A program made the translations under genes and the position numbers. The notes under the pieces are model-generated. The model was not told where the DNA came from, did no database searches, and saw only the letters and a program-made list of their open reading frames with translations. From Bacillales bacterium (lineage in GTDB: Bacteria > Bacillota_I > Bacilli_A > RFN20 > CAG-826), in assembly GCA_016287465.1 (NCBI GenBank), contig JAEEWP010000003.1, positions 1 through 44,899 of the forward strand: DNA of 44,899 nt, given 5' to 3'. This document shows, piece by piece, positions 1-44,899 of this stretch (position 1 is the first letter of the stretch; each line of letters begins with the position of its first letter).

Positions 1-91
1 TCATGATGATGGCGACGGTACCCATGAGGATAGCGATGGATAAGATAAGGTGCTTTTTGACTTTGTCAAAGAACTTTTCGAGCTTACTCAT
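1..91 (-). CDS. Partial CDS running off the window edge; N-terminus of a probable membrane or secreted protein
   Basis: ATG at 91-89 overlaps the end of the GH3 gene and follows a GAGGAGG SD. It reads MSKLEKFFDKVKKHLILSIAILMGTVAIIM (basic stretch, then hydrophobic). Confidence 0.7.
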   Translation of the reverse strand, partial: MSKLEKFFDKVKKHLILSIAILMGTVAIIM

Positions 92-3000
92 TTGCTGGTT
101 CCTCCTCTTCGTCTCTGTATTTGAGAGTGGTTCTTATGGTCAGGACAGCAGCAGCTACGCCAATGACAAGTCCGCCAAAGGCGAAGCCATCAATGGAGAT
201 AAGGGCTGGTTGCCACCATAAGTAGCTCTGTTTCGGTGGGATGGAAACGATTGCTTCTGATGGGTCAGCGGAGACGTTGTAGTTGTTGTTTCTCCACATA
301 GCGTTGCAGAAGGAGTAGGCAATTTGGTGCATGGCCTCACGCATACGCCACTGAACGCGGACTGGAGTATTGGCAGCAGTGCCGATAGCAGCAGCCTCGG
401 TGTGGCTCTGGGAGATAAGGTTGATGTTTCCGCCGCAACGGAATGAGAAACCGATATCCATGTTGGTTCCGTTCTCGGTCATATCGGTGATGATCTGACC
501 TTTGAATCCCCATTCTCTGCGGAGGACACCCTGGATAAGGGCTTCGTTACCACCGGTCCAGATGCCACCAATACGGTTGAAGGAGGTCATGATACCGACG
601 GTGCCGCCATTCTTAACGGCTTCTTCGAATGGACGGAGATAGAGCTCACGGAAGGTTTGCTCAGTCATCCAAGCCATGTTGGCCATACGGTTGAAGTCTT
701 GGTCGTTGGCGACAAAGTGTTTGACGAAGGTGATACGGCCATAGATGCTGATGCCTTTGACGATCTCAGAGACATAACGGCCGGAAAGGATTGGGTCTTC
801 GGACTGGTAACCGCAGTTTCTGCCACCATAGGTTGAACGGTGGAGGTTGCAGTTTGGCGAGAAGATGCCATCAGCGCCAGAGGCGTTCATGTCATTACCC
901 ATTGATTTGCCGAGCTTGAAGGTAAGAGCTCTGTTCCAGGCCTGGCAGCCCATGGTTGGACCAGGGTAGGCTGGGCAGTTGATGGAATCGCTCTGTCCAT
1001 AGCCGCCGCCGATCATGGCAGCGCCTTCTTCGAATTTGAAGGAGCTGGAGTTGGAGGAGCTACGTAAGCCGATCTCGGTCATGCCACGCTCAGCATAGCT
1101 GGAGTTTTCGGTAACGAGCGTCTTGGAGTTGTTGAAGTCAAGCTGATCAAGGAGGCTATCCCATTCTGGGGCGTCATAGTCTTCGCCGCAGGCCAAACCG
1201 GTTTCGGTAAGGGTGCCGTCTTCATTGAAAAGCTTAGCGGTTCCGCCGCTGTTCCAGGTTGGAGCAGTGGTTGGGACTGGATCGCCAAAGTAATCGACAG
1301 TGGCATTGTCCCAGTTGTCGCCCATGGTTCTGCTGAAGCTATAGTTGGCGATTGGCTCTGGGTCGGATTCGCGAACCATGAGTTTGTCGGTCCATGGCTT
1401 GTCTGGCTCACATTCAGTGAGAAGATCCGGGAAGTTGTTACGGTGGACGAATTCGATGTTCTGATCGACGGTGGTACCATCGATTGGCATACCTTCGTAG
1501 GCGTTCTCACCGACGAAACGGTTCTCGACAGTCTCGCCAGTGACTTCGTCTTTGTCGATCAAGACGGTGTTGGAGACCTGGTAGGTCACAGGAGACATAT
1601 TGTCTTTGACGTGGTGGGAATCGGTCATGAAGTTGAGGACGTAGTCGCCATCTTCGAGTTCATAACCAGTGTGGCCATTGTTATTGGCATCGTAGTCGTC
1701 ATAGGACTTGAAGTCCTTGGTATCGACTTCGATTTCGATGGTGCAGACATCGCCTGGCTGGAGAAGAGGAGTCTTCTCGTAGCCGACTAATTTGCGGTAG
1801 GATTTCTCGATTCCGCCTGGGGTGTATGGGGCGGTGAGATAAATCTGAACAACGTCCTTGCCTTTGTGATCACCTTTGTTGGTGACTTCGACTTTGAAGG
1901 TGAGCGTTTCGTCTGCTTCGATTTCGCTGCCGTTGGTCTTTTTGGCCTCAACTAATTTCCAGCTGAAGTCAGTGTAGGACATACCATAACCGAATGGGTA
2001 CTGGACGACGTTGTCATATCCGTTATATGGATCTCTGTCCCAGAAGCCTTCGGCATCAGCGGTTTCGAACCAACGATAACCCATGTAGATGCCTTCGGTG
2101 TATTCGGTGTAGCAAGCGTAGTTGTAGAAAGCAGCGCCGCCAGAACCTCTACCAGCTTTGCTGAAGAAGTCGGAGGATCTTCCACCTGTATAGTGGCGGG
2201 TGTGCTTAGCGCAGGAACGATAGTAGGTGATGTTGTATTCTGGGCGATATGGAGTGGTGTCGGTCATGTGTCCAGAAGGGGTGACGTCTCCGAAGACGAC
2301 ATCAGGGATGGCGAGGGCTCCTTGGCCACCAGTGACGCCGACATTGAGGACGGCGTCGATGCCGTTTGGAATGTCGTCATTGATGTTCTTGACGAAATCG
2401 AGGGTCATGTTGTTGGTGCTGTTCTCAATAACGATGACGTTTTCGAAGTCGGCAGCGATCTGACGAAGGGTGTATTCTTCTTCGGTTGAGATCTCGAGGT
2501 AGGTGCGCTCTTCATCTTTAACGGTGCTTCCGCTCTTATGAGTTGAATCGCTGGAGGAGAGCTTGTTCTGGTAGTGAGGGCAGTCACTGTTCTCACCGGC
2601 GTGACGGGAGATGACGAAGAAGGCGGTATCACTGTAAGATTTGGATTCTTCGTAGAGTCTTTGATACTCGCTGTCGATCTCGAGCGATGGCTCACGGATG
2701 ATAAAGTAGTTATCAAGGCTGGTCATGATGGTGTTGGAATCACCTTCGGCCTTGTGCCAACTTGTGTAGTAGTCGGAGATGTCTTTATTGACCTCGACGC
2801 CTCTCTTCACGAGAGCGCTGTTAAGGTCATATGACTTGTGACCTTTTGTTCCGACCATTTCGGAGCCAGATGACATGATGTACCAGTCAACTGAACCGTG
2901 GCCGAAAACGTTTACTTTTTTGACATCGTCTTTGCTGAGCGGAAGTGTTCCGTTGTTTTCAAGCATGACAATGCCCTCGCCTTCGACTTCGACGGCAAGT

Positions 3001-3215
3001 TCGTCACCCATGCCGGACGCTGAACGAGTCATGGCGTTGGCATCGGCTGGAGCTGCTTCAGTGAGGTAGGTGGTTAGGGTACTGGCGCCATCGCCAAAAG
3101 CCCAGGTATTACCAATTACCAAAGCGACGCCAGCGGCGACGATGACAGGCAAAGCGGCGATCGAAACGATAAGTCTGGTCTTATCTTTGCCTGACAAGGA
3201 ATTAGATTTTCCCAT
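84..3215 (-). CDS. Glycoside hydrolase family 3 (beta-glucosidase-like), permuted domain order, membrane anchored
   Basis: The sandwich domain (EGIVMLEN, EGIYMGYRWFET, YPFGYGMSYT) and Fn3-like domain (GKDVVQIY) precede the barrel domain (SEDP, KHFVAN, MTSFNRIG, LRREWGFKGQIITD). Hydrophobic helices lie near both termini; AGAAAGGA SD. Confidence 0.93.
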   Translation of the reverse strand: MGKSNSLSGKDKTRLIVSIAALPVIVAAGVALVIGNTWAFGDGASTLTTYLTEAAPADANAMTRSASGMGDELAVEVEGEGIVMLENNGTLPLSKDDVKKVNVFGHGSVDWYIMSSGSEMVGTKGHKSYDLNSALVKRGVEVNKDISDYYTSWHKAEGDSNTIMTSLDNYFIIREPSLEIDSEYQRLYEESKSYSDTAFFVISRHAGENSDCPHYQNKLSSSDSTHKSGSTVKDEERTYLEISTEEEYTLRQIAADFENVIVIENSTNNMTLDFVKNINDDIPNGIDAVLNVGVTGGQGALAIPDVVFGDVTPSGHMTDTTPYRPEYNITYYRSCAKHTRHYTGGRSSDFFSKAGRGSGGAAFYNYACYTEYTEGIYMGYRWFETADAEGFWDRDPYNGYDNVVQYPFGYGMSYTDFSWKLVEAKKTNGSEIEADETLTFKVEVTNKGDHKGKDVVQIYLTAPYTPGGIEKSYRKLVGYEKTPLLQPGDVCTIEIEVDTKDFKSYDDYDANNNGHTGYELEDGDYVLNFMTDSHHVKDNMSPVTYQVSNTVLIDKDEVTGETVENRFVGENAYEGMPIDGTTVDQNIEFVHRNNFPDLLTECEPDKPWTDKLMVRESDPEPIANYSFSRTMGDNWDNATVDYFGDPVPTTAPTWNSGGTAKLFNEDGTLTETGLACGEDYDAPEWDSLLDQLDFNNSKTLVTENSSYAERGMTEIGLRSSSNSSSFKFEEGAAMIGGGYGQSDSINCPAYPGPTMGCQAWNRALTFKLGKSMGNDMNASGADGIFSPNCNLHRSTYGGRNCGYQSEDPILSGRYVSEIVKGISIYGRITFVKHFVANDQDFNRMANMAWMTEQTFRELYLRPFEEAVKNGGTVGIMTSFNRIGGIWTGGNEALIQGVLRREWGFKGQIITDMTENGTNMDIGFSFRCGGNINLISQSHTEAAAIGTAANTPVRVQWRMREAMHQIAYSFCNAMWRNNNYNVSADPSEAIVSIPPKQSYLWWQPALISIDGFAFGGLVIGVAAAVLTIRTTLKYRDEEEEPANE

Positions 3216-3300
3216 GTGTTTTTCCTTTCTTTCTAAAAGATATGTTTTTGGTGAGCTAGAGCCCCTAGCACACCGACAATCACTTAAAAGTGATACCCAT

Positions 3301-3314
3301 TGTAAGCGCTTTAA
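3301..3314. promoter_or_regulatory. LacI-family / cre-like operator upstream of the GH3 gene
   Basis: TGTAAGCGCTTTAA has a palindromic AAGCGCTT core and lies about 85 bp upstream of a glycosidase start. Confidence 0.65.
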
Positions 3315-3572
3315 AAATTGACTATCTTGCTATTAAGCAAAGTCAAATACCCTATGGAATTACGCTATAAAGTGTCTAAAATGCAAAAGCATTACATTTA
3401 CAAGAACTGGAAAAACAACCAAAAGGGCTAATAAATATTAACTATTGTTAAAAAATGTAAAAATCGATTATTTTGCTCCATTTTCTAGCGAACAGAAATA
3501 ATCAAAAAAATAGCACTTTTATTGAATAAGATCATTTTAGGGTTTAATTTTTTTCTAAGGTCGACAAAGAAC

Positions 3573-4451
3573 ATGAACGAAAAAGAAGAACTTAATATGC
3601 TTCGCGACATGCTTGAGCATATGCCAGGCGGAGCTTTTACCTATGAGGCAGAAGGGGATCAAAGATTCATCTATGTCTCACCATCCCTTTATAAACTTCT
3701 CGGTTACGAAGACGAAGAATCGTTTTTGAAATCGGTCAATTACAGCTTCATTAATTTCGTCCACCCAGACGATTATGAGAAGATTCAGCAAGAAATCGAT
3801 GAGCAGATTTCCGAATCGGATATCGACTTCTGCGAATACCGCGTTAAGAAAGCCGATGGCACATATATTTGGATGCTTGACCGCGGCAAGATCATGAGGC
3901 GTCCTGATGGCTCAAGATTCTTCTATGTTGTCGTCTTAGACGAGAATGCGATCATGCATAAGAGACTTGAGACCGCTAAAAAGGCAAAGCAAGACTCTCT
4001 CACAGGCCTTCTTAATCACCAAGCCATCGTTATGGAAATCAACGCCCTCATACAAGACCACTGCGAAGGCGTCTGCATGATGCTTGATATCGACGACTTT
4101 AAACGTATCAACGACAACTATGGACATATTGAAGGGGATAGAGTCATCGTCACCCTTTCGAAAGCCTTGCTCGCTGAATTCCCTGATGCTCTCGTTGGCA
4201 GGTTCGGCGGAGACGAATTCCTTCTCTACTTCGTTGGAGCCAAAGAGGAAGACCACGCAGAGGAGTTAGGCAAGAAGGTCGTTAAGATCATGAACAAGAT
4301 CAAGATCAACGGAAGCATACCTCTATGCGGAAGTATCGGAATCTCTCTATCGAGAGGCGGATTCTTCTCCGTTGACGAAGCGGTCAGAAAAGCCGATGAG
4401 GCGATGTACTCCGCGAAAAAGTCAGGCAAAAACCAATTCGCAATCAAATAA
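3573..4451 (+). CDS. PAS-domain sensor diguanylate cyclase
   Basis: PAS motifs (FVHPDD, EYRVKKADGTYIW), DSLTGLLN, DIDDFKRINDNYGHIEGD and an intact RFGGDEF. ATG 3573 preferred over TTG 3522. Confidence 0.92.
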   Translation: MNEKEELNMLRDMLEHMPGGAFTYEAEGDQRFIYVSPSLYKLLGYEDEESFLKSVNYSFINFVHPDDYEKIQQEIDEQISESDIDFCEYRVKKADGTYIWMLDRGKIMRRPDGSRFFYVVVLDENAIMHKRLETAKKAKQDSLTGLLNHQAIVMEINALIQDHCEGVCMMLDIDDFKRINDNYGHIEGDRVIVTLSKALLAEFPDALVGRFGGDEFLLYFVGAKEEDHAEELGKKVVKIMNKIKINGSIPLCGSIGISLSRGGFFSVDEAVRKADEAMYSAKKSGKNQFAIK

Positions 4452-4456
4452 AAATC

Positions 4457-4480
4457 GCTGGCAAATCGCCAGCCTTTTTT
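4457..4480 (+). terminator. Rho-independent terminator
   Basis: GCTGGC-aaatc-GCCAGC followed by a T tract, just after the stop codon. Confidence 0.8.
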
Positions 4481-4549
4481 ATATTTTCAACGAAAAGTAA
4501 CACACTAGTGTTAATGAGCCTATAATCTTTGTGTCGAAAGGTGATGCTT

Positions 4550-4882
4550 ATGAAACGCGTATTATTCCTCTTTCTCGAAAACGGCCAGGCGGCCATAAAC
4601 GCCCTCGAAGAAATTCGTTCCGCAGGATATAACGGAACACTTGTCGGAGGCGCATCGTTAAGACACGCCTTCGAAGACATGCTTCCAGAAGAGAGACATT
4701 TCTTCTCTCTTGCCAACTGGGAAGCCGACAACAACAAAGAATCGACTCTTTCTCTTTTCATCGTTGATGAGAAGAGCGTGAACGAACTCAAAGATGCCAT
4801 CCGCAAATGCACCGATGACTTCAAAACCGTGAAGGGTGCTTTCTTCAGCATCCCTCTTGAGGACTACGAAGGAAGCTTCTAA
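4550..4882 (+). CDS. PII-like small regulatory protein
   Basis: 110 aa with a PII-like pattern (IRSAGYNGTLVGG ... LFIVDE ... GAFFSIPLEDYEG). AAGGTGA SD; TAATG overlap with the antiporter gene. Confidence 0.6.
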   Translation: MKRVLFLFLENGQAAINALEEIRSAGYNGTLVGGASLRHAFEDMLPEERHFFSLANWEADNNKESTLSLFIVDEKSVNELKDAIRKCTDDFKTVKGAFFSIPLEDYEGSF

Positions 4883-6174
4883 TGGACGGCTTTATCTTTC
4901 TATACGCAGCAGCGATAGTCCTTGTTGGTCTTTTATCAACGAGGTTGATGAAGGTCATCAAGATGCCTTTTGTGACTGGCTATATCATCACAGGCATTCT
5001 CATGGGTCCTTTTGTTTTCGGACTCTTCTTCAATGGCTTTGATTTCCTTAATGCCGGAAGCGGACCGGTTGCCGAATATGTCAGAAGCCTCGGCTGGGTG
5101 AATAATGTCGCTTTAGGATTCATCGCTTTCTCGGTAGGTGCTTCTTTCAAGAGAAACACCCTCAAAGCCGTTGGCAAGAAGGTTCTTGTCATCACCGTTC
5201 TTGAAGCGGTGTTTGCTTCGCTTCTTGTTATCGCTGCTTTGTTAGTGGCTTACTTCATCTTCCCTAACGATATCCCTCTCCCTCTCGTGCTTACCTTAGG
5301 TGCGATCGCCGCTGCGACAGCGCCAGCAGCCACCCTCATGGTCGTTAAGCAATATAGGGCAAAAGGACCTGTCACAGATACTTTGCTTCCAGTCGTCGCT
5401 CTTGATGATGCGGCTGCTCTTATTCTCTTCGCCGTTCTCTTCCAGATTGCCGAGGCTATGGCAACTGGCGGATCATTCAATGCCTATGAGATGTTCGCTA
5501 AACCTCTTATCGAGATCGTCATCTCTCTCGCTATTGGTGCGGCTCTTGGCTTCATGATGTCCTTTGCTTGCCATTTCTTCCGCTCAAGAGGAAACAGAAC
5601 TGGCTGGATCATCTTCGTCGTCTTTGCCTCGCTTGGCCTTTATTACTTATTCAAACAAGACTTCATGGGGAATATGGAGCTTAGCTCTTTGCTTACCTGC
5701 ATGACCGCAGGCGCCATCTTCGTCAACATGAGACAAGACAGCGTTAAAGAGTTTGAGTTCCTTGATAGGTTTACCACCCCGATATACATGCTCTTCTTTA
5801 TCATCAGCGGCGCCAATCTCAACCTGACCATATTCGCAAGCGAAAGCGGTCTTGTTGTTTTGGCTATCGCTCTTATCTACGTCATCTTCAGAGCCGGTGG
5901 CAAATGGCTTGGCGCCTTTAGCGGTGCCGCCATCTCGAAAGCGGAGCCAACCGTTAAGAAATATCTTGGCTTCTGCCTTATCCCTCAAGCTGGTGTCGCA
6001 ATCGGTTTATCAACGACCGCAGGCGCTGCCTTAAGCGGTCCTGGCGGAAATCCCCTAATCGGAGCGATGGTGGTGGCCATCATCCTCACCTCCACGCTTG
6101 TCTATGAGCTTATTGGTCCTATCGTTACCAAGACCGCTCTCAAAAAAGCCGGCGAACTTACCTTGGAACGTTAA
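4882..6174 (+). CDS. Cation:proton antiporter (CPA2 family)
   Basis: About 12 TM helices; motifs PFVTGYIITGILMGP, ATAPAAT, VVALDD, PQAGVAIGL, YELIGP. Confidence 0.92.
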   Translation: MDGFIFLYAAAIVLVGLLSTRLMKVIKMPFVTGYIITGILMGPFVFGLFFNGFDFLNAGSGPVAEYVRSLGWVNNVALGFIAFSVGASFKRNTLKAVGKKVLVITVLEAVFASLLVIAALLVAYFIFPNDIPLPLVLTLGAIAAATAPAATLMVVKQYRAKGPVTDTLLPVVALDDAAALILFAVLFQIAEAMATGGSFNAYEMFAKPLIEIVISLAIGAALGFMMSFACHFFRSRGNRTGWIIFVVFASLGLYYLFKQDFMGNMELSSLLTCMTAGAIFVNMRQDSVKEFEFLDRFTTPIYMLFFIISGANLNLTIFASESGLVVLAIALIYVIFRAGGKWLGAFSGAAISKAEPTVKKYLGFCLIPQAGVAIGLSTTAGAALSGPGGNPLIGAMVVAIILTSTLVYELIGPIVTKTALKKAGELTLER

Positions 6175-6193
6175 AAACCCTAGCAAATATTTA

Positions 6194-6219
6194 AAAATCC
6201 CTGGCAATTCAGGGATTTT
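6194..6219. terminator. Bidirectional terminator between convergent genes
   Basis: AAAATCCCTG-gcaatt-CAGGGATTTT. Confidence 0.8.
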
Positions 6220-6222
6220 CTT

Positions 6223-6927
6223 TTATCTGATCATTCCGTTCGTGAGGATTAAACCTACGACAATCAAGACCTCTCCAAGGAGATAGGTAATCATGATTGG
6301 GAAGTGCTCTCTTGGTATTGGTTTGAAGAAGTGAGAGTAGACGAGCATCGAATCGCTCATAAGGAAGACGAGTCCTCCTAATAGCAAGAAGATGAAGAAG
6401 AGAGGCTGACCTAGAAGCACACCGACAAGGCCTACTGTCGTTTCTGTAAGAAGAGATACGCAGTATAAGCCTCCTGCCAAACTCATTAGCCATTTCTTCT
6501 TCGTGATGATAAAAGCAATCGTGAAGAACATCGCATAAGCGGCAACAAAATAGACAATCGCCCAGATTTGGATGTTCTTGACTTCAAGAAGACCTATTTC
6601 AACCAAGATGGACATGGCCTCATTGATATAGAAGATATGGCCAAGGAAGAAGAAAAGCATTCCAAGCGCCAAGAACTTGACGAAGTGCTTCTTAAGAAGG
6701 AAGTAATCACCAATAGCTCCGACAGCGGCTCCGACATAGATCTGCCACCTCATTGGAGCAAGGAAAACCGCAGCGATCGCCAAAGCAGGGACGCATAAGG
6801 TTTTGGTCAGCTTTCTCTTAGGCTCCCATTCCTTGTAGCAGTAATAGATGTGCTGCAAAGAAATAAGAACAAACGCCAAGAGGAAGAAAAAACCGATGTA
6901 TGTGAGAGGCGATGTGAAATCAAACAT
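6223..6927 (-). CDS. YhhN-family lysoplasmalogenase-like membrane protein
   Basis: Multi-TM protein with GDYFLL, GMLFFFLGHIFY, GGLVFLMSDSML and IMITY motifs. Confidence 0.8.
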   Translation of the reverse strand: MFDFTSPLTYIGFFFLLAFVLISLQHIYYCYKEWEPKRKLTKTLCVPALAIAAVFLAPMRWQIYVGAAVGAIGDYFLLKKHFVKFLALGMLFFFLGHIFYINEAMSILVEIGLLEVKNIQIWAIVYFVAAYAMFFTIAFIITKKKWLMSLAGGLYCVSLLTETTVGLVGVLLGQPLFFIFLLLGGLVFLMSDSMLVYSHFFKPIPREHFPIMITYLLGEVLIVVGLILTNGMIR

Positions 6928-6969
6928 AGCCTTATTGTAGAACTTTTATGAAGAGCAAGTCAAAACGGC

Positions 6970-8298
6970 CTACTTTTGCTTCTTAGAGTGCGCCTCTTTC
7001 CATTTCTTTATCTCTTCGAGGCGGGCTTTGTATTTGGCTTCTAAGCCTTGGTTTCCAGGGGTGAAGTATTCTTTGCCAACAAGTGAATCAGGAAGGCACT
7101 GCATGCTGGCGATCTTTTCTTTGGTGTCATGGGCGTATATATACCCATCGCCATATCCAAGCTCTTTCATGAGTTTGGTCGGAGCGTTTCTGATGACCAT
7201 AGGGACTGGTTCATCAATCATCTTCTTCGCGTCTTCTGCCGCTCTATTGTAGGCGACTTCCATCGCATTTGATTTAGGAGACATGGCCATGTAGACGACC
7301 GCTTCGGTGAGGCAGACGTTGCATTCAGGAACACCGATGAAATGGCAGGCCTGGTAAGCGGACACTGCGACTTCCATTGCTCTAGGATCGGCAAGACCAA
7401 CATCCTCTGAGGCAAAACGGACAACCCTTCTTGCGATATAAAGAGGATCCTCACCAGCCTCAAGCATTCTGGCTAACCAATAGACCGCGGCATCTGGGTC
7501 GCTGTTCCTCATTGATTTATGGAGAGCGGAGATGAGGTTATAGTGTTCCTCGCCTTTCTTGTCATATAAGAAGGACTTCTTTGAAGTCACTTGCTCGACT
7601 ATCTCTTTGGAGACGGTGATTGTGTCATCTTGTCTGTCACCGTTAAGGATGACCATCTCAAGGGTGGATAAGGCTCCTCTAGCGTCACCATTAGAGAAGG
7701 TGGCGATCGTCTCAAGGATCTGTTTGCTGATCTTGATCTTCATGCCGCCGAATCCACGCTTGTCAGAGATGGCTTTCTTCAAAAGAAGAACAATATCATC
7801 AACGGTCAATGGATTGAGGACGAAGACTTTGCAGCGAGACAAAAGAGCGTTATTGATCTCGAAGGATGGGTTCTCGGTTGTAGCGCCCACGAGGATAATG
7901 CTCCCTTTCTCGACGAAAGGAAGGAAAGCATCTTGCTGAGCTTTGTTGAATCTATGGATTTCGTCTACAAAGACAATGGTTTTGCCACCGAAAAGGCGGT
8001 TTTTCTCCGCTTCTTCCATGACGGTTTTGATTTCTTTGATTCCGCTGGTGACGGCAGAGAAGGTAATGAAATCAGCCTTGGTCATGTTGGCGATCACTTT
8101 GGCGATCGTTGTCTTACCAACTCCAGGCGGGCCCCAAAAGATCATCGAAGGGACTTTGTCGCTTTCGATCATATTCCTAAGGATTTTGCCTTTGCCTAAA
8201 AGATGATCCTGACCGACTATCTCGTCGATGGATGTAGGCCTAAGGCGTTCGGCCAAAGGTTCGTTATTGTCGTTCCAAATGGATATAGTTTCGCTCAT
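6970..8298 (-). CDS. rarA: Replication-associated recombination protein A (RarA/MgsA AAA+ ATPase)
   Basis: PLAERLRP, GPPGVGKTT, FVDEIHRFNKAQQD, GATTENPSF, ISALHKSMRNSD, ASEDVGLAD. Confidence 0.96.
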   Translation of the reverse strand: MSETISIWNDNNEPLAERLRPTSIDEIVGQDHLLGKGKILRNMIESDKVPSMIFWGPPGVGKTTIAKVIANMTKADFITFSAVTSGIKEIKTVMEEAEKNRLFGGKTIVFVDEIHRFNKAQQDAFLPFVEKGSIILVGATTENPSFEINNALLSRCKVFVLNPLTVDDIVLLLKKAISDKRGFGGMKIKISKQILETIATFSNGDARGALSTLEMVILNGDRQDDTITVSKEIVEQVTSKKSFLYDKKGEEHYNLISALHKSMRNSDPDAAVYWLARMLEAGEDPLYIARRVVRFASEDVGLADPRAMEVAVSAYQACHFIGVPECNVCLTEAVVYMAMSPKSNAMEVAYNRAAEDAKKMIDEPVPMVIRNAPTKLMKELGYGDGYIYAHDTKEKIASMQCLPDSLVGKEYFTPGNQGLEAKYKARLEEIKKWKEAHSKKQK

Positions 8299-8343
8299 CG
8301 TATTAATTCTACTTTATTTTGCGTGGGTTTATAATATGTGCAT

Positions 8344-9042
8344 ATGGATTTCAGTGGAATGGAGAAGCTTTCGCTTCTAGATTTTGACGACAACATCACC
8401 TGCACTCTTTTCTTCGCGGGCTGCAACATGCGTTGCCCGTATTGCCATAACGCGGCTTTAGTCATTCCTGGTATGAAACCAGAGTTCATTCCTTGGGAGG
8501 ATATCAAATCCTTCTTAGAAAAGAGGAAGAACGTCCTTGATGCCGTATGTGTTTCCGGAGGCGAATGTACTTTGATGCCGGATTTGCTGGAGAAATTGGG
8601 TGAAATCAAGGAATTAGGATACAAAGTCAAACTTGATACAAACGGCTCTCGTCCAGAGATTCTTAAGCTCGCGGTTGAGCAGGGTCTAGTGGACTATGTT
8701 GCCATGGACATCAAGAACAGCAAAGAGAAGTACGCCAAAACGATCGGAACAGAGAATGTCGACATCAAAGACATTGAGGAATCGATCGAATACCTTATGA
8801 ACACCGATCTCGTCGATTACGAATTCAGAACGACCATCGTTGAGGAATTCCATGAGACCGAAGACATTGAGAAGATATCTCTTTGGTTAGCCGGTGCCAA
8901 GCGTCTCTTCCTTCAGCAGTACGTTGATAGAGATGGCTGCATCGAACATGGCTTCCATCCTGTACCAAAAGAAAAGGCCCTCATTTGGAAGGCCATTCTT
9001 GATAAGAATATCGAACACGTCGAACTTCGTGGTTACGAATGA
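8344..9042 (+). CDS. nrdG: Anaerobic ribonucleotide reductase activating radical SAM enzyme
   Basis: GCNMRCPYCHN, SGGE, KLDTNGS, DYVAMDIK, YEFRTT; located next to nrdD. Confidence 0.9.
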   Translation: MDFSGMEKLSLLDFDDNITCTLFFAGCNMRCPYCHNAALVIPGMKPEFIPWEDIKSFLEKRKNVLDAVCVSGGECTLMPDLLEKLGEIKELGYKVKLDTNGSRPEILKLAVEQGLVDYVAMDIKNSKEKYAKTIGTENVDIKDIEESIEYLMNTDLVDYEFRTTIVEEFHETEDIEKISLWLAGAKRLFLQQYVDRDGCIEHGFHPVPKEKALIWKAILDKNIEHVELRGYE

Positions 9043-9935
9043 GTCGTTAAATAGGTATTAGCATTCAAGGCAGCAATCGCTCCATCGTTGCAAGCGGTGG
9101 TGAGCTGCCTTATTTTTTTGACCCTGCAATCACCGGCGGCAAAGATGCCTTCGGTCTTGGTGGCCATATTCTCATCGGTAACGATGAAGCCTTTCTCCAA
9201 ATCAACAACATTGGCGAATCTCTCGTTATCCGGAACCTGTCCGATGGCGACGAAGACGCCATTGATCTCAATCGTCATTGGCTTCTTGTCTAATCTGCCT
9301 TCGAATGAGACGCTTTCGACCTTATCGGTACCGTTGAAGCGGACGGAATTGTAGTTGTGGTAGATCGAGACGTTTGGAAGGGCCTTCAAAGCGGTCACAA
9401 GGATATCGTCGGCGAAGAACTTGTCGAAGAGGGTGACAACGTCAACGTGACGGGAGGTTTTTGCTAGAAGCAAAGCGTACTGGAGTGCGCTATTGGCATC
9501 GCCGATGACCATCGTGTCTTTGCCAGTGTAGAAAGCGCCATCGCAAACAGCGCAATAAGAAACGCCTTTGAGGTTTTCTCCAGGGATGCCAAGATGACGG
9601 TGTTTGACACCGCTAGCAATGATAACAGCTCTACCTTCGTAGTCGCCATATTCGCAATGGGCAACGAAGTTGTCGCCTTTCTTTTCGATGGATTTGACCT
9701 CGTCCATTTCGAACTCAGCACCTAAAGCGGTGATCTGCTCGAAAAGGTTATTGGACCATTCAAGTCCGGAGATCTCTTTGATGGATGGGAAGTTCTCAAC
9801 TCTTGGAGAGTCGGCGATTTGACCGCCGAACGCTTGCCTCTCGATGAGCTTGACGCTTCTGCCAGCTCTAAGCGAATAAAGGGCCGCAGTCATTGCTGCA
9901 GCCCCTCCGCCTATGATTAAGATATCAGGCAGCAT
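9033..9935 (-). CDS. trxB: Thioredoxin-reductase-like flavoprotein
   Basis: IIGGGAAAMTAALY, VENFP, GVSYCAVCDG, GIFAAGDC, IRQLTTA. The start overlaps the nrdD stop. Confidence 0.88.
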   Translation of the reverse strand: MLPDILIIGGGAAAMTAALYSLRAGRSVKLIERQAFGGQIADSPRVENFPSIKEISGLEWSNNLFEQITALGAEFEMDEVKSIEKKGDNFVAHCEYGDYEGRAVIIASGVKHRHLGIPGENLKGVSYCAVCDGAFYTGKDTMVIGDANSALQYALLLAKTSRHVDVVTLFDKFFADDILVTALKALPNVSIYHNYNSVRFNGTDKVESVSFEGRLDKKPMTIEINGVFVAIGQVPDNERFANVVDLEKGFIVTDENMATKTEGIFAAGDCRVKKIRQLTTACNDGAIAALNANTYLTTHS

Positions 9936-12315
9936 TTCCGCCTTTCACCTTCTGGATGTAACCTCTGATGTCGGAAGCGTTCTCGTACGCATCATAGGCC
10001 TCACCATTTGGAACTAAGAGAGTCGGCGCATTGGTGATACCAAAGGCAGTGGTCGTCTCTTTGTTTGAAACAGCGTCAATCTGCTCATATTCGATGCCTT
10101 CTTTATCAAGCATCATCTTCGCCATCTTGCAGTTTGGGCAGGTTGGAGAAGTGAAGAGCATGACTTTGGTCACTTTTGGAGCAGAAGCCTTCTCTTCGTG
10201 CTCGTGGCACTCGCAAGCGCTGTCGTGAGCGTGTGGACGGCTGTTCTCGTTTGGAATGTAGGTCTTACGATCCTTGTATTCCTGGGCTTTGCCATCGTTC
10301 CAGTTCTTAACTGGACGGTAGTAACCGGTGATACGGGACCAGACTTCAGCTTCTTTTCCACAGATTGGGCAGGTGTGGACTTCACCATTGATGTAACCGT
10401 GATCCTGGCAGATCGAATAGGTTGGGGACATGGTGTAGTAAGGAAGCTTGTAGTTCTCAGCGATCTTACGGACGAGCTTCATGCAGCTCTCCCAGTTTGG
10501 AAGACGCTGGCCCAAGAAGGTGTGGAAGACGGTGCCAGAGGTGTAAAGGGTCTGGAATCTGTCTTCGATGTCAAGGGCGGCGAAGATATCGTCGGTATAA
10601 CCGACTGGTAAGTGTGAGCTGTTGGTGTAGTAAGGGGTCTCGCCATTTCCGCCCGCAGTGAGGATGTCTGGATATCTCTCACGGTCATGTTTAGCAAGAC
10701 GGAAGGCGGTGGACTCGGCTGGGGTGGCTTCGAGGTTGTAGAGATCGCCATATCTCTCCTGGTAGTCGGAGAGGCGGGCTCTCATGTGGTTGAGAACCTC
10801 AACGGTGAAGTCCTGAGCAGCCTGAGTGGTGAGGTCGCTTCTGACCCAACGGGCATTGAGGCAAGCTTCGTTCATGCCGACAAGACCGATGGTGGAGAAG
10901 TGGTTCTTGAAAGAGCCAAGGTAATGCTTGGTGTATGGATATAAGCCAGCTTCAAGGAGTTTGGTGATGGTCTTACGCTTGACGCTGAGTGAGCGGGCGG
11001 CGATATCCATCATGCCATCGAGTCTGGCATAGAAGTCTTCCTTGTTGGTGGCAAGATAGGCGATACGTGGCATGTTGATGGTGACAACGCCGACGGAACC
11101 GGTGCTTTCGCCACTTCCGAAGTAACCACCGGATTTCTTTCTGAGCTCACGGAGGTCAAGACGGAGACGGCAGCACATGGAACGGACATCGCTTGGTTTC
11201 ATATCGCTGTTGATGTAGTTGCTGAAGTATGGGGTGCCGTACTTGGCAGTCATTGTGAAGAGGAGACGGTTGTTCTCGGTGTCGGACCAATCGAATTCTC
11301 TGGTGATGGAATAGGTTGGGATTGGATACTGGAATCCACGGCCATTGGCATCGCCTTCGATCATGACTTCGATGAAGGCTTTGTTGATCATATCCATCTC
11401 GGCTTTGCAATCACCATATGTGAAATCCATCTCTTTGCCACCGACGATGGCTGGGAGGTTCTTAAGATCCTCTGGGACGGTCCAGTCGAGGGTGATGTTG
11501 GTGAATGGAGCCTGGGTTCCCCAACGGGATGGGGTGTTGACGCCGAAGATGAAGGACTGGATGCACTGCTTGACCTGCTTGTAGGTAAGGTTGTCAACCT
11601 TAACGAATGGGGCGAGATAAGTATCGAAGGAACTGAATGCCTGAGCTCCCGCCCATTCGTTCTGCATAATGCCAAGGAAGTTGACCATCTGGTTGCAAAG
11701 AGTGCTCAAATGGCCAGCTGGGGTAGAGGTGATTTTGCCTGGGACGCCGCCTAAGCCCTGCTGAATAAGCTGCTTAAGGGACCAACCAGCGCAATAACCG
11801 GTAAGCATGGAAAGGTCGTGGATGTGGATGTCGGCGTTGCGGTGGGCATCACCGATTTCCTTATCATAGACCTGGCTTAACCAGTAGTTGGCGGTAACGG
11901 CGCCGCTGTTCGAAAGGATAAGACCACCGACGGAATAGGTGACGGTGCTGTTCTCCTTAACACGCCAGTCGCTGATCTTGAGATAGTTATCGACGACGGT
12001 GGCGTAGTTGAGCTCGGTCTTCTTGATTTCACGGATATCCGCATGTTTCTTACGGTAGTCCATGTAGCTGTGAGCGACATCGACATAGCCAGCCTGGATC
12101 AAGACGATTTCAACGCTGTCCTGGATGTCTTCGATGTTCACGATGCCATTATCGACCTTCTTATTGAACTCCGCTGTGACACGGAGAGCTAAAAGCTCAA
12201 TGATGTTCTTATCTGCTTCTTTGTGTTCTGCGACGAAGGCTCTCTCAATAGCCTTTTCGATTCTCGATAAATCAAATTCAACGATCGATTCATCTCTTTT
12301 TCTAACTTTCAACAT
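9925..12315 (-). CDS. nrdD: Class III ribonucleoside-triphosphate reductase with N-terminal ATP cone and C-terminal glutaredoxin/NrdH-like domain
   Basis: ATP cone (VRKRD..VEFD), IHIHDL, YCAGWS, RSMCCRL, NLEATPAES, CQDH..CPIC, glycyl motif SRITGYYRPV, then FTSPTCPNC. GAAAGGAG SD before ATG 12315. Confidence 0.95.
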   Translation of the reverse strand: MLKVRKRDESIVEFDLSRIEKAIERAFVAEHKEADKNIIELLALRVTAEFNKKVDNGIVNIEDIQDSVEIVLIQAGYVDVAHSYMDYRKKHADIREIKKTELNYATVVDNYLKISDWRVKENSTVTYSVGGLILSNSGAVTANYWLSQVYDKEIGDAHRNADIHIHDLSMLTGYCAGWSLKQLIQQGLGGVPGKITSTPAGHLSTLCNQMVNFLGIMQNEWAGAQAFSSFDTYLAPFVKVDNLTYKQVKQCIQSFIFGVNTPSRWGTQAPFTNITLDWTVPEDLKNLPAIVGGKEMDFTYGDCKAEMDMINKAFIEVMIEGDANGRGFQYPIPTYSITREFDWSDTENNRLLFTMTAKYGTPYFSNYINSDMKPSDVRSMCCRLRLDLRELRKKSGGYFGSGESTGSVGVVTINMPRIAYLATNKEDFYARLDGMMDIAARSLSVKRKTITKLLEAGLYPYTKHYLGSFKNHFSTIGLVGMNEACLNARWVRSDLTTQAAQDFTVEVLNHMRARLSDYQERYGDLYNLEATPAESTAFRLAKHDRERYPDILTAGGNGETPYYTNSSHLPVGYTDDIFAALDIEDRFQTLYTSGTVFHTFLGQRLPNWESCMKLVRKIAENYKLPYYTMSPTYSICQDHGYINGEVHTCPICGKEAEVWSRITGYYRPVKNWNDGKAQEYKDRKTYIPNENSRPHAHDSACECHEHEEKASAPKVTKVMLFTSPTCPNCKMAKMMLDKEGIEYEQIDAVSNKETTTAFGITNAPTLLVPNGEAYDAYENASDIRGYIQKVKGGNAA

Positions 12316-12426
12316 AACTCTGCTCCTTTCGCTTCGCACAGTAGGGAATAAGGGGCTTTTAAAACGCCACCTTATCGACCCGATTTATGTTCGAGGAGAG
12401 ATTACTCATCTCCCTTGCACCGATAA

Positions 12427-12453
12427 TCATAAATATCGGCATATAAATTGCAA
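12427..12453 (-). promoter_or_regulatory. Putative sigmaA promoter of nrdD
   Basis: TTGCAA-about 16 bp-TATGAT on the minus strand, about 110 bp upstream of the start codon. Confidence 0.5.
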
Positions 12454-12954
12454 TCAAAATGCAACGTATTTTTTGGGAAAATTTTTGAAAACTTTTTCAC
12501 AGAGTTTTCCACAATAAAAAACCTTAGTATTTTTGCCGATTTGACGAACACTGAAATAGTAATTACGAAGTCAATAAGAAAAATCTCAATTTTTGACAGT
12601 GTATCAAATAGTACGAATATATTCGTTAAATAGCCGATTTTGGGGTTTGGAAATCTGAGTTTGGAGGGGAAACCGATCAAAATTTGAAAAATGACTTTTC
12701 GTTTTGATTGACGAACAAAAATGTGGAAAACTTAAAGTCCAAAAAATGCGATGGCAAATGAACATTTTTGAGGTCTGTTTTCGCTATAAATTCGTGTATC
12801 AAAAATCTACTAGTTTTTAGGGTGTTTTAATACACGCCGAAGCAACAATATTTCTTATACGCGCACACAACATATTTTTATATTTGGCATATTCATTTTT
12901 TGGAATGTCGCGCTATCATAAAATCAACAATTGTTTCGGAGGAACAATAAAAAT

Positions 12955-13668
12955 ATGGGAGACAAGAAACCAAAGAAGCCGAATGCTTTTAAGAAATTCT
13001 TTGAAGAGTTTAAGGCATTCATCAACAAAGGCAACGCTTTCATGCTTGCCGTCGGCGTCGTCATCGGCGGCGCGTTCAACGCCATCGTCACCTCACTCGT
13101 CAACATCTTGATGAGCTTAGCGACCTGGGGTGTTCCAGGAGGTCTTAAAGGACTCGTTACCGTCCTTCCAGCCTTAACTGATGCCCAAAAAGGTGCCGCA
13201 TTCCTTCAGAACGGCCAAGTCGTCAACCTTCAGTCCTTCACTATGGCCGAGGTTAACGATCGTGTTATCGAATTCGCTGCTCAGCAGGGTGTTACCGACT
13301 TAACCGTCGAAAGCGATACCTTCATCCAGTGGAAGAATTCGCTCCTCGGCCTTTATGAACAGCACGGCACTACCTTCACCTACAAGATGTCTGCCATCAT
13401 CGATTGGGGCACCTTCATCAATGCCGTAATCGCCTTCATCATCATTGGCTTAACCCTCTTCATCATCGTTAAGATCGTCAACAAGATCGAAGCCAAGAAA
13501 GCCGAAGCCAAAGCTAAGGCCCTTGAGAAATACTACGAGAAGCACCCAGAAGAGAGACCTGTCCCACCGGAGGAAGGAACCCCTGAGCCAACCGAAGCCG
13601 ACCTTCTCAAAGAGATTCTCGGAGAGTTGAAGAAACAAAACGAAGGAAAAGCCAAAAAGGCTGAATAA
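12955..13668 (+). CDS. mscL: Large-conductance mechanosensitive channel with enlarged extracellular loop
   Basis: EEFKAFINKGN, LAVGVVIGGAFNAIVTSLV, WGTFINAVIAFII, LLKEI; GGAGG SD. Confidence 0.92.
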   Translation: MGDKKPKKPNAFKKFFEEFKAFINKGNAFMLAVGVVIGGAFNAIVTSLVNILMSLATWGVPGGLKGLVTVLPALTDAQKGAAFLQNGQVVNLQSFTMAEVNDRVIEFAAQQGVTDLTVESDTFIQWKNSLLGLYEQHGTTFTYKMSAIIDWGTFINAVIAFIIIGLTLFIIVKIVNKIEAKKAEAKAKALEKYYEKHPEERPVPPEEGTPEPTEADLLKEILGELKKQNEGKAKKAE

Positions 13669-13684
13669 TCCGCACAAAAATTAA

Positions 13685-13718
13685 AAAAGAGGCAGCAAAA
13701 CCTGCCTCTTTTCTTTTT
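13685..13718. terminator. Bidirectional terminator
   Basis: AAAAGAGGCAG-caaaac-CTGCCTCTTTT between convergent genes. Confidence 0.85.
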
Positions 13719-13725
13719 CAATGTG

Positions 13726-14610
13726 TTATTTAATGGAGTCCACAATGTGCTTTGCGTAGACGCCAGCGATGTTCTTTCCGGTGATTCTTTCAATCTCCTG
13801 CAAGAAGGCATTTGAGTTGACCTCACAGAGGACTGGATTCCCGTCTTTGTCATCTAAGAGATCGACTCCGCAATAATCCAGCTTAAGGATCTTGGCGGCT
13901 TTCTCGGCGGCCTCTTTAAATAATTCTGGGAGATCTATCAGTTCGCCATGGCCGCCCTGAGCGACATTGCTTCGGAAATCGCCGTTATCGTTGCACCTCT
14001 TCATGGATGCCACGACCTTTCCGTTGATCACGATGATGCGGAAATCATGCCCTTTGCTGCTCTCTATAAACTCTTGGTATAAGTGGGCGCCGAACTTATG
14101 GCTCTTCTCAAATTCTACGAGTTCATCGAAGTTTTTGATTAAATAGACCTCTTTTCCTAAGCTTCCGTAATTGTCTTTTGCCACGATTGGGAAGGATAGT
14201 TCATTGGCCACTTCTTTGATAAAGCCGTCGTCATCGCTTCCGACATAGTTAAGTGGGGCAGAGATGGTCTTTGGCATCTTGATTCCAGCATTAGACAGAG
14301 CGATGTAGGTTAGCATCTTGTTATCGCAAAGCCTGATCGCCTCCGCGCTATCAAAAAGCTTTATGCCGGCCTTCTCGAGCATGTAGGCGACATATTCATC
14401 CTTATCTAAATACAAAACGAAGTCATATTTGGACATTTCTGAAGCCAAAATATCACCGTTTGATCCAATTAAAGCCAAAATTTCGGCGTTGGTTTTGTAG
14501 TCTAACGAAACGCCTAAAGAACCCAGTTCTTCTTTCATTCTTTTGTAGTAGTGAATAGACGCTGGAGTTTGGATATAAGCGTTCAGAATCGCTAAGCCAG
14601 TCTTTAACAT
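13726..14610 (-). CDS. RimK/LysX-family ATP-grasp ligase
   Basis: CDNKMLT, FPIVAK, GSLGKEV, YQEFI, DFRIIV, DFRSNVAQGG, GVDLL, CEVNSN. Confidence 0.88.
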   Translation of the reverse strand: MLKTGLAILNAYIQTPASIHYYKRMKEELGSLGVSLDYKTNAEILALIGSNGDILASEMSKYDFVLYLDKDEYVAYMLEKAGIKLFDSAEAIRLCDNKMLTYIALSNAGIKMPKTISAPLNYVGSDDDGFIKEVANELSFPIVAKDNYGSLGKEVYLIKNFDELVEFEKSHKFGAHLYQEFIESSKGHDFRIIVINGKVVASMKRCNDNGDFRSNVAQGGHGELIDLPELFKEAAEKAAKILKLDYCGVDLLDDKDGNPVLCEVNSNAFLQEIERITGKNIAGVYAKHIVDSIK

Positions 14611-14659
14611 CTCAACAATTTTATGATAACTAGCAAAATCTTCAATACATTACGAAAAA

Positions 14660-14675
14660 TGACAGTATAATGTCA
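14660..14675 (+). promoter_or_regulatory. Palindrome overlapping the nadE -10 box
   Basis: TGACA-gTATAa-TGTCA encloses TATAAT at 14666-14671. Confidence 0.65.
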
Positions 14676-14689
14676 AAGAGGTAATTATT

Positions 14690-16792
14690 ATGAATGACAT
14701 TAAACCAATCACATTACTACGAAATACGGATAAGTTAAGGAAGGAATTAGAGGAGAACGAAGGTAGGATTATTATCACCAAAAATGGCCAAAAAGACTTC
14801 GTTATCCTAACTGACGAGGCTCACCAGAAACTCTTGAATGAAGGGGGATCTACTAAAGAAAAGTCAAGATTTGCAAGGATTTCTGGCAAAAATGAGCTTA
14901 GTGACCCGCTTGGTTATGTTAAGGTTGCAGCTCAATCGATCAATGTAGAGATTGCTGGAATCACCCACAACAAAGAAGAAATAATCAAGGCTGTTAGCGA
15001 GGCAAACAGTGAAGGTGTCAAAATTCTTGTTTTGCCAGAATTATGTCTTACTTCTGCCACTTTAGGTGATTTGATATTCAGCAAAACAATCGAAGAATTG
15101 GTTGAGAAAGCCCTTGTTGAGCTTAAAGAAATCTCAAAAGATAATGACCTTCTATTCACCGTTGGCGCTCCAATCAAAACCAATGGAAAACTTTATAGTT
15201 GCGGTGTCGTTTATTATGGCGGAGAGATCCTTGGTATCGTTCCAAAAGCCTATCCATCTGACAATAGATATTTCTCTGAGGGACCGAAAGAGGGTTACAT
15301 CAATCTTCTTGGAGAAAAGATCCCATTTGGAACCAATTTGATCTTCGTTGACTCTAATTACCCAAAACTCAGAATCGCTGTTGAGCTTTCTGAAGACATC
15401 TCCAACATTGAGGTCCCTTCCGCGAAAGCGTCACAGGCAGGCGCGAATGTCATTCTTAATTTATGTGCCACGCCTACACTTATTGGCTCGGCCGAATACA
15501 CGACAAGCCTTTTGAAGACGGCTTCAGACAAAATGACTGCCGCCTACATCCTTGCCAACGCTGGTGATGGCGAAAGCACCACCGACATGATCTTCGGCGG
15601 CCACAACATCATCACCGAGAACGGAAAAATTCTTTGTGAGTCAGCCCCATTTAAGATGGAAAAGGCCGTTTCTGAAATCGACATTGAACTTCTTGAGGCC
15701 GAAAGAAACAGAAACCATTCATTCAAAGCCAAATACGAAAACGATTATCAAACGATCTTCTTCTCGATGCCTTTGGAAACTCCTAAAGCGTTGACCCGTC
15801 ATTACGCGAAAAATCCTTTCATCCCAGAAACCAAAGAAACTGACCTCGAAAGAGTAAATCTCATTCTCACCATGCAAAGCATGGCCCTTGTGAAAAGACT
15901 CAAAACCGTCCATCAGAAGAAAGTGGTCTTAGGTTTGTCTGGCGGTCTTGATTCAACTCTTGCGCTTCTCGTTTCCGTAGAAGCCTTCAAAAAACTTGGT
16001 TATGACCTGAAAGACATCATCGCCATCACTCTTCCGTCATTCGGAACAAGTAAGAAAACGCATAACAACGCAGTCCTTCTTTCAGAATCACTTGGCGTCT
16101 CCTTCCGCGAAATCAACATCGGAGAGTCGGTGCGTTTACATTTCAAGGACGTTGGGCACGATGAACAAAACCACAATGTCGCCTATGAGAACGCCCAAGC
16201 TCGCGAGAGGACCCAAGTATTGATGGATCTTGCTAACGATGAGGATGCTTTGATGGTCGGCACCGGCGACTTAAGCGAAGCTGCTCTTGGCTGGTGCACC
16301 TATAATGGTGACCATATGTCCTTCTATGACCTCAACATCTCCGTTCCAAAGACTTTGGTTAGATATGTTGTTGAGGGATATGCGATCATGCATCCAGAAG
16401 CGAAGACTGCTTTGCTTGGTATCATCGACACACCAATCAGCCCAGAGCTCTTGCCACCTTCCAGTAAAGGAGAGATCGTCCAGAAGTCCGAAGATAAAGT
16501 TGGGCCATACGAACTCCAGGATTTCTTCATTTTCCATTATCTCCGTTATGGATTCTCACCGAAGAAGCTCTATTTCCTTGCGCAGCAAGCCTTCAACTAT
16601 AAGTACGACAACGAGACTTTGAAGAAATGGTTAGGAACCTTCTTCAAGCGTTTCTTCCAGAGCCAATTCAAGAGAAACTGCACTCCTGATGGCATAAAAA
16701 TCGGCACCGTTGGTCTCTCACCTAGAGGTGACCTTGTGATGCCAAGTGATGCAATTTGTGAGGATTATCTTAAAGAAATCGAATCACTCTAG
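14690..16792 (+). CDS. nadE: NAD+ synthetase (glutaminase plus synthetase architecture) with N-terminal Phd/YefM-like domain
   Basis: Nitrilase-like domain (VLPEL, GIVPK) and synthetase motifs SGGLDST, ENAQARER, GTGDLSE, GWCTYNGD, ISPELLP, QFKR. About 70 extra N-terminal residues. Confidence 0.95.
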   Translation: MNDIKPITLLRNTDKLRKELEENEGRIIITKNGQKDFVILTDEAHQKLLNEGGSTKEKSRFARISGKNELSDPLGYVKVAAQSINVEIAGITHNKEEIIKAVSEANSEGVKILVLPELCLTSATLGDLIFSKTIEELVEKALVELKEISKDNDLLFTVGAPIKTNGKLYSCGVVYYGGEILGIVPKAYPSDNRYFSEGPKEGYINLLGEKIPFGTNLIFVDSNYPKLRIAVELSEDISNIEVPSAKASQAGANVILNLCATPTLIGSAEYTTSLLKTASDKMTAAYILANAGDGESTTDMIFGGHNIITENGKILCESAPFKMEKAVSEIDIELLEAERNRNHSFKAKYENDYQTIFFSMPLETPKALTRHYAKNPFIPETKETDLERVNLILTMQSMALVKRLKTVHQKKVVLGLSGGLDSTLALLVSVEAFKKLGYDLKDIIAITLPSFGTSKKTHNNAVLLSESLGVSFREINIGESVRLHFKDVGHDEQNHNVAYENAQARERTQVLMDLANDEDALMVGTGDLSEAALGWCTYNGDHMSFYDLNISVPKTLVRYVVEGYAIMHPEAKTALLGIIDTPISPELLPPSSKGEIVQKSEDKVGPYELQDFFIFHYLRYGFSPKKLYFLAQQAFNYKYDNETLKKWLGTFFKRFFQSQFKRNCTPDGIKIGTVGLSPRGDLVMPSDAICEDYLKEIESL

Positions 16793-16824
16793 TATCCTAA
16801 ATATAAAGGAATGGTATTTTAGCC

Positions 16825-17691
16825 ATGAAAAAGAAAAAAGAAGAAGTTCAGTCTGAACAGCCAGAGTTAGAACAGCCAGAGTTAGAACAACCGGTTGAAG
16901 AACCGAAGGAAGCTGAAGAACCAAAAGAGGTCGAAGAAGCTTCTGAACCTGTCGCCGAAGAAGAGGAACCAAAGAAGGAAAAGAAGGGAATGCCTCTTGT
17001 CCTTAAGTTCATCATCTTTGAGCTCATCACCCTCATCATCGCTTTAGGCGCACATTTCTGCTTGCTCCAGTTCGTTGCTCCTCTTATGGAATTAAACGAA
17101 GTCTTGGAATGGGCGATCATGACAGTCGGCGCATTTGTACTTTACTTAGTCGCCGGTTATCTCTTTAACCATCTCATCGTCTTCAAAGGCAAAGGAAAGA
17201 CCACTTTCCCGAAATTCCTTTTGAGCGCTTTCCTTGGATGGGTCATCTGCATGGCACTTATCCATCTTGGCGTCTTCCTTACTAAACTTATCGTTCCAAC
17301 CAACCCTCTCCATTACAGCCTTACCGCTCTTAGCATCGGCCACGTCATCGCTCATGGTGGCAAATCCACCCCAAGTGGACTTGGAATCCTTGCCATCGCT
17401 CTTGTTATCACGATGGTCTACAGCTTCTTGATCAGATACTTCTTCGTCTTCAGAGGCGAGAAAGCCGTCAAGAAAGAAGAAGAGGTCGTCGAAGAAGAGC
17501 CAAAGGAAGAGAAATATCTTACCCACGCTTCCTTCCGCCAGATCGTCAAAGAGGAACTCGACAAGTTCTATACATCAAAGAAGAAATACGTCTACCATAG
17601 CCAAGCTCAATCCATCATCGATGAAGAAATCGATGTGTACGATAAGAAGCACGGCAAAAAGGAAGAAGAGAAAAAAGAGGAAGAAAAATAA
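16825..17691 (+). CDS. GtrA-like membrane protein with Glu/Lys-rich termini
   Basis: Four TM helices with YLFNHLIVFK and YSFLIRYFFVF, the pattern seen in GtrA proteins. Confidence 0.6.
   Translation: MKKKKEEVQSEQPELEQPELEQPVEEPKEAEEPKEVEEASEPVAEEEEPKKEKKGMPLVLKFIIFELITLIIALGAHFCLLQFVAPLMELNEVLEWAIMTVGAFVLYLVAGYLFNHLIVFKGKGKTTFPKFLLSAFLGWVICMALIHLGVFLTKLIVPTNPLHYSLTALSIGHVIAHGGKSTPSGLGILAIALVITMVYSFLIRYFFVFRGEKAVKKEEEVVEEEPKEEKYLTHASFRQIVKEELDKFYTSKKKYVYHSQAQSIIDEEIDVYDKKHGKKEEEKKEEEK
16855..16893 (+). repeat. 15-bp coding tandem repeat (EQPEL)
   Basis: GAACAGCCAGAGTTA twice exactly, plus a degenerate third unit. Confidence 0.85.
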
Positions 17692-17703
17692 TCTCGAGAA
17701 ATT

Positions 17704-17734
17704 AGCAGCCGCCAAAACGGCTGCTTTTCTTTTT
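17704..17734 (+). terminator. Rho-independent terminator
   Basis: AGCAGCCG-ccaaaa-CGGCTGCT followed by a T tract. Confidence 0.85.
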
Positions 17735-17768
17735 GTCTATCCTCTCCATCTAGACTAAAATACATACG

Positions 17769-18926
17769 ATGAAAATCGGTATTATCGGCAGTGGTCCAAG
17801 CGGACTTTATCTCTCCATCTTTTTGAAAATCAAACACCCTGAATCAGAAGTGGTGGTTTTTGAAAAGGAAAGCAAGCTTTCCAAAAAGCTTTATGCGACC
17901 GGAAACGGACACTGCAATTTACTCAACAAGAACCTCACCAAGGATAAGTACAACCACCCTGATTTCATGGCGCCTATCCTTGAGAAATATGGATACCCAT
18001 TCCTTGAAGGCGTTCTTAAGAGCCTTGGCATCGAACTAACCGCTAATGGCGACTATGTTTACCCTCTCTCTGAGAGCGCGCCTTCGTACGCTTTATACCT
18101 CAAGAAGCTCGCTGAGAAGGTCGGCGTTACCTTTGTAACGGAAACCAGAGTCCTTGATTATAAAGCCGAAGAAAAAGAGATCGAAGTCAAGACAGACAAG
18201 AAGAGCTTTATCTTTGATAAACTCGTCATTGCCACCGGTGGAAAGAGCGATCCTAAACTTGGAAGCGATGGAAGCTTCTATGAGATCCTGAAGAAGCACG
18301 GATATTCAATCATTGAGCCAATCCCTGGCTTAACCCCTCTTGCCCTTACCGACAAAGACATCAAACCTCTTGCTGGTGTCCGTCATAAAGCAAACGTCAA
18401 AGCCTTCCTTGGTAAAGAGAAGATCTTCGATGAGAATGGCGAGGTTCTTTATAAGAACGACGGCATCTCTGGCATCGTCATCTTCAACGCCGAGAGTGCA
18501 ATCTACCGTCACAAGAACCCAAAAGACATAGAGTTAGTGGTGGACCTCTTCCCAGAATGGAGTTTCGAGGAACTCATGGGAAGGCTTGCCCATGATGAAG
18601 CCCTCAACAGTAAGTTCTATCTCGACTCCTACTTAGTAGAGCCTCTTCAGAAACACATCCTTAGCCGTTCAAAAGGAAACGATGCTTTATGCATCGCAAC
18701 CTCAATGAAGAACCTTAGGTATTCGGTTAAAGATCATTACGGTTTCGATTATTCCCAGGTCACGATTGGTGGCCTTTCACTAAAAGATGTCGATGAGAAT
18801 CTTTCTTCGACAAAAGAAAAAGGCGTCTATCTCATCGGTGAACTCCTTGACGTTGATGGCGATTGCGGTGGTTACAATCTCACTTGGTCGTTACTCAGCG
18901 CAATCATTGTCTTCAAAGCCCTCTAA
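17769..18926 (+). CDS. HI0933/YhiN/BaiN-family flavoprotein oxidoreductase
   Basis: IIGSGPSG, KLYATGNGHCN, ATGGKS..GSDG, GISG, QVTIGG, GELLDVDGDCGGYNL. Confidence 0.9.
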   Translation: MKIGIIGSGPSGLYLSIFLKIKHPESEVVVFEKESKLSKKLYATGNGHCNLLNKNLTKDKYNHPDFMAPILEKYGYPFLEGVLKSLGIELTANGDYVYPLSESAPSYALYLKKLAEKVGVTFVTETRVLDYKAEEKEIEVKTDKKSFIFDKLVIATGGKSDPKLGSDGSFYEILKKHGYSIIEPIPGLTPLALTDKDIKPLAGVRHKANVKAFLGKEKIFDENGEVLYKNDGISGIVIFNAESAIYRHKNPKDIELVVDLFPEWSFEELMGRLAHDEALNSKFYLDSYLVEPLQKHILSRSKGNDALCIATSMKNLRYSVKDHYGFDYSQVTIGGLSLKDVDENLSSTKEKGVYLIGELLDVDGDCGGYNLTWSLLSAIIVFKAL

Positions 18927-19113
18927 AAACATAAAATCCTTGGCAAAAACCGCTTAAATTTTGGAAAATGCTCGATTTTTGCGAAGGATTTTTTTGAGGG
19001 GAATTAAAAGAAATTCCCCTTTGATAATTGACTATCTTTTCAAGATAGACTTAAATAATGAAGTTGCACGGCTTCCCGTAATTTTTTGAAGCCCCCTGCG
19101 AGCGAGGTTGTTT

Positions 19114-20073
19114 ATGAAATATGCAAACACATCCAGAACCTTGAGCTTCTTAGCACACCTTCTCATCGTTCTCGCCTTTGGTGCCCTTGGCCTTTACTTC
19201 GGCGCTTTCGTTGTTCCTGAGTACTTCGGAACCGATCCAAAATACTTTGCCGAATTCTTGTTCGATGGTGCCTATCTCCTTTACCTAGAACTTGCTGTTG
19301 TCGGTCTCAGCTTTGCTGTCATCTCCGGCTATGGCCTCTTCCATGCCGTCAAAGGTCTTATGAACCCACGTGATGATGAACCAGTCGTCAAAGCCCTTAC
19401 CACTCTTATCGTTGAAGGCTGGGCCGCCGCGATCTTCTTCCTCCTCCAGGCTGTTTTATTCTTCGACCTCACCGGAAGCAATGGTGCTGACAGTAACTTA
19501 GTCTTCGTCATCATCATGTCTCTTCTCATCGCCATCATCCTTCTCATCGCTACCAACATCCCAATGGTCAAGCTCTACGATGGCAAGGATCAGAAACCTC
19601 TTCTCCGTGGTTTCATCGGTGGTGCTATGGTCTTCACCGCTGCTATTGCCCTTGAAGCTGGCCTCAGCCTCTTGGTCAACGCTACCAACTCTTCCCTCAA
19701 CGTTTGGAAGCAGAGTGAAATCAACCTCCTTCTCCTTACCGTTACCCTTGCTAACTTAGTCGCCTTTGTCCTTCTCCTTCTTGCTTGGCTCAACAACTTC
19801 AAGAACGGAAACAAACTCCCAGGCTTCATGGCTGGTGGCGCTGTCATTGCCGTTGGCATCGGCCTCATCATCTATGGTGTTCTCACCATCGTCTGGAGAG
19901 ACAACGGCATCCATCTCAACTACGCTCTCGAAAGCGGAAAGAATTATGTCTTCGGTGCTAAGTGGGGATATGGCTTCCCAATCATGAACCTCGTCGTCGG
20001 TGCTGTTACCTGCGCCCTTGGCGGATACGTCATGATCGCTGGCAGCAAAGCTGAGCTTGCTAAAAGAGCCTAA
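19114..20073 (+). CDS. Hypothetical multi-pass membrane protein
   Basis: About 8 hydrophobic segments; codon usage resembles the highly expressed genes; followed by a terminator. Confidence 0.8.
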   Translation: MKYANTSRTLSFLAHLLIVLAFGALGLYFGAFVVPEYFGTDPKYFAEFLFDGAYLLYLELAVVGLSFAVISGYGLFHAVKGLMNPRDDEPVVKALTTLIVEGWAAAIFFLLQAVLFFDLTGSNGADSNLVFVIIMSLLIAIILLIATNIPMVKLYDGKDQKPLLRGFIGGAMVFTAAIALEAGLSLLVNATNSSLNVWKQSEINLLLLTVTLANLVAFVLLLLAWLNNFKNGNKLPGFMAGGAVIAVGIGLIIYGVLTIVWRDNGIHLNYALESGKNYVFGAKWGYGFPIMNLVVGAVTCALGGYVMIAGSKAELAKRA

Positions 20074-20089
20074 TCGAAATTAGAAAAAC

Positions 20090-20114
20090 AAAACGCCTCG
20101 CATTGAGGCGTTTT
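20090..20114. terminator. Bidirectional terminator
   Basis: AAAACGCCTC-gcatt-GAGGCGTTTT. Confidence 0.85.
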
Positions 20115-20118
20115 TCTT

Positions 20119-20958
20119 TTACCAATCTTTCTTTGGTTTCTCCATTCCGTATCTCTCGAACGGGAAATGTTCAAGGTAATAGTCGTAATCGATGTCGAAG
20201 CAGTGGCGTTTATATTCCTTATGCATCCTGCCAATCATCCATGGCTTAACAGGGTTATAGAACTTCCATATCCTTCTAGGATAATGGCTGATGACTGTGT
20301 CTTCTAAGACATCCCTTTGATCATTGAATTTGGTAGGCATGACCATGTGAGAAACGTTTTTCTTATTGAGAGCGTCCTGGTCCGGGAAGAAAGCTTTCTT
20401 CGTCTTAACGAATTCAATGCACTTCTCGAATAGTCCGGTCTCTCTGCATTTCCTCATATTGAAGTAGAGGACACCCGAGTTGAAATAGTTCTTGTTCTTC
20501 CAGGTCTTTCCTAGGTAATCAAGGACCGCACCAAACTCATGGTCTGTTATGTCGTTCTCACGGATGTTCTCAATTGGGTTATAGATGAGGGTGTCGCCAT
20601 CAAGATAGAGAAGCTCATCTATATCCTTTGGAAGGATTCTTTCTGCGAAGAGTCTTAATAGACACATCGGAGGGAAGAAGACGTTCTTGTTGTTAGGGCT
20701 GTTCTTGAATTCTTCCTCAAACATCTTTGAAGCGTCATAGAGGGTGACCTCGTTCTCTTCGTTGAAGTCTTTGAGCATCTTCTCTAAAAGCAACCTATCT
20801 TCCTCGTCCATGCCGATGGTTTTGCCCATGGTCATAGAAAATACATGGATTTTGATAGGGTTTTTGGTTCTTCTGGCCATGCTTTCGAGGGAAAGGAAAA
20901 GGGCCATGGTATAGCCTTTGTTTCCTGCGTATAAGATGTGTAATGGACCTTTATACAT
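20119..20958 (-). CDS. Glycosyltransferase family 8
   Basis: LRLF, YLDGD (DxD), YFNSGVL, DQDALN, ISHY, KPW. Confidence 0.88.
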   Translation of the reverse strand: MYKGPLHILYAGNKGYTMALFLSLESMARRTKNPIKIHVFSMTMGKTIGMDEEDRLLLEKMLKDFNEENEVTLYDASKMFEEEFKNSPNNKNVFFPPMCLLRLFAERILPKDIDELLYLDGDTLIYNPIENIRENDITDHEFGAVLDYLGKTWKNKNYFNSGVLYFNMRKCRETGLFEKCIEFVKTKKAFFPDQDALNKKNVSHMVMPTKFNDQRDVLEDTVISHYPRRIWKFYNPVKPWMIGRMHKEYKRHCFDIDYDYYLEHFPFERYGMEKPKKDW

Positions 20959-22102
20959 TAGTGGTTTCCTTTGGTGTTTCCTCTAACTGCGACAAGGCTT
21001 TCTTGTCACGGGCTTGGAAGACGCAGACGAAGGCGAATGAGATAAGAAGGGTGAAGTAATAAGTGACGAGTCTCCAAAGGAGAGATAAGGCCAAGGCCGC
21101 TCCAGAAGCAGTGGTCATTAAGCAGACAGAGGAGATGACGATTGAGAAAGCGTACTCAATGCCTCCGGTTCCTCCTGGGGTTGGAACCCAAACGACAGCG
21201 GTGATCGCAAACGAAGTCGAGAATAAGACGATCATGAGATTAACGAACTCGTTATCACTCAAAGTGATATTGAGGCCGACTGCCTTAATAAGGAAATAAG
21301 GGATGAGATAGTAAGCGAGCATCGTCACTATCTTGATAAGGAGAGAGAAGATGAAGGTCTTCTTGTGAACCCAGATAGAACGGAATCCGATCTGAGCATT
21401 TTCGCAGTACGCTTCAAAGGAAGGAATGAGCTTGGCGAAATGCTTATTAAGGAATTTAGGCTTGGTAAGGAATTTGATTATAGCGATGATTCCATTCTTT
21501 AGATGCTTGCTGGTTCCAAGGGCAATCATGAAAAGGAGAACTAAGAAGTTGATGGTGTAGCCAACGATGGCAACGTACTTGGCCCATTCCATATTCAAAG
21601 CGGCTAAACCTTGAGTGATTTGCGGATAGAAGAATAAGGAAACAAAGGCGATCAAATTGGTCGCAATCATAAAGGTAACAAAGTTAGCTAAGACAGCACT
21701 AGTCCCAACTGAAGCGGAAGTGCCTCTCTTGGTGAAGGAATAAATCTGGAATGGCTGTCCTCCTGTAGCGAACGGAGTGACGCCGTTATAGAAATGCTCG
21801 GAGCAGCCGATAAAATAGGCATCCGTTTTGGAGATATCCGATCCTGCGGCTTTGGCAAAGAGGTTCAAAGTGATTGGCCAAAGAAGGAAGTAGACGATGA
21901 CTGCGCCGAAGGCGGCAAGCAACCAAAGCCAATTGGTTCCCTCTGCAATCTGAGATAGGGTTTCACCAATCTTCTGGATCTCGCCTAACGATAAGAAAAG
22001 AGTAAGCACGAGAGCGCTTAATAGAACGAGGAATATGATGTTGCTGATTAAGCTTTTCTTGTTCTTCTTCTGAGTGGTTTTGACTTCGCCTTGCTCATTC
22101 AT
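20951..22102 (-). CDS. Lysylphosphatidylglycerol-synthase TM / flippase-like protein (UPF0104)
   Basis: FYNGVTPFATGGQPFQ, VPTPGGTGGIE, LLWRLVTYY. Confidence 0.88.
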   Translation of the reverse strand: MNEQGEVKTTQKKNKKSLISNIIFLVLLSALVLTLFLSLGEIQKIGETLSQIAEGTNWLWLLAAFGAVIVYFLLWPITLNLFAKAAGSDISKTDAYFIGCSEHFYNGVTPFATGGQPFQIYSFTKRGTSASVGTSAVLANFVTFMIATNLIAFVSLFFYPQITQGLAALNMEWAKYVAIVGYTINFLVLLFMIALGTSKHLKNGIIAIIKFLTKPKFLNKHFAKLIPSFEAYCENAQIGFRSIWVHKKTFIFSLLIKIVTMLAYYLIPYFLIKAVGLNITLSDNEFVNLMIVLFSTSFAITAVVWVPTPGGTGGIEYAFSIVISSVCLMTTASGAALALSLLWRLVTYYFTLLISFAFVCVFQARDKKALSQLEETPKETTNV

Positions 22103-22212
22103 ACCTGAAGATTATATCTTCGTTCGCCACTCTTGCCTAGATACCCTAGGCTTCGTTTTCCTAGACAAAAAGCCAAAAATCCGCTGCAAAAACCGCTTGT
22201 TTTTACTTTTCT

Positions 22213-22241
22213 TTGCAACTATTTGGCTTTCATATTAAGAT
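22213..22241 (+). promoter_or_regulatory. sigmaA promoter of queT
   Basis: TTGCAA-17-TAAGAT directly upstream of the riboswitch. Confidence 0.7.
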
Positions 22242-22248
22242 TTCTCCA

Positions 22249-22290
22249 ACGTGTTGCTCCTCTTGCTCCACGTATAAAAAACAGGGAGGG
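22249..22290 (+). ncRNA. preQ1 class I riboswitch
   Basis: P1 ACGTG/CACGT, a loop ending in C, then an ATAAAAAAC tail running into the SD (AGGGAGG); upstream of queT. Confidence 0.78.
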
Positions 22291-22297
22291 CCTTACA

Positions 22298-22849
22298 ATG
22301 GCTCATAATGAATCTAAACCTTCTGGCGGACGTTTCACCGTTCGCATGATAGCTGAGAACTCTATCATCGCCGCTCTCTATGTGGTGCTTACTTTACTAG
22401 TTCCCGCATTGTCCTTTGGACCAATCCAATGTCGCTTCTCTGAAGCGCTCGTTCTCCTTTGCTTCTGGAGACCGGACATCACCATCGGTTTAACGATCGG
22501 CTGTCTTATCTCAAACGGCATCGGTGCAGCGCTTGGTGTTAACTTCGCAATCGATATGGTGTTCGGAACGTTAGCCACGCTCCTTTCATGTTTACTCATT
22601 TCCTTCTTCTCCAAGAGACTTTTCATCGCTTGGGTTTGGCCAGTGCTCTTCAATGCCGTCATCGTTGGTACTGAGCTTTATCTCTTAGGAGTCATGGGTG
22701 ATCTAACTCTTTGGCAGAACATCCTTTATGTCGGTATTGGCGAAACAATCGCCATGGCTGCCGGCTACGCTTTATGGGCTATTCTTGCCCACATGAAATT
22801 CTTCAATACGGTTTTCATGCCAACTCGCCATCAAGACGTTAAGTGGTAA
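22298..22849 (+). CDS. queT: QueT queuosine-precursor transporter
   Basis: IIAALYVVLT, SFGPIQCRFSEAL, GLTIGCLISN, DMVFGTLAT, NAVIVG. Start at ATG 22298. Confidence 0.9.
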   Translation: MAHNESKPSGGRFTVRMIAENSIIAALYVVLTLLVPALSFGPIQCRFSEALVLLCFWRPDITIGLTIGCLISNGIGAALGVNFAIDMVFGTLATLLSCLLISFFSKRLFIAWVWPVLFNAVIVGTELYLLGVMGDLTLWQNILYVGIGETIAMAAGYALWAILAHMKFFNTVFMPTRHQDVKW

Positions 22850-22882
22850 TAGGCATTTGCCTATTGTCCTTTGAGGAATTAG

Positions 22883-24022
<1,140 letters not shown>

Positions 24023-25081
24023 ATGGACATCTCATTATTCGACTATAACCTTCCTGAAGAACTTATTGCCCAATCCCCGATGCAGCAGCGTGATGAATGC
24101 CGCTTGCTCGTCGTCGATAGGGAAAATAAGCAGTTTTTGCATAGGAAATTTCACGACATCATTGACTATATCGGCCCAAATGATGTTCTCGTAAGAAACA
24201 ATACCAAGGTCATTCCTGCTAGACTCATCGGCACCAAAGAGGCGACCGGCGGAGCAGTGGAAGTCCTTCTTTTAAAACAGCTTGAAGGTGACGAGTGGGA
24301 GTGCCTTGTTGGCAATGCCCATAGTGTCAGAGAAGGCTCTGTCTGCGTCTTTGGAAACGGCGAGCTTAAGTGTGTTTGCACAGCCGTCAAACCTGAAGGC
24401 CTCAGGAACATGAAGTTCATCTATAAAGGCATCTTCTTAGAAGTCCTTGATATGCTTGGGCAGATGCCTCTCCCTCCGTACATCAAGCAGATGTGCGCGA
24501 ATAAAGACGATTACCAAACCGTCTATGCGAAGATCCCTGGAAGCGCAGCGGCTCCAACAGCCGGATTCCATTTCACGAATGAGTTATTTGAAGAAATCAA
24601 AGCCAAAGGCGCCAAAATCATCGACGTCACTCTTAACATCGGTCTAGGAACCTTCCGTCCAGTTAAAGTAACCGACACCAAAGACCATGTCATGCATAGT
24701 GAGGTCTTTGAGATCAGCGAAGAAGCCGCAGAAGAGCTTAACAAAGCCAAGGCCGAGGGAAAGAGAATCATCGCTGTTGGAACAACCTCAGTCAGAACCT
24801 TAGAAGCCAATTATCAGAAATACGGCAAATTCGTTGCCACTAGAGAAGCCACCTCAATCTTCATTGAGCCAGGCTACGAATATAAAGCGGTGGATGCCCT
24901 CATCACGAACTTCCATCTTCCTAAGAGCACCCTCGTTATGCTCGTCAGCGCTTTCATGGGCAGAAAGTTCACACTCTCCGTCTATGAAGAAGCCGTCAAA
25001 GAAAGATACCGTTTCTTCTCCTTTGGAGACGCCATGTTCATATATGGCAAATACGACTATTCCAAAAACCTTGAGGATTAG
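24023..25081 (+). CDS. queA: SAM:tRNA ribosyltransferase-isomerase
   Basis: FDYNLPEELIAQ, PLPPYI, YQTVYA, AAPTAG, GTFRPV, TNFHLPKSTL, YRFFSFGDAM. Confidence 0.97.
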   Translation: MDISLFDYNLPEELIAQSPMQQRDECRLLVVDRENKQFLHRKFHDIIDYIGPNDVLVRNNTKVIPARLIGTKEATGGAVEVLLLKQLEGDEWECLVGNAHSVREGSVCVFGNGELKCVCTAVKPEGLRNMKFIYKGIFLEVLDMLGQMPLPPYIKQMCANKDDYQTVYAKIPGSAAAPTAGFHFTNELFEEIKAKGAKIIDVTLNIGLGTFRPVKVTDTKDHVMHSEVFEISEEAAEELNKAKAEGKRIIAVGTTSVRTLEANYQKYGKFVATREATSIFIEPGYEYKAVDALITNFHLPKSTLVMLVSAFMGRKFTLSVYEEAVKERYRFFSFGDAMFIYGKYDYSKNLED

Positions 25082-25083
25082 GG

Positions 25084-25737
25084 ATGAACATCAAGAAGCC
25101 TAACTATTACAACATCAGCCTTGAGGAGATCAAAAACCTCCATGGCGACAAGAAACCAAGGCTTCTTCTTCATGGCTGCTGCGGTCCTTGCTCTTGCTGG
25201 CCTCTCCTTTTCCTTTGCCCGCATTTCGATGTGACCATCATGTTCAATAACAGCAATATCTATCCTGAGGCGGAATATACGAAAAGACTCGAAGAGCTAA
25301 AGAGACTTCTTGAGTGCATCAAAAGAGATTTTGGTTTTGATGTTGGCCTTGTTGTCACTCCGTATGACAACGATGAATTCGATAAAGACCTCGCTCCATA
25401 TAAGGACGAGAGAGAAGGTGGGCGCCGCTGCATGATCTGCTACCGCAAGAGAATGGGTGAAGCTTATGACTATGCCGAAGAGAATGGCTTTGATTATTTC
25501 ACCACGGTCATGACCATCTCACGCCAAAAGAATTCCCTCATCCTCAATAGCATCGGCAAAGAATTAGAGGCCAAGCATTCCAAAACCAAATACTTCTATA
25601 GCGACTTCAAGAAGGATGACGGAATTGAAAAAGGCAAAGCCCTTAGAGACCAGTACGGCTTATATCAACAACTCTGCTGTGGATGCAAATACACCTACGA
25701 AGAAGGGGAACGTAGGAGAATCGAAAAAGGTTTATAA
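25084..25737 (+). CDS. queH: Epoxyqueuosine reductase QueH (DUF208)
   Basis: LLHGCCGPCS, NIYP..EY, EGGRRCMICY, YSDFKK, CGC; queuosine gene context. Confidence 0.93.
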   Translation: MNIKKPNYYNISLEEIKNLHGDKKPRLLLHGCCGPCSCWPLLFLCPHFDVTIMFNNSNIYPEAEYTKRLEELKRLLECIKRDFGFDVGLVVTPYDNDEFDKDLAPYKDEREGGRRCMICYRKRMGEAYDYAEENGFDYFTTVMTISRQKNSLILNSIGKELEAKHSKTKYFYSDFKKDDGIEKGKALRDQYGLYQQLCCGCKYTYEEGERRRIEKGL

Positions 25738-25764
25738 AAACCAAAAATCAGCTGCAAAACCGCG

Positions 25765-26376
25765 TTATTCTTTAGCTCCGGCAATCGAATCGAGACTGAT
25801 TACGCCGGTGAAAACGAGGATTGCTCCTACGATAAAACCAACACCGATAAGAGCGAAAATCCCATAGTAGATTTTCATCTTTGTGCTTTTGCCGCTAACA
25901 AGACTCTTAATGAACACAGATGAGTTTTCTGAGTTCTCTGGGATGGTTCTGTATTTGATGTATGAGTTAGGGACAATAGGTTCTTTGGACCAGAATTTGT
26001 TCGCGTGATATTTCTTTTCGTCGGTTAGCCCAATGATATCCTCAATCTTGCCCTGAATGGTCATATATTCGACTTGTCTGATGAAGTCAGAGATGAATTG
26101 CCTATATGCGATAGCGGACAGTCCGAAGATGATAAAGCCAACGCAGATCATCAAGCACCCTGCCAAGATCTTTTCTGGCAAAGCAAAACGAACGCAGGTG
26201 AAGCCTCCGCCAACAACAGCAAGCAACAAGGTTGTGAAGATACTTGTCGAATTGCGGCTTGCGGTTCTGATCTGATTCTCGCAAGACTGTGCCTCTTTGT
26301 ATAAATCGATAAAGTCCTCTTTGGTGAGGGTCATGTCTTCTTGATTGACCTTTGCTTCTATTTTCTCTTCGCCCAT
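25765..26376 (-). CDS. Hypothetical 3-TM membrane protein
   Basis: 203 aa ORF with AGGAGG SD and three hydrophobic helices. Confidence 0.75.
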   Translation of the reverse strand: MGEEKIEAKVNQEDMTLTKEDFIDLYKEAQSCENQIRTASRNSTSIFTTLLLAVVGGGFTCVRFALPEKILAGCLMICVGFIIFGLSAIAYRQFISDFIRQVEYMTIQGKIEDIIGLTDEKKYHANKFWSKEPIVPNSYIKYRTIPENSENSSVFIKSLVSGKSTKMKIYYGIFALIGVGFIVGAILVFTGVISLDSIAGAKE

Positions 26377-26442
26377 AGGAACCTCCTGAGCTTATATGTC
26401 GTTTTTCTAATTTTAGCAAAAACGTTAAAGAAAAAAGACCGC

Positions 26443-27624
26443 CTATTTCTCGGTCTTTTTCTTTCTGAAGATGCTGAACACGCTTTTTTTCGGTTTCTTC
26501 TCTTTCTTAGGCCCGTATGAGGCAGCGACTTCTTCTTTCGCGGCCTTGTAGTAGGTGAAGGCGGAGAAGAGGTTGGTCTTGAGCTTCTTCTTCGTTTCTT
26601 CGTCGTATTTCATCCAGCCTTTGATGAGAGCGATCCCCAAATCAAGTTTGCCAAGAGCCATGACCTCATAGATGGTCTTCCTGTCTTTGGCCTGAAGGAT
26701 ATCGAAGAGACATTCGGTCATGAGGACGAGATCTTCTTTGCTAAGGGAGCCAAGCCAATTGGTGAACATCGTCTGCTTGGTCTTTGAGGCATTGGAGTTT
26801 CTCTCAAGCTCAATGAGCTCGCCGGTCTCTTCGTCAAGATCCCACTTGAAGATGCTGTGCTGGAAGAATGAGGCTTTCTCGTTCGCGGATATGACTTTGT
26901 ATGAGGAGACTTGGTTGAGAAGAAGCCCGATAAGGGATTCTCCTGGAATGACTTTGTGAATTCTAGGGGTGAGTCTCTCAAGGGCTCTTTTGCTAAAGAC
27001 CTTTGGATCTTGGAATCCTGGTCCATCATGGCAATAGCAGCCTTTGAAGCGCGCGTAATATCTCCATTTCATCATGAGGGTGGCGTACATCGCGAGGTTA
27101 CCGCCTTTGCTATGACCGATAATGGTGAATGGGAAAAGACGATGTTTGACGATCTTAGTGACATAATCCTTCGCAAGTTTCTGGGAAGGAATCTCTTTCA
27201 TGGTCGCGAGGTTGCAGTCCTCTTTCCATCCAACAAGGCTTCCATCCGTGCCACGGAAGACGATATATCTCATCGGTCCTTTGCCAACGAAGGTCATCGC
27301 CATGTATTGGATGCATCTATCGACGCTAAAAACGGATTCGATGTGCCCGATCTTCAAAGAGGAGAAGCGGGGGCACTCAAGAATCTTGAGCCAGAACTCG
27401 CCATATCTCACTGGATCGCTCGTTCCATGAGAAAGAAGGGTCTTGTCGGCAAGGCTAGCGAATCTCGTCAATTCGACGTATTCGTCTCCACCCGCCAAAG
27501 CGGAGAAGCCATATTCGAACTTGAGGTAGCTTAACTGGGAAAAGACAAGGCTGTCGGTCTCAGAGAAAGGTCTCTCCTCGAAACTCGTTTTGCCATATTT
27601 ATCCAAGTATCCAAAGATATCCAT
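26443..27624 (-). CDS. DUF2974 (Mbeg1-like) alpha/beta hydrolase
   Basis: DSLVFSQLSY, FRGTDGSLVGWKED, GHSKGGNLA, DGPGF, QHSIFKW. Confidence 0.88.
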   Translation of the reverse strand: MDIFGYLDKYGKTSFEERPFSETDSLVFSQLSYLKFEYGFSALAGGDEYVELTRFASLADKTLLSHGTSDPVRYGEFWLKILECPRFSSLKIGHIESVFSVDRCIQYMAMTFVGKGPMRYIVFRGTDGSLVGWKEDCNLATMKEIPSQKLAKDYVTKIVKHRLFPFTIIGHSKGGNLAMYATLMMKWRYYARFKGCYCHDGPGFQDPKVFSKRALERLTPRIHKVIPGESLIGLLLNQVSSYKVISANEKASFFQHSIFKWDLDEETGELIELERNSNASKTKQTMFTNWLGSLSKEDLVLMTECLFDILQAKDRKTIYEVMALGKLDLGIALIKGWMKYDEETKKKLKTNLFSAFTYYKAAKEEVAASYGPKKEKKPKKSVFSIFRKKKTEK

Positions 27625-27867
27625 TCGCTTCCCTCCTAAGGTCCCTCATATTATTGCCCAAAAAGGATAACCTCGGTTAGAAAATCATAAAAAAGGGATA
27701 AAGCAGCAGGGGTGAAAATACATGTTTTTGCCCTTCTAGAATTAACAAATTTGTGCATTGTGCATAAGAAATAGACAAAAAACAGGCCATTTTGATCAAA
27801 TTCCGACCATATCTTGAAGATTTTTGCAAAAGTGCCATAACCATCGAAAATATTTTTCATTTTTTTG

Positions 27868-27897
27868 TTGACGCGCTCTCATACGCGGGAATATACT
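27868..27897 (+). promoter_or_regulatory. S10 operon promoter
   Basis: TTGACG-18-TATACT with an AT-rich upstream element. Confidence 0.75.
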
Positions 27898-27903
27898 CAT
27901 ACA

Positions 27904-28030
27904 CGCTGACGCCAGCGATGAAGTGCGATGTTGCTGACACGCCGAAAGCCGTTGTTAAGGCCTTCGACTTAGTCAGGGAACTCGCATGGAGCTTGGCAAA
28001 GCAAGCCTGAAGAAATAAGGAGGAAAATTC
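27904..28030 (+). promoter_or_regulatory. Structured rpsJ leader
   Basis: GCGATGAAGTGCGATGTTGCTGACAC resembles Firmicutes rpsJ leaders; CTGAC/GTCAG and TGCGA/TCGCA can pair. Confidence 0.6.
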
Positions 28031-28345
28031 ATGGCGAAACAGCAAGTACTGCGCATTCGTTTGCAGGCTTACGATCACAAGATTCTCGACGTCGCCGTCC
28101 AGAAGATCGTAGAAATAGCGAATCACTTCAATGTGAAAATCGTCGGTCCTGTCCCGCTCCCAACCGAGAAGCAGGTCTACACGATTCTCCGTGCTACCTT
28201 CAAGTACAAGGATAGCCGCGAGCAGTTCGAAATCAGAACTCACAAGAGATTAATCGACATCGTCGGTCCAAACAAAGAGACCATTGATGCCATCAGGAAG
28301 CTTGATCTTCCAAACGGCGTCGACATCGATGTCACAGCGAAATAA
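28031..28345 (+). CDS. rpsJ: 30S ribosomal protein S10
   Basis: [32 protein letters not shown]. Confidence 0.98.
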
Positions 28346-28358
28346 GGAGGACTGAAGA

Positions 28359-29042
28359 ATGAAATCCATCATCGGAAGAAAAATGGGCATGACTGAAGTC
28401 TTCGCCGCTGACGGAACTATGTATCCAGTCACCGTCATCGAAGTCCTTCCAAACGTCATCGTCGGAAAGAAGACCATCGAGAAAGATGGTTATGAAGCCC
28501 TCAAAGTTGGTTACGAAGACATCGCCGAGCACCGTCTCAACAAACCTGAGCTTGGTGTTTACAAGAAAGCCGGCGTCGCTGCCAAAGCTCACCTCTTCGA
28601 ATTAAAGGGTGAGGAAATCTACGGAAAGAACGTTGGTGAGAACCTCACCGCCGATCTCTTCCAGGCTGGTGAAGTCGTTGACATCATCGGCACCTCTAAA
28701 GGTCACGGTTACAGTGGCGTCATCAAACACTACGGCGCCCACATCGGTCCAAAGGGTCACGGTTCTGGCTATCACCGTCAGATCGGTTCCTTGGCCAACA
28801 ACGGTCGTGACAACAACCGCGTCATTCCAGGCAAGAGAATGAGCGGACACTGGGGTGATGAACAGACCACCCTTCTCAACGTCACCGTCATCGAGACGAG
28901 CGCCGAGAAGAACTACATCCTTGTCAAGGGTGGCATCCCAGGAGCCAAGAAAGGTCTCGTCATGATCAGAAGCGCTATCCTCAAGCAGTTCGGAAAGCCA
29001 GAGGTCAAGCCGCTTGTTGATCTTACGAAGAAAGGAGAATAA
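28359..29042 (+). CDS. rplC: 50S ribosomal protein L3
   Basis: GRKMGMT, PVTVI, SKGHG, HGS; operon position. Confidence 0.98.
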   Translation: MKSIIGRKMGMTEVFAADGTMYPVTVIEVLPNVIVGKKTIEKDGYEALKVGYEDIAEHRLNKPELGVYKKAGVAAKAHLFELKGEEIYGKNVGENLTADLFQAGEVVDIIGTSKGHGYSGVIKHYGAHIGPKGHGSGYHRQIGSLANNGRDNNRVIPGKRMSGHWGDEQTTLLNVTVIETSAEKNYILVKGGIPGAKKGLVMIRSAILKQFGKPEVKPLVDLTKKGE

Positions 29043-29044
29043 CA

Positions 29045-29677
29045 ATGGCGGAAAAGAAAATCAGTTTGCCAGTCGTTAATCTCGCCGGCGAAAAAGTCGG
29101 AGACGTCAAACTCAGCGCCGAGGTATTCGGCATCACCGAGAAAAACGAACAAGCCATCCATGACGCCGTCGTCGCTCAGAGCGCCAACGCCCGTCAGGCT
29201 ACTGCCAAAACCAAGAAGAGACACGAAGTCTCCGGTGGCGGCAAGAAGCCATATCGTCAAAAAGGTACCGGACGCGCCCGTGCGGGTAGCAGCCGCTCCC
29301 CAATCTGGGTTGGCGGTGGAACCGTCTTCGGACCAGATGGCAATCAGAACTACACCGTTTCTCAGAACAAGAAGGCCCACGCCCTTGCCATGAAGACCGT
29401 CCTCTCCCAGAAGGCCGCCAAAGGCCTCCTCATCGTGGACAGCCTCAAGCTCGCCAAGATCAGCACCAAAGCCATGGCTGAGTCCCTCAAGACCATCAAG
29501 GCTGAAGGCAAAGTTCTCTTGGTCGGAAGCGATGAGAAACTCGTCAAGAGCGCTACCAACATCGATGCCCTCGAGGTCCGCGCCCTTAACAACATCAGCG
29601 TCTATGACATCCTCAACGCCAACACCATGGTCATCAGCGAGGATGATGTCAAAGCGCTCGAAGGAGGACTTAAATAA
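29045..29677 (+). CDS. rplD: 50S ribosomal protein L4
   Basis: KPYRQKGTGRARAGS. Confidence 0.98.
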   Translation: MAEKKISLPVVNLAGEKVGDVKLSAEVFGITEKNEQAIHDAVVAQSANARQATAKTKKRHEVSGGGKKPYRQKGTGRARAGSSRSPIWVGGGTVFGPDGNQNYTVSQNKKAHALAMKTVLSQKAAKGLLIVDSLKLAKISTKAMAESLKTIKAEGKVLLVGSDEKLVKSATNIDALEVRALNNISVYDILNANTMVISEDDVKALEGGLK

Positions 29678-30132
29678 TGGCCGAAGAAAAGAAAGTCGCC
29701 GCCGAGAAGAAGACGGCTACCAAGAAAGCTCCTGCTAAGAAGGCTGCTCCTAAGAAAGAAGCCGCCCCAAAGGCTGAGGCCCCAAAAGCCGAGGCTAAGA
29801 AGGAAGCCCCAAAAGCTGCTAAGAAACCTATCGCTCTTCCAAATGAGCACGATTACAAAGTCATCTTGGAACCAGTCATCACCGAAAAGAGTATGGCTCT
29901 TCTCCAGAATGAGAACAAAGTGACCGTCAAGGTTGCTGATTGGAGCAACAAAGATGAGATCAAACTCAGCTTCCAGAGGCTCTATCAGGTCAAAGTCGTT
30001 GATATCAAGATCGTCAACGTCAACGCCAAGGAGAAATCCCGCGGCGGACGTTACAAAGGCTTCATCGGCGGCTTCAAGAAAGCGATCGTCACCATCGCCG
30101 AAGGCGAGGCTGTCGACCTCTTCAAAGAGTAG
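29677..30132 (+). CDS. rplW: 50S ribosomal protein L23 with N-terminal extension
   Basis: PVITEKS, NKDEIK, KKAIVT. Confidence 0.96.
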   Translation: MAEEKKVAAEKKTATKKAPAKKAAPKKEAAPKAEAPKAEAKKEAPKAAKKPIALPNEHDYKVILEPVITEKSMALLQNENKVTVKVADWSNKDEIKLSFQRLYQVKVVDIKIVNVNAKEKSRGGRYKGFIGGFKKAIVTIAEGEAVDLFKE

Positions 30133-30208
30133 GAAACACCCTTAAGACTTAATCCTTATATATAAATAAGAAAAATCTTAAAAAGAAAACCACTATAGGA
30201 GAAAAGAA

Positions 30209-31039
30209 ATGGCAATCAAAGTTTACAAGCCTTATACCAAGAGCCGTCGCGCCATGCAGACCCTCTCGTATGAGGAAATCACCAAAGCCACTCCTGAAAA
30301 ATCCCTTCTTCTCACCAAGAAACACACTGGTGGCAGAAACAATCAAGGAGTGATCACCTGCCGTCACCACGGCGGTGGCAACAAGAACCGTTACAGAATC
30401 GTCGATTTCCGTCGTAACAAAGACGAAATCCCAGGAACTGTCTCGGCGATCGAATACGATCCAAACCGTACCGCCTTCCTCGCCCTCATCACCTATGCTG
30501 ATGGCGAAAAGCGCTACATCATCAGACCAAAAGACCTCAACGTCGGTGACAAGATCATCAGCGGCGAGGCCACCGATATCAAAAACGGCAACAACTTAGC
30601 TCTTAAGAACATCCCAGAAGGTACCTTCATCCACAACATCGAGCTTAAGCCAGGCAAAGGCGGACAGATGTGCCGCGCTGCCGGTTCCATGGCTCAGGTC
30701 CTTGGCGTCGATGGCAAATACACCATCCTTCGCCTTGCCTCTGGTGAAGTCAGAAAGGTCTTAAGCGTCTGCCGTGCCACAATCGGCATCGTCGGCAACG
30801 ATGACTGGAACCTTGTCAACATCGGCAAGGCCGGTCGCAACCGCAACATGGGTATCCGTCCAACCGTCCGTGGTTCCGCGATGAACCCATGTGACCACCC
30901 TCACGGTGGTGGTGAAGGTAAGTGTCCTGTCGGACGCGATGCCCCACGCACCCCATGGGGAAAGAAAGCTATGGGCGTCAAGACCCGTCGCATCAAGAAG
31001 AACAGCAGCCGCCTCATCATGAGACGCCGCAATGGATAA
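30209..31039 (+). CDS. rplB: 50S ribosomal protein L2
   Basis: [31 protein letters not shown]. Confidence 0.99.
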
Positions 31040-31057
31040 GGAAAGGAGATCGAACAC

Positions 31058-31345
31058 ATGTCACGTTCTAGCAAAAAAGGCCCGTTCGTAGATGCTTACC
31101 TTCTCAAGAAGGTCGAGGATCTCGATAAAGCCGGCAAAAAAGAAGTCATCAAGACCTGGTCGAGACGTTCGACCATCTATCCTGCCTTCGTCGAGCACAC
31201 CTTCGCCGTCTATAACGGCAAAGAGCACATCACCGTCTTCGTCACTGAGGATATGGTCGGTCACAAGCTCGGCGAATTCGCCCCAACTAGAAGATTCGAA
31301 GGCCATCACGGCAACAACGCCGGTGATCAGGCCAGCGGTAAGTAA
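31058..31345 (+). CDS. rpsS: 30S ribosomal protein S19
   Basis: [22 protein letters not shown]. Confidence 0.99.
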
Positions 31346-31358
31346 GGAGTAAGCAACT

Positions 31359-31895
31359 ATGGCAGAAACCAAAAAGAAAGCTACTGCGGAAGTCAAAGAA
31401 GAAGCCAAGGCTGAGAAGAAACCAGCCGCCAAGAAGGCTCCTGCTAAGAAAGCCGCAGCCCCAAAGAAAGAAGCTGCTCCAGAGGCCGCTCCAAAGGCTG
31501 AAGAGAAGAAGCCAGCCAAGAAGAAGGCTGAGGTCAAGGCCGAGCCAGTCAAGGCTAAGGTCACTGAGGCCCACGCCATCGCCCGTGATGTTCGCGTCAC
31601 CCCACGTAAGGTCCGTCTCGTTATGGATCTCGTCCGTGGCAAGAGCGTCAACGATGCCCTTGAGCTCCTCTTCCACGTCAACAAAGCTGCTAGCGACCCA
31701 GTCGCCAAGCTCATCAAGAGCGCAGCCGCCAATGCCACCAACAACTTCGGCATGGCCGGTGACAAACTCTATGTCGCCGAGATCCAGGCCAGCGATGGTG
31801 TCAGAATGAAACGTTATGAACCACGCGGTAAGGGCGCAAGCTCCCCAATCATCAAGCGCACCAGCTTCATGAGAGTCACCGTGAAAGAAAGGTAA
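31359..31895 (+). CDS. rplV: 50S ribosomal protein L22 with N-terminal extension
   Basis: TPRKVRLVMDLVRG, SAAANA, PRGKG..IIKRTS. Confidence 0.97.
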   Translation: MAETKKKATAEVKEEAKAEKKPAAKKAPAKKAAAPKKEAAPEAAPKAEEKKPAKKKAEVKAEPVKAKVTEAHAIARDVRVTPRKVRLVMDLVRGKSVNDALELLFHVNKAASDPVAKLIKSAAANATNNFGMAGDKLYVAEIQASDGVRMKRYEPRGKGASSPIIKRTSFMRVTVKER

Positions 31896-31907
31896 GGAGG
31901 AATATCA

Positions 31908-32621
31908 ATGGGTCAGAAAGTTAACGCCGTCGGTCTTAGAATTGGTATCAACCGCGGCTGGGAAGCCAATTGGTATGCTTCCAAGAAAGACTACGCAACA
32001 TTCCTTGGTGAAGATATCGCCATCAGAAACTTCTTAGAGCCAAAACTCAAGGAAGCCCTTCTCAGCCATATCGACATCGCGCGTGTCAAAACCGATTCCG
32101 AATACAAAGTCACCGTCTCCCTCTACGTCGCCCGTCCAGGCGTCGTCATGGGCCAGGATGGTGCCAACACCAAACTTCTCAACGATGGTCTTAAGAAGAT
32201 CGTCAAGAGCGGCAATCCGCATCTTGAGGTCGTTGAGGTCAAAAACCCAGACGTCGATGCTACCCTCATCGGCAAATGGATCGCTTCTGAGCTCGAGAAC
32301 CGTCAGTCCTTCCGTAGCACCCAGAAGAAAGCCATCCAGCGTATGAGAAAAGCTGGCGCTTCCGGTTGCAGAACCCAGTGCCAGGGACGTCTTGGTGGAG
32401 CTGAAATCGCTCGTCGCGAAGGTTACAAAGAGGGCGTTGTCCCACTCGAAACCCTCCGTGCGGATATCGACTTCGCCGCCGTCAGCGCCGCTACCGCCTA
32501 TGGCAGAATCGGCGTGAAGGTCTGGTGCTGCAGAGGCACCAACAAGGTTGGAATCGCTTCCGCCGAAGAGAAGAAAGCTCCAAAAGCAGAAGGAGGAAAC
32601 AGAAATGCTCCAGCCAAGTAG
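31908..32621 (+). CDS. rpsC: 30S ribosomal protein S3
   Basis: [30 protein letters not shown]. Confidence 0.98.
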
Positions 32622-33015
32622 AACTAAATACCGCCGCCCACATGGCCTCAGCTATGAGGGTGTCGCCACCAAAGGCAACACGGTCGCCTTCGGTGAGTAT
32701 GGCTTAGCCGCGTTGGAAGGAACCTACATCACCGACCACCAGATCGAAGCCGCTCGTATCGTCTTATCCCGTTACACCGACCGTTCTGGCAAGGTTTGGA
32801 TCAGAATCTTCCCTCACCTCGCCTTCACCAAGAAGCCAGCCGAAGTCCGTATGGGTTCCGGTAAAGGTTCACCAGAAGGATGGGTCGCCGTCGTCAAGAA
32901 GAACAGAGTCATGTTCGAGATCGGCGGTGTCTCCGAAGAAGTCGCCATGAAGGCCCTTCGTCAGGCTTCCTTCAAACTTCCGATCAACTGCAAGATCGTT
33001 AAGAAAGGAGAATAA
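32605..33015 (+). CDS. rplP: 50S ribosomal protein L16
   Basis: [31 protein letters not shown] lies inside the rpsC tail. Confidence 0.98.
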
Positions 33016-33017
33016 GC

Positions 33018-33227
33018 ATGGATATCAAAGAATTCCGCGAGTTATCTCCAAAAGAGTTAGACGAGAAGCTTGCCAGCCTTCGTCAGAAGCTCTTCGAGCT
33101 CTCCCGCCAAAGAGCGGTGGGACAGATTGAGCACCCAGACGAATTACACTACGTCCGCAAGGACATCGCTAAGGCCGAAACCGTGAAGCGTGAGAGAGCC
33201 CTCCACCTTCATGAGGAAGCCAAATAA
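33018..33227 (+). CDS. rpmC: 50S ribosomal protein L29
   Basis: LFEL, VRKDIAK; operon position. Confidence 0.95.
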   Translation: MDIKEFRELSPKELDEKLASLRQKLFELSRQRAVGQIEHPDELHYVRKDIAKAETVKRERALHLHEEAK

Positions 33228-33244
33228 GAAAGGAGACCAATACC

Positions 33245-33598
33245 ATGGAAGAAAGAAATAGAAGAACTTCTCTTCAAGGGGTTGTGACCGGAACCAAGAT
33301 GGCCAAAACCATCATCGTTACCGTCAGCACCAAGCGTAATGATCCCCTTTACAAGAAGAGAGTCGGATACTCCAAGAAGTATTACGCTCACGACGAGAAC
33401 GAACAGGCCAAGCTCGGTGATGAAGTCACCATCATGGCTTGCCGCCCACTCTCCCGTCTTAAGAGATGGAGACTCGTCTCCATTGATAAAGCCGCTTTAG
33501 CCGGTGAGTCAGTCGAAGCCATCGAAGCCGCCCTCGAGAAGAAGGAAGGTTCCGATGAGATCGTCGCTGCCCCAGCCGAGGAAGCGAAAGCTGAATAA
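33245..33598 (+). CDS. rpsQ: 30S ribosomal protein S17 with acidic C-terminal extension
   Basis: [26 protein letters not shown]. Confidence 0.97.
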
Positions 33599-33612
33599 GG
33601 AGGAAACGGATA

Positions 33613-33981
33613 ATGGTCCAGAATGAATCGAATCTCGTGGTCGCCGATAACAGCGGTGCCCGCATCGTCCGCATCTTCCGTCAGCTCGGCGGAGCCCGTA
33701 TGAAGGTCTCCTCCATCGGTGACATCGTCCTCTGCGCCGTCAAGGACGCTGCCCCAAATGGAAAGGTCAAGAAGGGTCAAGTCGTCAAAGGCGTCATCGT
33801 CCGCACCAAGAGACAGGTCATCCGCAAAGATGGCTCCTCCATTGGCTTCGATGATAATGCCGTGGTCATCGTCGATGATGATCATAACCCACTCGGCACC
33901 CGTGTCTTCGGACCGGTCGCCCGTGAGCTTCGTGAAAAGGGATTCATGAAAATCATCTCCCTTGCCAGCGAGGTCTTGTAA
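33613..33981 (+). CDS. rplN: 50S ribosomal protein L14
   Basis: [25 protein letters not shown]. Confidence 0.99.
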
Positions 33982-33992
33982 GGAGAAGAGAT

Positions 33993-34301
33993 ATGAACAT
34001 CAAAAAAGGTGATAAAGTCATCGTTCTCTCCGGTGATGACAAAGGCAAGCAGGGCACCGTTCAGAAGGTTTACCCAAAGCTTAACAAAGTCGTCGTCGAA
34101 GGCGTGAACGTCCACAAGAAACACAAGAAGCCAAACCAGAACGTCCAAGAAGGCTCCATCCTCGACATCTATGTCCCGCTTGATGCCTCTAAGGTCGCTC
34201 TCATTGACCCAAAGACAAAGAAAGCCACTCGTGTCCATATGACCATCGAGAATGGCAAGAAGGTTCGCACCGCCAAGAGCGGAGCCAACCTCGATAAGTA
34301 A
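33993..34301 (+). CDS. rplX: 50S ribosomal protein L24
   Basis: KOW motif [17 protein letters not shown]; VEGVN. Confidence 0.98.
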
Positions 34302-34318
34302 GGAAGGAGGACATAACA

Positions 34319-35044
34319 ATGGCAGAAGAAGAAAAGAAAGCTACCGCTAAGAAAACTACTACCGCTAAGAAAGCCTCCGCTCCTAAAGCCACTAAGGCTA
34401 GCGCTCCAAAAGCCGCTGCTCCAAAAGCAGAAGCTCCAAAAGAGGAAGCCCCAAAGGCCGAGGCCCCAAAAGCCAGCAAGAAACCAGCCGCTCCTGCAAA
34501 AGAGCTCAACCGTGTTCTTGCCAAATATAAGAACGAAGTTGTTCCAGCTCTCATCAAAGAGTTCGGATACACCTCCATCATGCAAGCCCCACGCTTCGAG
34601 AAGATCGTCATCAACATCGGCGTCGGCGATGCCACCTCAAACGGCAAAGCCCTCGAAGACAGCGTCGCTGAATTGACCGCTATCGCTGGCCAGAAGCCAG
34701 TCATCACCAAAGCCAGAAAGTCCATCGCGAACTTCAAGCTCCGTGAAGGACAGGCCATTGGCACCAAAGTTACCCTTCGTGGTCAGAGAATGTACGAGTT
34801 CTACGATAAGCTCGTCTCCATCGCTCTCCCACGCGTCCGTGACTTCCGTGGCGTCTCCAAGAACGCCTTCGACGGTCATGGTAACTACACCTTGGGTGTT
34901 CGTGAGCAGCTCATCTTCCCTGAGATCGACTACGATAAGATCTCGAAGATCCGTGGCATGGACATCGTCATTGTCACTACCGCTCAGAGCGATGCCGAAG
35001 CCTTCAAGCTTCTTGAACTCCTCGGCATGCCATTCAAACGTTAA
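34319..35044 (+). CDS. rplE: 50S ribosomal protein L5 with N-terminal extension
   Basis: [34 protein letters not shown]. Confidence 0.98.
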
Positions 35045-35056
35045 GGAGAAACGAAC

Positions 35057-35242
35057 ATGGCCAAAACTAGTTTAATCGTCAGAGCGAGCCGCCCACAGAA
35101 GTTCAGCACCCGCAACTACACCCGTTGCCAGCGCTGCGGCCGCCCACACGGTGTCCTCCGTAAATTCGGACTTTGCCGTATCTGCCTCAGGGAGATGGCC
35201 TACAAAGGCGAGATCCCAGGCATGAAGAAGGCTTCATGGTAA
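35057..35242 (+). CDS. rpsN: 30S ribosomal protein S14, zinc-binding type Z
   Basis: [23 protein letters not shown]. Confidence 0.98.
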
Positions 35243-35261
35243 TAAGGAAAGGAGATAAAAA

Positions 35262-35657
35262 ATGATTGCAGATCCAATTGCCGATATGCTCACTCGCATC
35301 AGAAACGCCAACGCGCTTCGTTACGAGACTGTCTCCATGCCTTATAGCAAGGTCAAGGGAGAAATCGCCCGCATCCTTCTTGCCGAAGGTTACATCAGTT
35401 CCTTCGTCGCCGAAGGTGAAGGCGCGAGCAAAACCCTCACTTTAACCCTTAAGTATGGCGCGAACGGCGAGCGCGTTATCACTAATCTCAAGAGGATTAG
35501 TAAGCCAGGTCTCCGCGTGACCATGGAATGCGAAAAGCTTCCAAAGGTCCTCAAAGGTCTTGGCATCGCCATCATCAGCACCAGCAAAGGCATCCTCACC
35601 GACGCTGAAGCTCGCAAAGAGCACGTCGGCGGCGAAGTTCTCTGCTACGTCTGGTAA
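35262..35657 (+). CDS. rpsH: 30S ribosomal protein S8
   Basis: [28 protein letters not shown]. Confidence 0.99.
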
Positions 35658-35680
35658 TTAGAGGAGAAGAAAGTACATTT

Positions 35681-36241
35681 ATGTCACGTATTGGATTAAA
35701 ACCCATCTCTCTTCCTGAGGGCGTCACCTATGAAATCAAAGATGGCGCTGTCTCCGTCAAAGGTCCAAAGGGCGAAGTAAGCGTCAAGCTCTTAGCTGGC
35801 GTCAGCGTCCATGAGGAAGGCGGAGCCTTGCACTGCGTTCTCGAAGATACCGAGAGCAGACAAGCCCATAAAAACCACGGTACCTTCGCGGCTAACCTTC
35901 ACAATGCCGCCAAGGGCGTGAGCGAAGGCTGGAAGAAAGAACTCGAAATCAACGGAACCGGTTACCGCGCCTCCGTCAAGAACGGCGCTGTCTGCATGTT
36001 CCTCGGCTACTCTCACGAAATCCGTGTCGAGCCAGTCGGAAAGTTCACCAAGATCACCTGCACCGATGACACCCACGTCGTCGTTGAAGGCTGCGACAAG
36101 CACGATGTTGGACAGACCGCTGCCCTCATCTATGATTCACACCGTCCAGACGTCTACGGTCAGAAAGGCGTCCACTACAAAGGCCAGCACCTCATCAAGA
36201 AGGTTGGTAAGCGTGCCGCTGCCACCGGTGCTAAGAAATAA
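35681..36241 (+). CDS. rplF: 50S ribosomal protein L6
   Basis: MSRIG, VKGPKG, GTGYRA, LGYSH. Confidence 0.97.
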
Positions 36242-36255
36242 GGAGGAGAGAACAT

Positions 36256-36612
36256 ATGATTCAGAAAGAGTCCCGTTCGGCGGTCAGAGCCCGTCGTCAC
36301 CTCAGAGTCAGAGCGAAGATCTCCGGCACCGCGGAATGCCCACGTCTTGTGGTCTTCCGTTCCAACAAACACATCGAAGCCCAGCTCATCGACGATACCA
36401 AAGGTATGACCTTGGCTTGCACTTCGAGTGTCCAACTCAAACTTGCTAACGGCTCCAACTGCGAAGCCGCTGCCAAAGTTGGTGAAGCTATCGCCAATAA
36501 AGCCAAAGATAAAGGCATCTCCAAGGTCGTCTTCGACCGTGGTGGTTACCAATATCATGGGCGTATTGCCGCCCTCGCCGAAGCCGCACGTAAAGCCGGC
36601 CTCGTGTTCTAA
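36256..36612 (+). CDS. rplR: 50S ribosomal protein L18
   Basis: [24 protein letters not shown]. Confidence 0.98.
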
Positions 36613-36623
36613 GGAGAAAAACT

Positions 36624-37412
36624 ATGGCTGAAGAAAATAAAGAAGTTGTGGCTCAAGAAGCCGCTAACAATGCTCCAGAGGCGAAGCGTAATCCTACTGG
36701 CAACCCAGAACGTGAACCAGCCGGTAGCCGCACGAGCGACCGTCCAGGCTCCCGCAAATTCGGCGACCACCGTGGCCGTCCAGGCGAGAGACGTGGTGGC
36801 CGTGGCGGATTCCGTCGCGAAGAAGATGACTTCAACGATCGCGTTGTTGATATCAACAAGGTCACCAAAGTCGTCATGGGTGGCAAACATATGCGTTTCG
36901 ATGCCCTCGTCGTCGTCGGCGATGGCAAAGGCCACTATGGATTTGCCATGAGAAAATCCGGTGAAGTCCCGGATGCCATCAAGAAATCCTTAACCGCTGC
37001 TAAGAAGAACCTCAAGAGTGTCCACCTTACCAAAGGCACCATCGCTCACGAAGTCGAAGGCAGCTGGACCTCCACCAAGGTCATCCTCAAACCAGCTCCA
37101 GCTGGCACTGGTATCATCGCTGGTGGCGCCGTCCGTGCCGTCCTTGAGCTCACTGGCATCAAGAACGTCGTTTCCAAAGTCTATGGCTCCCGTACCGCCC
37201 TCAACGTGGTCCGTGCCACCGACGCCGCTCTCCAGTCCCTTAAGAGCTATGACAAGGTCATGGTTCTCCGTGGTCTTAAGACCGAAGAGGAGATCAAAGC
37301 CATGCATCCAGCCCCAGCCCCAAAGGCCGAGAGAGCCGAAAGAGCTCCACGTAACTTCGAGAAGCGTGCCCCACGCGCTCACGAAGCCAAAGAGCCAAAA
37401 GGAGATAAATAA
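36624..37412 (+). CDS. rpsE: 30S ribosomal protein S5 with N- and C-terminal extensions
   Basis: KVTKVVMGG, ALVVVGD, PAPAGTGIIAGG. Confidence 0.97.
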   Translation: MAEENKEVVAQEAANNAPEAKRNPTGNPEREPAGSRTSDRPGSRKFGDHRGRPGERRGGRGGFRREEDDFNDRVVDINKVTKVVMGGKHMRFDALVVVGDGKGHYGFAMRKSGEVPDAIKKSLTAAKKNLKSVHLTKGTIAHEVEGSWTSTKVILKPAPAGTGIIAGGAVRAVLELTGIKNVVSKVYGSRTALNVVRATDAALQSLKSYDKVMVLRGLKTEEEIKAMHPAPAPKAERAERAPRNFEKRAPRAHEAKEPKGDK

Positions 37413-37858
37413 TGGCTGAGAATCTTCATACTATCGTGGTGGTCGAAGGCTCCCGCAAAGAGCACTTCCGCAAAGGTCAGGGCTTAGGCTCTGGCAATGG
37501 CAAGACCGCCGGCCGTGGCCAGAAAGGCCAAGGCGCTCATGCCCATACCAAGAAGAACGGCTTCGAAGGCGGTCAGATGCCTTTAGCTCGCCGTATTCCA
37601 AAGTATGGTTTCAACAACAACATCAAAGTCATCAAGGCTGTCGTCAACCTCGATGATCTCAACGCCTTCGAAGAGGGCTCCGTCGTCGATGGAAAAGCCC
37701 TTGTCGAAAAAGGTTTAGTGAAGAGCCTCACCAATGGTGTTAAAATCCTTGGTACTGGTGCATTAACCAAAAAACTCACTGTCAAAGCCAATGCCTTCTC
37801 CGCGAAGGCCAAAGCTGCCATTGAGGAAAAAGGTGGCATTGCCGAGGTTATTAAGTAA
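37412..37858 (+). CDS. rplO: 50S ribosomal protein L15
   Basis: GSGNGKTAGRGQKGQ, FEGGQMPL..RIPK. Confidence 0.98.
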   Translation: MAENLHTIVVVEGSRKEHFRKGQGLGSGNGKTAGRGQKGQGAHAHTKKNGFEGGQMPLARRIPKYGFNNNIKVIKAVVNLDDLNAFEEGSVVDGKALVEKGLVKSLTNGVKILGTGALTKKLTVKANAFSAKAKAAIEEKGGIAEVIK

Positions 37859-39219
37859 TGAAAAAGTTCGTCTCGATCTTCAAAAATAAAGAGATTGTCA
37901 ATCGTATTTTCTTTACGATCATGATCCTCTTCGTCGTCAGGATCGGGGCGGCCATTACGGTACCGGGGGTCCACATCGAGAAACAGCTCGATGATCTCAT
38001 GAAGAGCGGCAACTCGCTCGCTATCATGGACTTGCTCGGAGGTGGAGCTCTCTCCAACTTCTCCGTGTTTGCCCTCGGTGTCTCGCCATACATCACGGCT
38101 CAGATTATCATTCAGCTTCTCTCCAAGGATGTCTTGCCAGCGCTTACTGAACTCAGCAAGCAAGGCGAGTACGGACGTAAGAAGAGCGAGATGGCCACGC
38201 GTTATCTCACGCTTCTTCTCGGTGCTGTACAAGGATATGGCATCATCCGCACCATGGAGAACAGCAGCTTCATCACCTTAAATCTCGAGAGCAATTTCTG
38301 GACTTACGCCTACATCGTAACCGTCATCCTCGCGGGTGCCATGCTTACCATGTGGCTTGGTGACCAGATCACCGAGAAAGGCCTCGGAAATGGTATCTCC
38401 ATGATCATCTTCGCCGGCTGCGTCAGATCGCTGCCGACCCAGATCACAACCGCTTGGAAGAAGTGGGTCACAGACACTGTCACCCGTTCTTCTAGCGAAA
38501 TGATCAGAGGTGCCTTCCAGTTCGCCTTATATATCCTCGCGATGGTCCTCATCATCGGCTTCGTCGTCTTCATCGAGTTGTCGAAGAGAAAGATCCCAGT
38601 CCAGCACGCAGGAAAAGGTGGTGGTTCCGCCGCTATGGCGCGCGCCTCCTTCTTACCGATCAAGATCAATAGCGCAGGTGTCATCCCTGTCATCTTCGCT
38701 AGCTCCATCCTAAGCGCACCGGCCATCATCGCCAGCTTCATCTCAAGTGAGGCGGCAAGTGCCCCGTGGCTTAACATCTTCAACTACAACAAGACCTTCT
38801 CCATGCCGTGGTTCGACGGAACCCACTGGGAGATGAACTGGGGCTTATTCATCTATTTAGCCCTCATCATCGCCTTCTGCTTCTTCTACGCGGAGATGCA
38901 GATCGACCCGGAGAACCTTGCGGATAACTTCCAGAAGAATGGTTCCTACATTCCAGGCATCCGCCCAGGAAAAGAAACCGAGAGATACGTCAGGAAAGTC
39001 CTTAACAGAGTCACCTTCATCGGTGCTATGTCACTCTCCATCATCGCAGCTCTCCCAGTCATCCTCGTTTGGGCCAATGTCTTCGATGGCGACAACACCC
39101 TTGCCCTTGGCGGCACCGGTCTCATCATCATCGTCGGCGTTGCTCTTGAAATCAACGCCCAGATCGATGGCCTTCTCGCTGGTAAGTCATTTGACAAAGT
39201 GAAAGGAATTCAACAATAA
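37858..39219 (+). CDS. secY: Preprotein translocase subunit SecY
   Basis: FALGVSPYITA, GLGNGIS, AGVIPVIFA, IPGIRPG, GGTGLII. Confidence 0.98.
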   Translation: MKKFVSIFKNKEIVNRIFFTIMILFVVRIGAAITVPGVHIEKQLDDLMKSGNSLAIMDLLGGGALSNFSVFALGVSPYITAQIIIQLLSKDVLPALTELSKQGEYGRKKSEMATRYLTLLLGAVQGYGIIRTMENSSFITLNLESNFWTYAYIVTVILAGAMLTMWLGDQITEKGLGNGISMIIFAGCVRSLPTQITTAWKKWVTDTVTRSSSEMIRGAFQFALYILAMVLIIGFVVFIELSKRKIPVQHAGKGGGSAAMARASFLPIKINSAGVIPVIFASSILSAPAIIASFISSEAASAPWLNIFNYNKTFSMPWFDGTHWEMNWGLFIYLALIIAFCFFYAEMQIDPENLADNFQKNGSYIPGIRPGKETERYVRKVLNRVTFIGAMSLSIIAALPVILVWANVFDGDNTLALGGTGLIIIVGVALEINAQIDGLLAGKSFDKVKGIQQ

Positions 39220-39221
39220 AG

Positions 39222-39878
39222 ATGCTCAATATCGTTCTGATGGGCCCGCCTGGCGCGGGCAAAGGCACGCATGCCCTTTGGATCGCCAAAGACTATGGCC
39301 TTCCACATATCTCCACGGGCGACATGTTCCGTGAGGCTATGGCAAGTGGCAGCGAGCTTGGAAACAAAATCAAGGCTATCGTCAATAGCGGTGGACTCGT
39401 CTCTGACGACCTCACCTGCGCGTTAGTTAAGGAAAGGTTATCCCGCAAAGACTGCGAGAATGGCTACCTCCTTGATGGCTTCCCACGCACCATCGCCCAA
39501 GCCGAGGCCCTCAAAACGTTTGGGAAAGAGATCAACCGTGAGGTCAACACCGTCCTCAACATCTCTTGCCCAGATGAGCTTCTGATCGAAAGGATCGCCG
39601 GACGCAGGGTTTGCCCAAAATGCGGCGCTTCATATAACGTCACTTTCATGCCTCCTAAGAAGAAAGAAGGCATCTGCGACGAATGCGGAACACCAATCGT
39701 GCAACGCAAAGACGACAATGCGGAAAGCTTCAAAGTCCGCCTTGCCAATTACTACAAGAGCACAGCCCCTCTTATGGAATTCTATAAGGGTGAGGGCTTA
39801 CTCGCTGACTTCGATGGTTCTATCGGAGCAGCTGACCTTAAGAAAGCGCTTGTCGCCTTCCTTGAGGAACATAAATGA
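39222..39878 (+). CDS. adk: Adenylate kinase (zinc-lid type)
   Basis: GPPGAGKGT, HISTGDMFR, LDGFPRT, CPKC..CDEC. Confidence 0.98.
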   Translation: MLNIVLMGPPGAGKGTHALWIAKDYGLPHISTGDMFREAMASGSELGNKIKAIVNSGGLVSDDLTCALVKERLSRKDCENGYLLDGFPRTIAQAEALKTFGKEINREVNTVLNISCPDELLIERIAGRRVCPKCGASYNVTFMPPKKKEGICDECGTPIVQRKDDNAESFKVRLANYYKSTAPLMEFYKGEGLLADFDGSIGAADLKKALVAFLEEHK

Positions 39879-40633
39879 TCATCATCAAATCCCCTCGTGA
39901 GATTGAGCTGATGAGGAAGGCTGGAGCGCTTACCGCGAAAGTCTTCGAGACCGTCGGACCCCTCGTCCAACCTGGCGTCACCACCAAGTACCTCGCAAAG
40001 ATGGCTAAGAAAGTCATCGAGGATGCCGGTGGTATCTGCGTCGAGGAAGGATATGGGGGATTCCCTGGCGAGATCTGCACATCAGTCAATAACGTCTTGG
40101 TCCATGGCGTCCCTTCCGAAACGAAGGTTCTCAAGGATGGGGATATTGTCTCTCTTGATGTTGTCTCCCTTCTTAACGGCTATATGGGAGACGCTTGCCG
40201 CACTTACCCAGTAGGAATATGCGGCAAAGAGACGCTTCGCCTCATAGAAGTAACCGAACAGTGCTTCTGGAACGGCGTGAGCCTCATCAAAGAGGGCGTG
40301 CACCTAGGAGATATCCAAGAGGCTATTCAAAAGACCGCTGAGAGCAACGGATACTCAGTCGTCAGAGAGTACACCGGACATGGAATAGGTCACGAAATGC
40401 ACGAAGACCCTTACATCCCGAACTACGGAAAGGCCGGAACCGGTCCGATCCTCAAAGCGGGAATGACCCTTGCCATCGAGCCGATGGTAATGGCTGGAAA
40501 ACCGGCGATAAGGGTTCTAGGCGATGGTTGGAGCGCTGTCTCAAAAGACGGCAAGCTCAACGCACATTACGAGAACACCGTCCTTGTCACCAAGGATGGC
40601 TATGAAGTATTAACCCTTCATAGTGAGCAATAG
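39875..40633 (+). CDS. map: Methionine aminopeptidase type I
   Basis: CTSVN..VHG, GHGIG..MHEDP, AIEPM, AHYENT. Confidence 0.98.
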
Positions 40634-40646
40634 GAGGTATCTTCAT

Positions 40647-40868
40647 TTGAGTAAAGAAGATTGCATTGAAGTTGAAGCCACAGTCTTGGAAAACCTTCCA
40701 AACACTACCTTCAGAGTCAAACTCGCCAATGGAGCGGTGGTTCTGGCTAGCGTTTCGGGAAAAATCAGAATGCACTACATTCGTATTCTTCCCGGTGATC
40801 GAGTCACCGTTCAGTTCTCGCCATATGATTTAACACGCGGCCGCATCACTTTCCGTTACAAAAACTAA
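40647..40868 (+). CDS. infA: Translation initiation factor IF-1
   Basis: TTG start after AGGAGGT; [25 protein letters not shown]. Confidence 0.97.
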
Positions 40869-40914
40869 CTCAACAGAAGCTAGTAAAAACCAAAAAAAGC
40901 ATTAGGAGAAACTT

Positions 40915-41028
40915 ATGAAAGTCAGACCATCCGTCAAACCGATCTGCGATAAGTGCAAAATCATCCGCCGTCATGGCGTGGTCATGTGCATCTGCCAAAA
41001 TCCTAAGCACAAGCAGAGACAAGGCTAA
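40915..41028 (+). CDS. rpmJ: 50S ribosomal protein L36 (not in the ORF track)
   Basis: Translated by hand: [37 protein letters not shown]; AGGAG SD. Confidence 0.98.
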
Positions 41029-41047
41029 TTAAGGAGATTAAAAGAAT

Positions 41048-41422
41048 ATGGCACGTATCGTCGGGGTGGATATCCCATCCGAGAAACGCGTTGTTATCGC
41101 CCTTACCTACATCTATGGTATCGGTGACACAACCGCGACAGAAATTTGCAAAGCTGCCGGCGTCAGCGAGGACATCAGAGTCAAAGACTTAACTGATGAA
41201 CAGCTCGTCGCCCTCAGAACCGAAGTCGCCAAGCATCACACCGAAGGCGACCTTCGCCGTGAGATCGCTATGAACATCAAGCGCCTCACCGAAATCAACT
41301 GCTACCGTGGCGTCCGTCACAGAAAAGGTCTTCCAGTCAGAGGTCAGAACACCAAGACCAATGCCCGTACCCGCAAAGGTAAGAGAAAGACCATCGCCAA
41401 CAAGAAGCAGGCTACTAAGTAA
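41048..41422 (+). CDS. rpsM: 30S ribosomal protein S13
   Basis: [35 protein letters not shown]. Confidence 0.99.
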
Positions 41423-41440
41423 TGAAAGGAGGACACGTAA

Positions 41441-41848
41441 ATGGCAGAAGCTAAGAAAAAGTCCAAAAAGACTAGCGCTCGCAAGAAAAAAGTTAAGCGC
41501 ACGTTTACCAAAGGTGTCGTCCACATTCACGCCACCTTCAACAACACCATCGTCACCGTTACCGACGAAAAAGGCAATGTCATCGCCTGGTCCAGCTCCG
41601 GTGCCCTCGGTTACAAGGGTGCCAAGAAGGCCACTCCATTCGCCTCTCAGCTCGCTTCCGAAGCCGCTGGCAAGAGCGCCTATGATCAGGGCCTCCGTCA
41701 GGTCGATGTCGACGTCAAGGGCCCAGGCCCAGGCCGTGAGAGCGCCGTCCGTGCTTTAGCGAACGTTGGCCTTCAGGTCTTATCAATTGTCGATACCACT
41801 CCAATCCCTCACAATGGTTGCCGTCCTCCAAAGAGGCCGCGTGGCTAA
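41441..41848 (+). CDS. rpsK: 30S ribosomal protein S11
   Basis: [29 protein letters not shown]. Confidence 0.99.
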
Positions 41849-41898
41849 TCCCTTACAGAAACATATGTAAGGAAAGACTAATAGGAGGAAATTAATTA

Positions 41899-42906
41899 AT
41901 GGCTAACCAAACCAATGACGTCAAAGCGGAAGAAATTCGTCTTCCTAACCCTTTCCAACCATTCGATCTCAAGATCGATGTCAACGATGAGAACGAGCAC
42001 TACGCCCGTTTCGTGGTCGAACCTCTCGAAAGAGGATTCGGCCTCACCATCGGCAACTCCCTTCGCCGTGTCTTGCTAAGCGCCCTTCCAGGAGCCAGCG
42101 TCTTCGCGGTTCAGATTGAAGGTGTCCGTCATGAATTCACCGCCATCCCAGGCGTTGAAGAAGACGTGACCGCCATCATCCTCAACCTCAAGGACCTCGT
42201 CCTCAAGGTCGATAGCACCACCAATGATGTCAAGACCCTTACCGTCGATTTCAAGGGCCCAGGCGTCCTTAAGGCTGGCGATCTCAAGCTCCCAAGCATG
42301 GTGAGCGTCGTCAACAAAGACTTAGAGATTGCCCACCTCAATAGCGAAGGCCATCTCGAGATGTCCATCTTCGTCGGCCAGGGCCGTGGCTATATCACTA
42401 GCGAAGGCAACAAGCTTGAACGCAAGATCGACACCATCGGCGTCATCCCAACCGACAGCAACTACTCGCCTGTCATCAAAGTCGCCTTCAATGTCGAGCC
42501 AACCCGTGTTGAGCACGATTCCAAGTTCGACAAATTGACCCTTGAGGTCACCACCAACGGTTCCATCAAACCTCATGAGGCCGTTGCTATGGCCGCCCAG
42601 CTTCTTGCGGCCCACTTCGATAAGTTCACCCACCTTGATGAAGCGGTTAAGAACTACCGTCTCGTCAAAGAGGAAGTCAAACCGGAGGAAAACAAATATC
42701 AGGGCATGATGATCGAAGAACTCGATCTCAGTGTCAGAAGCAACAACTGCCTTAAGCGTGCGGGCATCAGCACCGTCATGGAACTCACTCAGAAGAGCGA
42801 GGATGAGATGATGAAAGTCCGTAACCTTGGCAAGAAGTCGCTCAAAGAAGTCAAAGAGAAGCTCGCCACTTATGGGCTTCACTTCCGTGATTACGTAGGA
42901 GAATAA
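41899..42906 (+). CDS. rpoA: RNA polymerase alpha subunit
   Basis: EPLERGFGLTIGNSLRRVLLS, LSVRSNNCLKRAG, RNLGKKSL. Confidence 0.99.
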   Translation: MANQTNDVKAEEIRLPNPFQPFDLKIDVNDENEHYARFVVEPLERGFGLTIGNSLRRVLLSALPGASVFAVQIEGVRHEFTAIPGVEEDVTAIILNLKDLVLKVDSTTNDVKTLTVDFKGPGVLKAGDLKLPSMVSVVNKDLEIAHLNSEGHLEMSIFVGQGRGYITSEGNKLERKIDTIGVIPTDSNYSPVIKVAFNVEPTRVEHDSKFDKLTLEVTTNGSIKPHEAVAMAAQLLAAHFDKFTHLDEAVKNYRLVKEEVKPEENKYQGMMIEELDLSVRSNNCLKRAGISTVMELTQKSEDEMMKVRNLGKKSLKEVKEKLATYGLHFRDYVGE

Positions 42907-42908
42907 CA

Positions 42909-43310
42909 ATGCCAGCACAAGGTAGAAAGAACGTCCACGGCAAAGCCGGTGTTCGCTTCAGAGCCGGTTATACCGCCTCTAAAAACAAATCAATGCTTCG
43001 CAACGTCGTGAGCGAGCTCATCGTCCACGGCCAGGTCAAGGTCACCAGCGGAGTTACCCCAGAGCTTGTCACTCTCGCCGAAAAGATGGTCACATTCGCC
43101 AAACAGGGCGATCTCGCTGGCCGTCGTGAAGCCATGAAGGTCATCCGCCCAGGCATCGTCGATGCTAATGGCGTCGAGGCCATCGATAAGCTTTTCAAAG
43201 AACTCGGACCAAAGTTCAAAGACAGAAACGGTGGTTACACCCGTGTCTACAAGCTTGGCGCCCGTCGTGGCGACAATGCCGAAGTCGAACTCGTCCAGTG
43301 GGTTGACTAA
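42909..43310 (+). CDS. rplQ: 50S ribosomal protein L17
   Basis: MLRN, RNGGYTRVYKLG.RRGDNA; position after rpoA. Confidence 0.96.
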   Translation: MPAQGRKNVHGKAGVRFRAGYTASKNKSMLRNVVSELIVHGQVKVTSGVTPELVTLAEKMVTFAKQGDLAGRREAMKVIRPGIVDANGVEAIDKLFKELGPKFKDRNGGYTRVYKLGARRGDNAEVELVQWVD

Positions 43311-43326
43311 GCGATAAGCAACAACT

Positions 43327-43355
43327 AAGCCTCTCTATTTATAGAGGGGCTTTTT
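43327..43355 (+). terminator. Terminator of the ribosomal superoperon
   Basis: AAGCCTCTCTAT-tt-ATAGAGGGGCTT followed by a T tract. Confidence 0.85.
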
Positions 43356-43373
43356 GTTTATAATATGTGCCGT

Positions 43374-44024
43374 ATGTATAAGAATTTCATTTTCGATCTC
43401 GACGGTACCCTCCTCGAGACCTTGCCAGATATCGTCACTGCGATTAACGCCGCACTCAAAGAATGCGGGTTCGATTATGTCTATGACATCGAATCAGGGA
43501 AGAAGCTCATCGGTGATGGTGTTGCTAACTTAATGCACCGCGCCTTGAAGGATAAAGACACACCTGAGAACTTTGAAGCGATAAAGAGGGTCTTCATGCC
43601 TCTTTATCAGGAATACCAGACAAAGACCACCAAAGCGATGAAAGGATGCGTAGAGACCCTCTCTAGCCTCAAAAAGAGGGGTTCTGGCCTCTTTGTCTGC
43701 ACGAACAAACCGAATCACCTCGCTTTAGAGGTCCTTGATAACATCTTTGGCCCTAACACCTTCGACTTCATCAAAGGACTAAAAGAAGGGGAAGCGCCTA
43801 AACCAGATAAGCACAATGTTGATGTCATCATGGACAGATATCACCTCAATCCGAAAGAGACCCTTTTTGTCGGGGATTCCATGACTGATTACAACACCGC
43901 AAGAAACGGAGGCCTCGCTTTCTGCCTTTGCGTCTATGGATATGGAAATTACACGAGCGAATTCATCGCGAAGAGTGATTATAATATCAAAGAGCCTAAG
44001 GAGCTCCTTAACCTAGCTAAATGA
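43374..44024 (+). CDS. HAD-family hydrolase (phosphoglycolate-phosphatase-like)
   Basis: FDLDGTL, VCTNKP, KPD, FVGDS..D, YGYG. Confidence 0.92.
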   Translation: MYKNFIFDLDGTLLETLPDIVTAINAALKECGFDYVYDIESGKKLIGDGVANLMHRALKDKDTPENFEAIKRVFMPLYQEYQTKTTKAMKGCVETLSSLKKRGSGLFVCTNKPNHLALEVLDNIFGPNTFDFIKGLKEGEAPKPDKHNVDVIMDRYHLNPKETLFVGDSMTDYNTARNGGLAFCLCVYGYGNYTSEFIAKSDYNIKEPKELLNLAK

Positions 44025-44863
44025 ATCTGTTCAGCAAGAAGACATACCAAGAGAACAAATACGCTCTCCCATATGGGATCGTTTTGGCGACTGCCTTCTT
44101 CTTAGCCATGATCGTCTTCTCGATCTGCTATGGCAACAAAGAATACATGGCGGATGTCATGGGAAGAGAGTTCGAGAAGAACATCATCGGACAGACTTCC
44201 TTCATGGCAGGGGGCTTTGCTCTTATTCTCATCCTCGATTACGGTCTTTCTTTCTCCTTCGACAGGAAAGAGAAACGCCGCCTAGTCGATATCATTGGCC
44301 TCTCTGCTGCCTCTTTGGAGTGGCTTTGGGTATTTGCCTGCTCACTCATTTATATCATCAATTGGCAGGGCGAGAGGGGAACCTTTGAGTTTACTCTCCG
44401 TATTGTCACGATGATTGTCATTTATCTCGTCATGGGTGTGAATATCCTTTCGAGAGTCCCTAAGTTCAGAGATTTCGAAGAATTGATCCAAGGCCACGCT
44501 CAGATGCTCATATACCTCACCATCCTTGGATTGATCGGTTTAGTCAATCACATGATGATGTGGACCGTCCTTGCTAGAAATAACAACACATATGGCCTTG
44601 TCACCAACTTCATCTGCATTGGCGTTGACGTCATCATGATCGCCGCCCCATTCTTCCTTAAGATGTTCGCTGATGAGAAAATCAAAGGTCCTGTGTTTGG
44701 TCTTGTCGCTTCAATCATCACAACCGTGTTGTTTGTGATATTCACCCTCATGATGGTTTACTTCTACAAACAGAAGCTTGACCCTCTTGTCTATCGTGAG
44801 TTCTACTGGGCGATGTTCGTATATCCGTTTGATATCGTTCTAAGGATTGCTGCAATCGTATAG
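44021..44863 (+). CDS. Hypothetical multi-pass membrane protein
   Basis: 280 aa with about 7-8 hydrophobic segments; adjoins the HAD gene stop. Confidence 0.78.
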   Translation: MNLFSKKTYQENKYALPYGIVLATAFFLAMIVFSICYGNKEYMADVMGREFEKNIIGQTSFMAGGFALILILDYGLSFSFDRKEKRRLVDIIGLSAASLEWLWVFACSLIYIINWQGERGTFEFTLRIVTMIVIYLVMGVNILSRVPKFRDFEELIQGHAQMLIYLTILGLIGLVNHMMMWTVLARNNNTYGLVTNFICIGVDVIMIAAPFFLKMFADEKIKGPVFGLVASIITTVLFVIFTLMMVYFYKQKLDPLVYREFYWAMFVYPFDIVLRIAAIV

Positions 44864-44899
44864 TACGGAATCATCTATAAGAAGCTAAAACAGTAAAAA

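Follow-up and report, generated by a model that had tools for sequence, protein, structure and literature searches.

The nadE gene of the window (the whole 44,899-nucleotide stretch of DNA that was analysed) is probably a chimera, in which a housekeeping enzyme has received its promoter, its operator and an N-terminal domain from a Phd/YefM-type antitoxin; through these parts the protein would repress its own gene. Judged from comparative sequence evidence, this reading is given a probability of about 0.65. The features concerned are the following, with positions counted in the window.

13726..14610, minus strand: gene for a RimK-like ATP-grasp protein of 294 aa (PF08443 RimK, E 3.2e-40), the divergent neighbour of nadE
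14618..14645, minus strand: candidate sigma-70-like promoter of the RimK-like gene, TTGAAG-16-TAAAAT, a consensus match only
14660..14675, no strand assigned: operator-like element TGACAGTATAATGTCA, whose TGACA and TGTCA, with centres 11 bp apart, enclose the –10 box
14666..14671, plus strand: probable –10 hexamer of nadE, TATAAT, the positional homologue of the –10 box that the two arms enclose in relatives
14676..14682, plus strand: Shine-Dalgarno sequence AAGAGGT, separated by 7 nt from the start codon (ATG, 14690)
14690-16792, plus strand: fused nadE open reading frame, 700 aa, with the N-terminus MNDIKPITLLRNTDKL
14690..14839, plus strand: Phd/YefM-fold domain, residues 1-50, assigned by profile and fold model, a predicted dimerisation and DNA-binding unit
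14840..14905, plus strand: flexible linker, residues 51-72, of low identity and low pLDDT
14906..16792, plus strand: glutamine-dependent NAD+ synthetase body, residues 73-700 plus stop (NF002730)
14960-15700, plus strand: glutaminase (CN_hydrolase) domain, residues 91-337 (PF00795)
15884-16318, plus strand: core of the NAD_synthase domain, residues 399-543 (PF02540)

The two divergent genes have a 79-bp intergenic region in common, and the same arrangement is found in relatives, where a similar gene can be seen to begin, on the reverse strand, ahead of nadE. A promoter consensus scan retrieved two sites, against 0.9 expected in shuffled sequences, and paired no canonical –35 with the TATAAT at 14666. 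Downstream, the neighbour of the fused nadE encodes a membrane protein; as the original prediction had stated, no toxin gene adjoins nadE, which is flanked by the RimK-like gene and by this membrane protein gene, and the sequence features that it named lie where it had placed them. Its description of an in-frame fusion also holds, the 700-aa frame containing no Met between residue 1 and the start of NadE. The sole in-frame alternative start, a TTG at codon 49, is altered in a contig of a related strain (14834 T>C and 14836 G>A), and a Shine-Dalgarno leader of the kind seen here is present in 12 of the 40 loci with the fusion.

In principle, a small antitoxin gene could have been joined to nadE by error, through a wrongly called start, a frameshift or chimerism in the assembly, and two short database proteins do look chimeric or truncated, namely P0029 and P0009 (126 aa); the latter agrees with the query at 96% over residues 1-72 and is unrelated to it thereafter. 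However, the same uninterrupted frame was found in 48 loci from different assemblies, corresponding to 40 distinct upstream regions, and an independent DNA contig (X1, 671 nt, 0 differences) spans 14465-15135 and is identical over the junction. X15, a 235-nt contig from an RNA library and belonging to a related strain, also bridges the junction, running over domain, linker and enzyme (14734-14968); like X9 and X17, it is an assembled contig whose uncovered stretches are uninformative. Additionally, a good ribosome site precedes the first ATG. The artefact reading is refuted by these comparative data, and its probability is negligible.

Nor is the fusion unique to one assembly, since 20 of the 25 genomes examined within the genus have it, with matches starting from query residue 1-5, and it is present in about 80 protein clusters; the 90 longer proteins found are nearly all of about 700 aa with PF00795 and PF02540. 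It was also found in 4/16 genomes from other families of the order, and 28 of 80 loci from named MAGs were fused. In a quick tree of enzyme bodies (43 rows, without L076 and without L043, L049 and L104, which are shorter than 600 aa), the fused forms of the genus constituted one group of 29 rows. When residues 1-75 were compared with 1.84 billion representatives, 16 matches were obtained, mainly fragments of the same fusion; two of them, the repeat protein P0010 and the surface-repeat protein P0021, were taken as chance or low-complexity hits. A split form, with a separate Phd gene beside an unfused nadE, was not detected at E<=1 in six frames of the 6 unfused loci, each of which covered only about 1.5 kb on either side.

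Profile and model evidence identifies the N-terminus of this NadE as a genuine Phd/YefM-fold domain, as had been proposed from its residue pattern. Taken alone, the copy in the window is a weak match to PF02604 (residues 12-41, E 0.00099-0.0016, 18.6-19.3 bits), because its score lies below the Pfam cut-off of 29.8 bits. On the other hand, all 24 of the 24 aligned members matched the family at E<=0.1, the best of them at 1.2e-10, and some fused protein clusters already carry a precomputed PF02604. Searched against the PDB, the profile of the aligned members retrieved Rv2865 (E 1.4e-4), followed by YefM and Phd chains. The AF2 model of the domain (pLDDT 79) shows the order strand-helix-helix-strand-strand-helix, with elements E4-6, H7-11, H13-22, E26-31, E34-40 and H42-52, and a Foldseek search with the 57-residue model placed Phd/YefM-family antitoxin chains in the top 12 ranks and in most of the lower ones. 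The top ranks, occupied by Phd, YefM and RelB2, had TM values of 0.5-0.7, with all E-values above 0.1 for a model of this length.

A homodimer of the domain was predicted with ipSAE values of 0.43, 0.43 and 0.44 in three runs, the best of 3 controls reaching 0.00, against a mark of 0.42 that is reached by 20/30 solved homo-pairs and by 1/23 proteins solved as single chains; as Phd and YefM dimers have already been solved, this pass may reflect likeness only. The runs agreed in at least 91% of contacts, with a partner pLDDT of 71, and the predicted interface consists of strand 3 and helix 3. Across 29 fused proteins, whose overall identity descends to 41%, no variation is seen at P6, I7, R11, K31, N32 and G33, while T8, T13 and T30 are conserved at 90% or more. 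According to passages of PMC7544224, Arg10 and Gln11 of the antiparallel helix1-turn-helix2 motif of Staphylococcus aureus YefM read a GTAC core. From their place in the same motif, R11 and N12 would be the counterparts of these two residues, a correspondence drawn by position and not by residue alignment, because a single-sequence PDB search with the free antitoxin L061 returned Rv2865 alone (E 0.57). The C-terminal toxin-binding segment is absent, as helix 3 is directly followed by an unconserved, predicted disordered linker, which does not resemble the conserved tails that the 87-aa free relatives carry, and then by NadE.

Among 37 fused proteins, the linker measures 13-36 aa, with one of 60, and identity averaged over pairs comes to 0.547 in the domain and 0.58 in the enzyme, compared with 0.141 in the linker; on these values, the domain is conserved to the same degree as the enzyme, and the linker is not. 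In the full-length model, residues 52-67 have a pLDDT below 50, and the enzyme body has one of at least 90. By its profile match and motifs, this body is a complete glutamine-dependent NAD+ synthetase: residues 74-699 align with positions 10-672 of the 677 of NCBIfam NF002730 at 714.2 bits, the curated cut-off being 473 bits, and, in the set of 29 fused proteins, SGGLDS (417-422), E117 and K186 are invariant and C234 is conserved at 90% or more. We take the Glu-Lys-Cys set to be the residues of a nitrilase-type glutaminase and SGGxDS to be the ATP pyrophosphatase loop. The only match to the fused NadE in its genome is its own gene, the single NadE there.

The closest free-standing relatives of the domain are 87-aa antitoxins in Clostridia that are paired with ParE toxins; an overlapping next ORF of about 100 aa was found in 33 of the 52 free-standing relatives, and ParE_toxin was recognised in 5/5 of those tested. 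The promoter consensus TGTACATAATTATGTTATAATAATGTACA is common to these 52, in which two TGTACA cores flank the –10 box and the arms co-vary (CGTACAC...GTGTACG; CGGACG...TGTCCA). A matrix trained only on 48 free-antitoxin promoters was used to scan loci of 2.5-6 kb on both strands, and, of 40 fused loci left after removal of duplicates, 28 had their locus-wide best match ahead of the nadE start, at offsets of -27 to -42. The same site was the top one on the other strand in 4 further loci, and one more had a match at -16, giving a total of 33/40 fused loci, which are mutually related and, therefore, are not independent events; the remaining 7/40 had no top match upstream. For the unfused nadE loci, the top match was upstream in 0/6, with ranks of 4-108. 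Since a matrix trained on antitoxins peaks at the fused and not at the unfused genes, nadE appears to have captured the domain together with its operator. The co-occurrence of the fusion with an operator-like element on its own promoter is supported and, beyond what had been proposed, sequence comparison indicates that the operator of the fused nadE is homologous to that of the free antitoxins of the same subfamily.

The window's own site scored -8.5 and ranked 7 in its locus, and the members of its subgroup L002, L003 and L006 had ranks 3, 2 and 10. As the matrix fails on this subgroup, the link between the window's operator and the antitoxin one rests on its geometry, its right arm and the similarity of the ribosome site. 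A whole-genome scan with the matrix likewise missed the nadE site of the window, and its two best matches were on contigs C47 and C96. Among the patterns counted, G.CA-N17-TG.CA was present in 18/40 fused upstream windows versus 19/6399 background windows, TG.CA-N6-TG.CA in 6/40 versus 14/6399, and CATAATTATG, with at most one mismatch, in 27/40 versus 47/6399. Each of 5 related genomes has a single copy of the 26-nt element, at nadE (reversed control, 0), and the core without arms occurs 8 times in those genomes, 5 at nadE and 3 at ordinary promoters lacking arms. Being found once per genome and only at nadE, the element is not a regulon motif. The core of the fusions is one base shorter than that of the free antitoxins (GTAC to GNC), which would alter the spacing of the two guanines that an Arg pair would read.

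The original prediction also named a palindrome over the –10 box. TGACA-N6-TGTCA is present there as described, but the exact palindrome is not conserved in the nearest relatives, where proteins of 95% identity are preceded by TGACA-N6-TGACA; an RNA-library contig has T>A at 14673, as in those relatives. Alone, the palindrome of the window is no more than chance, as TGNCA-N6-TGNCA occurs once in the window, versus a mean of 0.62 in shuffles, of which 47/100 have at least one, and 13 times in the 1.27-Mb genome, versus an estimate of about 19. Its meaning, therefore, comes from position and from comparison with relatives. With an A+T-rich spacer, TGWCA-N6-TGWCA is found only once in the genome, at nadE, and the pentamer pair, with A or T as the central base, is kept in 5/5 distinct loci of the window's subgroup. 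By position and flanks, the element is related to the TGNCA/TGTACA arms of relatives. As judged by this comparison, what is conserved is two TGNCA pentamers whose central base is free, at a distance of 11 bp in the window and of 22 bp in the majority of relatives, and the window holds a compressed, weaker version of the operator of those relatives. The RNA-library contig X17 covers 14552-14705, across the whole intergenic region, which is unlike the product of an mRNA starting near 14678 and may come from the divergent transcript or from carried-over DNA.

The self-repression that these observations suggest can be outlined as follows. The promoter, operator and domain of a Phd/YefM antitoxin, from the subfamily paired with ParE in Clostridia, would have been joined to NadE via a disordered linker of about 20 aa, with loss of the toxin-binding tail and of the toxin. 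According to the models, two N-terminal domains would pair through strand 3 and helix 3, setting side by side two helix1-turn-helix2 motifs with the invariant R11. Passages of PMC7544224 describe two YefM dimers of S. aureus as bridged by the toxin, and, by analogy with the YefM structures, one dimer of the fused protein would read one short core, which is TGTACA in free antitoxins and TGNCA in fusions. The oligomeric enzyme body would then take the toxin's place as a scaffold, holding two dimers on cores that are one helical turn (11 bp, window) or two (22 bp, most relatives) apart. With the cores lying beside or over the –10 box and the presumed start of transcription, operator occupancy would block RNA polymerase and the enzyme would repress its own gene, the outcome being a simple negative feedback on the amount of NadE.

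This feedback could be extended if NaAD, ATP, glutamine or NAD switched operator occupancy through the conformation or oligomeric state of the enzyme, so that nadE transcription followed NAD demand. The architecture parallels that of the enzyme-repressor fusions PutA, BirA and NadR, the genome has only this NadE and no NiaR-type regulator was found in it. In YefM-YoeB, as given in passages of PMC7544224, a partner bound to the tail alters the geometry and the DNA affinity of the N-terminal domains. However, the sequence data carry nothing on a response to ligands, the unconserved and predicted disordered linker argues against a rigid allosteric connection between the active site and the DNA-binding unit, and concentration-dependent feedback alone accounts for everything observed; that the sensing step is real is considered rather unlikely. 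A wider version, in which a toxin-antitoxin operon was rebuilt as a NAD homeostat, with NaAD, ATP or NAD altering the geometry of the NadE scaffold and the domain-plus-operator cassette being captured repeatedly, in Oscillospiraceae MAGs also in fusion with a DUF2007-like domain that adjoins hisB in several of them, is doubtful, and equally doubtful is its corollary that nadE transcription, often from leaderless mRNA, tracks NAD demand.

The data could also be read as the capture of a strong antitoxin promoter and a translation start only, the Phd-like domain persisting as a dimerising or stabilising passenger that no longer binds DNA. As glutamine-dependent NadE is oligomeric, one more domain that dimerises could help it to assemble, and the degenerate core of the fusions (TGNCA instead of TGTACA), the 7/40 fused loci without a top matrix match upstream and the weakness of the window's palindrome speak for this reading. 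Such a domain, however, would not retain an operator, whereas the arms about the –10 box stay 11 or 22 bp apart, distances of one or two full turns of the helix, even among proteins of about 52% identity, the element is unique in each genome, and the DNA-reading residues of YefM-type proteins (R11, K31, N32, G33) are invariant, which makes this reading unlikely. Very improbable is the idea that the palindrome serves a regulator of the NiaR, NrtR or NadR type or another Phd-family protein, with the domain used otherwise, for instance as a toxin decoy. Contig C26 of the genome does carry another gene of the Phd family, next to its PIN toxin partner, but its antitoxin is too distant to be reached by the subfamily profile, which found nothing else in the genome at E<=1. 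Neither a 3H (NiaR) domain nor a ParE toxin was detected in this 95%-complete genome; for the 3H search (PF02829), the positive control was found in Bacillus subtilis and Thermotoga maritima. Additionally, the element, of which each genome has one copy, at nadE, is similar to the operators used by the subfamily of the fused domain itself, and this domain has no C-terminal toxin-binding segment and is followed by an unconserved linker.

The main texts of the literature searched hold no description of a Phd/YefM-NadE fusion, and the main text of the NadE family survey PMC3376133 does not contain 'antitoxin', 'DNA-binding', 'N-terminal extension' or 'additional domain'. The combination of PF02604, PF00795 and PF02540 is probably listed in domain-architecture databases; public records name the fused family only 'NAD(+) synthase', which leaves the feature invisible to users of annotation. 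Self-repressing NadE would be a concrete example of how a selfish toxin-antitoxin module passes to housekeeping use, keeping promoter, operator and DNA-binding domain, with an essential enzyme replacing the toxin. If the binding is real, it would represent a fifth, unrelated type of NAD-biosynthesis regulator and a new class of enzyme-repressor fusion in widespread, uncultured gut Bacilli with small genomes, as well as a natural test of whether the role of the toxin in cooperativity is mainly the bridging of dimers. If the homeostat with repeated capture were true, metabolic genes would have drawn repeatedly on antitoxin modules for autoregulatory units that were ready for use.

Compared with known systems, the fused protein shares with NadE of the PRK02628 type (Mycobacterium tuberculosis) the glutaminase and synthetase domains and the catalytic and ATP-binding motifs, and differs from it by a 72-residue N-terminal extension with a DNA-binding fold. 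With NiaR, NrtR, NadR and NadQ it has in common the presumed transcriptional control of a NAD-biosynthesis gene, but it shares no domain with them and has no regulon, its element being found once per genome. Trigger enzymes provide a closer parallel: PutA combines a ribbon-helix-helix with proline dehydrogenase, BirA an HTH with biotin ligase, and NadR an HTH with NMN adenylyltransferase, so that NAD biosynthesis is controlled elsewhere by an enzyme-repressor fusion. As in these proteins, enzyme and predicted DNA-binding domain lie in one polypeptide, the small domain is N-terminal to the metabolic enzyme and the operator lies on a promoter of the pathway; on the other hand, the domain of the fused NadE is of toxin-antitoxin origin and brought its native operator along, and the only target found is its own gene. 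YefM and Axe, according to passages of PMC1802561 and PMC7730913, repress their own promoters through paired TGTACA cores 12 bp apart over the –10 box. The likeness to YefM, Axe and Phd extends to the fold, the order of elements and the family profile, may extend to the modelled strand 3/helix 3 homodimer, and includes the paired short cores over the –10 of the gene's own promoter, with a spacing of 11 or 22 bp in the fusions, of 12 bp for YefM and Axe in those passages, and of 23 bp in the free relatives. In contrast with those antitoxins, the fused NadE has neither a toxin gene nor a toxin-binding tail and carries a 628-aa enzyme instead; because the two parts are covalently bound 1:1, regulation through the toxin:antitoxin ratio falls away.

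The fused nadE gene of the window encodes a protein of 700 aa, and the description of the locus made from the sequence was accurate. The features concerned are the following:

13726-14610, minus strand: RimK-like ATP-grasp gene, upstream of nadE and divergent from it
14660-14675: pentamer pair TGACAGTATAATGTCA, which encloses TATAAT
14666-14671: TATAAT, inside TGACAGTATAATGTCA
14676-14682: ribosome site AAGAGGT, upstream of the ATG at 14690
14690..16792: fused nadE open reading frame, 700 aa
residues 12-41 of the product: PhdYeFM_antitox (Pfam), weak, E 0.0016, 18.6 bits, cut-off 29.8
residues 74-699: NAD+ synthase NF002730 (NCBIfam), 714 bits versus a cut-off of 473
residues 91-337: CN_hydrolase (Pfam)
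residues 399-543: NAD_synthase (Pfam)
16825-17691, plus strand: membrane protein, downstream of nadE

As previously noted, no toxin gene was found beside nadE among its window neighbours, which are the RimK-like gene and the membrane protein. The RimK-like gene diverges from nadE over a spacer of ~80 bp in the window and in many relatives and, since this spacer is shared, an operator within it could affect both promoters. The membrane protein carries Glu/Lys/Pro-rich repeats (EQPELEQPELEQP...) at both ends and gave a weak GtrA-like match and nothing else. Additionally, an MscL homologue of 245 aa (12931-13668, plus strand), whose Pfam match is best over residues 23-99, has a long Lys/Glu-rich C-terminal extension past that match. 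In the genome holding the window as contig C43 (1.27 Mb, 96 contigs, 95% complete), the fused NadE is the sole match to the protein.

The N-terminal domain of the fused NadE is a Phd/YefM domain, as originally read. Residues 1-57 from 21 fused proteins were aligned with three short relatives, and all 24 members matched PF02604 at E<=0.1 (best 1.2e-10), although the window copy taken alone stays below the family cut-off. The profile of this alignment matched the Mycobacterium tuberculosis antitoxin Rv2865 (E 1.4e-4), followed by Escherichia coli YefM, phage P1 Phd and RelB chains. The AlphaFold2 model built on it (pLDDT 79) has the order strand-helix-helix-strand-strand-helix, and the top 12 Foldseek ranks against the PDB, as well as most lower ones, were Phd/YefM-family antitoxin chains (TM 0.5-0.7), among them Phd with its operator, the Nitrosomonas prevent-host-death protein and YefM-YoeB; the model is very small, and no E-value <=0.001 was obtained in this search. 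Across 29 fused proteins, P6, I7, R11, K31, N32 and G33 show no variation; R11 lies where helix 1 ends, and the next residue is N or D. In the predicted homodimer, whose interface comprises strand 3 (residues 35-42), helix 3 and residues 7-20 of helices 1 and 2, residues 10-11 of both copies would touch. Its ipSAE was 0.43 against 0.00 for the best of three controls, its runs share at least 91% of contacts and the partner pLDDT was 71; among solved structures, 20 of 30 homo-pairs pass the same score mark, as does 1 of 23 single chains. Since dimers of Phd and YefM are already solved, the pass may mean no more than resemblance to them.

The fusion is genuine and old, and it is subject to selection. 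Query residues 1-75 matched 8 clusters of 700-703 aa, and in a survey of 41 genomes (the window's own and 40 relatives) matches starting at query residue 1-5 were found in 20 of the 25 genus members, the window's own counted, and in 4 of 16 from other families of the order; five further genomes, one in the genus and four elsewhere in the order, have a NadE that lacks the domain and starts at query residue ~68-111. The fused frames were verified by translation. When one genome per species was scanned, 80 loci were obtained, 28 of them fusions. The junction is also covered by two further contigs, an independent one from a gut metagenome (671 nt; 14465-15135, zero differences) and one from an RNA library of a related strain (235 nt, 15 differences; 14734-14968), which spans domain, linker and part of the enzyme; such contigs do not reveal transcript ends, and RNA libraries may contain DNA. 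The in-frame fusion first noticed here is found in many independent assemblies, a number that rules out an assembly artefact as its source. Pairwise identity among 37 full-length fused proteins averaged 0.547 in the domain, 0.141 in the linker (13-36 residues, with a single outlier of 60) and 0.58 in the enzyme. In the full-length model, pLDDT was >=90 for the enzyme from residue ~71, 59-77 for the domain and <50 for residues 52-67; the conservation of the domain together with the low-confidence linker therefore indicates a conserved module on a flexible tether.

Credible labels of the fusion loci are Bacilli, Erysipelotrichaceae, Anaeroplasmataceae, Coprobacillus and Clostridium sp. CAG:288. 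Other MAG labels, several in number, are plainly wrong. Near-identical Bacilli-type loci (L033, L035, L038, L040 and L045) come from MAGs named Faecalibacterium prausnitzii, Escherichia coli, Sodaliphilus, Hallerella and Bacteroidaceae, and the taxon labels of the bin series containing these examples look unreliable. A search for longer database proteins yielded 90, nearly all of ~700 aa with PF00795 and PF02540, some with a precomputed PF02604; their source names are only 'NAD(+) synthase' or 'NAD+ synthase (glutamine-hydrolysing)'. Six short proteins, namely P0009 (126 aa), P0029 (264 aa), P0054, P0088, P0104 and P0105, open with the nadE-type domain and continue into unrelated sequence or into nucleotidyltransferase, DUF285, FMN_bind or GrpE. 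All six come from contigs of ~1-3 kb and may be assembly chimeras, truncations or further fusions.

The remaining 52 of the 80 loci encode free-standing relatives of the domain. An overlapping open reading frame of ~100 aa lies beside 33 of them, and all five tested were ParE_toxin. Their promoter consensus, TGTACATAATTATGTTATAATAATGTACA, consists of two TGTACA cores 23 bp apart, on either side of an extended -10 box. In single loci the arms co-vary (CGTACAC...GTGTACG; CGGACG...TGTCCA; TGCTCG...TGAGCA), and since they change together, the element is predicted to be a palindromic binding site and not a promoter alone. The core equals the one published for the YefM and Axe operators, which are paired 5'-TGTACA-3' sequences with footprints extending over the -10 box (PMC1802561; PMC7730913), whereas the spacing there is 12 bp. 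Thirteen of the 52 relatives (L054, L055, L057, L058, L063, L075, L082, L086, L087, L091, L105, L107 and L111, with the match at ~3001 in each) are proteins of 130-138 aa from Oscillospiraceae/Clostridia MAGs, in which a Phd-type domain is joined to a C-terminal part of ~80 residues. They are preceded by the TGTACA...TGTACA promoter-operator, as in the free antitoxins, and would represent a second capture of the domain and operator cassette. The C-terminal part of L057, the sole one scanned, is DUF2007-like (PF09413, E 0.0012, below the cut-off), and the next gene is hisB-like in 5 of the 13 loci, PF00475 being confirmed in L057 only.

The main new result is that, as sequence comparison shows, the operator came along with the Phd/YefM domain. 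A position matrix was trained on 48 de-duplicated free-antitoxin promoters, and whole fused loci were scanned with it on both strands. In 28 of the 40 loci left after de-duplication, the best match of the locus fell before the start of the fused nadE, at offsets -27 to -42; the same site was top on the opposite strand in a further 4, and 1 more lay at -16, giving 33/40, with 7 lacking a top match upstream. In six unfused nadE loci, the upstream site was never the top match and its best score ranged from -3.5 to -20; co-occurrence of the element with the fusion is supported. The typical fused-gene element, A-GACA-TAATTATG-N-TANAAT-NA-TGNCA-TG, has the architecture of the free-antitoxin element, except that each core is one base shorter, TGTACA having become TGNCA with any base in the centre, and that the cores are spaced by 22 bp. 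When the upstream regions of fused genes were compared with the remainder of the loci in windows of 64 nt, they contained G.CA-N17-TG.CA in 18/40 versus 19/6399, TG.CA-N6-TG.CA in 6/40 versus 14/6399, and CATAATTATG at <=1 mismatch in 27/40 versus 47/6399; the fused loci are related to one another, and these counts are enrichments rather than independent trials. Even so, the proteins are only ~52% identical, a distance at which intergenic DNA free of constraint would be expected to have diverged. Additionally, the 26-nt element (<=2 mismatches) occurs once per genome, at nadE, in each of five related genomes, where its reversed control gave zero occurrences. The arm-less core AATTATGNTANAAT has only 8 copies across these genomes, 5 at nadE and three at ordinary arm-less promoters, two of which precede a release-factor-like gene and one a membrane protein gene. 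The two best matches of the antitoxin-trained matrix across the genome of the window, C47:6304 (plus, 19.8 bits) and C96:3306 (minus, 15.3 bits), lie on other contigs and both resemble extended -10 promoters.

In 26 of the 40 distinct fused loci (L007-L019, L035-L052 and others), a -10-like hexamer (TAnAAT) ends 6-9 nt before the ATG with no Shine-Dalgarno sequence, which implies a leaderless nadE mRNA, and the right operator arm overlaps the start codon (ATGNC-ATG). A leader is present in 12/40, among them the window subgroup (AAGAGGT), and 2/40 are ambiguous. This subgroup (L001-L006, proteins 64-95% identical) is nested in the genus clade in a quick tree of 43 rows, and its pentamers are 11 bp apart, not 22, directly around TATAAT. 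Its elements in the five distinct loci are:

window locus: TGACAgTATAaTGTCA
two loci (95% relatives): TGACAgTATAaTGACA
fourth locus: TGACAtTATAaTGACA
fifth locus: TGTCAtTATAaTGACA

The pentamer pair is kept in all five, with A or T as central base, but the strict palindrome of the original prediction is one allele of TGWCA-N6-TGWCA; another strain, seen in an RNA-library contig, also has T>A at 14673. Shortening the distance from 22 to 11 bp removes exactly one helical turn and leaves both sites on the same face, which, as a single event, is only suggestive. Taken alone, the window element is weak evidence: chance alone would give its pattern 0.62 times per window, the genome has 13 copies (although just one other has A/T centres and no other an A+T-rich spacer), its score with the antitoxin-trained matrix is -8.5, and no canonical -35 for TATAAT was found in a promoter scan of the window.

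In Staphylococcus aureus YefM, each dimer puts an antiparallel helix1-turn-helix2 pair in the major groove, the GTAC core is read by Arg10-Gln11, and the toxin links two dimers, which then bind a pair of adjacent cores jointly (PMC7544224). By analogy, each dimer of NadE N-terminal domains would read one TGNCA, and the oligomeric enzyme body, in the toxin's place on the polypeptide, would keep two dimers within reach of the two cores. Once occupied, these would cover the -10 box and the start site, and nadE would be repressed. We give autorepression of nadE by the fused NadE a probability of about 0.65. A ligand switching this operator binding, as the trigger enzyme originally proposed would have it, is a doubtful addition.

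It is improbable that the domain is a passenger that arrived with a captured promoter. Such a passenger would leave unexplained both the invariant DNA-reading positions and the retention of a paired operator; it is less improbable for subgroups with degenerate sites (7 of 40 loci lack a top matrix match). Use of the operator by another regulator is likewise unlikely, considering that neither the NiaR 3H domain, the one domain searched for among the known NAD regulators, nor a ParE toxin was found in the 95%-complete genome and that the element is present once per genome. The same genome encodes an ordinary toxin-antitoxin pair on another contig:

contig C26 (locus L031), 983-1623, minus strand: ordinary toxin-antitoxin pair

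Its antitoxin (73 aa, Phd/YefM, PF02604, 30.6 bits) overlaps the gene of a 140-aa PIN-domain toxin (PF13470, E 9e-17). This antitoxin and the nadE domain do not share a subfamily, and the antitoxin is too distant for the subfamily profile, which misses it at E<=1. Autorepression by the fused NadE is the preferred reading.

None of the papers listed in full-text literature searches describes a Phd/YefM-NadE fusion, nor did relevant terms occur in the main text of PMC3376133, a survey of the NadE family; the domain combination is probably already present in domain-architecture databases. By its domains, the fused NadE is a Phd/YefM-fold domain joined to a standard glutamine-dependent NadE, and functionally it is not an antitoxin, since it has no tail and no toxin. 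PutA, BirA and NadR are enzyme-repressor fusions, and the fused NadE, as proposed here, would be comparable to them in its working, whereas its DNA-binding domain differs in origin and it has inherited a ready-made operator.
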